Assembly (NCBI GenBank): GCA_043228905.1
Contig: JBHGNT010000152.1
Span: 558-64,557 of the forward strand
Direction of reading: 5' to 3'
Length of the DNA stretch: 64,000 nt
Origin: Azolla caroliniana
Taxonomy: Eukaryota > Plantae > Polypodiophyta
Both the position numbers and the translations under genes were made by a program. The notes under the pieces are model-generated. The model had not been told where the DNA came from, did not search any database, and saw only the letters and a list, made by a program, of their open reading frames with translations. Below are positions 1 through 64,000 of this stretch, piece by piece. How positions within the stretch are numbered: position 1 is the stretch's first letter; the number at the start of each line of letters is the position of its first letter.

Positions 1-268
1 CCACCTACCACGAGTGGAATGGCAAGGTTCTGCCAGGACACCCAGCGGCAAGACAACCGTGAAAGGAAAGGCAGGGCCAAAGGATTATCATCCATCTCAG
101 CCAGCGCGGAAAGAAAAGAAAAGAAGAGCTCTGCTTGCTCTTTTTGACAATAATTTCGCTACTCCAGTCATGGGCAGCATTATTACATGCATAGGGCGGA
201 CCCGAGCTCTTTTCGCTGCAGTTTTCCCTACGGCTTTCCTCCCCTCCTTTGGAAGTGTCAGCTAACTC

Positions 269-832
269 CTGGAATCCCCCTTTCCCTCCTTCTAAGAAAA
301 CCATGCTCGGTTAGATCAGTGTGGACTGATGTTTCGTTCCACTGCTGCTGGAAAAGCCGCCAAATTCGTCACTGACTGGAGAGCGGGAACGACTCACTAT
401 CTCGTCTTATTCTCAGAGGCGAGAATGCTCTCAAATGGCTAACGGTGCTTTCAACTAAAGTTCCATTTCTTAACACAGCGAGGCTTATACTGTTTATTCG
501 TACGACAATGCGCGACGCTCCACTATCCCATTGAAAAAGGATTCCGCAATCATTTACGTACTTAAACGCAGACTGAGTAATAGTAATTCATGCCATTCCT
601 CGGGCTCAGACCACAGAGCTTCCTAGGAACTGGGAAAATGCTATAAATCTGTTTAAATAGCTTCGCTTTTTGCCCTAAAAGTCGCTCTGAAAATGTCACT
701 TAGAGTGTTTTGACTAAGGGAAACAAAACCCACTAGACGAACAGCTACTAATATTTCCTCATTATATATTATTATTCATTCCAAACTCAAAACGCTAGAA
801 ATTGAAATAGCAAATAAAATCAATTCGCGCGT
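269..832 (-). CDS. atp4: ATP synthase subunit 4 (b), editing-dependent
   Basis: Hand translation from ACG at 832: (M)RELILFAISISSVLSLE*IIIYNEEILVAV...SEAI*TDL*...KHQSTLI*PSMVFL, matching land-plant Atp4. About 13 in-frame stops, at mostly Gln/Arg-type positions. The 3' end is uncertain: CAG at 269-271 may be edited to a stop, otherwise the frame runs to position 5. Confidence 0.9.
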
Positions 833-1389
833 AAATCGTACTTATATTCTGTTGCTCTTCCTTGTCTGTTCTCGATATTCATGGCAGTTTCTTGGCCTTC
901 ATGCAGGCAAGCAAAAGGGCGGGCGCCACCAGCATGCATTTCTGGACTCGTGCCCGAAGAAAAGAAGCGGGCGGTAAGAAGCGGTTTTCATCATCCGGCG
1001 GGAGTGAAAAGAAAAGTTAGGTCGGGAGGTAGTGCACGCTCGCTGGTCCTGATATCAAAATTCTCGCCTTCGTGCCGTGTGTGTCTGGTTTCAATGAATT
1101 CCGCATGAAGGGGTGCGTGCGCGCAGGCAACAAGCCTGCCCTGGCAATTCCGGCCATAATCTGCGTGCGGTTTTCATCATCATGAAGGCCTTCATGATGA
1201 AAAAGGGGTTGGCGGGTTTGATGAACCGGTTGGTTTTCATCCGGATGAACCGGTTGGTTTTCATCCGGATGAACCGGCGGGTTAGCTTGCCCGTGAGGGC
1301 AGGCAGCTCTTTGTCCGCACGTATGTCGCCCGGGGAACCGGGCGGGGGATCTGCTGGATTTCTATCTAATGTGCCAATCTGTATACGAA

Positions 1390-1462
1390 TGGAGACGATC
1401 GGACTTGAACCGATAACTTCATACTTGCAAAACATGCGTTCTACCGATTGAACTACGCCCCC
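1390..1462 (-). tRNA. trnA(UGC): tRNA-Ala(UGC)
   Basis: Reverse complement GGGGGCGTAGTTCAATCGGTAGAACGCATGTTTTGCAAGTATGAAGTTATCGGTTCAAGTCCGATCGTCTCCA folds as a cloverleaf with anticodon TGC. Confidence 0.92.
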
Positions 1463-1502
1463 ATCCTCGTTCCATATGCAACACGTATCATATGGGCAAA
1501 CA

Positions 1503-1547
<45 letters not shown>

Positions 1548-4471
1548 GCGGGAGGAGCTATTGTTTATACGTGCGTGCGTGCGTGCGTGCGTGCGTGCCC
1601 CCCTTTCTTCTTTTTACAGAGTTTAGGCTTTATCTAAGACATCCCGTCCTGTCGAAACTATGTCATACATAAAGGTGTGTCGTTGGCAGGTTCACTTTTG
1701 GTTTACCACTTCGATCGTATCGGCGCTAGAGAGAAGTCGCTTTCTCGAGAGCCGGCTACCTCATCATCTTGAAACTTCATTCCGCTCCTCTGGCCGCCTT
1801 ACCCTGTTCTCTGCAAGAACCCCAAGGAGACGGGTTGTTGATTGCGCTTGCTTGATTGGCACCTCTAGTACGACACATCTTTCAGAATACGAGCGAATGC
1901 TCGGATCAGTAGATTCGAGCTCCTTATTCAGGAGTTGAGAAGTACGCAGGGCGGGCCTGCCGCTCGGCTATGACCTCGTTTCTTGAGCTAGAGGGGAATT
2001 TCACGAAATGGGTTGGCAAGAGCAGCAGACAGCAACTCGTATCACTCTCGTAATTCAGAGAAGAGAAAATGGGATTCGAACCCTCAACTTTTGCTCTTAG
2101 AGATCATTATTCCGGGAACCACTCTCCCAAACTAAATAGTTATTTCCCTACGTAGGAAAGTTCCAATGCGGGGTCTGGATCCAGTCGAGGCGCCGAGAGC
2201 CGCAGGCGTACCGCGTATTCTATTTACCAGTTTCTCCGGAAGGTCATGTCTGGGAACTTTGACTTGATAGTGTAGTGTGACGAGGCGAGAATTCTCGCTT
2301 TCCAAGAGAGAGTTGGTCAAACCCAACCCTAATTGCTCGGATAGCAACCAATGCACATTGCTGAGTGATAAGGTGGTTTTCCATGCTTGCTGCGAAGAGG
2401 CTTGCTTTCCTGAAAAAGCCGCTGTATACAGTGATTCTCAGACCACGCAGTATCAAAAGCTCTATCAGATATGTATAAGAAGACCCTGTTTGAGTCATTG
2501 GGTCATCCGCTGGTTCATCCTGAGTTCCTGTTCAAGAACCTTATAGCGGAGCTATATTCTCACTGTACGACAATAGAACCCTAGCGCTACTAAAGACCAT
2601 CAAGGTGGTAGATGACATTAAGATGCAGTATAGTATTATGCGGGTACATCGAAACAGCAGCAGAGCCAAGGGAGTATCTTGAAAAGCAGCTGGGCTTCAA
2701 GGCCCCTAAAGAAGAGATATATAACGCGTATCATTGGGTGCCGCAAGAAAAGAAAAGAAAAGAAAAGAAGGGGATCCTATTCCTTCCTGTTGAGCACTCC
2801 TTTTTCTTGAAGAAGTGGAAAGAGAGGTTGTCCCCCCATTGTAGGAGCGAAGAAAGCTAGTAATTTTCACGCACGAAGGAAAGTCCTAGTAGATCACTAC
2901 AATGTCGTAGTGACATCTTTGTGTGGGTTTGTAATCGATAAAGTGTACGGTAATTTCGATTACTTTAAACAAGCCATAAATCTTAAGATGAAACAGTGCT
3001 GCTTTCAAATTACATGTAGCGACGACAGAGCCGCTGGAGAGGAGAGGAGAGGAGAGGAGAGGAGAGGAGAAAACTATGCGTTGACATAAATTAGAAATCA
3101 CTATTAAAATATTTTCGTGGTCTTATCTACCACTTAGGGATCCTTCAGGCCGGCCGGAGTTCACTATACTCCGGTCACCTATTATTTTCTTTCGAGAACC
3201 AGTCCAAGCAACCTAGATATGTTTGCTATTAATTGCTGTAGTTTATTTGATCTTCAATTTTGTTGGTTGTTGGGCATAAGTACAATACCCACGCCGAAAG
3301 TTCACGCTAACTTGCGTCCTGGACATATCGTCACGTGCTGAGATATTAAAAGAAGAGTCGGATATTGAATCATTCGGCCCTTTCTTGTGCAATCTGTCGT
3401 CTTGGCAGGATGGAGGCCTTGGACCTAGTATTTGAAAGTTTAAGGCTGTTTATTCTGTCTTTTCAGACATCATTAGGGCACTGGAAAGGGTAGTACTTGA
3501 TATACGCCAGATACCGATGGTTACTGGTTCCAGTCCTCGGCTGTTCCAGACTTCGGGGCCTAATGCCTAAGGAGGACTTGGTTCACTAGCTTTTCTTCAG
3601 GAAAATCTGGTTAGCTCGTCGAAAGACGCTAGGGGGCTCATGTCGCTACTTTTTGAACCTAGAAGCTGGTGGCCAGGTAGTTGCGAGCTGTTACGGCCGT
3701 CGGAATCTTTTTCTGACTTTTTGATTCGTAACGCCTTAAATCTCTAAATTTAGTTTAAGGAAGAAGAAGAAGAAGAAGAAGAAGAGGTTGGGCAGAAAGC
3801 AGCTTGAGCCTGTTGGTTTTTAGCTATTCGGCGTACAAATAGGCAGTGCGTGGATAGAATTGTTGTCAAAGGACTTCAACAACAACAAGGTGCCTCGATC
3901 TCCGGAATGCCCTTATTTATTATAGGGCGTAAATAGAATAAATAGGTGGGAAACTCTCCCAGCAGCCCAGGCAAGGATCTCTCTCTCTTTTCCTAGTACC
4001 GTTATTTCCCTTCAGGTAAGGTATTCCAGAGGTATTCCGTTAGAAAGACAATCCATTTTTTATGTGATGTGACACATGATTTTTCTCATTAATTATGAAA
4101 CACTCGATTCCTCTGTTATTACTTCATTTCCCACGACTATCTGTCATATTTCCCTTGATTACAAACCTATTCTTTGCTTAGCATTTAAGAGAATGTGAGA
4201 TACCACCTTTCAATACAATAATTGTACAGGTTAGAGTATAAGGACAAAAATCATTTACCAATGTAGGTAAAGTGACCGCCTCAAATCAAAAAGGTATGAT
4301 GATGAAACTTACTAAAATTATTTACCAAAAAAGAAACCACCATGTAATGTAAGGTGCGATACGTAACGGCAGACGGCGTTGCAACGAACCAATAAGCTAA
4401 GCGTGGCAGATTTGTTTGCAATATAGAAAAGAACGGTTTGGTGACGAAACCAAACCGTTTCTCTTTCCATG

Positions 4472-5224
4472 TCAATGAAGGTTTATTGCATCATTCAAAT
4501 GAATACGAATCGGGATTATAGGGACATAAGCTTATAAAATAACTACACCTGATTCTAAACCAGTTGATGCAAATACGATCGAAAGAAGAGCGAGATGTGC
4601 TAATAGCAAGATACCCCTCATGGATAGCATGGTCCGAGCAAAGCCACTCGAAATCTTGACTGAACTATAACCAGCCATCATATTAGCAAATAAACATATT
4701 CCTAAGCTTAGTGCACGAAAACGATAGAGGATTAACTCCGAAAATACTGGGAAAGGCGCTAACGGTGGAGGTACACCCGGCAGTAATAAGAGACTGAAAG
4801 GATGAGGCCCATGTGTTTAAGACCCCACTACGATAGTTCCAAGAGAAAGAGAGAATAGAGAACCCAAAATAATAATAGAATGACTTATTACCATAAAACT
4901 ATAAAGTACCATACCTTACAAATTACGAAATAATGGAAAGGTAAAAGTAACGAGGATCGGGAGAGAAGACTATTATTTCGAAACGCCACTAATTTATTCG
5001 TTCACTAGATTGGGCACGAAATCATAAGTCATCTCCACTAGGGATTACCAAGCATTCAGTACTAAGTGTCCTCCATTCGAGGTCACCAAGTGAACTAGGA
5101 GCGGGATTAAACTGGTAGTGGGTGACATAGATGGAGAGGAATTGATAAATAAAAGATACGGATTTCCTATATGGATGGAAATCGATAGAATAATGGCAGG
5201 TTATTCCGGTAGACTGTAAGCCGT
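4472..5224 (-). CDS. atp6: ATP synthase subunit 6 (a), editing-dependent
   Basis: ACG start at 5224; reads (M)AYSLPE*PAIILSISIHIGN...FRALSLGICLFANMMAGYS...LNDAINLH-TGA; 251 codons; about 8 internal TAA/TAG at conserved Gln positions. Confidence 0.95.
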
Positions 5225-5324
5225 GATGAATTGAAGGGTTTTGTTCCAACATGCATGAAAGAGGGTTGTTCTTAACGTTTATCAATTTTTCGGACTAGCT
5301 CTGTTGAAGAGCTCGTATGAGAGT

Positions 5325-5492
5325 TGGCTCAACCTAGCCCCAACAATGGCAGAATATTTCCGAGATGTCAACGAGCAAGCTGTACCTTTATTCATTGACA
5401 ACATCTTCCGCTTCGCCCAAAATCGCGGAATCAGAAGTCTCTGCTTTCTTTTTGGCAGGTAGAATGCCGATGAAAACCGCTTCTTCGGCCGT

Positions 5493-5525
<33 letters not shown>

Positions 5526-5720
5526 CGTGGGTTATCAACTGGTTCTTCCCGGCCGGCCAGGTCTCTATAGGAAAGAATTCCAGATCAATAACTTCCATTC
5601 AAGCGCACCTGCGGATGATCTGACTGACCTAGCCCCCGCTACAACCATTTGCACACCTAGATGCTACTACTGCGCCGCTTTCGAGAAGATTAGCAGAAGA
5701 ATATCTATGCGGCCCATTCA
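5325..5720 (+). pseudogene. atpB: Plastid-derived atpB fragment (frameshifted, repeat-interrupted)
   Basis: Encodes [24 protein letters not shown]...SEVSA..GRMP[insertion]AVGYQ...SITSIQA.PADDLTD.APATT.AHLDATT. DVNEQ is the plastid-type signature. Confidence 0.88.
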
Positions 5721-6426
5721 TTCGTCTTCATGAGGCGGTGAGGGCCAAAAAAAAAGCCAAGACAGCTTCGGAGCGAACTCTGTTACCAGAGCCGAGAACA
5801 GCTTTAGACAATTCCGTCAGGCACCACGAAGGGCTGGCTTGAGAAGTATCGCAAGACTTGACTTTCTGCGCCCTACTCTCAATGAGTCAAACTCTCCGTA
5901 TCCATTACTCTTTTACAATCGATTATTTGATAGATCTGGAATGTGATGAGATACACTCTAATCATCTCATAGGACCGCCCCGATGAAAACCAGCAGACCT
6001 AATCACCTTACGATGGTTAGCGGAATTCTCTCTCGGTAAATTGGGTCAATGAGACCATCGGCGTTCGTTTCAGAATCGGATAGTTACACGTCCCACATCC
6101 ACTAGTCGCCGGGCCACCGAACATTGCTTCAACCATAAGGCAGCCAGAAAATTGGACCTTTAGTTTAGTTAGGTTTTCATCGCTTTCCGCACGCCTGGTA
6201 GAAAGCGGGTCGACCTTCCCCCCATTTACTTTATTTCATAGAAGCAATAGCGGCATGTATAGTGCTCGGTCTATCTAATTTGTATCGGAACGAAAGCAGC
6301 AGCAATGAACCGCTTCATCCGCGAGTCTTCCATCGACAAAGGACTGGCTCTGGCTCACGACGAATGCAAGCTGGAAAACACGGAACTCGGTACTTGGTTA
6401 GTGAAACCATGCATGAAAAATCAAGT

Positions 6427-6499
6427 TACCTACTACTGGATTCGAACCAATGACTTTCGCCGTATGAAAGCGATACTCTAACCCCTGAGTTAAGTAGGT
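6427..6499 (-). tRNA. trnM(CAU): tRNA-Met(CAU), plastid-like
   Basis: ACCTACTTAACTCAGGGGTTAGAGTATCGCTTTCATACGGCGAAAGTCATTGGTTCGAATCCAGTAGTAGGTA resembles the plastid elongator trnM, and lies opposite the atpB fragment as in plastomes. Confidence 0.9.
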
Positions 6500-7006
6500 T
6501 GGGCAGTTTCATAGCAGCCAGCCCGTTTCATCGAGCCTCGGAAGTCAAGGCGGCCATTCTATCTACAAGATTTTCTGTCAATTCCTGCAGACTGTTCAAG
6601 GAAACTCGTGGGGTGGGTTCCTGCTTTCCCTCAATGCCGAGCTGCTCTTTACGGCCCGGTAAGAATTCAATAAATTGAGTAGTTGCACCTGCTGGTATAA
6701 TAAGATATCCGTCTGAACTCCTACATCAATACCATCCATGTCGGTCTGGGTCGCAACATCAATAACATCATCCACACCTTGATCCTTACTACCTTTCTCA
6801 AGAGGTTGGTTGTCGGCAACGTCGTTGTCAGAGGCCTATCAAGTGACATTATTTCATTGACTACTTTTTTCCGCCGCTAACGGCCAACGAAAGAAAGAAC
6901 TGCCATAAATATCAAGAACAGACCTTGTGTTGGCAAAGAAAGCCAACGCAAGTCCCTCTAATGCTGCTTTGAAGGCATTTTCTTGAAACCTATCTTAGTT
7001 GACGAA

Positions 7007-8014
7007 ACGAAGCCGTATATCCTTCGTCTCCTAGCTAAAATCTTTGGAATCATCATATTACTTTTACCAGGAGTAGTCTTTCCAGTGTCAGTCGAACGTA
7101 AAGTCATGGCTTCCATGTAACGTTGAAAGGGTCTTAATGTGGTGGGATCATCTGGGTTGTTATAACTCTTAGCGGATGGTTTGAAATCAATTTTAAAAGA
7201 ACCTATTCCACCTCCAAGTGCTAATTTCTTTCTTTCTGTAATGGTTCTGGTAATTACATCTACGGTGCGCCGTGCGAGGCTCGTTTTCTTTCCGGAAGAA
7301 TACCCTTCTACAACCAACATAGATGTTTGACTTGGAAGTATATACGGCGGGCCAATACAACATCTTGGGCTAATAATCCATCGAGTTCGCGAGCAGTTAG
7401 TCGGAAAGGGGCGAAGCCGGGCAAAGCGGTTTCCCCGGTCCCCGAAGGAAGGACGGCTTAGCCCTCCTCGGTGGTGTCTCTCAGCTGATGCGAGAAAGGT
7501 TAGATTGACTCACTTGGTACGTACCTACTGCCTGAGTAAGGGCTACGTATCCCGAACAGAATACGTCAGTATGTGTGTGGCGGAGTAATCCAGGGCCCAG
7601 TTTGGGCGAAAGCCTTGACTTCCACATGAAGCGGTCAAGGTTGCCGGACAGCCAGCCACAAGTAATTCCAGCATAGGAACTGACTTAAACAATCGAGCAG
7701 GTGCGCAAAGACCTGTAACCATTGGGTGCTCTGACGGGGCGAAGCAGGGAAGTGCGTAGCGCTTACTCCGTCCTCGAAAGGCAAAGACACGAAAAGAGAG
7801 CAACCACGGGAAGTAACCGCTTCGCATTGTCTAGTAAACGATGCGCGGTCTCAGAGGTCGCATAGTAGCGAGGGAGGAATGCCAGAAACCTGGCCGAGCC
7901 GCGAAGGCAACTAGTCAGAACAAACCTTAGTTCAACGCGGCCAGTACGTATGCGGCCGGCCGGCGTTGAGAATAAGGAACAATTCTTCGAAACGGAAGGG
8001 ACGGCAATACTCTC

Positions 8015-8051
<37 letters not shown>

Positions 8052-11000
8052 TTAAGGTGTTCCGAGTGAGAGCTGTATGACAAAAGATTGCCACGTACGG
8101 TTTGGAGGGCAGCATTGACTGACCCCTATTTAAGTTTGGTTGCTCGGGCTGTTACACTTTCTGATTATGGTATGGTATTGTCGGATCCAAATGTAGGTAC
8201 ATTCTATCTATTTGCTATATCTTCTCCAGGGGTTTATGGGATTATTACAGTGGGTCGGTCTAGTAGGGCGGCCGTTCAGTCACCTGTGGTACTAAAGCAG
8301 CCAGCCCGGCCCGCCCATGTGGTCAAATTGTTTGTAGTGTGGAATGATCTGCTCTATACAGGGTGTAGGGCTCTTCGACAGAACTAGTAATAGGCTTGAC
8401 TCGCGATTTGAAGGGTAGGGGGGGTTCTTGTGTAGGAGGCTAAAAGGGGATAGGGATACGTTCAAAGAAGTTCAGGAAGAAAGGAAGAGCATGCCGTAAA
8501 AGCATGGTTGAAGGTCGATCCTGTCTTCCCAGGGAGTACCTAACAACACCATGTGGAAGAACCAACCTTGTGGATCAGGATGAGGTGCCGTCCTAGCGAA
8601 TTGAAGTCTCCTTGGGTAGCCAACGACCTACAGTTATCCTTGTACCTCTGTGCCGAGCGAACGACTGTACGCTGTCTTGTTTTCTGCCAGCTGGGATTGC
8701 TTGCCGGCCAGATCGGATTGGAGCAACCATTGCATGAAGGCACATTACCCATCCTCTTGGGGACAAGAGACTGAACGACATCCCGATTTACTGCATTCCA
8801 GGACATCTGGGATGAGAGCCGTAGGTGATACCGGCGAAACCCAGCCAGATTTTGTTCTGGCAGGTAGTCAGAGGACTCATAGTACCCGCCCCGAAAGGGG
8901 CCCCTCACGCACGCACGGGGAAGACGCTAGTTTTCAGGGAAGAGGAAAGTCTTTATTTCTTTTTCCACGTTGTTTTCTTCTAGCAGCAGGAAAGGAGTCT
9001 GGATGTCTGCCTAGCTTCGGCAGATTCTACTCAACGCAATCTGCAAACTCGAATCCCCGAAACCTGACTCAATGCGGAATAGAATTGATCGTCGTTTGGT
9101 GGATCTCCAGCAAGCAGTTTTAACTAAAAGAACAGGACATACCACAAAATTCAGAGAGAGAACACGAAGCGATCGATCTGCTTACCGAGGGCTAAGGCTA
9201 GACCGCAGGACCTGGATTTATGACGTCCGGCCCGCTCCTCTCGAGTCCTGCCTGCTGGGAACGAACCACGAGGACGACCGCCAAGAACGGGCGTACTCGA
9301 GGGGGGCCAGAACCAAGCCCAAACGGGACGGAAGGGTACGGAGCGAGGTATTATAAAGCATTGCTTTATGGCGGCCGAAGAAAAGAAAAGAAAAGAAAAG
9401 AAGCGGTTTTCATCATCATGCATGAAGGCGCGCGCGCGCGCCGGTTCATCATGAAGGCGCTGAGTCAGAATTTTCCACTCCGCTAAACTAAAGAGGACGA
9501 CAGAGAAGCAGGAGACGACGAACCCCTGCAACTACGTCGGACCTCTCGGAGTGAAAAAGAAAGCCAGATGGTGGTAGACTATCACGTACGGCTTTGCCCT
9601 CCCCGCCAACCACGTGTCAATGTGCCTCTACGGAAGGAACATCGACGGGCGGGTTTCCCGGGCGATCTAAAGCAAGTTGTTGGGGTAGAGAGCCGTATGC
9701 GCGGCGACGTGCTCGTATGGTTCGGAGAGGACTCAGCGTACACTGATCCTGTTGATTGGTGGAAAAGCAGCTTCACTCCTTATTCCAAATATGCTTTTTC
9801 AGGAGTATCATGATTTGCCGTCTAAATGGTTTTGTACGAAGTATCTATTGGTCCTATTATCATTACTGCACTAATTTGTGTAGGTTTTTGTAATTTTAGT
9901 GAGATTGTCATAGCGTAAGAGCAGATATGGTTTCGCATTCTCTTGTTCTCCGTATTGATTCTGTTTTCTATCTTTCGCTCAGTAGAAACTAATCGAGCTC
10001 CGTCTGATCTACTAGAAGTAGAAGTTGAATCAGTCGTGGGCTATAATGCGGAATATCTTTTAATGGGATTTGCTCCCTCTCTTTCGGGAGAATATGCTAA
10101 TACGATCTTAATGAGGTGCGGAGCCTTGCATCCGACATTCGTTGGGCTTCCGCTCCCTGCAGGAGCCAGCGTCCCCTCAAGGGCTTTGTGCAGTAAACTC
10201 CTCCGGGCGACGATCTGAAGACTAGTAGGTCCCGCGAAGCTTTCGAAGAGGGGTAGCCTGGTGTGTAAGCACAGCAATGAACCGCGAACCCGTCGGACGA
10301 CCTATCTAAGATTAGGAGGATATCTCAGGTGGTTATCCCGCAACTCTTCCCCAGACCTATACTATCGAATGCTCATATGGGAAAGTGCGCTCTTAGGTCT
10401 GGAACCAGGGAGGGTTGCTCCGAGAAATCCCTTCTCGTTTCCTCCAGGGGGTGCGGACACACTTGCACGGATTACAGGTGACGGCTACAAAGATGGCGGG
10501 GAAGGAAACAGTACCCGACATCCAGGGATGAATGTAAACTCATTGGACAGGGGTAATCATTCTGGTCCTGGGAGAGAAGACTCACCAACAACAGTGGTAG
10601 ACACTAGTCTGAAAGGCTAGCAAAACAGAATCACCGAGACAACGGCAGCCCCATGTACTCCTGTTGCGGACGAGAGACTGCTTGCTTGCTTGCTTGCTAC
10701 TGGCGTCCCATGAGCAAATTGAGTCTGAACCAGGCGACTTAACCCCCAGCGAAGAGGGATTTCTGCTGAAAACTTGTTCGTTACGTTACGTTAAAGGGGA
10801 TCTTTTTGGAATGGTCGGAGAAAGACTCGCTGCGCCTCTTGTCAGGCGCCTTGCTCGAGCCCGCGGGAGAAGTGATGGTACTGTTTATTTCCAAAAATTC
10901 GTTCTCGGAGTCAGAAGGTAAAGCACCGTATCTCACAGCTCCCTACTAACGCTCCGCTATCAATTCCAAGTTAGAGGAGGGAGGAGTACCCTGGTCTGGT

Positions 11001-11835
11001 AGCCAACCCACTTTAATGCTATCGCATTCTCTCTGCTGGGTTAAAACCTAAAGAAAGTGTGCTTATCAGCAGCAAGCACAAACCCGGTTGGTTGTTTTCA
11101 GCTGCCCTTTCTGTAGGTTGAGTGGCTTCAATCTCTCCCCCCGGCAGGCAGGCAGGCAGGCAGGCAGGAACTTTCTCGCTCGGCCTTTGACCACCTACCT
11201 CTCATTGTTCTCCTGGGGACTCACTCACTTTAGAGATTTTTCTCCGTCTATGCGGGCTCTAAGCCGATGAACCGGTTCATCATGAAGGCCTTCATGATGA
11301 AAAAGGGGTTGGCGGGTTTGATGAACCGCCTTGTAGGCCAGCCTGAACTGTAAGTCGATCCCACTCTGCTGCTGCTGTGCCAACCACCACCGAGACATCC
11401 ATGCGAGAGAGAGATCGGATTCGAAGACCTAAACGTTGCATTGGTTGGAGAAGAGGAAACTCAATATTCCCGGGACGGAGCCGTATGACGCGAGAGTGTC
11501 ACGTACGGTTCTTTGAGAAGGGTGTGGATACACCTATTGGGCTAAGGGCCACAGAGCCGCGCCCTCACTCTCCTAGTCTATGTACACCGCCTTTCCCGGG
11601 AGGTTGGCCATCCATTTTAGATCTTCCTAGTTTCCAGGGAATTCCGGGCTCAATCTGGTTTGGCACAAAGGTTATTTTCTTTCCGTTCGTATATATATGG
11701 GTTTGCGCAGCATTTCTATGACATTGTTATGATTAACCAATGAGACTTGGACGGAAAGTCTTCCCGCCTTTATCATTAGCTCGGGTAGTTTCTGTATTCG
11801 GCGTTCCAGTAGCCTTTGACTGGCTACCTCAATGA
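7007..11835 (+). CDS. nad1: NADH dehydrogenase subunit 1, 4 exons, editing-dependent
   Basis: Exons 7007-7264, 8130-8265, 9782-10115, 11574-11835. Cumulative exon lengths of 258, 394 and 728 match known intron sites. ACG start; motifs [30 protein letters not shown] at 11830-11832 may be the edited stop. Confidence 0.96.
7265..8129 (+). other. Group II intron nad1i258g2
   Basis: 5' GTGCG; domain V GAGCTGTATGACAAAAGATTGCCACGTACGGTTT; 3' CCTAT. Confidence 0.92.
8266..9781 (+). other. Group II intron nad1i394g2 (cis)
   Basis: 5' GGGCG; domain V GAGCCGTATGCGCGGCGACGTGCTCGTATGGTTC. Confidence 0.92.
10116..11573 (+). other. Group II intron nad1i728g2 (cis, no matR ORF)
   Basis: 5' GTGCG; domain V GAGCCGTATGACGCGAGAGTGTCACGTACGGTTC; only 1458 bp long. 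Confidence 0.92.
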
Positions 11836-12294
11836 ATTGAGCATACTGTGATGTTGAACGTCATAATTAATGGGGTTCTGGTCGGAAGAAAACGGCGTCC
11901 AGACCCCTCTCACGCACGCCCGCCGATGGAAATTTCGTAAACAGAATGCCGCCTTGCGATCGTCCGATCGATGCTTCTTCGAGGGTGAGAGCACCGACCG
12001 GGAAAATAAAAGGAGGAAAGAACCGATACCCCAGCTACTACGGCGCGCGCCTCCCAGATCACAACAATATCTTCTTCTTTTGCTAGGCTTACGGCAGACG
12101 CCCTCGGCATAATCGCAATGGACGGCCCTAGGTACGGTAGTGGCGAGTCCAGGTTGCTTGACCTAAACGATTTACCGCCAACCGAAAGGTAATCGTTCGG
12201 TTATGTCAAGGGGTGAGTGCTGTGTCAAGCGGGCGGATGCATGATGAACGCTTTTCGGGGCCGCACGCAGAAGGAAAAACACAGATTGCGAAAT

Positions 12295-12675
12295 ACGCCT
12301 ACCATAAATTAATTGCTTCGTCATTGTAGAAGGGCAAAACGTCACAAAACATGTACTTGAGCTTCGAATTAATGTCTCTAAAAGTTTGGGGTACGCCCGC
12401 GTGTTTCGACAAGAACACTAAAAAAACCTAATCTGGCTTTATGCAAGATAGCCAAGGCACGTTCAAGCAATTGAAGGAATATCATTGCTCACATCTTTGG
12501 CGAGGGTTATAATTCATAGGAGCATCCTGCGGTTACGGCTAGAGGAGGTAGAGTGAAAGATTCGTTAGGTGTGAATTATCATCGTATTCGAGGAGTTAAA
12601 GATTCGTAGGGAATCCCGGATTGAAGATGAGGCAGACTAAAACATGGTACAGAGAAACCTAAGAATTCGATACGA
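12295..12675 (+). CDS. rps12: Ribosomal protein S12, editing-dependent
   Basis: ACG start; (M)PTIN*LLRH...STRTLKKPNLALCKIAK...GEGYNS*EH...RGGRVKD...GTEKPKNSI then CGA (edited stop); 381 nt. Confidence 0.93.
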
Positions 12676-13364
12676 ATAAAAAGGTCAAATCAGGGAATGG
12701 TTGCTTTTCTCGCTCATCGCCTTCAGACCGGTTTAATTTTTCGGGAAGACTTTCAGAATGACCGGCGGAAACTTTTGGAACGGAAAGCCATCCGCTTCGA
12801 TCCCATTGCAAATATTTCTGCGCCCATCTAGCAGGGCTTTTGTCACCCAGACCCAAGGGAGGCCGTGAAGGAAGCACATACAGCTGCTCGGAGAGATTAA
12901 GCTACATCTGGGGAGTGGATAATAAACAAAAAAGATTAATCAAGAAATTAGTCCACTTTTGTATGATTGATGGTAAAAGAACAAAATCTCGTGTTATTGT
13001 TTCCTAAACTTCTTCTCGTCTTTCCTGAACTGAACCCGATGTTCATGTTATCACACTCCTGGCTAACGCCATAGAGAATGTCAAGCCTACTCGCGAAATC
13101 AAGAAAGTGAGAATCGCAGGGACTACTCGTAATGTACTCAAGATTATTGCCAAAGAACGTTAAGAAACCTTAGCTTTTCGTCGGATCATGGAAGCAGCTG
13201 TCAAATGACGTACTATGAGCAGAAATAGCCAGAGCTTGGATTAATGTTCATCTGCTGAGATACCGGATGCTTATCAAAGAAAGGGAAATGTTCGTAAAAG
13301 AAGGGATGATCTTCATAAACCGGCAGAGGCCAATAGAAGTTTCGCGCATTATAGGTGGCGGTGA
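12672..13364 (+). CDS. rps7: Ribosomal protein S7, editing-dependent
   Basis: ACG start overlapping the rps12 stop; FSGRLSE...[23 protein letters not shown]...AIENVKP...[15 protein letters not shown]; 231 codons. Confidence 0.93.
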
Positions 13365-14759
13365 ACCATTGAAAACATGTAATGAGCTGGGGTCAAGAGC
13401 TGTTAGACACTTTAGCAGCACACACCCTACATCGCAGAATCGAGTAATTGGTAATCCATCGTTCGAATGCTTAATGATTCTAATATTGACAATGAGACCT
13501 GCCAAAAAAAAAGAAAGCGAGAATTCGATTCTGGTGTGAATTTGGTGCTACGTGAATTTAATGAAGAAAGTTCGCACTCCCTTCCCTACTGATAATTGGG
13601 GGCATCTGAGCCCGCCCCTCGGACATGGGGGCACAAAAGCAGCACAAAAAGCACTATACCCTCCCTGTCTAACTTGTTAAAAAACAACGGAGTAAGTCTT
13701 TGCCGGCATTGTTAAGTCATTGGAAAAAGACACCTAACAACAATGAAGATTCGTTTCCAGAGAGTTTATTCACCGTTGCTCCTGGAGAATACTCTGCAAA
13801 CAACAAACCGTGCGTGCCCTTTCAAGGTTAATCTCAACGATGAAGCGGCTAGCTCGACTCCATCGATCCTGTGTACAATGTCTCAGATTACAGGCCTTCG
13901 CTGTGGCGGAACTTGATGACCTGGACTGCGAAGAGCCCTATAGTGACGGCGATAGCGAAGCAGAGGTTGAAGAATTTCTTTTGCCTGCTTCTAACTTTAT
14001 TATCAAGAATAATGTTCTGGCGGTCAGCGTTAGATAAATCTCATAAGAAATATATTCAAATAGGAATTTGTACGTTCAAACCGTGCGTGTGCCAATTGCT
14101 CGAAGAAGCAAAGGTTAAGCTTGAAGCCGAAGAAAAGAGAGGTAAGGAAAGATTAATGATAAGCGATGGATTGGGCCAAACAAATTCGGCGGATTTCTTG
14201 AGAAGGAAGGAATACTTGCAAAAAATGATCGAACAATTTGTTGACGAGAGATCAATCTATAATAACTCGCTGGACCTTTTTGATTGATAAGCTGACCAAC
14301 AAAAGGCAAACCAACATGCAGGATAGGTTTATTGCGCACTTCAAGAAAGATAAAGAACTAATAGACATTTTAACGTCCTTCGATGTATATACGATTGAAA
14401 TACTTACGATATTTTAGAATCTTTATTGTTAGATTGTTTATTAATAGGGATTGCCTCTTTTCCAGAGTCTAAATTATTATTATTAAAATCTTTACCGTCA
14501 GATTGTTTATCAACAGAGATTGACCCAGACTCAGATTTTCTTGAGTCTGAATTAATCGAAAAACAAAATAGCCACGGCCTTTACCATTAAACTTACATTA
14601 TAACACTTTTTTTTCAATTTCAATATCTCATTTTCTAATGCTATTGTATGACAGCAGAAAAATTGCGGTATAAATGAAAATATTATTAATACAAAGAAAA
14701 CCTTGTTTTCTTCTTTGATCAAACAAACTCATATCTTTAAATAATAAACGAATTCTAGT

Positions 14760-14960
14760 TTGAATAGAATCTAAAGCTACTTTTGCTTTCATTCACCAAA
14801 AGCAGCTGCTTTGGTTGCGTTGGTTGTTAACCATTTTAAGAGAGTGTATAAGGACCTACCACTCTATACGGCGGTGTACGATTGCTTCATATCAAACTAC
14901 AAAGTATCTTCACTATTACCAGATCTATATAAATCAACCCTGTTCGGGTCTTTAGGTTGT
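14760..14960 (+). pseudogene. Fossil of a mitochondrial linear-plasmid (phage-type) RNA polymerase, C-terminal motif
   Basis: SKATFAFIHQK...VALVVNHFKRVYKDLPLYTAVYDCFISN resembles the NFIHQKDA...PLYTVHDxF motif C region of plasmid RNA polymerases. Recognised from memory, not from a search. Confidence 0.65.
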
Positions 14961-15343
14961 CCGATGGCAACCAAAGCGTCTTTCTATTGTTCCCCGAACC
15001 ATTCGAACTCTTTTACCAGATTCTTGGCAGTCCCTTTCCCAAAGAAAGTTGGGAAGTGCAGTCTCTGCAGGCAGGCAGTTAGCCCCTCGGGTCGTTCAGT
15101 CTCGAAGGTATGGTTCGGGCTTCGTTCGTTTCTTGTGACCAGATTCATTGGTTCGAGGCTACGTACGTTGGATCGGGTTCGGGCCCTAAAATATGTGATT
15201 GGGTAATTACGATGGCTCGTATACACGTTCGAGGATCACTCTCCAGGCGACGGAGGACTGCTTAGTGATTGAAGGGAGAGAAGAAACCCATTTGATTTCT
15301 CACTAGAGGCCTAATGATTGCATAACTCTGAGGTTCCAACTGC

Positions 15344-15429
15344 TACGGATAGAGGGATTTGAACCCCCACGACTGAGTAAGGTCACCAGAACCTAAACCT
15401 GGCATGTCTACCAATTCCATCATATCCGC
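15344..15429 (-). tRNA. trnL(UAG): tRNA-Leu(UAG)
   Basis: GCGGATATGATGGAATTGGTAGACATGCCAGGTTTAGGTTCTGG...GGTTCAAATCCCTCTATCCGTA; long variable arm; native mitochondrial type. Confidence 0.93.
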
Positions 15430-15556
15430 ACATCGATTCTTATTTCGAAACCACCCTTTTTCACTGCTAACTGGATAGAGCTAAGAACGCCAATGGCTCG
15501 GATGGCGTAGCAATTAGAGGAAACTGAAACACCACCCCGTATTTTTCGATTCTCCC

Positions 15557-15588
<32 letters not shown>

Positions 15589-15734
15589 ACGCGCGACTTG
15601 CTCAATGGAGCCCGCTTACGACGATCCCTTTTAACCTCTCAGGCTCTTATAGAAGGCTTATAGAATGCCTATATGCTTTCCAAATCAAGTTAGGGTGATG
15701 GGAAAGTGGGAATGCTAACTTATGACCATACTCA

Positions 15735-15821
15735 CGGATGGAGAGGGATTCGAACCCCCGGTATCTCTCCGAATACTTCGGTTTTCAAGACCGACTCTTT
15801 AAACCGCTCAGACATCCATCC
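15735..15821 (-). tRNA. trnS(UGA): tRNA-Ser(UGA)
   Basis: GGATGGATGTCTGAGCGGTTTAAAGAGTCGGTCTTGAAAACCGA...GGTTCGAATCCCTCTCCATCCG. Confidence 0.93.
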
Positions 15822-16039
15822 CTTTCCCGACAAGATCACGAGCCATCAATAATCAACGGGAAAGCGTGCCAAGCTTTCAGGTCTTTGTAAATCGCACGCA
15901 ACGCCTTCAGAAAACAAATAGGTTGTACCGCAGGGCCTCCTCTTTGGCCCCTCCGACCAGAAAGGTTAAGCGTGGTAATTGATCATTCTATTTTAGATTG
16001 ATAGGAACTAAGGCGTCCTAATAACCAAGTTTACAACCA

Positions 16040-16112
16040 TGGGCAATAACGGACTCGAACCGCTGACTCCCTCGGTGTAAACGAGGCGCTCTACCAACTG
16101 AGCTAATTACCC
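16040..16112 (-). tRNA. trnV(UAC): tRNA-Val(UAC)
   Basis: GGGTAATTAGCTCAGTTGGTAGAGCGCCTCGTTTACACCGAGGGAGTCAGCGGTTCGAGTCCGTTATTGCCCA. Confidence 0.93.
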
Positions 16113-17142
16113 GGAGTGCCGGCGATACTTCGGAGTCTCGCCGGCTCTGTTTTCTGTAGGTCACATAGAAATTTATCCATTCTTTCTACGGCCACGTCAA
16201 TCCGCTTCTTTTCTTGTTGGGCCGCGCCGCAATTGTCTAGCTTCTGCTACCAACTCCCCCATCGGGCCGTCTGACTTTACCGTAGCCGATAAGTAGCGTT
16301 AATCGTCTTCATCGCGCTGATGAAGCAGCGGGTTCATCCACCACCTTGGTTCTTCCCCGCAAGCAACTTCCGCCGTATTATCCATAGCTGTTCATCAAGA
16401 AGGCCTAGAGTTAGTTTTCCGATAAGATTCAAGCTACAATTTCAAACAGCACCTTTTCTTCATGAAGCGCAAGAAAACTGCACTGCGGAAGAAGAAGAAG
16501 CGGTAAAAAGTGTAATATAAATGGCTACCAAAGTTCTTCTTTTGAACTTTCAAGAAGGCCTGAATATTCATGGATTATTATACGATAATCTTTAATGCGG
16601 CTCAGATTGCGGAAAGAATTGAATGCTGGAATTTCGAAATTCCGTTGGTAAAATTCAGAAGGATCATGCAAGAAGGCAATATCATCTTCTGGCCATAATC
16701 TGCGAATCCAGCAAAGCAAAGCAAAGCAGCACTTTTCTTTTCACTTTAAACCGAGCCGGCGGCAATCTTGATGAATCACTGGCAAGAAGATGCTTTGCAC
16801 TTTTCTTTCCACTTTAAAGCAGCAATCTTTGAACTCGGAAATGGCACTTTTCCCTGCAAGCCTGAAACGCACGCCTTCCCCAAAAGAAAAGCGGAACCAC
16901 CTAACGAGTATTTTAAACAGCAAGCATGATGAACCGGCATGTTCATCAAACCAAACAGGTTCTTCATGCATGCATGAAGGCCTTCATGATGATGAAAACC
17001 GCTTCATTGGAATGTCACCGTCTCATTGACAACACGAATGATAACGAATTGACAATATGAATAGTCACGTTAGTTTCCCATTCTTAAGCATGGATTATTA
17101 TACAATAATCTTCATTTGCTTTTTTACTGTTGACAACATGTA

Positions 17143-17216
17143 GTGCGGGGGCAGGGTTTGAACCCGCAGTCTTCAGGTCATGAGCCTGACGAGTTGGCCA
17201 TTTACTCCACCCCGCA
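17143..17216 (-). tRNA. trnfM(CAU): Initiator tRNA-fMet(CAU)
   Basis: GCGGGGTGGAGTAAATGGCCAACTCGTCAGGCTCATGACCTGAAGACTGCGGGTTCAAACCCTGCCCCCGCA; native mitochondrial trnfM type. Confidence 0.9.
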
Positions 17217-17588
17217 AGCAAGCAAGCAATTGATCTCTCTCTAGCGAATCGGAATTTATTTTAGAAAAAAAGAAGCCAGAAAATAGATTGCCATAGCCAT
17301 GGGTTCAAACCTTTCCCCGAAGCTGCCGGCCGAAATCAACCGTTGCCAGTCGTTGTGTCCAACGAAGCTACGCGTAATGACTGTCCCTACCAAAAGACAA
17401 ACAAACAAAGCATTTCTATAGGAGGTAACTGGGCCAATTCCCGCAAACCACCTATAGGTTAGGTGGCGGTGATCTATCGGCTTGTTCAATTCCCGCCGTT
17501 ATCCGCTCACCCGCCTAACGCTCCTACAAACAAAAGGGAGGGTCTCCTTAGTAATTACGTGAGGGGGCCTCCTTCCCCATCTCTTGAA

Positions 17589-19050
<1,462 letters not shown>

Positions 19051-20230
19051 CCGAAAAAGCAATAGAAAAAAGTTATGAATACAAGAAAGAAGAAACTAAT
19101 GATAGTGGCATAATCAACAAAAAGAGAAAACCACCCTTTACTTCGGAACGACTGCCAAGGTATGCATTATGATTAAATCTCTCGAGAAACCACCAACAGG
19201 GCATCCGCATAACACATGCTAGATTGGGTTGCCTAGAAAATGAATCTCGTATACAGTGCTGTGATTACTTTATATTGATAAAAAGTCTAGAGAACAATCT
19301 GAAATGGGAATACATAAATAATTGCCGGTCATAGAAACGGAAACACATAAATTGTGCGAAAAGTCGCTTCGGTTGAAATTCCACCACCCACTCGGAGTTT
19401 AATTGAAAATTCCATTTCATTATTAAACTGGTTTAGAGTTGATTGTCAAACTCTAGTCAGGAAGTCAGGTCAGAAGAAAAATACAGCGGAATTACACCGC
19501 TTATAGTTTGCACAAGCAAATCCGGACATAGTGAGATCAAATCGAAAGCATAACGGCCGGCCCGGCCCGGCCCGGCCCGGCGGAGAAGCACCATGCGCTG
19601 CTTCCGCGGACAAAAAGGCGGAAGAAGCCGGCCGAAGAAAAGAAAAGAAGCGGTTTTCATCATCATGAAGGCCTTCATGCATGCATGAAGAACCTGTTTG
19701 ATGAACCGGTTGGTTCATCGGCACATAGCGCTTCCCCCGCTCGGCTTCCGGGGGGAGAGAGGATGATAGCTACCCTTTCCACCATGCTGTATTGTTATGC
19801 ATGCAACAGGACAGGATCGCATTATCTGTTTGGCTGTGCAGAATTCTGCTGCTGTTGAAATGAGCTCTTATTTGGTTTATGCTAACAAGCTGCTGCTTTG
19901 AGCAGGCAACACTTTGGATCGTATGGAATAGTGGCCACATATACAAACATAATGCAATGTGCCTAGCTTTCGGGATCACAGCACCTATATATACAGTTGA
20001 TTAAAAGGAAGGGGAAAAACCAACCACGGGCCGAAGGCCCACTTAACCACGCCAGCCCACTGTTCACTCATGGGTAACATCAGCTATATGGTATATTCTA
20101 TGCGCGAAGCGATCAATCATCGTATATATGATTGATAACGTTGACACTGGGTACACCCCATGCCTGCCATGGTACCACCTTTCTTTGATGTCACGGATGC
20201 TTTGAGTGAAGGGAAGAAACCAAAGAATCC

Positions 20231-20964
20231 ATGAGAGGTTACTGGAGAGAAAAAGCACTGAGAAAGTTGACCAGTAGTAACAAGAGGTCCGCCGGGAGGA
20301 ATCCATCAGGGCGTATCACGGTTTTTTACTGAGGAGGTGGATCGAAGTGATTGTAGTGAAGAATTGATTGGAAATGAAGCGCTTCGTCTTTGGGCATTGT
20401 GGAAAGGATCGAATATGACCCAAATTGTTCCTTCCGGATTGCTTCAGTATGATGGATTGAAGGAGTGCCACGTTCTGAAAAGTGCAAAGCGCTTTCTAAA
20501 GTGAGGGCGCCGCGAAGATGGAGAACGCATAGCGTTCTCTGGGCGCGGAGAATCAAACGTAAAGCGCTGGAGAGTTTTCGGTAAAACGAAGAAGAAAAGA
20601 GAATTCTCGAACCTAAGCATAGCTTTGAGGGACGGCTGGAGGCAGATGAAAGGCCGAGAGATAAGGCGTGCAAAGTAGATCGTACACCTTTCGTGCGACC
20701 CGTTGGTCCTAAGCAATGTCTTTCGCGAAGCGACCCATGTTGCTCTCACAGGCAACGAGAACTTTGATCAGATGCGGGTATCCAGTCCCGCCAGTGGCTG
20801 AGATGCACGGCTGACTTCCAGGCCTTGATAAAAGAATGGCCACCTTCGAAGTTGCAAGAGCGAAAGGCCCGAGCCGTAGCAGGATGAACCAATGTGAATG
20901 AGTGTAAGCTTCGTGGCCCGAAAATCGACGGTGCTGACCACACCGAGGGCCTGTTATCGTGGTG

Positions 20965-21001
<37 letters not shown>

Positions 21002-22118
21002 AGAGGCCAAGGCGGCGACGATCGAGAGGTTGTCACTGAGCAGCGTTCCCAGTCATACGAGAAAAGGGGTCAATTGGCAAGGCCATACGCTCGTGGAGCT
21101 TCCCGCGGAGTATAGCTCACATCCAAACATCTGATTGAGGAACGGGGCAACGCCCATGAAGCTCCGGAAACGGAAGGCCCGCCAGGCTGTATGCCCGTGA
21201 GTGCAGCAGGATTCTTCAAAAAGAATAGGCTGACTCGAAGACTTAAGACCTTAGCCACGAATGGCTGGAGATGTGGGCAGAACGGGCGGGAATTCTAGCG
21301 TATTATTCCCGGAAGAACCCAAGGCCTCGACTGAATGCTTAGGCTCTCTGATCAGGGATTGCAGAGCCAGTGAGGATTTAAGTTCTTAGGAAGAGCCGTG
21401 TGAGGCCTATAGCTCATGCACGGTTCGGGAGCCAAGCCCCAGCAGTAATGGTGCGGCTTAGGCTAACACCCATATATTAGCTAGTTATTAATTGGAAGCA
21501 GGCAGGATGGCGATGAATTATGATTGGTCTAAACCTTCAGCCTCGTTCAACACAGTGAATGAAGGCTGAAAGTGGTTAGAAGAGAAGGTCCCGTGGGGAA
21601 GCCGTTAGAGTGGTTCCTGGCTACGCCCTGGAGGAGACTACGCCGACCCTTATAGCGATAAAAAATATGTACTTGATCCGTATTTTTAAATGGTGGGAAA
21701 TCGCATACCATCAGCCCATATAGCTAGGGGCGCATGGGTACATAATACCGAATGGAAGCCAGGTTAAGGCGCAGGGTCAGCTTGAGCTGCAGGGGTCAAG
21801 GCTAAAACAATTGAGAAAGAGAATACATAATGTATTGCGCGGTCACTCTTAGGTGTTCACAAACCTATAGATTTCTGATGCTGAGCTACTATCGGTATAG
21901 TGTCTAATCTCGACCATGGCATACGTAAGCTTGGCAAAGCAGGGCAAAGCCGGTGGTTAGGCAGACGCCCCATTGTTTGAGGTGTTGTTATGAATCTGGT
22001 TGATTATTCTTACGGAGGAGGCGAAGGACGCACGAAAGGAGGTAGACTTTTGGTGTTACTTTGGGGAAAGCCCACCAAATGTGGATTTTGAGCAATAGTG
22101 AGGAAACGCAGAAATTAG
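20231..22118 (+). CDS. rpl2: Ribosomal protein L2, 2 exons, editing-dependent
   Basis: Exons 20231-20692 and 21468-22118. ATG start; [18 protein letters not shown]...[10 protein letters not shown]; [11 protein letters not shown]; ends VRKRRN-TAG. Confidence 0.94.
20693..21467 (+). other. Group II intron rpl2i846g2
   Basis: 5' GTGCG; domain V GAGCCGTGTGAGGCCTATAGCTCATGCACGGTTC; 3' CTAAC; phase 0 at the conserved PF/TYILAS site. Confidence 0.9.
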
Positions 22119-22121
22119 TTT

Positions 22122-22382
22122 ATGGCATGATCTGTATGGAAAGGCCCTTTTGTTGATGCTTGCTTGTCGAGAAGGACGAAAAAGATCAGAGGGAGAATTT
22201 GGTCATGTAGACTTTTCATTTCGCCTAAATTTGATGGTTGCTATGCATAAATTCATAATGGGCGATCTTTTATTCGTTTGAAGGTTACAAAAGAAAAGGT
22301 TGGTCATAAATTTGGAGAGTTTGCTTCTATATGAAAGGCCTCGAGAACAACTAAGATCAAGCCGAGATAGAAGGTACGGTAA
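22122..22382 (+). CDS. rps19: Ribosomal protein S19, editing-dependent
   Basis: MA*SVWKGPFVDA...IWSCR...KVGHKFGEFA. Stop is either TAG 22368-22370 or TAA 22380-22382. Confidence 0.92.
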
Positions 22383-22388
22383 TAGGAT

Positions 22389-23594
22389 ACGGCATGAAAG
22401 GTAAATCTGATTTCAGTCAGACTTAATCCGAACTACCATTCAGATTCAAGTCGGTTTAGTGAGGGCGACCGCGAAGTCACTGAATGAATTGCCTGCCGCA
22501 TGTCGGTCAGGGCATTGCAGATGTCCGCAACAAGACGGACACAACTTATTCTAACGCTAGGGGACCACAGCCTCAGGGAACGAAGGGAGGAGACCAGAGC
22601 ATGTCGTGACAGGAGCTGAGCCTAACCAATCCTTGGGCGTACTTTGACCGTGTCTCTAAAGCACAGTTGAATGTAGATACCATGAACGCGAGGTGCGGCG
22701 GAAGGGATACCAAGCCTAGCTTTTCAGGGGGAAAGGCAACACCACGCCTTCTCTGTACATGCGCTGATCGCTGGCGCATGTACCCGGACAAAGAGGGCCC
22801 GAGCCCTTCGGGAAGCCCTGCGGCTTGGGCCTAAAGCGCACTGTGCTTCAACAAGTGAGAGTATTCGGTGGAACCGGTGAACCACGCATCTAACCTGCGG
22901 GCGGACGCGTGGGGCAGAAGGCTCATAGTACCCGCCAAAAAACGCGCCTAAGAAAAGAAAAGAAAAGAAAAGAAGCGGATGATAAGGAAGCGCAGCTATG
23001 CAGTGGAAGGGGAGGAGCCTAAATCAACGCGCCCACAAGCAAGAAAGAACGGGTTCAGCATTGCACACTCAAGCAGTACAGAGATATCGGGTCAACTCTT
23101 AGATGAGACTGAACAGCTACGAACCGTTTTAACACCGATCGACCTTGTGCCGCCGCGCCGGCCGGGAAGCCCGCCCGCCCTTCGGCCAGAGATTAAGTCA
23201 TCATTGAAACAAGGGAAAACGACCGACGACGTGGAAGACTTCAAGTGGATAGCCCAAGCTGCCTGATCGAAGCTGTCGCGGTCATTAGCAGGCACCTGGA
23301 ATCACTTCAAACTCTAGGAGATTCAGTGAGCCAAGGCCGAAGGCTTTGACTGAAGACGCGTTTTTTTCTTTTCAAGCTTCCGACCCACGTTTGACTGGGA
23401 GAGCGCACGTGGGCATTTTAGATAAAAAGCTGCTTGCTGTTTTCGAAAGGCATTCCGGCCGGCGCGGCGGTTCATGCGGCCGGCAGAGTGTCGGAACCTA
23501 ACGGCCGAAGAAGCGGTTTTCATCATGCGGAAGAAGCGGTTCGAGCAGCATCGCTGCTTGATCGGCGGAGAGAAGCAAGTGCACAGCGTGGGGA

Positions 23595-23628
<34 letters not shown>

Positions 23629-26067
23629 AGAGGATCAAGCGCTTCTTGCTTGAAAGACTTGGGATCCACCACGCAACGCACGATATAGGCAACTTGGGTT
23701 GAAGAGCTGTGTGATGGGCAACCATCTTGCACGGTTCGAAGAGCACTTGATTTAGTCCGCGCTGGCTGGTGAATGGAAGCCAGCCCTTCACACGGCTGGC
23801 TTCTTTCGGCTGCTTTTCCCACAGCCAGACAGAGTAACTCTTGACTCCATTTACTGTTATGGAAAATTGTTGTATTAGGATGTAGATTTTAGATATTTTT
23901 TCCGTTCAATTTTTCCCAGGATTTTGTCCGAGGAAAAGAAAAAGAAAACTAAAGGAGGGAAAGATAAAATTGGGGGAAGAAAGAGGAAAACTAGAGGAAG
24001 AAATCGCAAAGTTGACCTTCGCCTTGGTAGGTGTATCATTCATCATTTCCCTAAAAGGACATTCATTCATGTATTCTTCTTTCTAGTTCAATGATGCTTA
24101 CTATTATTTTTTGGTTGATGATATTGTTGATGACGCTAATCGAGAGGGCGGCCGGTCTAGTTCCTGCATGAAAAATTGCGTGCGCTCAATTATGTACTGT
24201 ACAAAGGCGTTGCACTTACTCTTGCTCGGTAACGAACGCGAGGACCAAAGCATGTGCGGCAAGGAGGTTAAAGTTCGAAGAACTTGTTTGTTGGCGGAAC
24301 GAACGAAGGCCCGCCCGTATTTTGAACCAAAAAGTCTACGGGTAACTCAACAGCATAGAGCGAGCCTGCTTTCGGTATTAAGATGAGGGCAAAGCTTGGC
24401 GAATCGAAGTTCGGGGCTGGCTACCCGGCGACAGCTAACCATTGGCACTTAATTTCGGCGAATGGGGAGCGCGAACGCACGCTGCCTCGCTCTATGCCTA
24501 CTGAGGGTTTTGATTAATTGGGCCGAATGATCTTCCCTCGACCCACCCATTGCACAGAAGGGAAAGGAAAGGATAGAGCAGGTTACCCATGTTACTGGGG
24601 ACAAAACACTAAATGACATCCCAACACAGGGCGTTCGATCAACAATTGGACAAGCCATGTAGGAAACAACGGCGAGATCTTATGGGAGGAAAGCCCCGGA
24701 AAGAAGTCAGAGGGCCCATACCACCTGCCTACCCTCCTAAGGCGGAACCGGCACTTGGTGAATGCCAAGTAGAAAACGGGAAGGAGCCTATGCACTTGTC
24801 ACGCTCTGAGAGCCGAAGGGGAAAGGGGTAATTTCCGGGGTTCCCACTCGGCCTTTCACCCGTCAAGTTAGAGAGCCGTGTGATGGGTGACTATCCAGCC
24901 CGGTTCGGAGAGCACTTGTGTAGCCTGCACTAGTTACGAGAGGGGGATGGGACATAGGAAATGCCCATCTGCCTTTCCTGTGCTTTGCCCTCGTCAAGCC
25001 GATGAAGCGGTTCATTCATGCGGAGCCCGCATGAACCCTCTTACTAGGCGCAAGTGGACTCTCGACTCTATCTCACGGACCGCAGGGCGATATGAAAAAG
25101 GAGAGAAGAGGGAGGATTACTAGGGGAAAACCGCGGCGAGAAGGCCTCCGAAAACTCTCGCCGCCCCTTGGCAACCGCACCTATTATGCCTCTGGTCGTG
25201 CAACACTTTCTTCGTATGAAGAACTAAATTCATTCTGACCCCACTACGGTTAACATAACTGATGACAATCTTTTGCTTCTCTCTCCCTCTCTGTTATCCT
25301 TTTCCTATAGTAGGGATGCCGCCCGACGCTCTGAGAAAATGAGGAATGCTCGGGGTAGGTTTGCAGAGAGGAAACTGTGTCTGTATATAGGGAATGCCTT
25401 ACGTGAGAAAGCAAGAAATCTGTGCTGTCGGTACCACTATAATAAGGATGCCTGACGTGAATGTACGAAACCCAGAGAGAAGGATCCGTGCAATAGTCAC
25501 TCTTCTTCAGGAGGAGATGCCCGCTGACGCTCGCACATAGTGAACGCCTGATTCAGAGGAACTAAGAAAGTATGCAGTCATCGTTGCCGGAAGAAGATTA
25601 AACCTTGGTGGCCTGAAATGTAACTTTTTTCATCTAGTGAAACAAGCACTAATATCCCGATTAAGCCAGTAAGAGCTGATTTTTTCCATTAAAGTGCTTT
25701 TCCAATAGCTTAGGAGATACCTTGGGGACCAGAAAAAAAGAAATCATTTGTATAAATTTGTACATCCATATTCTAATAGATTGAAAACTGCGAATGTGTG
25801 AAGGGAATCTGTATTTGTCGTCCAGGTTGATCGAATGGTGCAGAAATAGCTCAAACTGAATGTATGAAATATGGTTCAATATCCTTACATGTATCTTCTG
25901 ATTATATTGATTACGCAAGAGCAGAAATATTCACTCGTTATGGGATCCCGGGCGTCAAGGTGTGGATTCTGTATTCCAAACATGTTTCAAAGAACAAGAA
26001 GGGACTCAATTCGGATGCTATATCTAAAACGTACAAAGTTTTGGAAATGTTAAAAGGGCAAATGTAA
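22389..26067 (+). CDS. rps3: Ribosomal protein S3, 3 exons, editing-dependent
   Basis: Exons 22389-22462, 23851-24145, 25072-26067. ACG start (M)[11 protein letters not shown]; [19 protein letters not shown]; GAEIAQTEC...[12 protein letters not shown]; overlaps rpl16. Confidence 0.9.
22463..23850 (+). other. Group II intron rps3i74g2
   Basis: 5' GGGCG after nt 74; domain V GAGCTGTGTGATGGGCAACCATCTTGCACGGTTC; 3' CTCCAT. Confidence 0.9.
24146..25071 (+). other. Group II intron rps3i249g2
   Basis: 5' GGGCG; domain V GAGCCGTGTGATGGGTGACTATCCAGCCCGGTTC; 3' CTCTAT; phase 0. Confidence 0.88.
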
Positions 26068-26422
26068 AGGTTGCAGAACGGACGGTACATGACTTAGTTT
26101 CGGAAAATATGGCATTAAAAGCTGTTCAGCGGGTCGTATTCTATATTAAACCATTGAAGCAGCGCGTCGCGCTACAAGCAGACATTTCTAGAGAAATGGT
26201 CGAATATGGGTAAGAATCTTCGCAGATATTCCCATTACCCGTAAGCCCACAGAAGTGAGAATGGGAAAGGGAAAGGGAAACCCTTCAGGTTGGATGGCTC
26301 GTGTGGTGACGGGATAGATCTTATCCGAAACGGATGGTGTGAGTTTGTTAAATGTTTGAGAAGCTGCAACATTAGCAGCGCATAGACCACGTGTGTCAAC
26401 CAAGTTTGTTCAATGGTCGTAA
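26015..26422 (+). CDS. rpl16: Ribosomal protein L16, editing-dependent
   Basis: [14 protein letters not shown]...IEAARRA...[20 protein letters not shown]...TKFVQWS-TAA; 408 nt. Confidence 0.94.
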
Positions 26423-26718
26423 TTACAGTGTAAGGAGAAGAACTGCCCGCAGGAACGCTTCGCTTCGCGAAGGAAGTGGGCGCCCAGGCAGGAAAGCCTA
26501 TTCCTCAAATAGTTCCCCTCATTAAGAATAAAACCATTGCCAATTGATCCAGAATTGATTCGACAGAATGAGATGTATGTTTGGCTTAAGGTATTGGTTT
26601 GCGAGTGAAATAGTTGAGACGAGCGAAGCGAGCCTGCCTTATTAGGTGCTTCAGTTCCGTCTCCTCTTGGTGGGCAGGGAATCCCATTGACTAGAGCCTA
26701 CCATGAGTCTTTCACGCG

Positions 26719-26749
<31 letters not shown>

Positions 26750-27939
26750 TAGTGCGGTCCCAACCTCTCTTTCACTCTCTCATTACAAAAAGTAGTACAG
26801 TCCCGACCTTTCTTTCAGTAAAACAAATTTGCCAACTGCCTGCCGTAGTAAAATCAGTAAATATACTGCCATAATGCTGCTGATAAGCGTAAAACTTGCA
26901 TCCATGAAGGTTCAGCCTCATAGCATTATCTATTCTATAAAGCAATGCTTTAAAGCCGCCTTCTAATCCGCCGGCCGGCCCGGCCGGTTCATCCGGATGA
27001 TGAAAACCGCTTCTTTTCTTTTCTTTTCTTCGGCCGGCTTCTTCCGCCTTTTTACAGGTGCCGGCGGGCTTCTTTTGATAACTCCTTATCAATCCTTTGA
27101 CTTAAAGGCTTCTCATCATCATCAACCTTAGATACTGATTCGTCCAGAAAAGCACCCGCATCCAGCAGTTTACCCCACACATCTTTACCCCCATTCTCGC
27201 AATCGTCTTCATAATCTTCATCACTGACAATGCTGCCTGCTGCTTTCATCATCAGACTTCGAACAATCCTCTTTGCTGCTTTTCAAATGTGCATCCTGTA
27301 TCGGGTCGATCTCCTCCTTAGTCTCACCATCTTTTTTTTGTTGTGTTTCATCAACCATCGCAGCGTCCAACCGATACTCTTTGCTTTTCTTTTTATCCGC
27401 TGTAGTGTTCCCGGTGCGTGCGCTCTCGGGCTGGCTCTTCGCGGCATGCATTTAGACTCATCATCATCTTCGTTATTGTTTTTGCCAGCTTCCTGTACAG
27501 TCTCTGATTGCTTGCGGGACGCTGGGTTGTTCTGTGCTCATTTCTCGCTTCTGTTTTGGTGAATCTGATTGCGGGACGCGCTTTTTGTTGTTTTTCGTGC
27601 GTGTTCCATCATTTTGTTGTGTTTGGTTTCGTGTTTTTTTAGGCGGACGAGGGGGAAGAACCGCTCCGATAGAGAATAAGGCAAGGGTTGCTCGCCTAAA
27701 GCTTGGTTGCTCTAATTTTTCAACTGGATGCCAACCATAATATTTATTCTCAATAAGATGGCATGAATGCCTGTAGTGCTTTTCACTAGTTCATTACTTT
27801 AAACTAGTACTTATTTGTTAGCCGGGGTGCATGCGGGAAGTGTTTCGTCTATTTACGGCGGGCCGGGCCGGGCCGGGCCGGGCCGGGCGGGTTCTTACTG
27901 CTTAATAAACGGTAACGATAATACACATCAACGGAATCA

Positions 27940-28130
27940 GTTAAGTAACCACCGCCGCTGTAACTAAGGTCTTACCATTCTTGGTCTCTTTTTCCGTCTC
28001 TACATGCCAAGGCACAGGCTTAACAACCATAGGCAGATTCAACTTAACAGGTATCAAGTTGAGATCATATCAAATGTTGGTAAGGTTGTATTTAATCGTG
28101 TTCTGTATCTAGAAACTTCTTCTAGTTCTG
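27940..28130 (-). pseudogene. Fossil of a linear-plasmid RNA polymerase (LPMV..P..W / GGYL region)
   Basis: Minus strand reads YDLNLIPVKLNLPMVVKPVPWHVE then, after a frameshift, SGGGYL. This is a hallmark region of phage-type plasmid RNA polymerases. Confidence 0.7.
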
Positions 28131-28655
28131 GTTTCGCAATTAATTTGGATCAGATTTTTCCGACCGACGTTTAGTCCCGGTCTAGCGAGTGTCTAAGGAC
28201 CCACCCGTTTTCGAGCCGTTAGACCATCAGGCAACAGCCGGTCATGATTGGATGGTCGGATAAGTTGCTTCGGTCGCCGAGTCTCAATTCCCCACACTTA
28301 GGACATTAACGGCTATCGGATTGGATGGGTATGCTTCGGAGGAAATTTCCCCGGATTCTCGAATCCATTGCACAACTATTCATGAAGAGACCCGTGTATT
28401 CAATTCAGGGTTTGATTCACCTTTAGGTAGGTCCTGATGCAGTAACCATAAGAATATGGTTCCTGAGAAGGTTGAAAGAGGGTTCATGCGCCCGCCTTTT
28501 AGTAATAGGATTCTACCCCAGCCAGCAGTTGGGAAGGGAAGGTATCTCTCAACCGCCTAAGCCGCTTAAGTGTACGATTCTCTGTGCCTTTAGAGCACAT
28601 CGCACGCAGGGGATTTACAGAAGCCAACGCCACTAATATGAGTTTTTTTTCATTC

Positions 28656-28740
28656 AAAAAGGGACTTACTTCAAGCGCCATATCCGAAACATACGAAACT
28701 TTGGAGATATGAGAAAGGCAGATGGAAGGGTCATAAAAAA
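28656..28740 (+). pseudogene. Diverged duplicate of the rps3 3' / rpl16 5' junction
   Basis: AAAAAGGGACTTACTTCAAGCGCCATATCCGAAACATACGAAACTTTGGAGATATGAGAAAGGCAGATGGAAGGG aligns with about 25996-26070. Encodes (A)PYPKHTKLWRYEKGRWKG, similar to the Rpl16 N-terminus. Confidence 0.75.
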
Positions 28741-28794
28741 AGGTTAAGTTATGTGTCGAGGTTTAGTCATACGTCATTAGAGAAGGTTATATGG

Positions 28795-30132
28795 GTGTCT
28801 AATAAGAATATATGAGATTAGAAACCGTGAAAGCCTGCGGCTAAATATGAATTAAAATGAATGCCCTATAAAGCCATTCGTTAAGATAGAAATCTTTCTG
28901 GTCGGGTAGCGTGACCTGTTCACAGGTTAAGACGTTGAGTCGCGTCTGTGCACTCATTTTGCATTCATTCGCGCTCGGATGGCGGAGTTAGTGAACTGAG
29001 TTTCCATGAAGGTGAAAGTCCTTCTCCCTCGGGAACAGGGTAACAGCGTGCCCACGTGCTGGGAGAATGGCATCCAAAGGCATGAAGCTGGGCATGAAAG
29101 GGATTCAGAACCCGGCGAAAGTGGGGAACTTTGAATCTCAAGCAAGGGCGCGCGTGACGATATCTGCCCCTTCTTTGTTTTCGTTGGGAGACAGGGTGGG
29201 AATGAAACACTTTGGGTATTGTCTAGGTGAGTGCTGAGTGGCGGTACTGCATCCCCGAAGGCTAAGCCTAAGTTGAACCGGACAGCAGGCAACCGCAATC
29301 CTAGCGTTTGAAGCGTCGAAACAGGAAAGCAGGATTGCTTCCTGCGTCCAAAATATGGGACAGAGGCCGAGGGAAAGGGGTTGTCTGTCCTTTCCCGTTC
29401 TTCGAGCGCGCCTCCGGCGTAGAGCGGAAGCCTTACGGCCTGGTTCTTTGAAATATGGAATCCCGGAACTGGAGAACCCCGCACACCTCTGAGGTCGCAC
29501 TCAGAAGAGCCAACCGTACGGTGAACAGGGATAGGATGGGACAATAAGCGAGGGCCCGGTAGTAATTAATTATCGGGACGTGCCAAAGTGTCCCCGCATC
29601 TAATTTTAAGGGAAAGGGAGCAGCCAATATGCTTCAACATTCGAAGATAAAGAGCGCAGATTGGCCAAAAGGAAAGTAAGCAACGTAAAATACCTTGCCC
29701 CTGAACTACGAGTAGCACTCGCTCTGTCATGGATAGACAATCTGATCCGATTTGCTGAATATACATACCTCTGAAAGTAGAAGCAAAAGCGAAAGTGAGA
29801 GTGAAAGTGGAAGTATGGCCAGTTCCATGACCTTTCAGGACTCCTGCTACTGGGGATCGGATCGCCCTCATGGCCTAAAGGCGAACCGCGGAAGAAAAGA
29901 AGCGGGATTCGAACCCAATAGCTACTTTCGCTCGGGTCGATCTCGCCGCCATGACGCCACCAGAGTGATCCACATATCTATCAACAAGAAAGCCAGAGTA
30001 CGTAATCGACGCTGATGCAAGGAAATTTTTGAATTAGTCACGAGACGCGGGAAAATGGGGAAGATACGAGGTTTCAATCCTCTCTCATCAGATACGCTGA
30101 TGGTCGGTTTTTCACTTGAGTCTAGGAGTTAT

Positions 30133-30165
<33 letters not shown>

Positions 30166-30697
30166 GCGTGAGGAAACAAACTGAGCAATGGCCCTAGCTA
30201 GCCGATAGGGCTAAAGCGACGACAAGGAAGTAGAACTCCAACCACGGCGTAGGTGTTCTTTCCGCCGGCCGGCCGCCTGTGGACATCACAGATGGATCGC
30301 ATCTACGTCGTCGTCCGGGAGGCATGAGCTGCCAATTTGCGGCAGTTGCTGGCTGCATGGGCATCGTCACGATCAAAAGAGGGCAGGGGAGCTCGTATTC
30401 CGGAACCCTCACCTGATGGGATGCGGGGAGCCGTATGACGGGAAACTGTCACGAGCGGTTCTGAATTGGCGGTCAGGCAGGGAACTCCTAACCTGATTGG
30501 CCGACCAAAACCGAAATAAGACTCCGGAAAAGTCGTCGCCGTTGTTAAGAAATAGTTTATTTACATGAGTAAGAAACTGACGTATTTCCATCGGTCGCTT
30601 CCGTTTCGTATATTAGTTATTTTGTATGCTTCGTATAGTTTTCTGTGAATTAGCATTAAAAGGTTCTTTAATAGGCATAAACAAGTCGTGTTGGCAG
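28795..30697 (+). CDS. rps14: Ribosomal protein S14, 2 exons, editing-dependent
   Basis: Exons 28795-28908 (GTG SNKNI*D*K...AKYELK*M.YKAI) and 30512-30697 (LLRNSLFT*VRN*...LKGSLIGINKSCW then CAG as edited stop); total 300 nt. Confidence 0.9.
28909..30511 (+). other. Group II intron rps14i114g2
   Basis: Inserted after nt 114; 5' GCGTG; domain V GAGCCGTATGACGGGAAACTGTCACGAGCGGTTC; 3' AAAAC. Confidence 0.85.
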
Positions 30698-31728
30698 TAC
30701 GCTGGTCGGCTTCACAAGCAAGCTGCGGGTCTTTTTCAATCACTAATTCTTATTTTGCCCAAAATCGTTGTCGTTGGTTCACATTTTATGGCATCGCAGA
30801 AATTGATTGTAAGGCTTTAGATTATTTCAAAGGGTGGCCTAAGGTCACCCCCCTTAAATGAGAGTCCCGCCTCTCTTCATTTAAGCGGGAAAAACGTTCT
30901 GCTGGCTGGGTAACATAATGGCAATGTATTGGACTGCAAATCCTGGAATGACGGTTCGACTCCGTCCCTAGCCTATTCTTCTTCCAAGCTCTTTTGCCAT
31001 TTCCGAGTGAAAAGATTGCTGCTTTAAAGTGGAAAGAAAAGTGCAAAGCATCTTCTTGCCAGTGATTCATCAAGATTGCCGCCGGCTCGGTTTAAAGTGA
31101 AAAGAAAAGTGCTGCTTTGCTTTGCTTTGCTGGATTCGCAGATTATGGCCAGAAGATGATATTGCCTTCTTGCATGATCCTTCTGAATTTTACCAACGGA
31201 ATTTCGAAATTCCAGCATTCAATTCTTTCCGCAATCTGAGCCGCATTAAAGATTATCGTATAATAATCCATGAATATTCAGGCCTTCTTGAAAGTTCAAA
31301 AGAAGAACTTTGGTAGCCATTTATATTACACTTTTTACCGCTTCTTCTTCTTCCGCAGTGCAGTTTTCTTGCGCTTCATGAAGAAAAGGTGCTGTTTGAA
31401 ATTGTAGCTTGAATCTTATCGGAAAACTAACTCTAGGCCTTCTTGATGAACAGCTATGGATAATACGGCGGAAGTTGCTTGCGGGGAAGAACCAAGGTGG
31501 TGGATGAACCCGCTGCTTCATCAGCGCGATGAAGACGATTAACGCTACTTATCGGCTACGGTAAAGTCAGACGGCCCGATGGGGGAGTTGGTAGCAGAAG
31601 CTAGACAATTGCGGCGCGGCCCAACAAGAAAAGAAGCGGATTGACGTGGCCGTAGAAAGAATGGATAAATTTCTATGTGACCTACAGAAAACAGAGCCGG
31701 CGAGACTCCGAAGTATCGCCGGCACTCC

Positions 31729-31801
31729 GGGTAATTAGCTCAGTTGGTAGAGCGCCTCGTTTACACCGAGGGAGTCAGCGGTTCGAGTCCGTTATTGCCC
31801 A
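31729..31801 (+). tRNA. trnV(UAC): tRNA-Val(UAC), IR copy
   Basis: Copy of 16040-16112. Confidence 0.93.
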
Positions 31802-32019
31802 TGGTTGTAAACTTGGTTATTAGGACGCCTTAGTTCCTATCAATCTAAAATAGAATGATCAATTACCACGCTTAACCTTTCTGGTCGGAGGGGCCAAAGA
31901 GGAGGCCCTGCGGTACAACCTATTTGTTTTCTGAAGGCGTTGCGTGCGATTTACAAAGACCTGAAAGCTTGGCACGCTTTCCCGTTGATTATTGATGGCT
32001 CGTGATCTTGTCGGGAAAG

Positions 32020-32106
32020 GGATGGATGTCTGAGCGGTTTAAAGAGTCGGTCTTGAAAACCGAAGTATTCGGAGAGATACCGGGGGTTCGAATCCCTCTC
32101 CATCCG
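32020..32106 (+). tRNA. trnS(UGA): tRNA-Ser(UGA), IR copy
   Basis: Copy of 15735-15821. Confidence 0.93.
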
Positions 32107-32252
32107 TGAGTATGGTCATAAGTTAGCATTCCCACTTTCCCATCACCCTAACTTGATTTGGAAAGCATATAGGCATTCTATAAGCCTTCTATAAGAGCCT
32201 GAGAGGTTAAAAGGGATCGTCGTAAGCGGGCTCCATTGAGCAAGTCGCGCGT

Positions 32253-32284
<32 letters not shown>

Positions 32285-32411
32285 GGGAGAATCGAAAAAT
32301 ACGGGGTGGTGTTTCAGTTTCCTCTAATTGCTACGCCATCCGAGCCATTGGCGTTCTTAGCTCTATCCAGTTAGCAGTGAAAAAGGGTGGTTTCGAAATA
32401 AGAATCGATGT

Positions 32412-32497
32412 GCGGATATGATGGAATTGGTAGACATGCCAGGTTTAGGTTCTGGTGACCTTACTCAGTCGTGGGGGTTCAAATCCCTCTATCCGTA
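32412..32497 (+). tRNA. trnL(UAG): tRNA-Leu(UAG), IR copy
   Basis: Copy of 15344-15429. Confidence 0.93.
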
Positions 32498-32880
32498 GCA
32501 GTTGGAACCTCAGAGTTATGCAATCATTAGGCCTCTAGTGAGAAATCAAATGGGTTTCTTCTCTCCCTTCAATCACTAAGCAGTCCTCCGTCGCCTGGAG
32601 AGTGATCCTCGAACGTGTATACGAGCCATCGTAATTACCCAATCACATATTTTAGGGCCCGAACCCGATCCAACGTACGTAGCCTCGAACCAATGAATCT
32701 GGTCACAAGAAACGAACGAAGCCCGAACCATACCTTCGAGACTGAACGACCCGAGGGGCTAACTGCCTGCCTGCAGAGACTGCACTTCCCAACTTTCTTT
32801 GGGAAAGGGACTGCCAAGAATCTGGTAAAAGAGTTCGAATGGTTCGGGGAACAATAGAAAGACGCTTTGGTTGCCATCGG

Positions 32881-33081
32881 ACAACCTAAAGACCCGAACA
32901 GGGTTGATTTATATAGATCTGGTAATAGTGAAGATACTTTGTAGTTTGATATGAAGCAATCGTACACCGCCGTATAGAGTGGTAGGTCCTTATACACTCT
33001 CTTAAAATGGTTAACAACCAACGCAACCAAAGCAGCTGCTTTTGGTGAATGAAAGCAAAAGTAGCTTTAGATTCTATTCAA
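32881..33081 (-). pseudogene. Plasmid RNA polymerase fossil, IR copy
   Basis: Copy of 14760-14960. Confidence 0.65.
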
Positions 33082-34476
33082 ACTAGAATTCGTTTATTAT
33101 TTAAAGATATGAGTTTGTTTGATCAAAGAAGAAAACAAGGTTTTCTTTGTATTAATAATATTTTCATTTATACCGCAATTTTTCTGCTGTCATACAATAG
33201 CATTAGAAAATGAGATATTGAAATTGAAAAAAAAGTGTTATAATGTAAGTTTAATGGTAAAGGCCGTGGCTATTTTGTTTTTCGATTAATTCAGACTCAA
33301 GAAAATCTGAGTCTGGGTCAATCTCTGTTGATAAACAATCTGACGGTAAAGATTTTAATAATAATAATTTAGACTCTGGAAAAGAGGCAATCCCTATTAA
33401 TAAACAATCTAACAATAAAGATTCTAAAATATCGTAAGTATTTCAATCGTATATACATCGAAGGACGTTAAAATGTCTATTAGTTCTTTATCTTTCTTGA
33501 AGTGCGCAATAAACCTATCCTGCATGTTGGTTTGCCTTTTGTTGGTCAGCTTATCAATCAAAAAGGTCCAGCGAGTTATTATAGATTGATCTCTCGTCAA
33601 CAAATTGTTCGATCATTTTTTGCAAGTATTCCTTCCTTCTCAAGAAATCCGCCGAATTTGTTTGGCCCAATCCATCGCTTATCATTAATCTTTCCTTACC
33701 TCTCTTTTCTTCGGCTTCAAGCTTAACCTTTGCTTCTTCGAGCAATTGGCACACGCACGGTTTGAACGTACAAATTCCTATTTGAATATATTTCTTATGA
33801 GATTTATCTAACGCTGACCGCCAGAACATTATTCTTGATAATAAAGTTAGAAGCAGGCAAAAGAAATTCTTCAACCTCTGCTTCGCTATCGCCGTCACTA
33901 TAGGGCTCTTCGCAGTCCAGGTCATCAAGTTCCGCCACAGCGAAGGCCTGTAATCTGAGACATTGTACACAGGATCGATGGAGTCGAGCTAGCCGCTTCA
34001 TCGTTGAGATTAACCTTGAAAGGGCACGCACGGTTTGTTGTTTGCAGAGTATTCTCCAGGAGCAACGGTGAATAAACTCTCTGGAAACGAATCTTCATTG
34101 TTGTTAGGTGTCTTTTTCCAATGACTTAACAATGCCGGCAAAGACTTACTCCGTTGTTTTTTAACAAGTTAGACAGGGAGGGTATAGTGCTTTTTGTGCT
34201 GCTTTTGTGCCCCCATGTCCGAGGGGCGGGCTCAGATGCCCCCAATTATCAGTAGGGAAGGGAGTGCGAACTTTCTTCATTAAATTCACGTAGCACCAAA
34301 TTCACACCAGAATCGAATTCTCGCTTTCTTTTTTTTTGGCAGGTCTCATTGTCAATATTAGAATCATTAAGCATTCGAACGATGGATTACCAATTACTCG
34401 ATTCTGCGATGTAGGGTGTGTGCTGCTAAAGTGTCTAACAGCTCTTGACCCCAGCTCATTACATGTTTTCAATGGT

Positions 34477-35169
34477 TCACCGCCACCTATAATGCGCGAA
34501 ACTTCTATTGGCCTCTGCCGGTTTATGAAGATCATCCCTTCTTTTACGAACATTTCCCTTTCTTTGATAAGCATCCGGTATCTCAGCAGATGAACATTAA
34601 TCCAAGCTCTGGCTATTTCTGCTCATAGTACGTCATTTGACAGCTGCTTCCATGATCCGACGAAAAGCTAAGGTTTCTTAACGTTCTTTGGCAATAATCT
34701 TGAGTACATTACGAGTAGTCCCTGCGATTCTCACTTTCTTGATTTCGCGAGTAGGCTTGACATTCTCTATGGCGTTAGCCAGGAGTGTGATAACATGAAC
34801 ATCGGGTTCAGTTCAGGAAAGACGAGAAGAAGTTTAGGAAACAATAACACGAGATTTTGTTCTTTTACCATCAATCATACAAAAGTGGACTAATTTCTTG
34901 ATTAATCTTTTTTGTTTATTATCCACTCCCCAGATGTAGCTTAATCTCTCCGAGCAGCTGTATGTGCTTCCTTCACGGCCTCCCTTGGGTCTGGGTGACA
35001 AAAGCCCTGCTAGATGGGCGCAGAAATATTTGCAATGGGATCGAAGCGGATGGCTTTCCGTTCCAAAAGTTTCCGCCGGTCATTCTGAAAGTCTTCCCGA
35101 AAAATTAAACCGGTCTGAAGGCGATGAGCGAGAAAAGCAACCATTCCCTGATTTGACCTTTTTATTCGT
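34477..35169 (-). CDS. rps7: Ribosomal protein S7, IR copy
   Basis: Reverse complement of 12672-13364. Confidence 0.93.
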
Positions 35170-35546
35170 ATCGAATTCTTAGGTTTCTCTGTACCATGTT
35201 TTAGTCTGCCTCATCTTCAATCCGGGATTCCCTACGAATCTTTAACTCCTCGAATACGATGATAATTCACACCTAACGAATCTTTCACTCTACCTCCTCT
35301 AGCCGTAACCGCAGGATGCTCCTATGAATTATAACCCTCGCCAAAGATGTGAGCAATGATATTCCTTCAATTGCTTGAACGTGCCTTGGCTATCTTGCAT
35401 AAAGCCAGATTAGGTTTTTTTAGTGTTCTTGTCGAAACACGCGGGCGTACCCCAAACTTTTAGAGACATTAATTCGAAGCTCAAGTACATGTTTTGTGAC
35501 GTTTTGCCCTTCTACAATGACGAAGCAATTAATTTATGGTAGGCGT
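35166..35546 (-). CDS. rps12: Ribosomal protein S12, IR copy
   Basis: Reverse complement of 12295-12675. Confidence 0.93.
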
Positions 35547-36005
35547 ATTTCGCAATCTGTGTTTTTCCTTCTGCGTGCGGCCCCGAAAAGCGTTCATCAT
35601 GCATCCGCCCGCTTGACACAGCACTCACCCCTTGACATAACCGAACGATTACCTTTCGGTTGGCGGTAAATCGTTTAGGTCAAGCAACCTGGACTCGCCA
35701 CTACCGTACCTAGGGCCGTCCATTGCGATTATGCCGAGGGCGTCTGCCGTAAGCCTAGCAAAAGAAGAAGATATTGTTGTGATCTGGGAGGCGCGCGCCG
35801 TAGTAGCTGGGGTATCGGTTCTTTCCTCCTTTTATTTTCCCGGTCGGTGCTCTCACCCTCGAAGAAGCATCGATCGGACGATCGCAAGGCGGCATTCTGT
35901 TTACGAAATTTCCATCGGCGGGCGTGCGTGAGAGGGGTCTGGACGCCGTTTTCTTCCGACCAGAACCCCATTAATTATGACGTTCAACATCACAGTATGC
36001 TCAAT

Positions 36006-39000
36006 TCATTGAGGTAGCCAGTCAAAGGCTACTGGAACGCCGAATACAGAAACTACCCGAGCTAATGATAAAGGCGGGAAGACTTTCCGTCCAAGTCTCA
36101 TTGGTTAATCATAACAATGTCATAGAAATGCTGCGCAAACCCATATATATACGAACGGAAAGAAAATAACCTTTGTGCCAAACCAGATTGAGCCCGGAAT
36201 TCCCTGGAAACTAGGAAGATCTAAAATGGATGGCCAACCTCCCGGGAAAGGCGGTGTACATAGACTAGGAGAGTGAGGGCGCGGCTCTGTGGCCCTTAGC
36301 CCAATAGGTGTATCCACACCCTTCTCAAAGAACCGTACGTGACACTCTCGCGTCATACGGCTCCGTCCCGGGAATATTGAGTTTCCTCTTCTCCAACCAA
36401 TGCAACGTTTAGGTCTTCGAATCCGATCTCTCTCTCGCATGGATGTCTCGGTGGTGGTTGGCACAGCAGCAGCAGAGTGGGATCGACTTACAGTTCAGGC
36501 TGGCCTACAAGGCGGTTCATCAAACCCGCCAACCCCTTTTTCATCATGAAGGCCTTCATGATGAACCGGTTCATCGGCTTAGAGCCCGCATAGACGGAGA
36601 AAAATCTCTAAAGTGAGTGAGTCCCCAGGAGAACAATGAGAGGTAGGTGGTCAAAGGCCGAGCGAGAAAGTTCCTGCCTGCCTGCCTGCCTGCCTGCCGG
36701 GGGGAGAGATTGAAGCCACTCAACCTACAGAAAGGGCAGCTGAAAACAACCAACCGGGTTTGTGCTTGCTGCTGATAAGCACACTTTCTTTAGGTTTTAA
36801 CCCAGCAGAGAGAATGCGATAGCATTAAAGTGGGTTGGCTACCAGACCAGGGTACTCCTCCCTCCTCTAACTTGGAATTGATAGCGGAGCGTTAGTAGGG
36901 AGCTGTGAGATACGGTGCTTTACCTTCTGACTCCGAGAACGAATTTTTGGAAATAAACAGTACCATCACTTCTCCCGCGGGCTCGAGCAAGGCGCCTGAC
37001 AAGAGGCGCAGCGAGTCTTTCTCCGACCATTCCAAAAAGATCCCCTTTAACGTAACGTAACGAACAAGTTTTCAGCAGAAATCCCTCTTCGCTGGGGGTT
37101 AAGTCGCCTGGTTCAGACTCAATTTGCTCATGGGACGCCAGTAGCAAGCAAGCAAGCAAGCAGTCTCTCGTCCGCAACAGGAGTACATGGGGCTGCCGTT
37201 GTCTCGGTGATTCTGTTTTGCTAGCCTTTCAGACTAGTGTCTACCACTGTTGTTGGTGAGTCTTCTCTCCCAGGACCAGAATGATTACCCCTGTCCAATG
37301 AGTTTACATTCATCCCTGGATGTCGGGTACTGTTTCCTTCCCCGCCATCTTTGTAGCCGTCACCTGTAATCCGTGCAAGTGTGTCCGCACCCCCTGGAGG
37401 AAACGAGAAGGGATTTCTCGGAGCAACCCTCCCTGGTTCCAGACCTAAGAGCGCACTTTCCCATATGAGCATTCGATAGTATAGGTCTGGGGAAGAGTTG
37501 CGGGATAACCACCTGAGATATCCTCCTAATCTTAGATAGGTCGTCCGACGGGTTCGCGGTTCATTGCTGTGCTTACACACCAGGCTACCCCTCTTCGAAA
37601 GCTTCGCGGGACCTACTAGTCTTCAGATCGTCGCCCGGAGGAGTTTACTGCACAAAGCCCTTGAGGGGACGCTGGCTCCTGCAGGGAGCGGAAGCCCAAC
37701 GAATGTCGGATGCAAGGCTCCGCACCTCATTAAGATCGTATTAGCATATTCTCCCGAAAGAGAGGGAGCAAATCCCATTAAAAGATATTCCGCATTATAG
37801 CCCACGACTGATTCAACTTCTACTTCTAGTAGATCAGACGGAGCTCGATTAGTTTCTACTGAGCGAAAGATAGAAAACAGAATCAATACGGAGAACAAGA
37901 GAATGCGAAACCATATCTGCTCTTACGCTATGACAATCTCACTAAAATTACAAAAACCTACACAAATTAGTGCAGTAATGATAATAGGACCAATAGATAC
38001 TTCGTACAAAACCATTTAGACGGCAAATCATGATACTCCTGAAAAAGCATATTTGGAATAAGGAGTGAAGCTGCTTTTCCACCAATCAACAGGATCAGTG
38101 TACGCTGAGTCCTCTCCGAACCATACGAGCACGTCGCCGCGCATACGGCTCTCTACCCCAACAACTTGCTTTAGATCGCCCGGGAAACCCGCCCGTCGAT
38201 GTTCCTTCCGTAGAGGCACATTGACACGTGGTTGGCGGGGAGGGCAAAGCCGTACGTGATAGTCTACCACCATCTGGCTTTCTTTTTCACTCCGAGAGGT
38301 CCGACGTAGTTGCAGGGGTTCGTCGTCTCCTGCTTCTCTGTCGTCCTCTTTAGTTTAGCGGAGTGGAAAATTCTGACTCAGCGCCTTCATGATGAACCGG
38401 CGCGCGCGCGCGCCTTCATGCATGATGATGAAAACCGCTTCTTTTCTTTTCTTTTCTTTTCTTCGGCCGCCATAAAGCAATGCTTTATAATACCTCGCTC
38501 CGTACCCTTCCGTCCCGTTTGGGCTTGGTTCTGGCCCCCCTCGAGTACGCCCGTTCTTGGCGGTCGTCCTCGTGGTTCGTTCCCAGCAGGCAGGACTCGA
38601 GAGGAGCGGGCCGGACGTCATAAATCCAGGTCCTGCGGTCTAGCCTTAGCCCTCGGTAAGCAGATCGATCGCTTCGTGTTCTCTCTCTGAATTTTGTGGT
38701 ATGTCCTGTTCTTTTAGTTAAAACTGCTTGCTGGAGATCCACCAAACGACGATCAATTCTATTCCGCATTGAGTCAGGTTTCGGGGATTCGAGTTTGCAG
38801 ATTGCGTTGAGTAGAATCTGCCGAAGCTAGGCAGACATCCAGACTCCTTTCCTGCTGCTAGAAGAAAACAACGTGGAAAAAGAAATAAAGACTTTCCTCT
38901 TCCCTGAAAACTAGCGTCTTCCCCGTGCGTGCGTGAGGGGCCCCTTTCGGGGCGGGTACTATGAGTCCTCTGACTACCTGCCAGAACAAAATCTGGCTGG

Positions 39001-39789
39001 GTTTCGCCGGTATCACCTACGGCTCTCATCCCAGATGTCCTGGAATGCAGTAAATCGGGATGTCGTTCAGTCTCTTGTCCCCAAGAGGATGGGTAATGTG
39101 CCTTCATGCAATGGTTGCTCCAATCCGATCTGGCCGGCAAGCAATCCCAGCTGGCAGAAAACAAGACAGCGTACAGTCGTTCGCTCGGCACAGAGGTACA
39201 AGGATAACTGTAGGTCGTTGGCTACCCAAGGAGACTTCAATTCGCTAGGACGGCACCTCATCCTGATCCACAAGGTTGGTTCTTCCACATGGTGTTGTTA
39301 GGTACTCCCTGGGAAGACAGGATCGACCTTCAACCATGCTTTTACGGCATGCTCTTCCTTTCTTCCTGAACTTCTTTGAACGTATCCCTATCCCCTTTTA
39401 GCCTCCTACACAAGAACCCCCCCTACCCTTCAAATCGCGAGTCAAGCCTATTACTAGTTCTGTCGAAGAGCCCTACACCCTGTATAGAGCAGATCATTCC
39501 ACACTACAAACAATTTGACCACATGGGCGGGCCGGGCTGGCTGCTTTAGTACCACAGGTGACTGAACGGCCGCCCTACTAGACCGACCCACTGTAATAAT
39601 CCCATAAACCCCTGGAGAAGATATAGCAAATAGATAGAATGTACCTACATTTGGATCCGACAATACCATACCATAATCAGAAAGTGTAACAGCCCGAGCA
39701 ACCAAACTTAAATAGGGGTCAGTCAATGCTGCCCTCCAAACCGTACGTGGCAATCTTTTGTCATACAGCTCTCACTCGGAACACCTTAA

Positions 39790-39826
<37 letters not shown>

Positions 39827-40834
39827 GAGAGTATTGCCGTCCCTTCCGTTTCGAAGAATTGTTCCTTATTCTCAACGCCGGCCGGCCGCATACGTACTGG
39901 CCGCGTTGAACTAAGGTTTGTTCTGACTAGTTGCCTTCGCGGCTCGGCCAGGTTTCTGGCATTCCTCCCTCGCTACTATGCGACCTCTGAGACCGCGCAT
40001 CGTTTACTAGACAATGCGAAGCGGTTACTTCCCGTGGTTGCTCTCTTTTCGTGTCTTTGCCTTTCGAGGACGGAGTAAGCGCTACGCACTTCCCTGCTTC
40101 GCCCCGTCAGAGCACCCAATGGTTACAGGTCTTTGCGCACCTGCTCGATTGTTTAAGTCAGTTCCTATGCTGGAATTACTTGTGGCTGGCTGTCCGGCAA
40201 CCTTGACCGCTTCATGTGGAAGTCAAGGCTTTCGCCCAAACTGGGCCCTGGATTACTCCGCCACACACATACTGACGTATTCTGTTCGGGATACGTAGCC
40301 CTTACTCAGGCAGTAGGTACGTACCAAGTGAGTCAATCTAACCTTTCTCGCATCAGCTGAGAGACACCACCGAGGAGGGCTAAGCCGTCCTTCCTTCGGG
40401 GACCGGGGAAACCGCTTTGCCCGGCTTCGCCCCTTTCCGACTAACTGCTCGCGAACTCGATGGATTATTAGCCCAAGATGTTGTATTGGCCCGCCGTATA
40501 TACTTCCAAGTCAAACATCTATGTTGGTTGTAGAAGGGTATTCTTCCGGAAAGAAAACGAGCCTCGCACGGCGCACCGTAGATGTAATTACCAGAACCAT
40601 TACAGAAAGAAAGAAATTAGCACTTGGAGGTGGAATAGGTTCTTTTAAAATTGATTTCAAACCATCCGCTAAGAGTTATAACAACCCAGATGATCCCACC
40701 ACATTAAGACCCTTTCAACGTTACATGGAAGCCATGACTTTACGTTCGACTGACACTGGAAAGACTACTCCTGGTAAAAGTAATATGATGATTCCAAAGA
40801 TTTTAGCTAGGAGACGAAGGATATACGGCTTCGT
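36006..40834 (-). CDS. nad1: NADH dehydrogenase subunit 1, IR copy (4 exons, 3 group II introns)
   Basis: Exons 40577-40834, 39576-39711, 37726-38059, 36006-36267. Confidence 0.96.
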
Positions 40835-41341
40835 TTCGTCAACTAAGATAGGTTTCAAGAAAATGCCTTCAAAGCAGCATTAGAGGGACTTGCGTTGGCT
40901 TTCTTTGCCAACACAAGGTCTGTTCTTGATATTTATGGCAGTTCTTTCTTTCGTTGGCCGTTAGCGGCGGAAAAAAGTAGTCAATGAAATAATGTCACTT
41001 GATAGGCCTCTGACAACGACGTTGCCGACAACCAACCTCTTGAGAAAGGTAGTAAGGATCAAGGTGTGGATGATGTTATTGATGTTGCGACCCAGACCGA
41101 CATGGATGGTATTGATGTAGGAGTTCAGACGGATATCTTATTATACCAGCAGGTGCAACTACTCAATTTATTGAATTCTTACCGGGCCGTAAAGAGCAGC
41201 TCGGCATTGAGGGAAAGCAGGAACCCACCCCACGAGTTTCCTTGAACAGTCTGCAGGAATTGACAGAAAATCTTGTAGATAGAATGGCCGCCTTGACTTC
41301 CGAGGCTCGATGAAACGGGCTGGCTGCTATGAAACTGCCCA

Positions 41342-41414
41342 ACCTACTTAACTCAGGGGTTAGAGTATCGCTTTCATACGGCGAAAGTCATTGGTTCGAA
41401 TCCAGTAGTAGGTA
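41342..41414 (+). tRNA. trnM(CAU): tRNA-Met(CAU), plastid-like, IR copy
   Basis: Copy of 6427-6499. Confidence 0.9.
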
Positions 41415-42120
41415 ACTTGATTTTTCATGCATGGTTTCACTAACCAAGTACCGAGTTCCGTGTTTTCCAGCTTGCATTCGTCGTGAGCCAGAGCCAGTCC
41501 TTTGTCGATGGAAGACTCGCGGATGAAGCGGTTCATTGCTGCTGCTTTCGTTCCGATACAAATTAGATAGACCGAGCACTATACATGCCGCTATTGCTTC
41601 TATGAAATAAAGTAAATGGGGGGAAGGTCGACCCGCTTTCTACCAGGCGTGCGGAAAGCGATGAAAACCTAACTAAACTAAAGGTCCAATTTTCTGGCTG
41701 CCTTATGGTTGAAGCAATGTTCGGTGGCCCGGCGACTAGTGGATGTGGGACGTGTAACTATCCGATTCTGAAACGAACGCCGATGGTCTCATTGACCCAA
41801 TTTACCGAGAGAGAATTCCGCTAACCATCGTAAGGTGATTAGGTCTGCTGGTTTTCATCGGGGCGGTCCTATGAGATGATTAGAGTGTATCTCATCACAT
41901 TCCAGATCTATCAAATAATCGATTGTAAAAGAGTAATGGATACGGAGAGTTTGACTCATTGAGAGTAGGGCGCAGAAAGTCAAGTCTTGCGATACTTCTC
42001 AAGCCAGCCCTTCGTGGTGCCTGACGGAATTGTCTAAAGCTGTTCTCGGCTCTGGTAACAGAGTTCGCTCCGAAGCTGTCTTGGCTTTTTTTTTGGCCCT
42101 CACCGCCTCATGAAGACGAA

Positions 42121-42315
42121 TGAATGGGCCGCATAGATATTCTTCTGCTAATCTTCTCGAAAGCGGCGCAGTAGTAGCATCTAGGTGTGCAAATGGTTGT
42201 AGCGGGGGCTAGGTCAGTCAGATCATCCGCAGGTGCGCTTGAATGGAAGTTATTGATCTGGAATTCTTTCCTATAGAGACCTGGCCGGCCGGGAAGAACC
42301 AGTTGATAACCCACG

Positions 42316-42348
<33 letters not shown>

Positions 42349-42516
42349 ACGGCCGAAGAAGCGGTTTTCATCGGCATTCTACCTGCCAAAAAGAAAGCAG
42401 AGACTTCTGATTCCGCGATTTTGGGCGAAGCGGAAGATGTTGTCAATGAATAAAGGTACAGCTTGCTCGTTGACATCTCGGAAATATTCTGCCATTGTTG
42501 GGGCTAGGTTGAGCCA
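42121..42516 (-). pseudogene. atpB: Plastid atpB fragment, IR copy
   Basis: Copy of 5325-5720. Confidence 0.88.
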
Positions 42517-42616
42517 ACTCTCATACGAGCTCTTCAACAGAGCTAGTCCGAAAAATTGATAAACGTTAAGAACAACCCTCTTTCATGCATGTTGGAACAA
42601 AACCCTTCAATTCATC

Positions 42617-42664
42617 ACGGCTTACAGTCTACCGGAATAACCTGCCATTATTCTATCGATTTCC
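42617..42664 (+). pseudogene. atp6: First 16 codons of atp6 captured at the IR border
   Basis: ACG GCT TAC AGT CTA CCG GAA TAA ... ATT TCC, followed immediately by TAA and accD-like DNA. Confidence 0.85.
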
Positions 42665-43215
42665 TAATGGATGAAGACATGACTGCATGAGATGTTCCAA
42701 GTTTCTCCGCCGCATGAACCGCCCCGCCGCTGAGGATTCTCATCAGAATCGTATTACTGCTTCCCAGAGAAGAACAGGTTTAACTGATGCTGTTCAAACA
42801 GGTATAGAATATTTCAATGGGGTATAGTATAGCGCTTGGTGTCATGGACTTTTAATTCATGGGAGGTAGTATGGGTTCCGTTTTAGGTAAGAAGATCACT
42901 CGCTTAATTGAATATGCCACGGATAAGTCTTTGCTAATAATCATTGTCTGTGCTTTCGAAGGGGCACGTATGCAAGAAGGGACGTTGAGCCTAATGCAAA
43001 TGGCCGAGATTTCCGCCGCGCCGGCCGTCAAGCCGTTCTACAGATCCATCAAGTTCAGAGAAGATTATTCTATATATCAGTTCCCACCTATCTAACTACG
43101 AGTGGTGCTACTGCTAGTTTTGGTATGTTAGGGACATAATTATCGCTGAGTCCGAGGCATACATAGCATCTGCTGGGAAAAGGGTAATTGAATAAACGTT
43201 ACGTCAAAAGATATC
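42665..43215 (+). pseudogene. accD: Plastid-derived accD fragment
   Basis: MDEDM...EDSHQNRITASQRRTGLTDAVQTGI...[25 protein letters not shown]...[15 protein letters not shown]...ASFGMLG.IIAE; frameshifted. Confidence 0.9.
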
Positions 43216-43360
43216 GGAAGCTTATCCTTCAGGGTAGGCGAAGCGTCATCCGTGCAGTCCCGGGGAAGTACTGGACCAATGGGATTTCTAAAGGACCAAT
43301 CCTAGTACAGGGTGGTAGCGATTCCCATAGAGATCAATAAAAATGAGTTTTCTTTTGCAA

Positions 43361-43460
43361 AGCAAAAAGCACTAAGGGTCATATGATCATCTTATTGAGA
43401 AGAAAAGCAAAAAGCACTAAGGGTTATATGACCATCTTATTGAGAAGAAAAGCAAAAAGC
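43361..43460 (+). repeat. 45-bp tandem repeat (about 2.2 copies)
   Basis: Unit AGCAAAAAGCACTAAGGGTYATATGAYCATCTTATTGAGAAGAAA. Confidence 0.85.
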
Positions 43461-44585
43461 TATAAATACAAGAAAAGAAGGGAATCTCACGAAACAGATT
43501 AGATAAAACATGGACATTATCAAAAAGTTTACAGAACGAACTGGAAAGAATACAGAACAAATTGGAAAGATTACAGCAGGCAGGCAGGCAGGCAGGCAGG
43601 CAGTTTGACGAAGACATTATCATAAACTTAGTTCGTTTACAGAATGAATTGCACGAGGATTCATCATGGCGATTCTTCGAGAGAACGACGCGGAGCTGTT
43701 ACCGTTCTTTTCCGTAAAAACTTTTCTTCTGTTCTTGTCATTTTCGATCCTATAATACTTCGGGGCAGGGTCCGCCCCCGAAATTTAGTTGTATCAACCT
43801 AACCTTCTGCGCTAAACTAAATTAGAGCAACGAAAGTTGGTTGCTTTAGGCGAGCAACCTTGCCTTATTCTCTATCGGAGCGGGTCTTCCCCCGACAGCA
43901 AGCAATTGTCCGTCGCATACATAAATGAATATCGATATTACCACAAAATACAAAAAAGAAAAGAAGAATGCAATGAAATTGCTGATATTGTCCAAATAAA
44001 AAAAAGCACTAAGGCATATTTGGTTTGGTCATCTTTAGAGAATAATTCAGCTGGCAGTAGCTGAACTTTACCTAGTTGGTTGCTTTAGGGGATTAATTCC
44101 CTTATTCTCTATCGGAGCGGGTCTTCCCCCGAGAGCAAATGTCCGCCCCCTTTCCCCTCCGAGATTATGAGAAATGTTTCCCTTGCAAATATCAAGAAAT
44201 TGAGTTGGTCGGCTCCTCCCAGGGCGGGCGGGGTCCATCTCCATCATCTGCAACACAAGAGAAGATCTCATATCTCTCTTCAACGGTGCTCCTGTCTCGT
44301 CTAAGGTAAGTCCTATAACCACCAAACCTTGTGCTCTCCCCTTCGCTATCACGTCTCTGTATCCTTTAGAGCGTATAGAATCCTCCAACATGTCACCAAA
44401 CAAAATGTAGGTCAGGGGCTCTATAAAAATAGGATTGCTATCGCTGCCGCTTCTTCCTATAATAAGAGTTAGGGTGTACGTAAAGTTTAGGAAATGTCGG
44501 CTTAACGTTTTGCAAATTCAGAGGCGGCTCAAGTAACAAGAGTCAAAGAATGTATATGATACTAACCGTACATTTTTTTTGTTGG

Positions 44586-44646
44586 TGGCTCAGCGCGCGC
44601 TGTTAACCGCTTCATCCGCGATTGGTCTACGGTTCAAATCCTGCTT
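44586..44646 (+). pseudogene. trnN(GUU): Disrupted plastid-like trnN(GUU)
   Basis: TGGCTCAGC..CTGTTAACC[GCTTCATCCGC]GATTGGTCTACGGTTCAAATCCTGCTT versus plastid trnN CTGTTAACCGATTGGTCGTAGGTTCGAATCCTACTT. D-arm truncated, 11-nt insertion. Confidence 0.6.
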
Positions 44647-44969
44647 CCGCGGATGAAGCGGGGAGATTTACCCATTTCCGGAAGAAGCCGGCCGAAGAAA
44701 AGAAGCGGTTTTCATCATGCGGAAGCGGAAGCGGAAGCGGAAGCGGAAGCGGAAGCGGAAGAAGCGGTTGTCTTTCACTCATATGCCAAATCAAATCACG
44801 TTGGACTATAGCCCATCAATCAGTGAAGAATGAACTATCGTGCTTATTTCAAGCAAGCTCCAATAATTGATGAAAGAACCCATAGGTTGGTTTCCCGAGT
44901 CACGCATCGCAATATACTGGGCTTTCTAGTTCGGGGTTTAGCGATTTGCAATGTAACTTTTTGGGAATT

Positions 44970-45300
44970 CGTTTTGGCGTGGGTTACTGGACATGCTAGT
45001 TTGATGTATCCCATTCGATATCTTCGAACCCGAGAGTCGGTAAACTTGACTCCACAATGCTTACGAGAATTGGAATATTCTTCTTCATTATCGACAGATC
45101 GGTAGTTTCCGCCCCCGAATATTCTTTCACGAAATGAACCATCTTTCTCTGGTTTATGAGTCTTGTAATGCAACGTAGAAGGTTAATCAACTTGCCCAGG
45201 TCTCCATTCCATTAGGTAACTCTCTTTCGGCCCAACTGCGAATCTGTTCAGGAGAGGACAGTCCATCGTAAACAGCCATCCTTGATTATTCACGATGATC
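44970..45300 (-). pseudogene. rpoC1: Plastid-derived rpoC1 5' fragment
   Basis: GLSSPEQIRSWAERELPNG...[20 protein letters not shown]...[26 protein letters not shown]. Confidence 0.9.
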
Positions 45301-46340
45301 TTTCTAAACAAGCCCAAGCTTATCGACAAATCTCTCTGTTACTAAGAAGACCATCTAGCAAGAAGCATATCCGGGAGATGTTTTTCATTTACATTCTTGT
45401 CTTTTGGAAAGAGCGGCTAAATCAAGTCTCCAATTAGGTGAAGGTAGTATGACGGCTCTATCCATTGTTGCGGAAATGGAAGGGAAGAGAAAGCTTGTTC
45501 GCTTAAAGACTTCTATAAAGGGATATAAAGGGCGGGCAACCGAGACTTCTATTTACCCTTTTCTTAGCCTGACAAAACGCACTTCAGGAAAGGGGAATTG
45601 ACCTTTCAAACCTCCCTTCCGCCGCGAAGGCGCTTTAGCGTAGTGACCTCCCTTCCTTCCCTCCAATAAATCCCTTTATAAATAGAAAAAGGTGGAATTT
45701 CATACTCTAATAGTAAGAATAAGTGTTCAGTAGGATCAAAACCACGAGCAAAAAGAAAGCGCACAGAAGCCTTGAGAGGAAAGGAAAGGAAAGGAAAGGA
45801 AAGGAAAGGAAAGGAAAGGAAAGGAAAGGAAAGGCGGTATCCTTGAGTAAAGGCGGAGAGTAGGTGCGAGCATTGAAGCTCAGGTTGGAACAAGAACTGG
45901 TCTTATTCTTTGTCGTCTTTCGGAGTATAGAAAGTTCGCGAAAGAGAGCCAATCCCTGATTACGTGTTTATAAAGAAACGGGGTACCGTCGTGCGTGGGG
46001 AGAATGCCGCCCGCCCTTCCGCGACGCTTACGTCTCCAATTAAGATCCCGCGTGCGTACAGGGAAGGGAAGGGAAGGGAAGGGAAGGGAAATCTGAAAAA
46101 CAAATATTACCCAAAAACCTATCCACAGGGGGCAGGCTGTCCACCACACTTTACGCGAAATTTCCATAATTTGGTTTTGCGCTATTCTCGAGCCACTCGT
46201 CCGGAGCAGGTAGGCCACACCATTTGCTCAGGGTTGGTGCTAAGATCGGACAGATAGAGAGCTCTGTGGCTCTAGCTCAAAGAGGTTTCGGGTTTTAGTT
46301 GCATCTAGCGCATAATTGAGATTTGAACCTAATAATTCGC

Positions 46341-46414
46341 TGTTTAGGAGTGGATTTGAACCACTGACCCAAGGATTTTCAGTCCTTTGCTCTAACCAAC
46401 TGAGCTACCTAAAC
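46341..46414 (-). tRNA. trnF(GAA): tRNA-Phe(GAA)
   Basis: GTTTAGGTAGCTCAGTTGGTTAGAGCAAAGGACTGAAAATCCTTGGGTCAGTGGTTCAAATCCACTCCTAAACA. Confidence 0.94.
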
Positions 46415-46559
46415 CATGAGAGGAGTCACTACCAACTATTACTACGTCGTCATTGCCCTCTTTGGTCAGAGAAGTAGCCAATTTCTTTTGCATCTCTTAG
46501 TGATTGGAGATCGTATGCGCTACGCAGGCCATCTTCAGTAATGTTTTTTGGTTGATTGA

Positions 46560-50336
<3,777 letters not shown>

Positions 50337-50983
50337 TCCCTTTCTCTTCCGTCGAATCCCTTTCCTCGGCACTTTATACCCAGGGCAGTCTCCTGCATTC
50401 ATGGCAGTTCCTAGCAAGAAAGAGATGGGAAAGGGAAGTAACCTCACGACGAGGTGAACCATGTCATTGATATAGAGGGGAGGGATCGGACCTTCCCCCA
50501 GTGTTGGTTTGCATTATAAAGAAAGTAAGTTTTGACAGAATAGACTGGGTGAATGAAGCGCTAAAGCCGTGTATCCGTAGCTATGCAGAGACGGAGAGAA
50601 ATAGATATATACAACTGAAAGGTGAGGGACTACGCGGAGGGAGGGCATCCACATAGCTCTAAATCATAGGATCAAATTCCAGAGTGAGCCCCGCAGTGCA
50701 ACTACCTTTCGCGGAGCCGACTCTTTCGATCGATTGGCAAAAAAAAATGGATATTTGTCGTATGGAGAAATTGGATGAACGAATAGACGAGTAAGGTATT
50801 AACTAAACTGCAATTATTCTAATTTGAGTCGACTTTTTCCATTCCATCTCCCCGCTTCGCTGCTCTATTCGGGTTTATTCCTTCGCCTTGCTCGAGCCAA
50901 GCCTTCCATGACCTGCTGGGCTGTAGGACCAATCCAAACCTTCTGACGTTGGTGAGTAGAGACAAATAGCTCTATGGTGGTAT

Positions 50984-51430
50984 TTAGACACGACGTTTTT
51001 TAGGGGGTCAGCATCCATTATGTAGCATTGGGATTACGTCGTGAATTCTGATAGTAACAGGACCTCCCTCTTTTGAACTTTTCGGCGAAAATCCCTTTCT
51101 TACAAGACCAATTCCTTTTATTTTCACTTCAACTGACCTAATTTCGGGTTAAGTGGCAGCTTACGCGACACGTTCCGCAGTTGCTTAAGCTGCATACTTG
51201 TCCGAGCGACGGAAACCCTTAAACCCTCTTGAACAACCTGAGGAGGACCCTGTTCTTTCATCTCCCTTGCAATTTATTATGATAATGAAAGTATTACTAA
51301 AAGTTGGTTAAGTATGGGCAATACCGTGGTGCTTTCTTGGCTTTTAGTGGTGTTTTCCCCATTTCTGTTAGCGGCGCGGCTACTATTACTAGTGTTCAGA
51401 AGGCTGCTTTTACATAATTGTATTCTTCAT
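50984..51430 (-). CDS. rps11: Ribosomal protein S11, editing-dependent
   Basis: HGIAHT*PTFSNT...GFKGFRRSDKYAA*ATAE...HNGC*PPKKRRV-TAA. In-frame ATGs at 51430 and 51415. Confidence 0.88.
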
Positions 51431-51432
51431 TT

Positions 51433-51876
51433 CTATTCCTTCGGTTTCGTTTTCTTCCTGGCGTCTTGCCTTCTCTCATTTTTGTGAATGAAAAACGAAT
51501 TATTCTTCTTTCGTTGATTGATTGAAACTTTTCTTGACTTGCGACAGATCTTAACATTGCTGTAGGTTCATTAACCACGTAATGGCAATCCTGCTTTGTG
51601 ACGGAATCCGCGGTAACGGCTGATATTAATTAATCATTTGATATATTACTAAATTTCTCTCTTTAATTCCGAATCAACTAGGAAATTGTTTCAACGTACT
51701 ATTATGCTAATCTGGTCAATTTAGTGCCGAGTCAGATTACTAACCTTAGTGTTATCGCCGGGACCTGATTAATCACAAACCCAAGTGGCTTTTTTGGGTC
51801 CAGTTCCGGAGATTTAGGTTGAGGCAAGTCTGACTTATTTATTGGAAACTGATTTGGTTCCTGGAATATATGACGC
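51433..51876 (-). CDS. rps13: Ribosomal protein S13, editing-dependent
   Basis: GCG at the start position, then SYIPGTKSVSNK*VRLA...GTGPKKA...YRGFRHKAGLPLRG**TYSNVK. True stop may be an edited CAA/CGA near 51511-51516. Confidence 0.88.
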
Positions 51877-51879
51877 GAT

Positions 51880-52179
51880 TTGTTTCTTTTCTCCTTGTTT
51901 TCTACGTATAATTTCATTTCAATATTTTATACCTCTTCCTTTATGAACTTCAGGGGGTTTACAATTTTTGACGCTAACAGCGGATTAAGTAACTTTTCAG
52001 GGATCCGTTCCGGTACAACGAGTGATATTATGTTTCAAGCGGAAAACACAAACCGAAGGCGTGACCTAGAGTCAAATCTCATAGCTGAACCCTAGTTTTG
52101 AATCTGAAACAGAGCCTTATGGGTTAGTACTGACTTTGTATCCAATTGTTTACGAAGAACAAACGGATTAAGCTTCCGT
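51880..52179 (-). CDS. rpl6: Ribosomal protein L6, editing-dependent
   Basis: ACG start (M)EA...IGYKVSTNP*GS...KLGFSYEI...CKPPEVHKGRGIKY*NEI.RRKQGEKK then CAA (edited stop); 300 nt. Confidence 0.9.
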
Positions 52180-52922
52180 AGACTTGACTTGATTTCGTTG
52201 TGGCTTCTTGTTCCGTTCTCGATATTCATGGCAGTTTTTTTGTTTGCGCTGGGATTACAGTATAATAATGAAAAGGTAGCTGCTTTCTTTGTCGACGCTT
52301 TGCGCTCAGCGGACGGAATGCGGGAAGACAGGTGCGTGCGTGCCGTGCCGTGCCGTGCCGTGCCGTGCCGTGCCGTGCCGCCGAAGGGGAGCAAGCTGCG
52401 AAACAGGGCGGGAAGCAGCCTAGTAGAGTAGTTGGATTGTTCATGCACTCACATGAACCCATTACTCGAGATATTTCGAAAGTGACGCCCAAAACTGAAA
52501 CTCCTTACCTAGCACCAGTAACAGTCAATCCGTAACATTGCAGGATAATAAGCTGGGACCCGGAGATTCGTCTTTGGGTCGTAAAGGCGGCCAAAGCCAG
52601 CCACTAAGCAACGCTCTTTCAATGCTTTACGTTCGTTTTCCGGGCGAAGTCTGGTCTGATCTTACGACCTTCTAAGCTAAGCGTTAGATTTTACTAGCCT
52701 CTGTTCGGTCTGTAAGGTCAACTTGTGCCTGTAGCTCGAGCACCAAACTTCGAATCCGGGATAGTTCGAATCTCTCCGGGCATGGACCTATCGATGAGTC
52801 ATCGAAGTCTCAAGTCAATAGTTCCAAGGGAACCGCAATGAAGTCTTCATTGCGGTTCTTCCCCCGAAAGCTATAGCGCTTTCTCTACGGGGGAAGAACC
52901 GCACTCGGCTCTGGTTCCGCTG

Positions 52923-52994
52923 GCGGAAATAGCTTAATGGTAGAGTATAGCCTTGCCAAGGCTGGAGTTGAGGGTTCGAGTCCCTTTTTCCGCT
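52923..52994 (+). tRNA. trnG(GCC): tRNA-Gly(GCC)
   Basis: GCGGAAATAGCTTAATGGTAGAGTATAGCCTTGCCAAGGCTGGAGTTGAGGGTTCGAGTCCCTTTTTCCGCT. Confidence 0.94.
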
Positions 52995-54253
52995 TGCAGA
53001 ATTGCGTCTTACGGTCACGCGAAATTGACTAGAGAAACAGTCTGAATTACTCCTGTGCGGTTCCTCCGGGATGAACCGGCGGGCGCGTGAAAAGTGGCGA
53101 TTTGATTGATTCCCGCCCGAACCAACCGCGATACAATCATGGCCATAGACAACGCCAAGCAGTTGCAGCTCCTCAACGGTTGAAAGGATACGAAGCGATC
53201 AGCTAGCGTTCGTACTTCGAGAATACAAAGCAAAGCCTCGATTACCACAGCTGCAATAAGCGAAGAGAATACGATACGATCAGCACGAAGCGGGGATTCC
53301 CAATCTCAGTGAACATCGGTACCAACTATGCCTACAGCGGCAGCGTAGCAAACCTTTGGGTTCGGGACTGGTTGCAGCAAGTACCATAGGGACTGATTGC
53401 AGCAGGTACCGGACTAGTGCTTCGGGACCGATCTAGGACCACAGGGATTGGATTCCGTAGGGATAGCTTCATATCCTCCTTGCCGTATAGATATCACCTA
53501 GCGAACTCCAGGGACTGATCGAACCCACCGGTACCTACGGGTTATCATTCTCGAAGTTGTTTTCTCTGCAAGAATAGGCCGCAGCCTATGCTATCTGTAC
53601 GGCTACTTCTCTGCCGGCCTTTGATCAGAAGCAAGTGAAAGAGACCGGCCATTCTATAACCGAAATTCTTTTCTGCTGCACTGGTTCATCGGGCCGCCTC
53701 GACTAACGGCAGCATGAAGGCCGTTTATCCGCCAAAAAAGTGGTGCCGTGGCGAAGTCAATAAAACAGCGCAATGAGTGAGATTGCCCGTTATCCGCCTC
53801 ACAGACAGCGGAAAGGCCTTCACCTGCGCTAATAAAACTTAGCAGCAAGCAAGTTCTTCCGCATCCGCAAGAAGGGGGCAAGCAAGCAAGCAAGCAAGCA
53901 AGCAATTTGCGCAGCTAGGTTGGGCGGTTCTCTGTCTGCGTAGAGGGCATAATCCGTGTTTGGCTATCGACTCAAATTACAAGTGGTGACGGCTAAACTG
54001 TACAGTCATGCCGTAAATCACTATCCTTCACCGTTTCCCTGGCTGGAACGAAAGTTTATAGAAAGAAAGCCAAAATTAATTAATATTGGAGTAGCCATGG
54101 TTGATTGCAATGAGAGTGATTATACGCGACCTGGAGTTGAGTTCGAACATGTATGCAATAAGGTGCTAAAGTACTTGGTTGGCTTGAAGATAAGTATATC
54201 GTAGAACTTGTTAACAATCCATTGGGCTACTTTAGAGAAAGTGAATTTATTTA

Positions 54254-54375
54254 GGAGGAGGCGAAGGACGCACGAAAGGAGGTAGACTTTTGGTGTTACT
54301 TTAGGGAAAGCCCATCAGTTCGGTTCCTAATAAACATTCACTCGTTACGGGATTCCGGGCGTCAAGGTGTGGATT
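54254..54375 (+). pseudogene. Mosaic of rpl2 3' and rps3 3' fragments
   Basis: 54254-54314 matches 22014-22074 (1 mismatch); 54336-54375 matches 25929-25968 (2 mismatches). Confidence 0.8.
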
Positions 54376-55018
54376 TTACTTCATTAAAAGGAAACCGACC
54401 ATTCTTTCTCATGAGAACCCATATATCATCCAGGGCGAAAGTCTTATGTAGTGTCTTGCTAAAATACCTTGGCGTTGTGAAGGATTTTTTTCTTTACAAT
54501 CACTAGTTTAATAGGAAATAACTTTATTCTTTTTCTTTTCTAAGCTGTTTTTGTTACGAACCAATCTGTTGCTTACTGCCTGCGCGGATACGGGCCTTCG
54601 AGCAAGCAGTGAACGCAGCACCAGTCAATTCCTCGCCGCCGGCTTCACCCGGATGAACCGCTTTCAGGCACGACTTACGGGCAGAGAGTTTCTACACCAT
54701 CCTCTAGGGCCCATATCCGCTCGCGAGGACCGACCTGGAAAATCAGTACAAGTTCTTCAAAGATATTTTAGCAAGGGACAAACTAAATCCTCAGGTCGGG
54801 TGGGATGGCACTACTGGCAAATACTGTCTGGCAAAGACGCAGGCGCGAAGCGTGGTAGGCCCGCTAGCGTTTTTTTTGCTTGCCGAAAGCATACAAGAAA
54901 AGCCGGGTATATACGGGAACCGACTCCTTGTTGTTTTTGCAACCATAGGAACTGCCATGAATGCAGGAGACTGCCCTAGGTATAAAGCACCGAGGAAAAG
55001 AAACAGATTGGATAAGAC

Positions 55019-57956
55019 ATGCCCATAGTCATAAACAGCTTAGAAAGATTATAGACCGAATTGCACGAGGACATCGCAACTCTTTAAAATAACAACGAAG
55101 AGTTGTTCCCGCAGGTGCTCCTCAATCTGTCGTAGAATACACTACCCGATCTTTCGGGTGGCCTAGAAATCCTGAAAGATCTAGAAGTCTCTTCGGTTGT
55201 GGAACTGATTATTGGATTTTAGGATTTCTTCATTCCGATTGTATTTGCAATAGGATTCATCTCCCTTACATTGATTATAGTAGCCAAGACTCTTTCATGT
55301 ACAAACCGTTTCGTGTAAAGATGGCTATTTTCTACGAACTACAAAGATATAGGTACTCTACACTCAATCTTTGGTGTCACGGCTGGAGTAATGGGCACAC
55401 GCCTCTTAGTACTAATCTGTATGGAATCAGCATAACCCGGCCATTAAATTCCTGGTGGAAATCATTAACCTTATAATGTGTTAATAATCGCTTACGCTTC
55501 TTTAACGACATCCCTTCCGGTTACGCTGGCGATGACAGGTGGATTCGGTAACCGGTTCGTTCTGATTCTTACAGGTGCACCTGACACGGCATTTCTATGA
55601 TTAAATAATATTCTATTTCGGTTGTCGTCATCTTTGCTGTTGCTTTCATCAAGTTTAGCCTCAGTAGAGGTGGGTAGTGGCACTGGGTGGACGGTTAAAA
55701 AGGCCGTGCCCTGTGGAGACATAGGGAACAGTAATTCCGCTCGATGCAGGAACGTCCTCGCTACAGAAAAAAAGGCTAAGCCGGGCCGCAGGCCTTCAAC
55801 AAAATCCAAACTGCTATATGCAAAAACCTTTCCCACAAGGGGACAACCTGCCTGGGAGGGCGAATCTTCCCTCCCATCAGAGACTCAATGCGGAATATCT
55901 ATCACTCTGCGGATAGCTTGTGGGTGTGAGCTGCTTCAGCAGGCAGCATCGTGCTCTAAGACGCGAGTACAACCTGAGTCTCCCTATTGCTTGCCCAAGG
56001 CAAATACAATCTACAGATCCTTTACTACGTCAGGAAGATGCTTAATGTAAGGTCTGTCAATGCGGCGCATAAGATCATGGGAGTGTATCAGATCGAAAGA
56101 TGCTAGCTTTTTCTTATATTTGGTCAATATCCATACTTGATTAGTAAGCATTTCTATTGCGAGGGAGTTCGTAAAGCCAGCCCATCAGGTATTAAAAGAT
56201 CCAAAGCAGCAGCTCTCAATAGGGCACAAGTGCTACATCCGTAAAGATTCAAGGGGTGCTACTCTTCTAGAGACTTGTGTCAATCTCGGAGGTATGGCCG
56301 CTGACCTTGATCGGCTTACCGGCTTTATAGAGGCAGAGAGACCTCATACAGGAAGGGCAGAAAACAAGGCGCTTCCCGAACCGAAGAAGAAGAAGCGGTT
56401 GGCCGAATTGGCCTTTATCAGGGGCTATGGGACGAAGGCCACATATTCTTACTCAGCCGCCCGCCCTTCATGCTGAAGCCGCTTCTTTTCTTTTCTTTCT
56501 TGCGCGCCCTTATTGATTCAAGACTGTCTACAGTGGGACAGTGCTTGGTACAAGTTAGCTCTTCTAAAGCGATTCGTATAAAATCACTAGAGCTGAAGCT
56601 CCGGTCAAGGGCCATCCGCCATAAGAATAATCGGGAAAAGTTCGAGTAGACCTGAGGGATTCTCTAAAGGAAAGGCTTCATGACAGGATGATAGATAAAG
56701 GTACAGTCCGATCCATACAGAGACATATGGCGTATAGCATTAGGCAAACACAACCTGAGGCTATTTAACATATGTGCTATCCCCCTCTGAGTAGTATAAC
56801 CAGTCATTCCGGAGGAGCTGTTGATTTAGCCACTTCTAGTCTCTACCTATCAGGTGTTTTCTTTATTTTAGGTTTCATTAATTTTATAACCATTATCCTT
56901 AACACGCGCGGACCCGGAATGACCATGCATAGATTATCCCTATCCGTTCGGTTCGTTTCAGTGACAGCATTCCTACCTTTACCACCTCCTCTCGTACCGG
57001 CGGGTGCAATTACCATGTCATCAACCGATTGAAACTCTAATATCATCTCTTCTGACCCTGCTGGAGGAGGGGACCCTATCTTATACTAGCATCCTTCTCG
57101 GCTCCCCGGTTATCTAGAGGTTCATACTTTTATTCCGTCAGGACTTGGTATCATTAGTTATATCGTCTCCACTCTCCCCAGAAAACCTGTCTTCGGTTAT
57201 TCAGGCACGGTGTATGCCATGATCAGTATTGGAGTTCCTGGATTTACTGCTCGGGCTTATTATACGTCTACTGTAGGCTCAGACGTGGATACACGTGCCT
57301 ACTTCACGGCGGCCATCATGATTATTGTCGTGCTTATTGGAATCAAGGTTCCTAGTCGGATTGCCATCATGTGGGGAGGCTCAATATAATACAAAACACT
57401 CATGTCATTTGCAGTAGGGTCTACTTTTCCGTTTACTATAGGAGGACTTACTGGTATAGTCTCGGCTAATTTCGGGATAGACGTTGCTCTATATGATACT
57501 TATCACGTGGCTGCATATTCCTATCATGCATTTCTTACGGGAGCTGTTTCTGCTTTATTCGTAGGGTTCTACTACCGGATAGGTAAAATGCCTGGTCTTT
57601 AATACCTAGAGACTTCGGGTTAAATTTATCTTTGGATTACTTTCCTTGGAGCGAATCTGACTCTCTCTCTCACGCATCTCCCAGGTCCTTCGGGCATGCC
57701 ATGTTGCATCCCTGATTATCCAGATGCTTACGTCGGACGGAATGCCTCAAGTAGTTTCGGCCCTTATGTTCTCGTACCGGGGATCCCTCGTTCTTTTGTA
57801 GTAGTTTTCAAAACTTCGAGCAGTGGGAACAAGTGTGCTCTAAGTCCTCGGGCTGGTGAATAGAATTCAACCACATTCGAATGGATGGTATAAAGCCCTC
57901 CAGCTTTTCATACTTTTGGAGAACTTTCAGCTATCAGGGAAACCAGTCTTAAGCAA
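55019..57956 (+). CDS. cox1: Cytochrome c oxidase subunit 1, 2 exons, editing-dependent; probable N-terminal extension
   Basis: Conserved part begins at 55301 ([19 protein letters not shown]). Exon 1 ends 55695; exon 2 56777-57956 (CAA edited stop, or TAA at 58005-58007). The nearest in-frame upstream ATG is at 55019. Confidence 0.9.
55696..56776 (+). other. Group I intron cox1i395g1 with LAGLIDADG remnant
   Basis: Splits GWTV/YPPL after a U and ends in G; insertion at nt 395 of the conserved frame; [10 protein letters not shown] motif at about 56310-56340. Confidence 0.88.
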
Positions 57957-58244
57957 CCGGAACCACCGAATGGAACATGCCTGATTCCTATTTTTCGCCG
58001 CTTGTAACCTTGCCCTTAGCTGTCAGTTCTGGTTACGCAAATCACTTTGGCGTTCAGCCGCGTACCATCATCGGGTCCTCCCCAATGATAAGCTTGGTGC
58101 TTGACCGGCAGAGAAAAGTGGTCCGCATCCGCAAAAGACGAGCAGATCCTGCAGCGAAGAGAACTTGAACTTTTACGCATAATGAAGAACAAAGGAAAGA
58201 TACCAGAATACCGAAACAAACTACTACAAATAGAAGGACAATCC

Positions 58245-58375
58245 ATTCCGTATTAGCTTTCTCGTTCGCTACTTCGTCTTCAACTGTTCCATAGAATTAG
58301 AACAGAAACGACGTCCAACTTGCTGCATGTGTTAGGCATATTGCTAGCGTTCATTCCGGGCCAAGATCAAGCCCA
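58245..58375 (-). pseudogene. Degenerate fragment of the SSU rRNA 5' end
   Basis: Reverse complement GCTTGATCTTGGCCCGGAATGAACGCTAGCAATATGCCTAACACATGCAGCAAGTTGGACG resembles AGAGTTTGATCCTGGCTCAG..GAACGCTAGC.ATATGCTTAACACATGCAAGTCGAACG. Confidence 0.7.
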
Positions 58376-59252
58376 GTTCTTTAGTCAATCCCTGCCATAC
58401 GAGGGAGGCAGGTTGATGATCTCTTAGTAAGTTATTAGCCAAAGCTAATAACCGTAAGCGGAACGGCCACTGACAAGGCGGATCATCCTACATTCCGGAT
58501 ACTTTCCCGGCCGGTGCAACGGCCGAAGATGCGGAAGATAAGGGCCGGGATCCTGATAGGCCAAAGCTGCTTGCTTTTCGGAAATACTTCTTATTGTAGT
58601 TACAGTTTTGTCTGGCGGCAAGGGTCAATAGCGAAAGAGCGCTTGAAGTGCCATGGCTTTCCCTTGGCTGTTGGTGAGAATACTCCCGCCCGTCATTCGC
58701 CGCTGTCGGTCGTTGCGACGACTACGGAAAAAGAAAAGTCCAATAATTGATCAAAAGGCTACTAATACGAATTGAAATAGCCTCAAAATGATGCCATCGT
58801 TTCCGCTAGAGAAATCAACGATATGACCTACAGAAGTTTACCCCCAATCGACCTGCGGCCTGGATGTCGTAAGATATTGGCTAGCAGTGGTTTGGTTTGC
58901 AGCATCATTTATGCATTCATTGTGGCTGAAGAAGCGGTCTACTATAAGATCCAGCAGTGAGTTGGGCTAAGCCGTGATCCCCTTTTTGCAAAATAAAATA
59001 TACCCCCTTTCCCCCCAATAATTGAGATAGTCGTCGTTTTTGCTTCCAACACTATGGATGGTTAGAATGTATACAGCCTGTAGCTGTTGTACTGCTCGTA
59101 GCCCTCGTTACGTTATTTTGTGCCGCTTCATCGTTGAGTCTTCTTGCCCAACCTTTTCGTTAGTAGTGTTTGCAGTAATGGGTGTAATCTCCCGCCAGGT
59201 CTCCGGTTTCACTTCCGCTGCTGTAATGACATGTGCCCATTCTTCCGCCCGC

Positions 59253-59293
<41 letters not shown>

Positions 59294-60014
59294 AAGGGGA
59301 ACTCCAAAGAGGCAAAGAATTAGCAATGCCCACAGCCTCGGTAGCGTAGCAGGATCTTCCAGTGAGTGTTGAATAAGCAAAATATACGAGGCCATTGGAC
59401 CTCATCAAACTCTTTTGCGACACCTTTTCGTTCGACTAAACAAATCAGCGAGACCGTGCTGCTGCTGCGTGGGACCTCAAACAGTTGCCTGATACTTCAG
59501 GCGTGTAAATAAGAAAATCCAAATAACAATTGTTACGTTTATAGCCTATAACTGGCTTGATCCGGCTTTCTTTCTTGGGCGAGGCCCGAAAGAAAAGAAA
59601 AGAAAAGAAAAGAAGCCGTTTAAAGTCTGACAGACTGTAAAAGAGTAAGTATTAGCCATGGTGATTCTATTTTGTTCTTCTTAATATATTAAAAGTTATT
59701 ACTTCGGAAACGGTAGAGCCTCTAGCAAGCCGGTGGTGCAAGCGAATAAGGTGAATGGGACCCTACTTTTCTATCGGGAGTATTTCGTTTTATGAAAAAA
59801 CCTCATAAAGCCCGTATATGCCCGGGTTCATATATCAAAATAAACCCTAATCTTGGCTCGGAAAGTCGAAGCGGGAAGTGGCCGAATGAAAAAAGCGTTT
59901 GATTTCAGTAAATCCGCTTTCAAAAGAGAGATTCGAATCGTATCTCCTCCCTTAATGCCAAAGTATACTTCGTATTCAAGAAGGAAAAACGAAGTGCAAT
60001 GAGTTTAATGGTGC

Positions 60015-60317
60015 TCGACCTTTCATGCGATTAGGAAATTCCACGGCAATGGTCCCGCGAATTCGAGAAGTTACCACCGGAATGGCCAGCCCAATTGCGA
60101 ATTCCGCAACTGCCACCGTTAACACTAGTAAAGTGAGTGATTAACCCATCATATCATCCGAATAGACAGAAAATACCGGAGAGTTCAAATTGACAGCCAA
60201 TAACATTAACTCAATTAGCGTCGGCATAATAGTAATATTCCTTCTATTTGAGAGAATTCCCTGAATACCTGAAAGAGAGGAAATCATGGAAAATGTCAAA
60301 TATTTGACCAGATCCGT
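60015..60317 (-). CDS. nad4L: NADH dehydrogenase subunit 4L, editing-dependent
   Basis: ACG start (M)[11 protein letters not shown]...NRRNI...[11 protein letters not shown]...DDMMG*...[13 protein letters not shown] then CGA (edited stop); 303 nt; no intron. Confidence 0.95.
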
Positions 60318-60537
60318 AAGAAAAAGTCTTTCTTCGTTTCATAAAAATCGTAGTGAGATTGGTTCTTTATAATCATGGCTGTTTAAAAAGAAGTGAAAAG
60401 GGGCAAGTAATCCCATATACCAATATAGCGAAAAGTGACCGAAGCATGATGCAGGTTCGGTTGAAAGGAAGAACCCGCTAGCCCGCCCTGAACAAGGGCA
60501 AAGCATTCCGTAGGTATATAATCTAATGTGCACTTTC

Positions 60538-60611
60538 CGCATCCTACAGGACTTGAACCTGTGACCTTCAACTTAGAAGGTTGTTGCTCTATCCGACTGA
60601 GCTAAGGATGC
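60538..60611 (-). tRNA. trnR(UCU): tRNA-Arg(UCU)
   Basis: GCATCCTTAGCTCAGTCGGATAGAGCAACAACCTTCTAAGTTGAAGGTCACAGGTTCAAGTCCTGTAGGATGCG. Confidence 0.93.
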
Positions 60612-60632
60612 TGTGCATTACAAACACTTCTA

Positions 60633-60719
60633 GGCTTTTCAGTTAAGTCAGGTAAAACTTGCTTGCCTTTTCGCCGAAAAAGCAATAGAAAAAAGTTATG
60701 AATACAAGAAAGAAGAAAC
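60633..60719 (+). repeat. 87-bp direct repeat of 19010-19096 (first 41 bp also at 49306-49346)
   Basis: GGCTTTTCAGTTAAGTCAGGTAAAACTTGCTTGCCTTTTCG|CCGAAAAAGCAATAG...AAGAAAC. Confidence 0.9.
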
Positions 60720-61937
60720 CGCAACCGCAGCCCTGGATGATTCTTCCTGAAGTAAGTTCTAAAGAATGCCCTAACCAGATTGATTTATCCATTTCACGTA
60801 ATTCGGTCGGTTACGTGTTTTTCATAGCACCTTTCATGTCGTGCCACATAAAGATGGATTACCTAAAATCAGTTGAATTCCTAAATCATGAAAACAACTT
60901 TCACACGACGGCATCAAACGGGGCAAATCATCCATCTAGGAAGAACAGGATGTGGTTCCCAAAGAATGCTTTGACACCAGTGTTTCCTTCCTGTACTCCA
61001 GTGTTTTCGGAGCATCCTAATGGTTACACAAAATGGTCAAAACCTTAAAGACTTTGGGATTATTAGAAACGAATACTTCCCACACGTGTTCTCTAGGAGA
61101 GATTAGTCTCCCGCGAGTGCCTAAAGAATAGACAATCGACACTTTCTTTTTCAACGAAGGGAGTCCTTCACATTCCCATAGCCCTTTCTCTCTAGCTTTC
61201 TCTTGCTATACCGTCGCCGTTGCTGTTCTCAACCCTTTCATAATGTTACGCGGGCAGGAGAGCACTGAGGTAAAGTAACGGACGAGGGGGCACTATGATG
61301 GGTGGAAGGGGCGGGCCGGTGATTTTCAAGAGCGGATACCTATCCCTAAACAAGGCACAAACCTTATCGACATACAGGTTCCTACTTGCTTGAAGGCCTA
61401 TTAGCACAACTTTGTTGAAGATCGCCCAAAGTAGTACCTTCCTATAAATGTCAACGTCCAGTGTTCGCTCAACAATGTTATCCCTAGAATCCTCGAAAAT
61501 TCATTGTCAGAAGCCCGGAAGACCCCTTGTAAGAACAGGAACCTGCCTTAGGCAAGCTACCACTTCACTTGGCCGGCAAGCTACCTGAATCTGCCGGTTC
61601 TTCGTAATGAGGAGAGGCCGGATCTCGATTCGTGCACTTTCCTATTGCCAGGTGGCTTCCTGGCCCTACCACTTTTGTTTTCAAAGGTGCTAGTTTTTTG
61701 TTTGTTTTGTTTTTTTGGCTGGCGCTTCAGTCATGAAATGAGTAACGAATAATAATAATATTCCGGCTGCGCGCTGTACTTTTCACTAACGCTTTTCGAT
61801 GAAGCGGTTCATCGTGGCATGACTCGCCGCTTTCATTAACAGAATGGCTTTCTGCTGCTGCATAGGAGCGCGAAAGCAGCACCCATGTTGGCTGGGCTGG
61901 GCTGGGCTGGGCTGGGCTGGCGAAGTCTCAACACCCG

Positions 61938-61972
<35 letters not shown>

Positions 61973-62310
61973 CCTCTATGAGCTGCAAGTACCTACCCGC
62001 ATAATTTCCTTTAAGAGACCCTATTACATGACTAGGTCATTCCTTAACAGTGTGTGGAAGGTTAGAGAACCATCCACGAGGACCAGCCCGAAAAGAAAAG
62101 CTGCCTCCTGAACAAGTCACCTATAGCGTTGACGTGGACAAGCCCGGGATGCGCCCTCAGAGGCTGACCTGCGGCCGGCGGAAGAAGCGGAAAACCGCTC
62201 TTCTTTTCTTTGGCACTCTGGATCCACCTGCTAAACAAGCGGTGCTCCAGAAACCAGCAAATCGCCTACCAAAGATAGACAGGGAAAGCGTGTTCTGAAA
62301 GCAGCAGGCA

Positions 62311-62384
62311 GCACCGATAGCTCAATCGGATAGAGTACCTGGCTTCGAACCAGGTGGTTAGAGGTTCAAGTCCCCTTCGGTGCA
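62311..62384 (+). tRNA. trnR(UCG): tRNA-Arg(UCG), chlamydial-like
   Basis: GCACCGATAGCTCAATCGGATAGAGTACCTGGCTTCGAACCAGGTGGTTAGAGGTTCAAGTCCCCTTCGGTGCA; anticodon TCG; unlike the neighbouring native trnR(UCU). Confidence 0.92.
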
Positions 62385-63032
62385 CACAAACCTTCCTTGA
62401 ATGTTTCATAGAACGGTGTTGTTCTCCGGGAATTCTCGGTCGGCATGTTGGAGTGTCGGAGCCAAACCTTAATCTCATTTAAGTGGTATGGCGCTGCTAG
62501 ATGACATTTGGTTCATTATCTTCTTCATACATAGAGGTAGGCAATTTCAGGCGCTACAACCCTACCTTAACCGGGCCACTTCACGTTTGGTTATTATTAA
62601 CGTGAGAAATCGATAGGACCAAGTAAATTAGCGTACCATTGGTTTGCTGCTTTCTTTGAGGTCCTTTCCAATTCGTTTCTGCAAACTCCTTTCTTTTCAC
62701 CTAGTGAGAGGAAAGTGCCTTAAGAAGGCATTTCAAGACGAAAGTAGGTTGGTTGTGAGCAGCTGACTATATGCGCCCCTCGCACACTGTCTTAGCATAA
62801 ACTGCGGGACGGGATTCATCAAATAAATAGGGGCGGCGGCCCGGCCCGGCCCGGCCCGGCCCGGCCGGATGAAGCCGGCCAAAAGGCAGGCACAAGCCAA
62901 AGAACGACGATATCGGCCTTCATGCTTGCTTGCTTGCTTGCTTGCTTGCTGCCGTTGTATATCACCGCATGAAGGCCTAGAAATCCACATGAAGCAAGCA
63001 CGATGAACCGCTTCTTCCGCATGAACCGCCTT

Positions 63033-63064
<32 letters not shown>

Positions 63065-63138
63065 ATGAAGCCGCACGGTTCAACGCCAAGGAATAAAGGC
63101 AAAGTAACCGGCCGGCTCGTAAGTAATTATTTAATTTC

Positions 63139-63211
63139 AGGAGAATAGTTCCAATGGTAGAACAATGGTCTCCAAAACCAAAGGTTAAGGGTTCGAATCC
63201 CTTTTCTCCTG
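63139..63211 (+). tRNA. trnW(CCA): tRNA-Trp(CCA)
   Basis: AGGAGAATAGTTCCAATGGTAGAACAATGGTCTCCAAAACCAAAGGTTAAGGGTTCGAATCCCTTTTCTCCTG; native type. Confidence 0.93.
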
Positions 63212-63966
63212 ATTACCTGGCTTGGTACGAAGAGGTTGCGGGTCTCTTTACCTTGTTTTATCACCGGAATAGTCGAGACGACCTAGAATAGGCCTCTCTC
63301 CAAGTCCATACATGTCTATTGCCAGGGTTCTTCCTCATCCATAATACTCTGCTTTCCAGATCTCGAGGATGTTGGAGTAGAACAGGCGGCATATAATTCA
63401 AAAGAACCATCGGTATCAGTACCGATGCCGTACATGGTACTATTATGTATGTATGTATGTTAGGATACGCATCAGAGTAAAATGACGTAGCTTCGCCACT
63501 ATCTAGTTGGATTTCCATTGAAACATTACCAAATTAGATTTTCCGCACCTATTTCTTTCAGAACAGCTAGCCAAGTCAGACCTTGGGCCTATCTCTATAG
63601 GTTGGTTTTTCAGATCCCATCACTCCAGGCTCAGTCGATCTTGGATCTTGCTCAATAGATCATATCTTTGGTATCTCACTGCCTGCGGTTCATCGCTGAA
63701 GGCGTTTGTTTAACTGTCTGTGCGGGGTCCATCGCTTCGCCTAGTCCTTGCACATGGTAGCACTTGGTTGCACTCATTCCTTCTTCGCATGGCTTAATGC
63801 ATGCAAGAAGTATCCGTTCCGTAAAGGCAACGTTTCTCCAAGAAAGAAGAGCGAGGCATGCGGCGTTGCCGATGAAAGGCGGCGATGCCTTCCAAGCCGA
63901 GTGAGAAGAATGACTCAGACAAGAAGGCTATGAATGAGCAATGCTTTGAATGCCGCCTTAGGATCC

Positions 63967-64000
63967 TGGAGTAAAAGGATTCGAACCTTTGCGTGTCGGT
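63967..64000 (-). tRNA. trnQ(UUG): tRNA-Gln(UUG), 3' half, truncated by the window edge
   Basis: Reverse complement ACCGACACGCAAAGGTTCGAATCCTTTTACTCCAG matches the native trnQ 3' end; the anticodon lies outside the window. Confidence 0.75.

Follow-up and report, generated by a model that had tools for sequence, protein, structure and literature searches.

A 94-codon frame opened by U-to-C editing of four stop codons lies upstream of cox1 in Azolla and, in other contigs, of cox3

In Azolla caroliniana, the region directly upstream of cox1 contains a 94-codon frame whose four stop codons all undergo U-to-C editing in the predominant RNA forms. Once the RNA is edited, the frame is continuous from this extension into cox1 and, where the same upstream segment stands before cox3, into cox3 as well. 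Translation of Cox1 from the AUG at 55019 is likely, and the same shared upstream AUG probably serves Cox3 in sister contigs, giving both proteins an extra, membrane-anchored N-terminal piece. The DNA analysed, referred to here as the window, is a stretch of 64,000 nucleotides of contig JBHGNT010000152.1 (assembly GCA_043228905.1) from a mitochondrial genome of the Salviniales (Azolla-like) type, and all coordinates are those of its forward strand unless the minus strand is given.

The gene is recognisable as canonical cox1 from its conserved sequence and its spliced intron cox1i395g1. In the canonical numbering, exon 1 spans 55301–55695, a length of 395 nt that fits the intron, and is followed by the 1081-nt group I intron (55696–56776), whose position and name follow published usage (PMC10027690), and by exon 2 (56777–57956). 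The splice joint 55695/56777 is found in the three RNA runs X4, X8, and X6, and the spliced exons are as densely edited as the published Salviniales editing table would predict. Exon 2 ends with CAA at 57954, which corresponds to the edit-created stop cox1eU1483 of that table (PMC12548569). In the manually curated Salviniales tables, which leave out the extension sites, the numbering of both cox1 and cox3 begins at internal ATGs (PMC12548569). For cox1, position 1 is the ATG of codon 31 (55391–55393), as the published edit sites fit a C or T of the window in 43 of 43 cases only with this placement. An exact look-up of the exon-2 ORF returned no matching record.

At its canonical start, cox1 has no usable initiation codon. 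Codon 1 in the liverwort-based numbering is ACA at 55301, which is not editable to AUG, and no in-frame ATG or ACG occurs between 55022 and 55333, leaving the gene without the start expected of land-plant cox1. The ATG at 55297 is in a different frame; a sequencing frameshift that would place it in frame was rejected, as the RNA and eight independent DNA contigs have no indel there. Also in the cox1 frame are a GTG at 55313 and, as the next ATG, codon 31 within the first conserved helix. Codon 6 is a TAA at 55316 and presumably aligns with the Gln codon found in the Cox1 N-termini of other plants. Upstream, the ATG at 55019–55021 lies in the cox1 frame, 94 codons 5' of the canonical start, and opens an extension ORF at 55019–55300 that is uninterrupted in edited RNA. 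The complete set of in-frame stops between this ATG and cox1 is TAG 55052, TAA 55085, TAG 55133, and TAG 55220. A further in-frame TAA at 55013–55015, two codons 5' of the ATG, is left unedited in an RNA contig (X8 record 26) and therefore bounds the extension frame on its 5' side. The sequence-only reading of this DNA had proposed the ACA at 55301, the ATG in frame 94 codons upstream, and the four stops, all of which hold, and the translation it gave is exact.

That reading had also described an acidic part followed by a hydrophobic helix, and the composition of the extension bears this out. Residues 1–68 are acidic, with 11 Asp/Glu against 2 Lys/Arg, while residues 70–89 (55226–55285) form a predicted transmembrane helix whose 19-residue Kyte-Doolittle mean peaks at 2.76, and the 11 residues after it include Lys, Arg, and Arg. 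As with a presequence, the extension is an N-terminal stretch in frame with Cox1 that has no counterpart in Cox1 orthologues. Its sequence is invariant among the available close relatives. A 31-residue stop-free piece found no match among 1.84 billion representatives, and pieces of 28 and 31 residues found none in Pfam, although with such short queries these blanks are weak. No mention of an N-terminal extension of cox1 in ferns was found in the literature searched.

The RNA evidence consists of assembled contigs of three RNA runs from two studies, X4 and X8 from one and X6 from the other. Contigs drop minor variants, so that minor unedited forms and transcript ends are invisible in them, and as the module is identical before cox1 and cox3 they cannot phase edits with either flank. 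U-to-C editing at the four stops had been set as a test beforehand, and each site reads C in the major RNA contigs, across both studies. TAG becomes CAG at 55052, 55133, and 55220, and TAA becomes CAA at 55085, every change replacing a stop with Gln. The C is present in X4, X8, and X6 at the last three sites of the frame and in X8 and X6 alone at 55052, where X4 is without coverage. In the DNA, the same four sites are T in run X1 and in all eight covering contigs, which come from as many assemblies (L001, L003–L007, L009, and L010). Within one genotype, the T of an in-frame stop in DNA thus corresponds to C in RNA, the pattern by which stop removal is defined.

Besides the four stops, changes in 54948–55297 are limited to a U-to-C edit at 55206 (CTG to CCG, Leu to Pro) and a silent C-to-U edit at 55072 (GAC to GAU), both seen in X4, X8, and X6. 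X8 record 26, which covers this interval, has just six differences from the DNA, all of them C/T and none 5' of the ATG at 55019. With five T-to-C changes placed at random among the 85 T's of 55022–55297, the probability that all four stop T's would be included is 2.5e-6. The edited form accounts for a k-mer depth of 229.6 of 235.9 in X6, where an unedited form is present at low depth, and is the sole form at contig level in X4 and X8. The depth of the extension contigs is similar to that of the exon-1 contigs. The main RNA contigs span the leader 5' of the ATG and continue into cox1; RNA contigs end at 55297 and 55316, and X6 record 19 (55022–55406) reads through 55316 in the cox1 context.

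The C/T differences could in principle be plant-to-plant differences between the RNA and DNA sources, given that the organism label of the RNA runs is not that of the best DNA run. All of the differences are T to C or C to T, however, and the DNA contigs L006 and L003 share intron indels with the RNA runs, with L006 reading T at the four stop sites. As DNA of the intron haplotype of the RNA runs reads T, the differences are attributed to editing and not to strain variation. The agreement of the eight covering DNA contigs, the low-depth unedited form in X6, and the presence of the expected dense exon edits likewise argue against strain differences, which are barely credible as an explanation.

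Record 19 also bears on the idea that cox1 starts at the internal ATG at 55391, with everything upstream being non-coding. From the canonical cox1 N-terminus onwards, the genomic sequence has no earlier ATG in frame, and the coordinates of the published Table S5 begin at this codon. Initiation at codon 31 would remove conserved N-terminal residues (the RWLFSTN-KDIGTL region) together with part of helix 1. Record 19 contains seven differences from the DNA in 55298–55406, of which, by the sites predicted from sequence, at most two lie beyond codon 31. The remaining five or more of the seven lie upstream, which suggests that the conserved Cox1 N-terminus is edited like coding sequence. These upstream edits sit at positions where, we presume, residues conserved in other Cox1 proteins would be restored. 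The published table lists only 55400 as an edit site within this interval (PMC12548569). That cox3 likewise begins at an internal Met in these tables points to a convention of annotation, and a start at codon 31 is considered highly improbable.

The extension is not confined to cox1. A segment of at least 800 nt (54517–55316), ending at the T of the TAA at 55316, is also found directly 5' of cox3, in frame, in other contigs; the cox3 gene itself lies outside the 64-kb window. The segment holds the leader, the ATG at 55019, the full extension, and the cox1 codons TNRFV. Seven public contigs have it in the cox3 context (L001, L004, L005, and L007–L010), while the window, L002, L003, and L006 have it in the cox1 context. 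Positions 1–790 of L010 correspond to 54517–55316 and differ from the window only at 54639–54657. L001, L004, L005, and L009 are 100% identical over 54853/54781–55316 before continuing into cox3, and L008 is 100% identical across its 127 nt of the segment before doing the same. The variant L007 has two indels, both 5' of the leader, and also continues into cox3, with ATT replacing TGA at the junction and the frame kept. The same upstream segment standing before different genes is characteristic of a 5' region shared by recombination. As the module in the cox3 context carries cox1 codons 2–6, the cox3 copy derives from the cox1 locus.

RNA at the cox3 junction shows that the frame is opened there too. 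Over 30 nt, the X8 sequence differs from six DNA contigs at exactly two bases, which convert TGA to CGA and TAA to CAA. In cox3-context RNA, the T at 55316 is read as C, as is the first base of the following stop, 9 nt on. A possible cox3 ACG start is unedited in the one RNA contig covering it. A search with the cox3 N-terminal piece returned only near-identical contigs and Cox3 fragments from mosses and other organisms, with no RNA-derived fern proteins among them.

The stop at 55316 is central to a different proposal, in which a small membrane protein of 99 residues is made from the extension on its own. In transcripts unedited at 55316 this product would end at TAA before cox1 and at TGA before cox3, as a separate upstream cistron, with Cox1 and Cox3 initiated independently. 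Such a protein would account for the four internal edits, and editing is on average less complete where it removes a stop than at sense sites (PMC12548569). The RNA contig breaks at 55297 and 55316 are compatible with mixed forms, but the repeat boundary would in any case produce the one at 55316. The stop at 55316 is not retained in the RNA contigs, and the editing of the second stop before cox3 would be needless for a terminating cistron. Moreover, cox1 would still be without a start, and any start 5' of codon 6 requires the edit at that codon and so fuses the frames. A stand-alone product is distinctly unlikely as the full explanation; as a minor product it can coexist with translation of the fused frame.

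Alternatively, Cox1 may be initiated at a non-AUG codon near the canonical N-terminus, such as GUG 55313 or an in-frame AUU, AUA, AUC, or UUG in 55235–55277. The upstream region would then be a 5' UTR, and its edits would be neutral or collateral products of a very large editing machinery. Initiation at codons other than AUG has been suggested for certain plant mitochondrial genes. The GTG at 55313 is in frame, rare GCG-to-GUG starts are noted in PMC12548569, and 5'-UTR edits do exist, with five recorded ahead of cox1 in Haplopteris, including two at 0.85–0.90 (PMC10027690). However, edits in UTRs and at silent positions are usually inefficient (PMC12548569; PMC10027690). Non-AUG initiation also leaves unexplained why, in the main RNA contigs, no in-frame stop escapes editing, neither the four of the module nor the two at the cox3 junction, why edits are entirely lacking 5' of the ATG at 55019, and the low probability of random placement. 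It is judged unlikely.

With no usable start in cox1 at or near the canonical position, we infer that ribosomes most likely start at AUG 55019. The cox1 mRNA carries a 5' module in common with cox3, made up of an untranslated leader, AUG 55019, and a 94-codon frame leading into cox1. U-to-C editing turns the four extension stops and the TAA at cox1 codon 6 into Gln codons, producing a single continuous frame of 618 codons. The predicted product is a Cox1 precursor whose added part comprises an acidic stretch of ~68 residues, a single additional membrane-spanning helix, and a short, basic linker. The positive-inside rule would place the acidic stretch in the intermembrane space and the linker in the matrix, a topology compatible with the matrix-side N-termini of Cox1 and Cox3. 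The charge distribution fits this same topology in Cox1 and in Cox3. Against the upstream start, adding a helix to two core subunits of complex IV makes heavy structural demands, and the curated published tables did not adopt such a model (PMC12548569).

It is possible, though doubtful, that the 94-residue segment is a shared module that is kept on Cox1 and Cox3 or acts during their synthesis. If so, complex IV would carry an acidic intermembrane-space domain and helix twice, or the segment would serve as a common handle for co-translational insertion or assembly. Five to seven reverse edits would then gate output, and two core subunits would be tied to the same nuclear editing factors.

If the upstream start is correct, the cox1 and cox3 models for Azolla-type ferns have incorrect 5' ends and the edit catalogues omit at least eight sites. 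One AUG and one set of stop removals would control two cytochrome oxidase core subunits together. A complex IV whose Cox1 and Cox3 each begin with 94 additional residues, membrane helix included, would be out of the ordinary in any organism. The arrangement bears on the choice of start codon by plant mitoribosomes and on whether translation-enabling edits gate protein output.

We rate the arrangement as a new form that combines known kinds, namely translation-enabling editing, presequences, and 5' regions shared by recombination. Stop removal in the Salviniales and other hyper-editing ferns converts TAA, TAG, and TGA to CAA, CAG, and CGA, and concerns the same organisms, genes, and kind of site (PMC12548569; PMC10027690). 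By published numbering, cox1 alone has ~165 edits in Azolla and Salvinia species (PMC12548569). The present sites differ in lying outside the published models, and they open a non-conserved frame instead of restoring a conserved protein. A likeness in position is offered by cox1 of Haplopteris ensiformis, whose annotated start lies ~14 codons 5' of the canonical one when aligned via cox1eU103HY and cox1eC58*Q (PMC10027690, Supplementary Data 2). Two stops are edited within its first 20 codons, and efficient edits occur still further 5', at −121 (0.90) and −104 (0.85) (PMC10027690). Compared by annotation, this extension is far shorter than that of Azolla, and neither an extra helix nor sharing with cox3 is reported for it.

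Extensions of organelle-encoded subunits are also known outside ferns. Angiosperm atp6 has long, variable N-terminal extensions that are cleaved, and such plant presequence stretches arise by recombination with unrelated sequence. Krishnasamy et al. are said to have carried out N-terminal sequencing of radish ATP6 in 1994. In yeast, the Cox2 leader is processed by Imp1/Imp2 and the Atp6 leader by Atp23 (PMC8847149). These presequences resemble the fern extension in being organelle-encoded N-terminal stretches that are absent from homologues and precede a conserved polytopic subunit. The fern extension differs in being identical on Cox1 and Cox3, in its predicted transmembrane helix, and in needing several reverse edits.

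For the sharing of upstream sequence, a parallel exists in Oenothera, where Hiesel et al. (EMBO J, 1987) reportedly found coxI and coxIII to be transcribed from identical upstream sequences. The same two genes are involved, and they too have several hundred bases of identical upstream sequence in common. The fern segment differs in that it includes an AUG and ~99 in-frame codons, and so reaches into the proteins beyond the promoter or UTR. Chimeric ORFs of the cytoplasmic male sterility (CMS) type are extra, often harmful genes that stand beside intact copies. They similarly result from recombination that joins gene pieces with unknown sequence and are co-transcribed with normal genes, whereas the fern fusion appears to be the sole expressed form of two essential genes, with cox3 keeping its possible ACG start.

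The 53-nt leader at 54946–54998 is shared with the 5' region of atp1, being the reverse complement of 50361–50413 (inverted repeat I7, 94%; 50 of 53 positions by blastn). The near identity of the two leaders had been noticed from the sequence alone; the distance to the ATG had been put at about 57 bp, but the leader ends 20 nt 5' of 55019. In the atp1 5' region (50334–50413, minus strand), the leader (50413–50361) is followed 25 nt on by an ACG (50336–50334) that is edited to AUG, and the loose end of the atp1 5' RNA differs from the DNA at 50354 and 50335. As the part in common is the 53-nt leader alone, the idea that the extension is a remnant of the atp1 N-terminus was rejected. Two AUGs lie within the leader (54957 and 54961), so AUG 55019 may not be the first on the mRNA. 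A structured leader was also rejected, as its folds were not significant (z −0.9 and −1.4).

The origin of the extension had been sought in a non-cox ORF family, a proposal that needs changing. The window contains one degenerate partial paralogue at 43488–43700, a sequence match to the leader tail and approximately the first 32 extension codons. The identical in-frame module before cox3 was copied from the cox1 locus, and searches with short pieces found no outside relative of the extension. An 82-residue stop-free piece of the paralogue gave no word-search match and only sub-threshold coiled-coil matches in Pfam, a weak result given the short query. A (GCAG)n run and an indel of 5 nt disrupt the paralogue, which has CAG at the position matching TAG 55052.

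The window comes from a plant mitochondrion of the type seen in hyper-editing ferns: its conserved genes contain many in-frame stops, and it also has tRNAs and group II intron domains. The group I intron cox1i395g1 splits its cox1 gene. With the end of exon 1 at 55695, the usual numbering puts codon 1 at 55301, where a sequence-only reading had correctly placed an ACA that C-to-U editing cannot turn into AUG. The ATG nearest this codon lies at 55297 in another frame, and none of the RNA or DNA contigs has an indel there. Initiation from a non-AUG codon near the canonical position is possible. In the cox1 frame itself, an ATG lies 94 codons upstream at 55019 (+ strand), followed within the extension (55019–55300) by exactly four in-frame stops (TAG 55052, TAA 55085, TAG 55133, and TAG 55220, all +), as the same reading had described. 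Two codons 5′ of this ATG is a TAA (55013, +). The composition that the reading proposed for the 94 encoded residues also agrees, with an acidic part over residues 1–68 (11 Asp/Glu vs. 2 Lys/Arg) and a 20-residue hydrophobic stretch at the end (55226–55285, +; hydropathy 2.76), next to which lie Lys, Arg, Arg. The pieces of the extension are short, giving homology searches limited sensitivity, and the DNA relatives found for the module comprising leader, extension, and first cox1 codons are all nearly identical.

Editing was assessed from contigs, which carry no editing fractions, transcript ends, or phasing, of two recorded strand-specific RNA runs from one study (X4, X8), an older presumed RNA run from another study under the same organism label (X6), and a probable DNA run (X1). 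The intron is spliced in all three RNA runs, joining 55695 to 56777, and exon 2 displays the expected dense C>T and T>C differences in X4, X6, and X8 and none in X1. Major RNA contigs carry C at 55085, 55133, and 55220 in three of three runs, and at 55052 in both of the runs covering that site. These U-to-C changes at the four stops, with C in major RNA contigs and T in DNA, bear out the RNA-level predictions of the sequence-only reading. Two further edits were found in the extension, 55206 to C (Leu>Pro) and 55072 to T (silent). One X8 contig (record 26) covers 54948–55297 and differs from the DNA at these six sites only, leaving everything in the 71 nt ahead of the ATG unedited, the in-frame TAA included. 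The chance that five random T>C changes on the 85 T's of the stretch would hit all four stop T's is 2.5e-6. In X6, record 19 runs gapless from the extension into cox1 (55022–55406), the edited form has a k-mer depth of 229.6/235.9, and extension contigs have about the same depth as exon-1 contigs. When computed with editing and splicing, the frame is a single one, 618 codons long, that begins at AUG 55019 and closes at an edit-created stop at 57954. A minor stand-alone product of 99 residues from transcripts unedited at 55316 is possible.

A 26-mer from the junction identified seven contigs in public metagenome assemblies and a protein look-up added three more. Two of these with cox1 context, L006 and L003, share the intron indels of the RNA runs (TTGC, GGATA, and TTCTT inserted after 55986, 56409, and 56482, respectively, and 4 nt lost at 56175), and L006 is identical to the window over 54853–55985. 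In the haplotype of the RNA runs, the DNA thus carries T at all four stops, which identifies the RNA changes as editing and not a strain difference.

The same module lies upstream of cox3, a gene absent from this window. Six contigs (L001, L004, L005, L008, L009, L010) are exact matches of the window as far as 55316, from where they run into cox3 in the same frame. The shared segment spans at least 800 nt, back to at least 54517 in L010, which differs from the window over this segment at 54639–54657 only. At its 3′ end are cox1 codons 2–6 (TNRFV) and the T of codon 6, indicating the cox1 locus as the source of the cox3 copy. The DNA sequence at the junction is GTG-TGA-ATT-CAT-TAA-ATA-AAT-AAC-ACG, followed by the Cox3 N-terminus. 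This junction is matched by an X8 RNA contig that departs from the window at 55315. Only two bases set it apart from the six DNA contigs, TGA>CGA and TAA>CAA, and its ACG before cox3 is unedited. A variant junction in L007 (1604–1640, reverse strand), whose assembly is probably from a different species of the same group, has ATT-TTT replacing TGA-ATT at equal length, leaving the frame open; it otherwise departs from the module solely by two indels 5′ of the leader. Read from AUG 55019, the frame thus continues without a stop into either of two genes, owing to editing or to sense codons. Because the module is identical before both, the edited contigs over 54948–55297 are not assignable to cox1 or cox3.

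A ribosome starting at AUG 55019 would read on into cox1. The removal of every in-frame stop, with nothing edited 5′ of the AUG and only one amino acid and one silent change besides, is the pattern predicted by selection on a translated frame and is hard to explain otherwise. Translation from this upstream AUG is probable. A cox1 start at codon 31 is unlikely: by sites predicted from sequence, a minimum of five out of seven RNA differences in 55298–55406 lie upstream of it, where the predicted edits would restore residues conserved among other Cox1 proteins. In the published table, 55400 is the sole entry for this interval (PMC12548569).

That table belongs to an editing study of three Azolla species, Salvinia, and Marsilea, which lists cox1 and cox3 sites. 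Its cox1 sites fit only with position 1 at ATG 55391, codon 31 (43/43), and its cox3 sites only with position 1 at the ATG of a MYMHSF stretch (L004:584; 13/13), about 30 and about 33 codons, respectively, inside the conserved proteins. This numbering from internal ATGs means that edits of the true N-terminal regions are missing from the catalogue, which includes neither the conserved N-termini of cox1 and cox3 nor the extension sites (PMC12548569). The finding reaches cox3 too and would correct published gene models. In Haplopteris, the cox1 annotation begins at an ATG lying about 14 codons ahead of the canonical start and includes two edited stops; two '5′-UTR' edits farther upstream have efficiencies of 0.85–0.90 (PMC10027690). 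No description of a long cox1 extension, or of its sharing with cox3, was found in the literature searched.

In a product translated from AUG 55019, judging by its charge pattern, the acidic part would be exported to the intermembrane space and the basic linker would stay in the matrix. The N-termini of Cox1 and Cox3 face the matrix in established structures, and such a topology would suit both proteins. Plant atp6 carries N-terminal extensions, which the present extension would resemble if cleaved. It would then also resemble the leaders of yeast Cox2 and Atp6 (PMC8847149).

The 53-nt leader (54946–54998, +) is identical at 50 of 53 positions to sequence upstream of atp1 on the opposite strand. 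The near identity noted from sequence therefore stands, while the accompanying distance of ~57 bp to the ATG does not, as the leader ends 20 nt before ATG 55019, vs. 25 nt before the ACG start in atp1. The leader contains AUGs at 54957 and 54961, the first of which opens a 23-codon frame (AUGCCCAUAG) whose stop, TAG 55026–55028, makes it overlap AUG 55019. Depending on the mRNA 5′ end, this overlap could be irrelevant or could allow termination-reinitiation. In the atp1 5′ region (50334–50413, minus strand), RNA contigs differ from DNA at two C>U sites, one creating the start (ACG>AUG, 50336–50334) and the other converting CGA to UGA at 50354–50352, six codons 5′ of the start in the same frame. 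The leader AUG at 50402 is in frame with atp1 with no genomic stop between, and the CGA>UGA edit would close this upstream frame, the opposite of the cox1 case.

At 43488–43700 (+), the tail of the leader and roughly the first 32 extension codons recur in degenerate form. This copy contains an internal duplication, a (GCAG)n microsatellite, and a 5-nt indel that shifts the frame, and has CAG in place of the cox1-copy TAG 55052. It is flanked by plastid-looking ORFs, by eye presumably accD-like (42859–43095, +) and rpoC1-like (44844–45173, −). Contigs of all four runs depart from the window at both ends of 54771–54907 (137 nt) into other sequence, suggesting that this stretch is a dispersed repeat found in several genomic contexts; the SPAdes contigs L001 and L004–L006 end within it, at 54853. 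An X4 contig departs from cox1 exon 1 after 55410 into sequence without a match among those compared, and may reflect a chimeric transcript or a further recombination. The window also contains a perfect 11,670-nt inverted repeat (5177–16846/30995–42664) that bears tRNA genes along with group II intron domains; 583 nt of this repeat recur at 46560–47142. (GCAA)n/(CTTG)n microsatellites of 6–10 units occur at about 31 places on both strands, often at repeat edges (e.g., 5484, 8004, 15545, 20949, 30116, 53862, and 59237).
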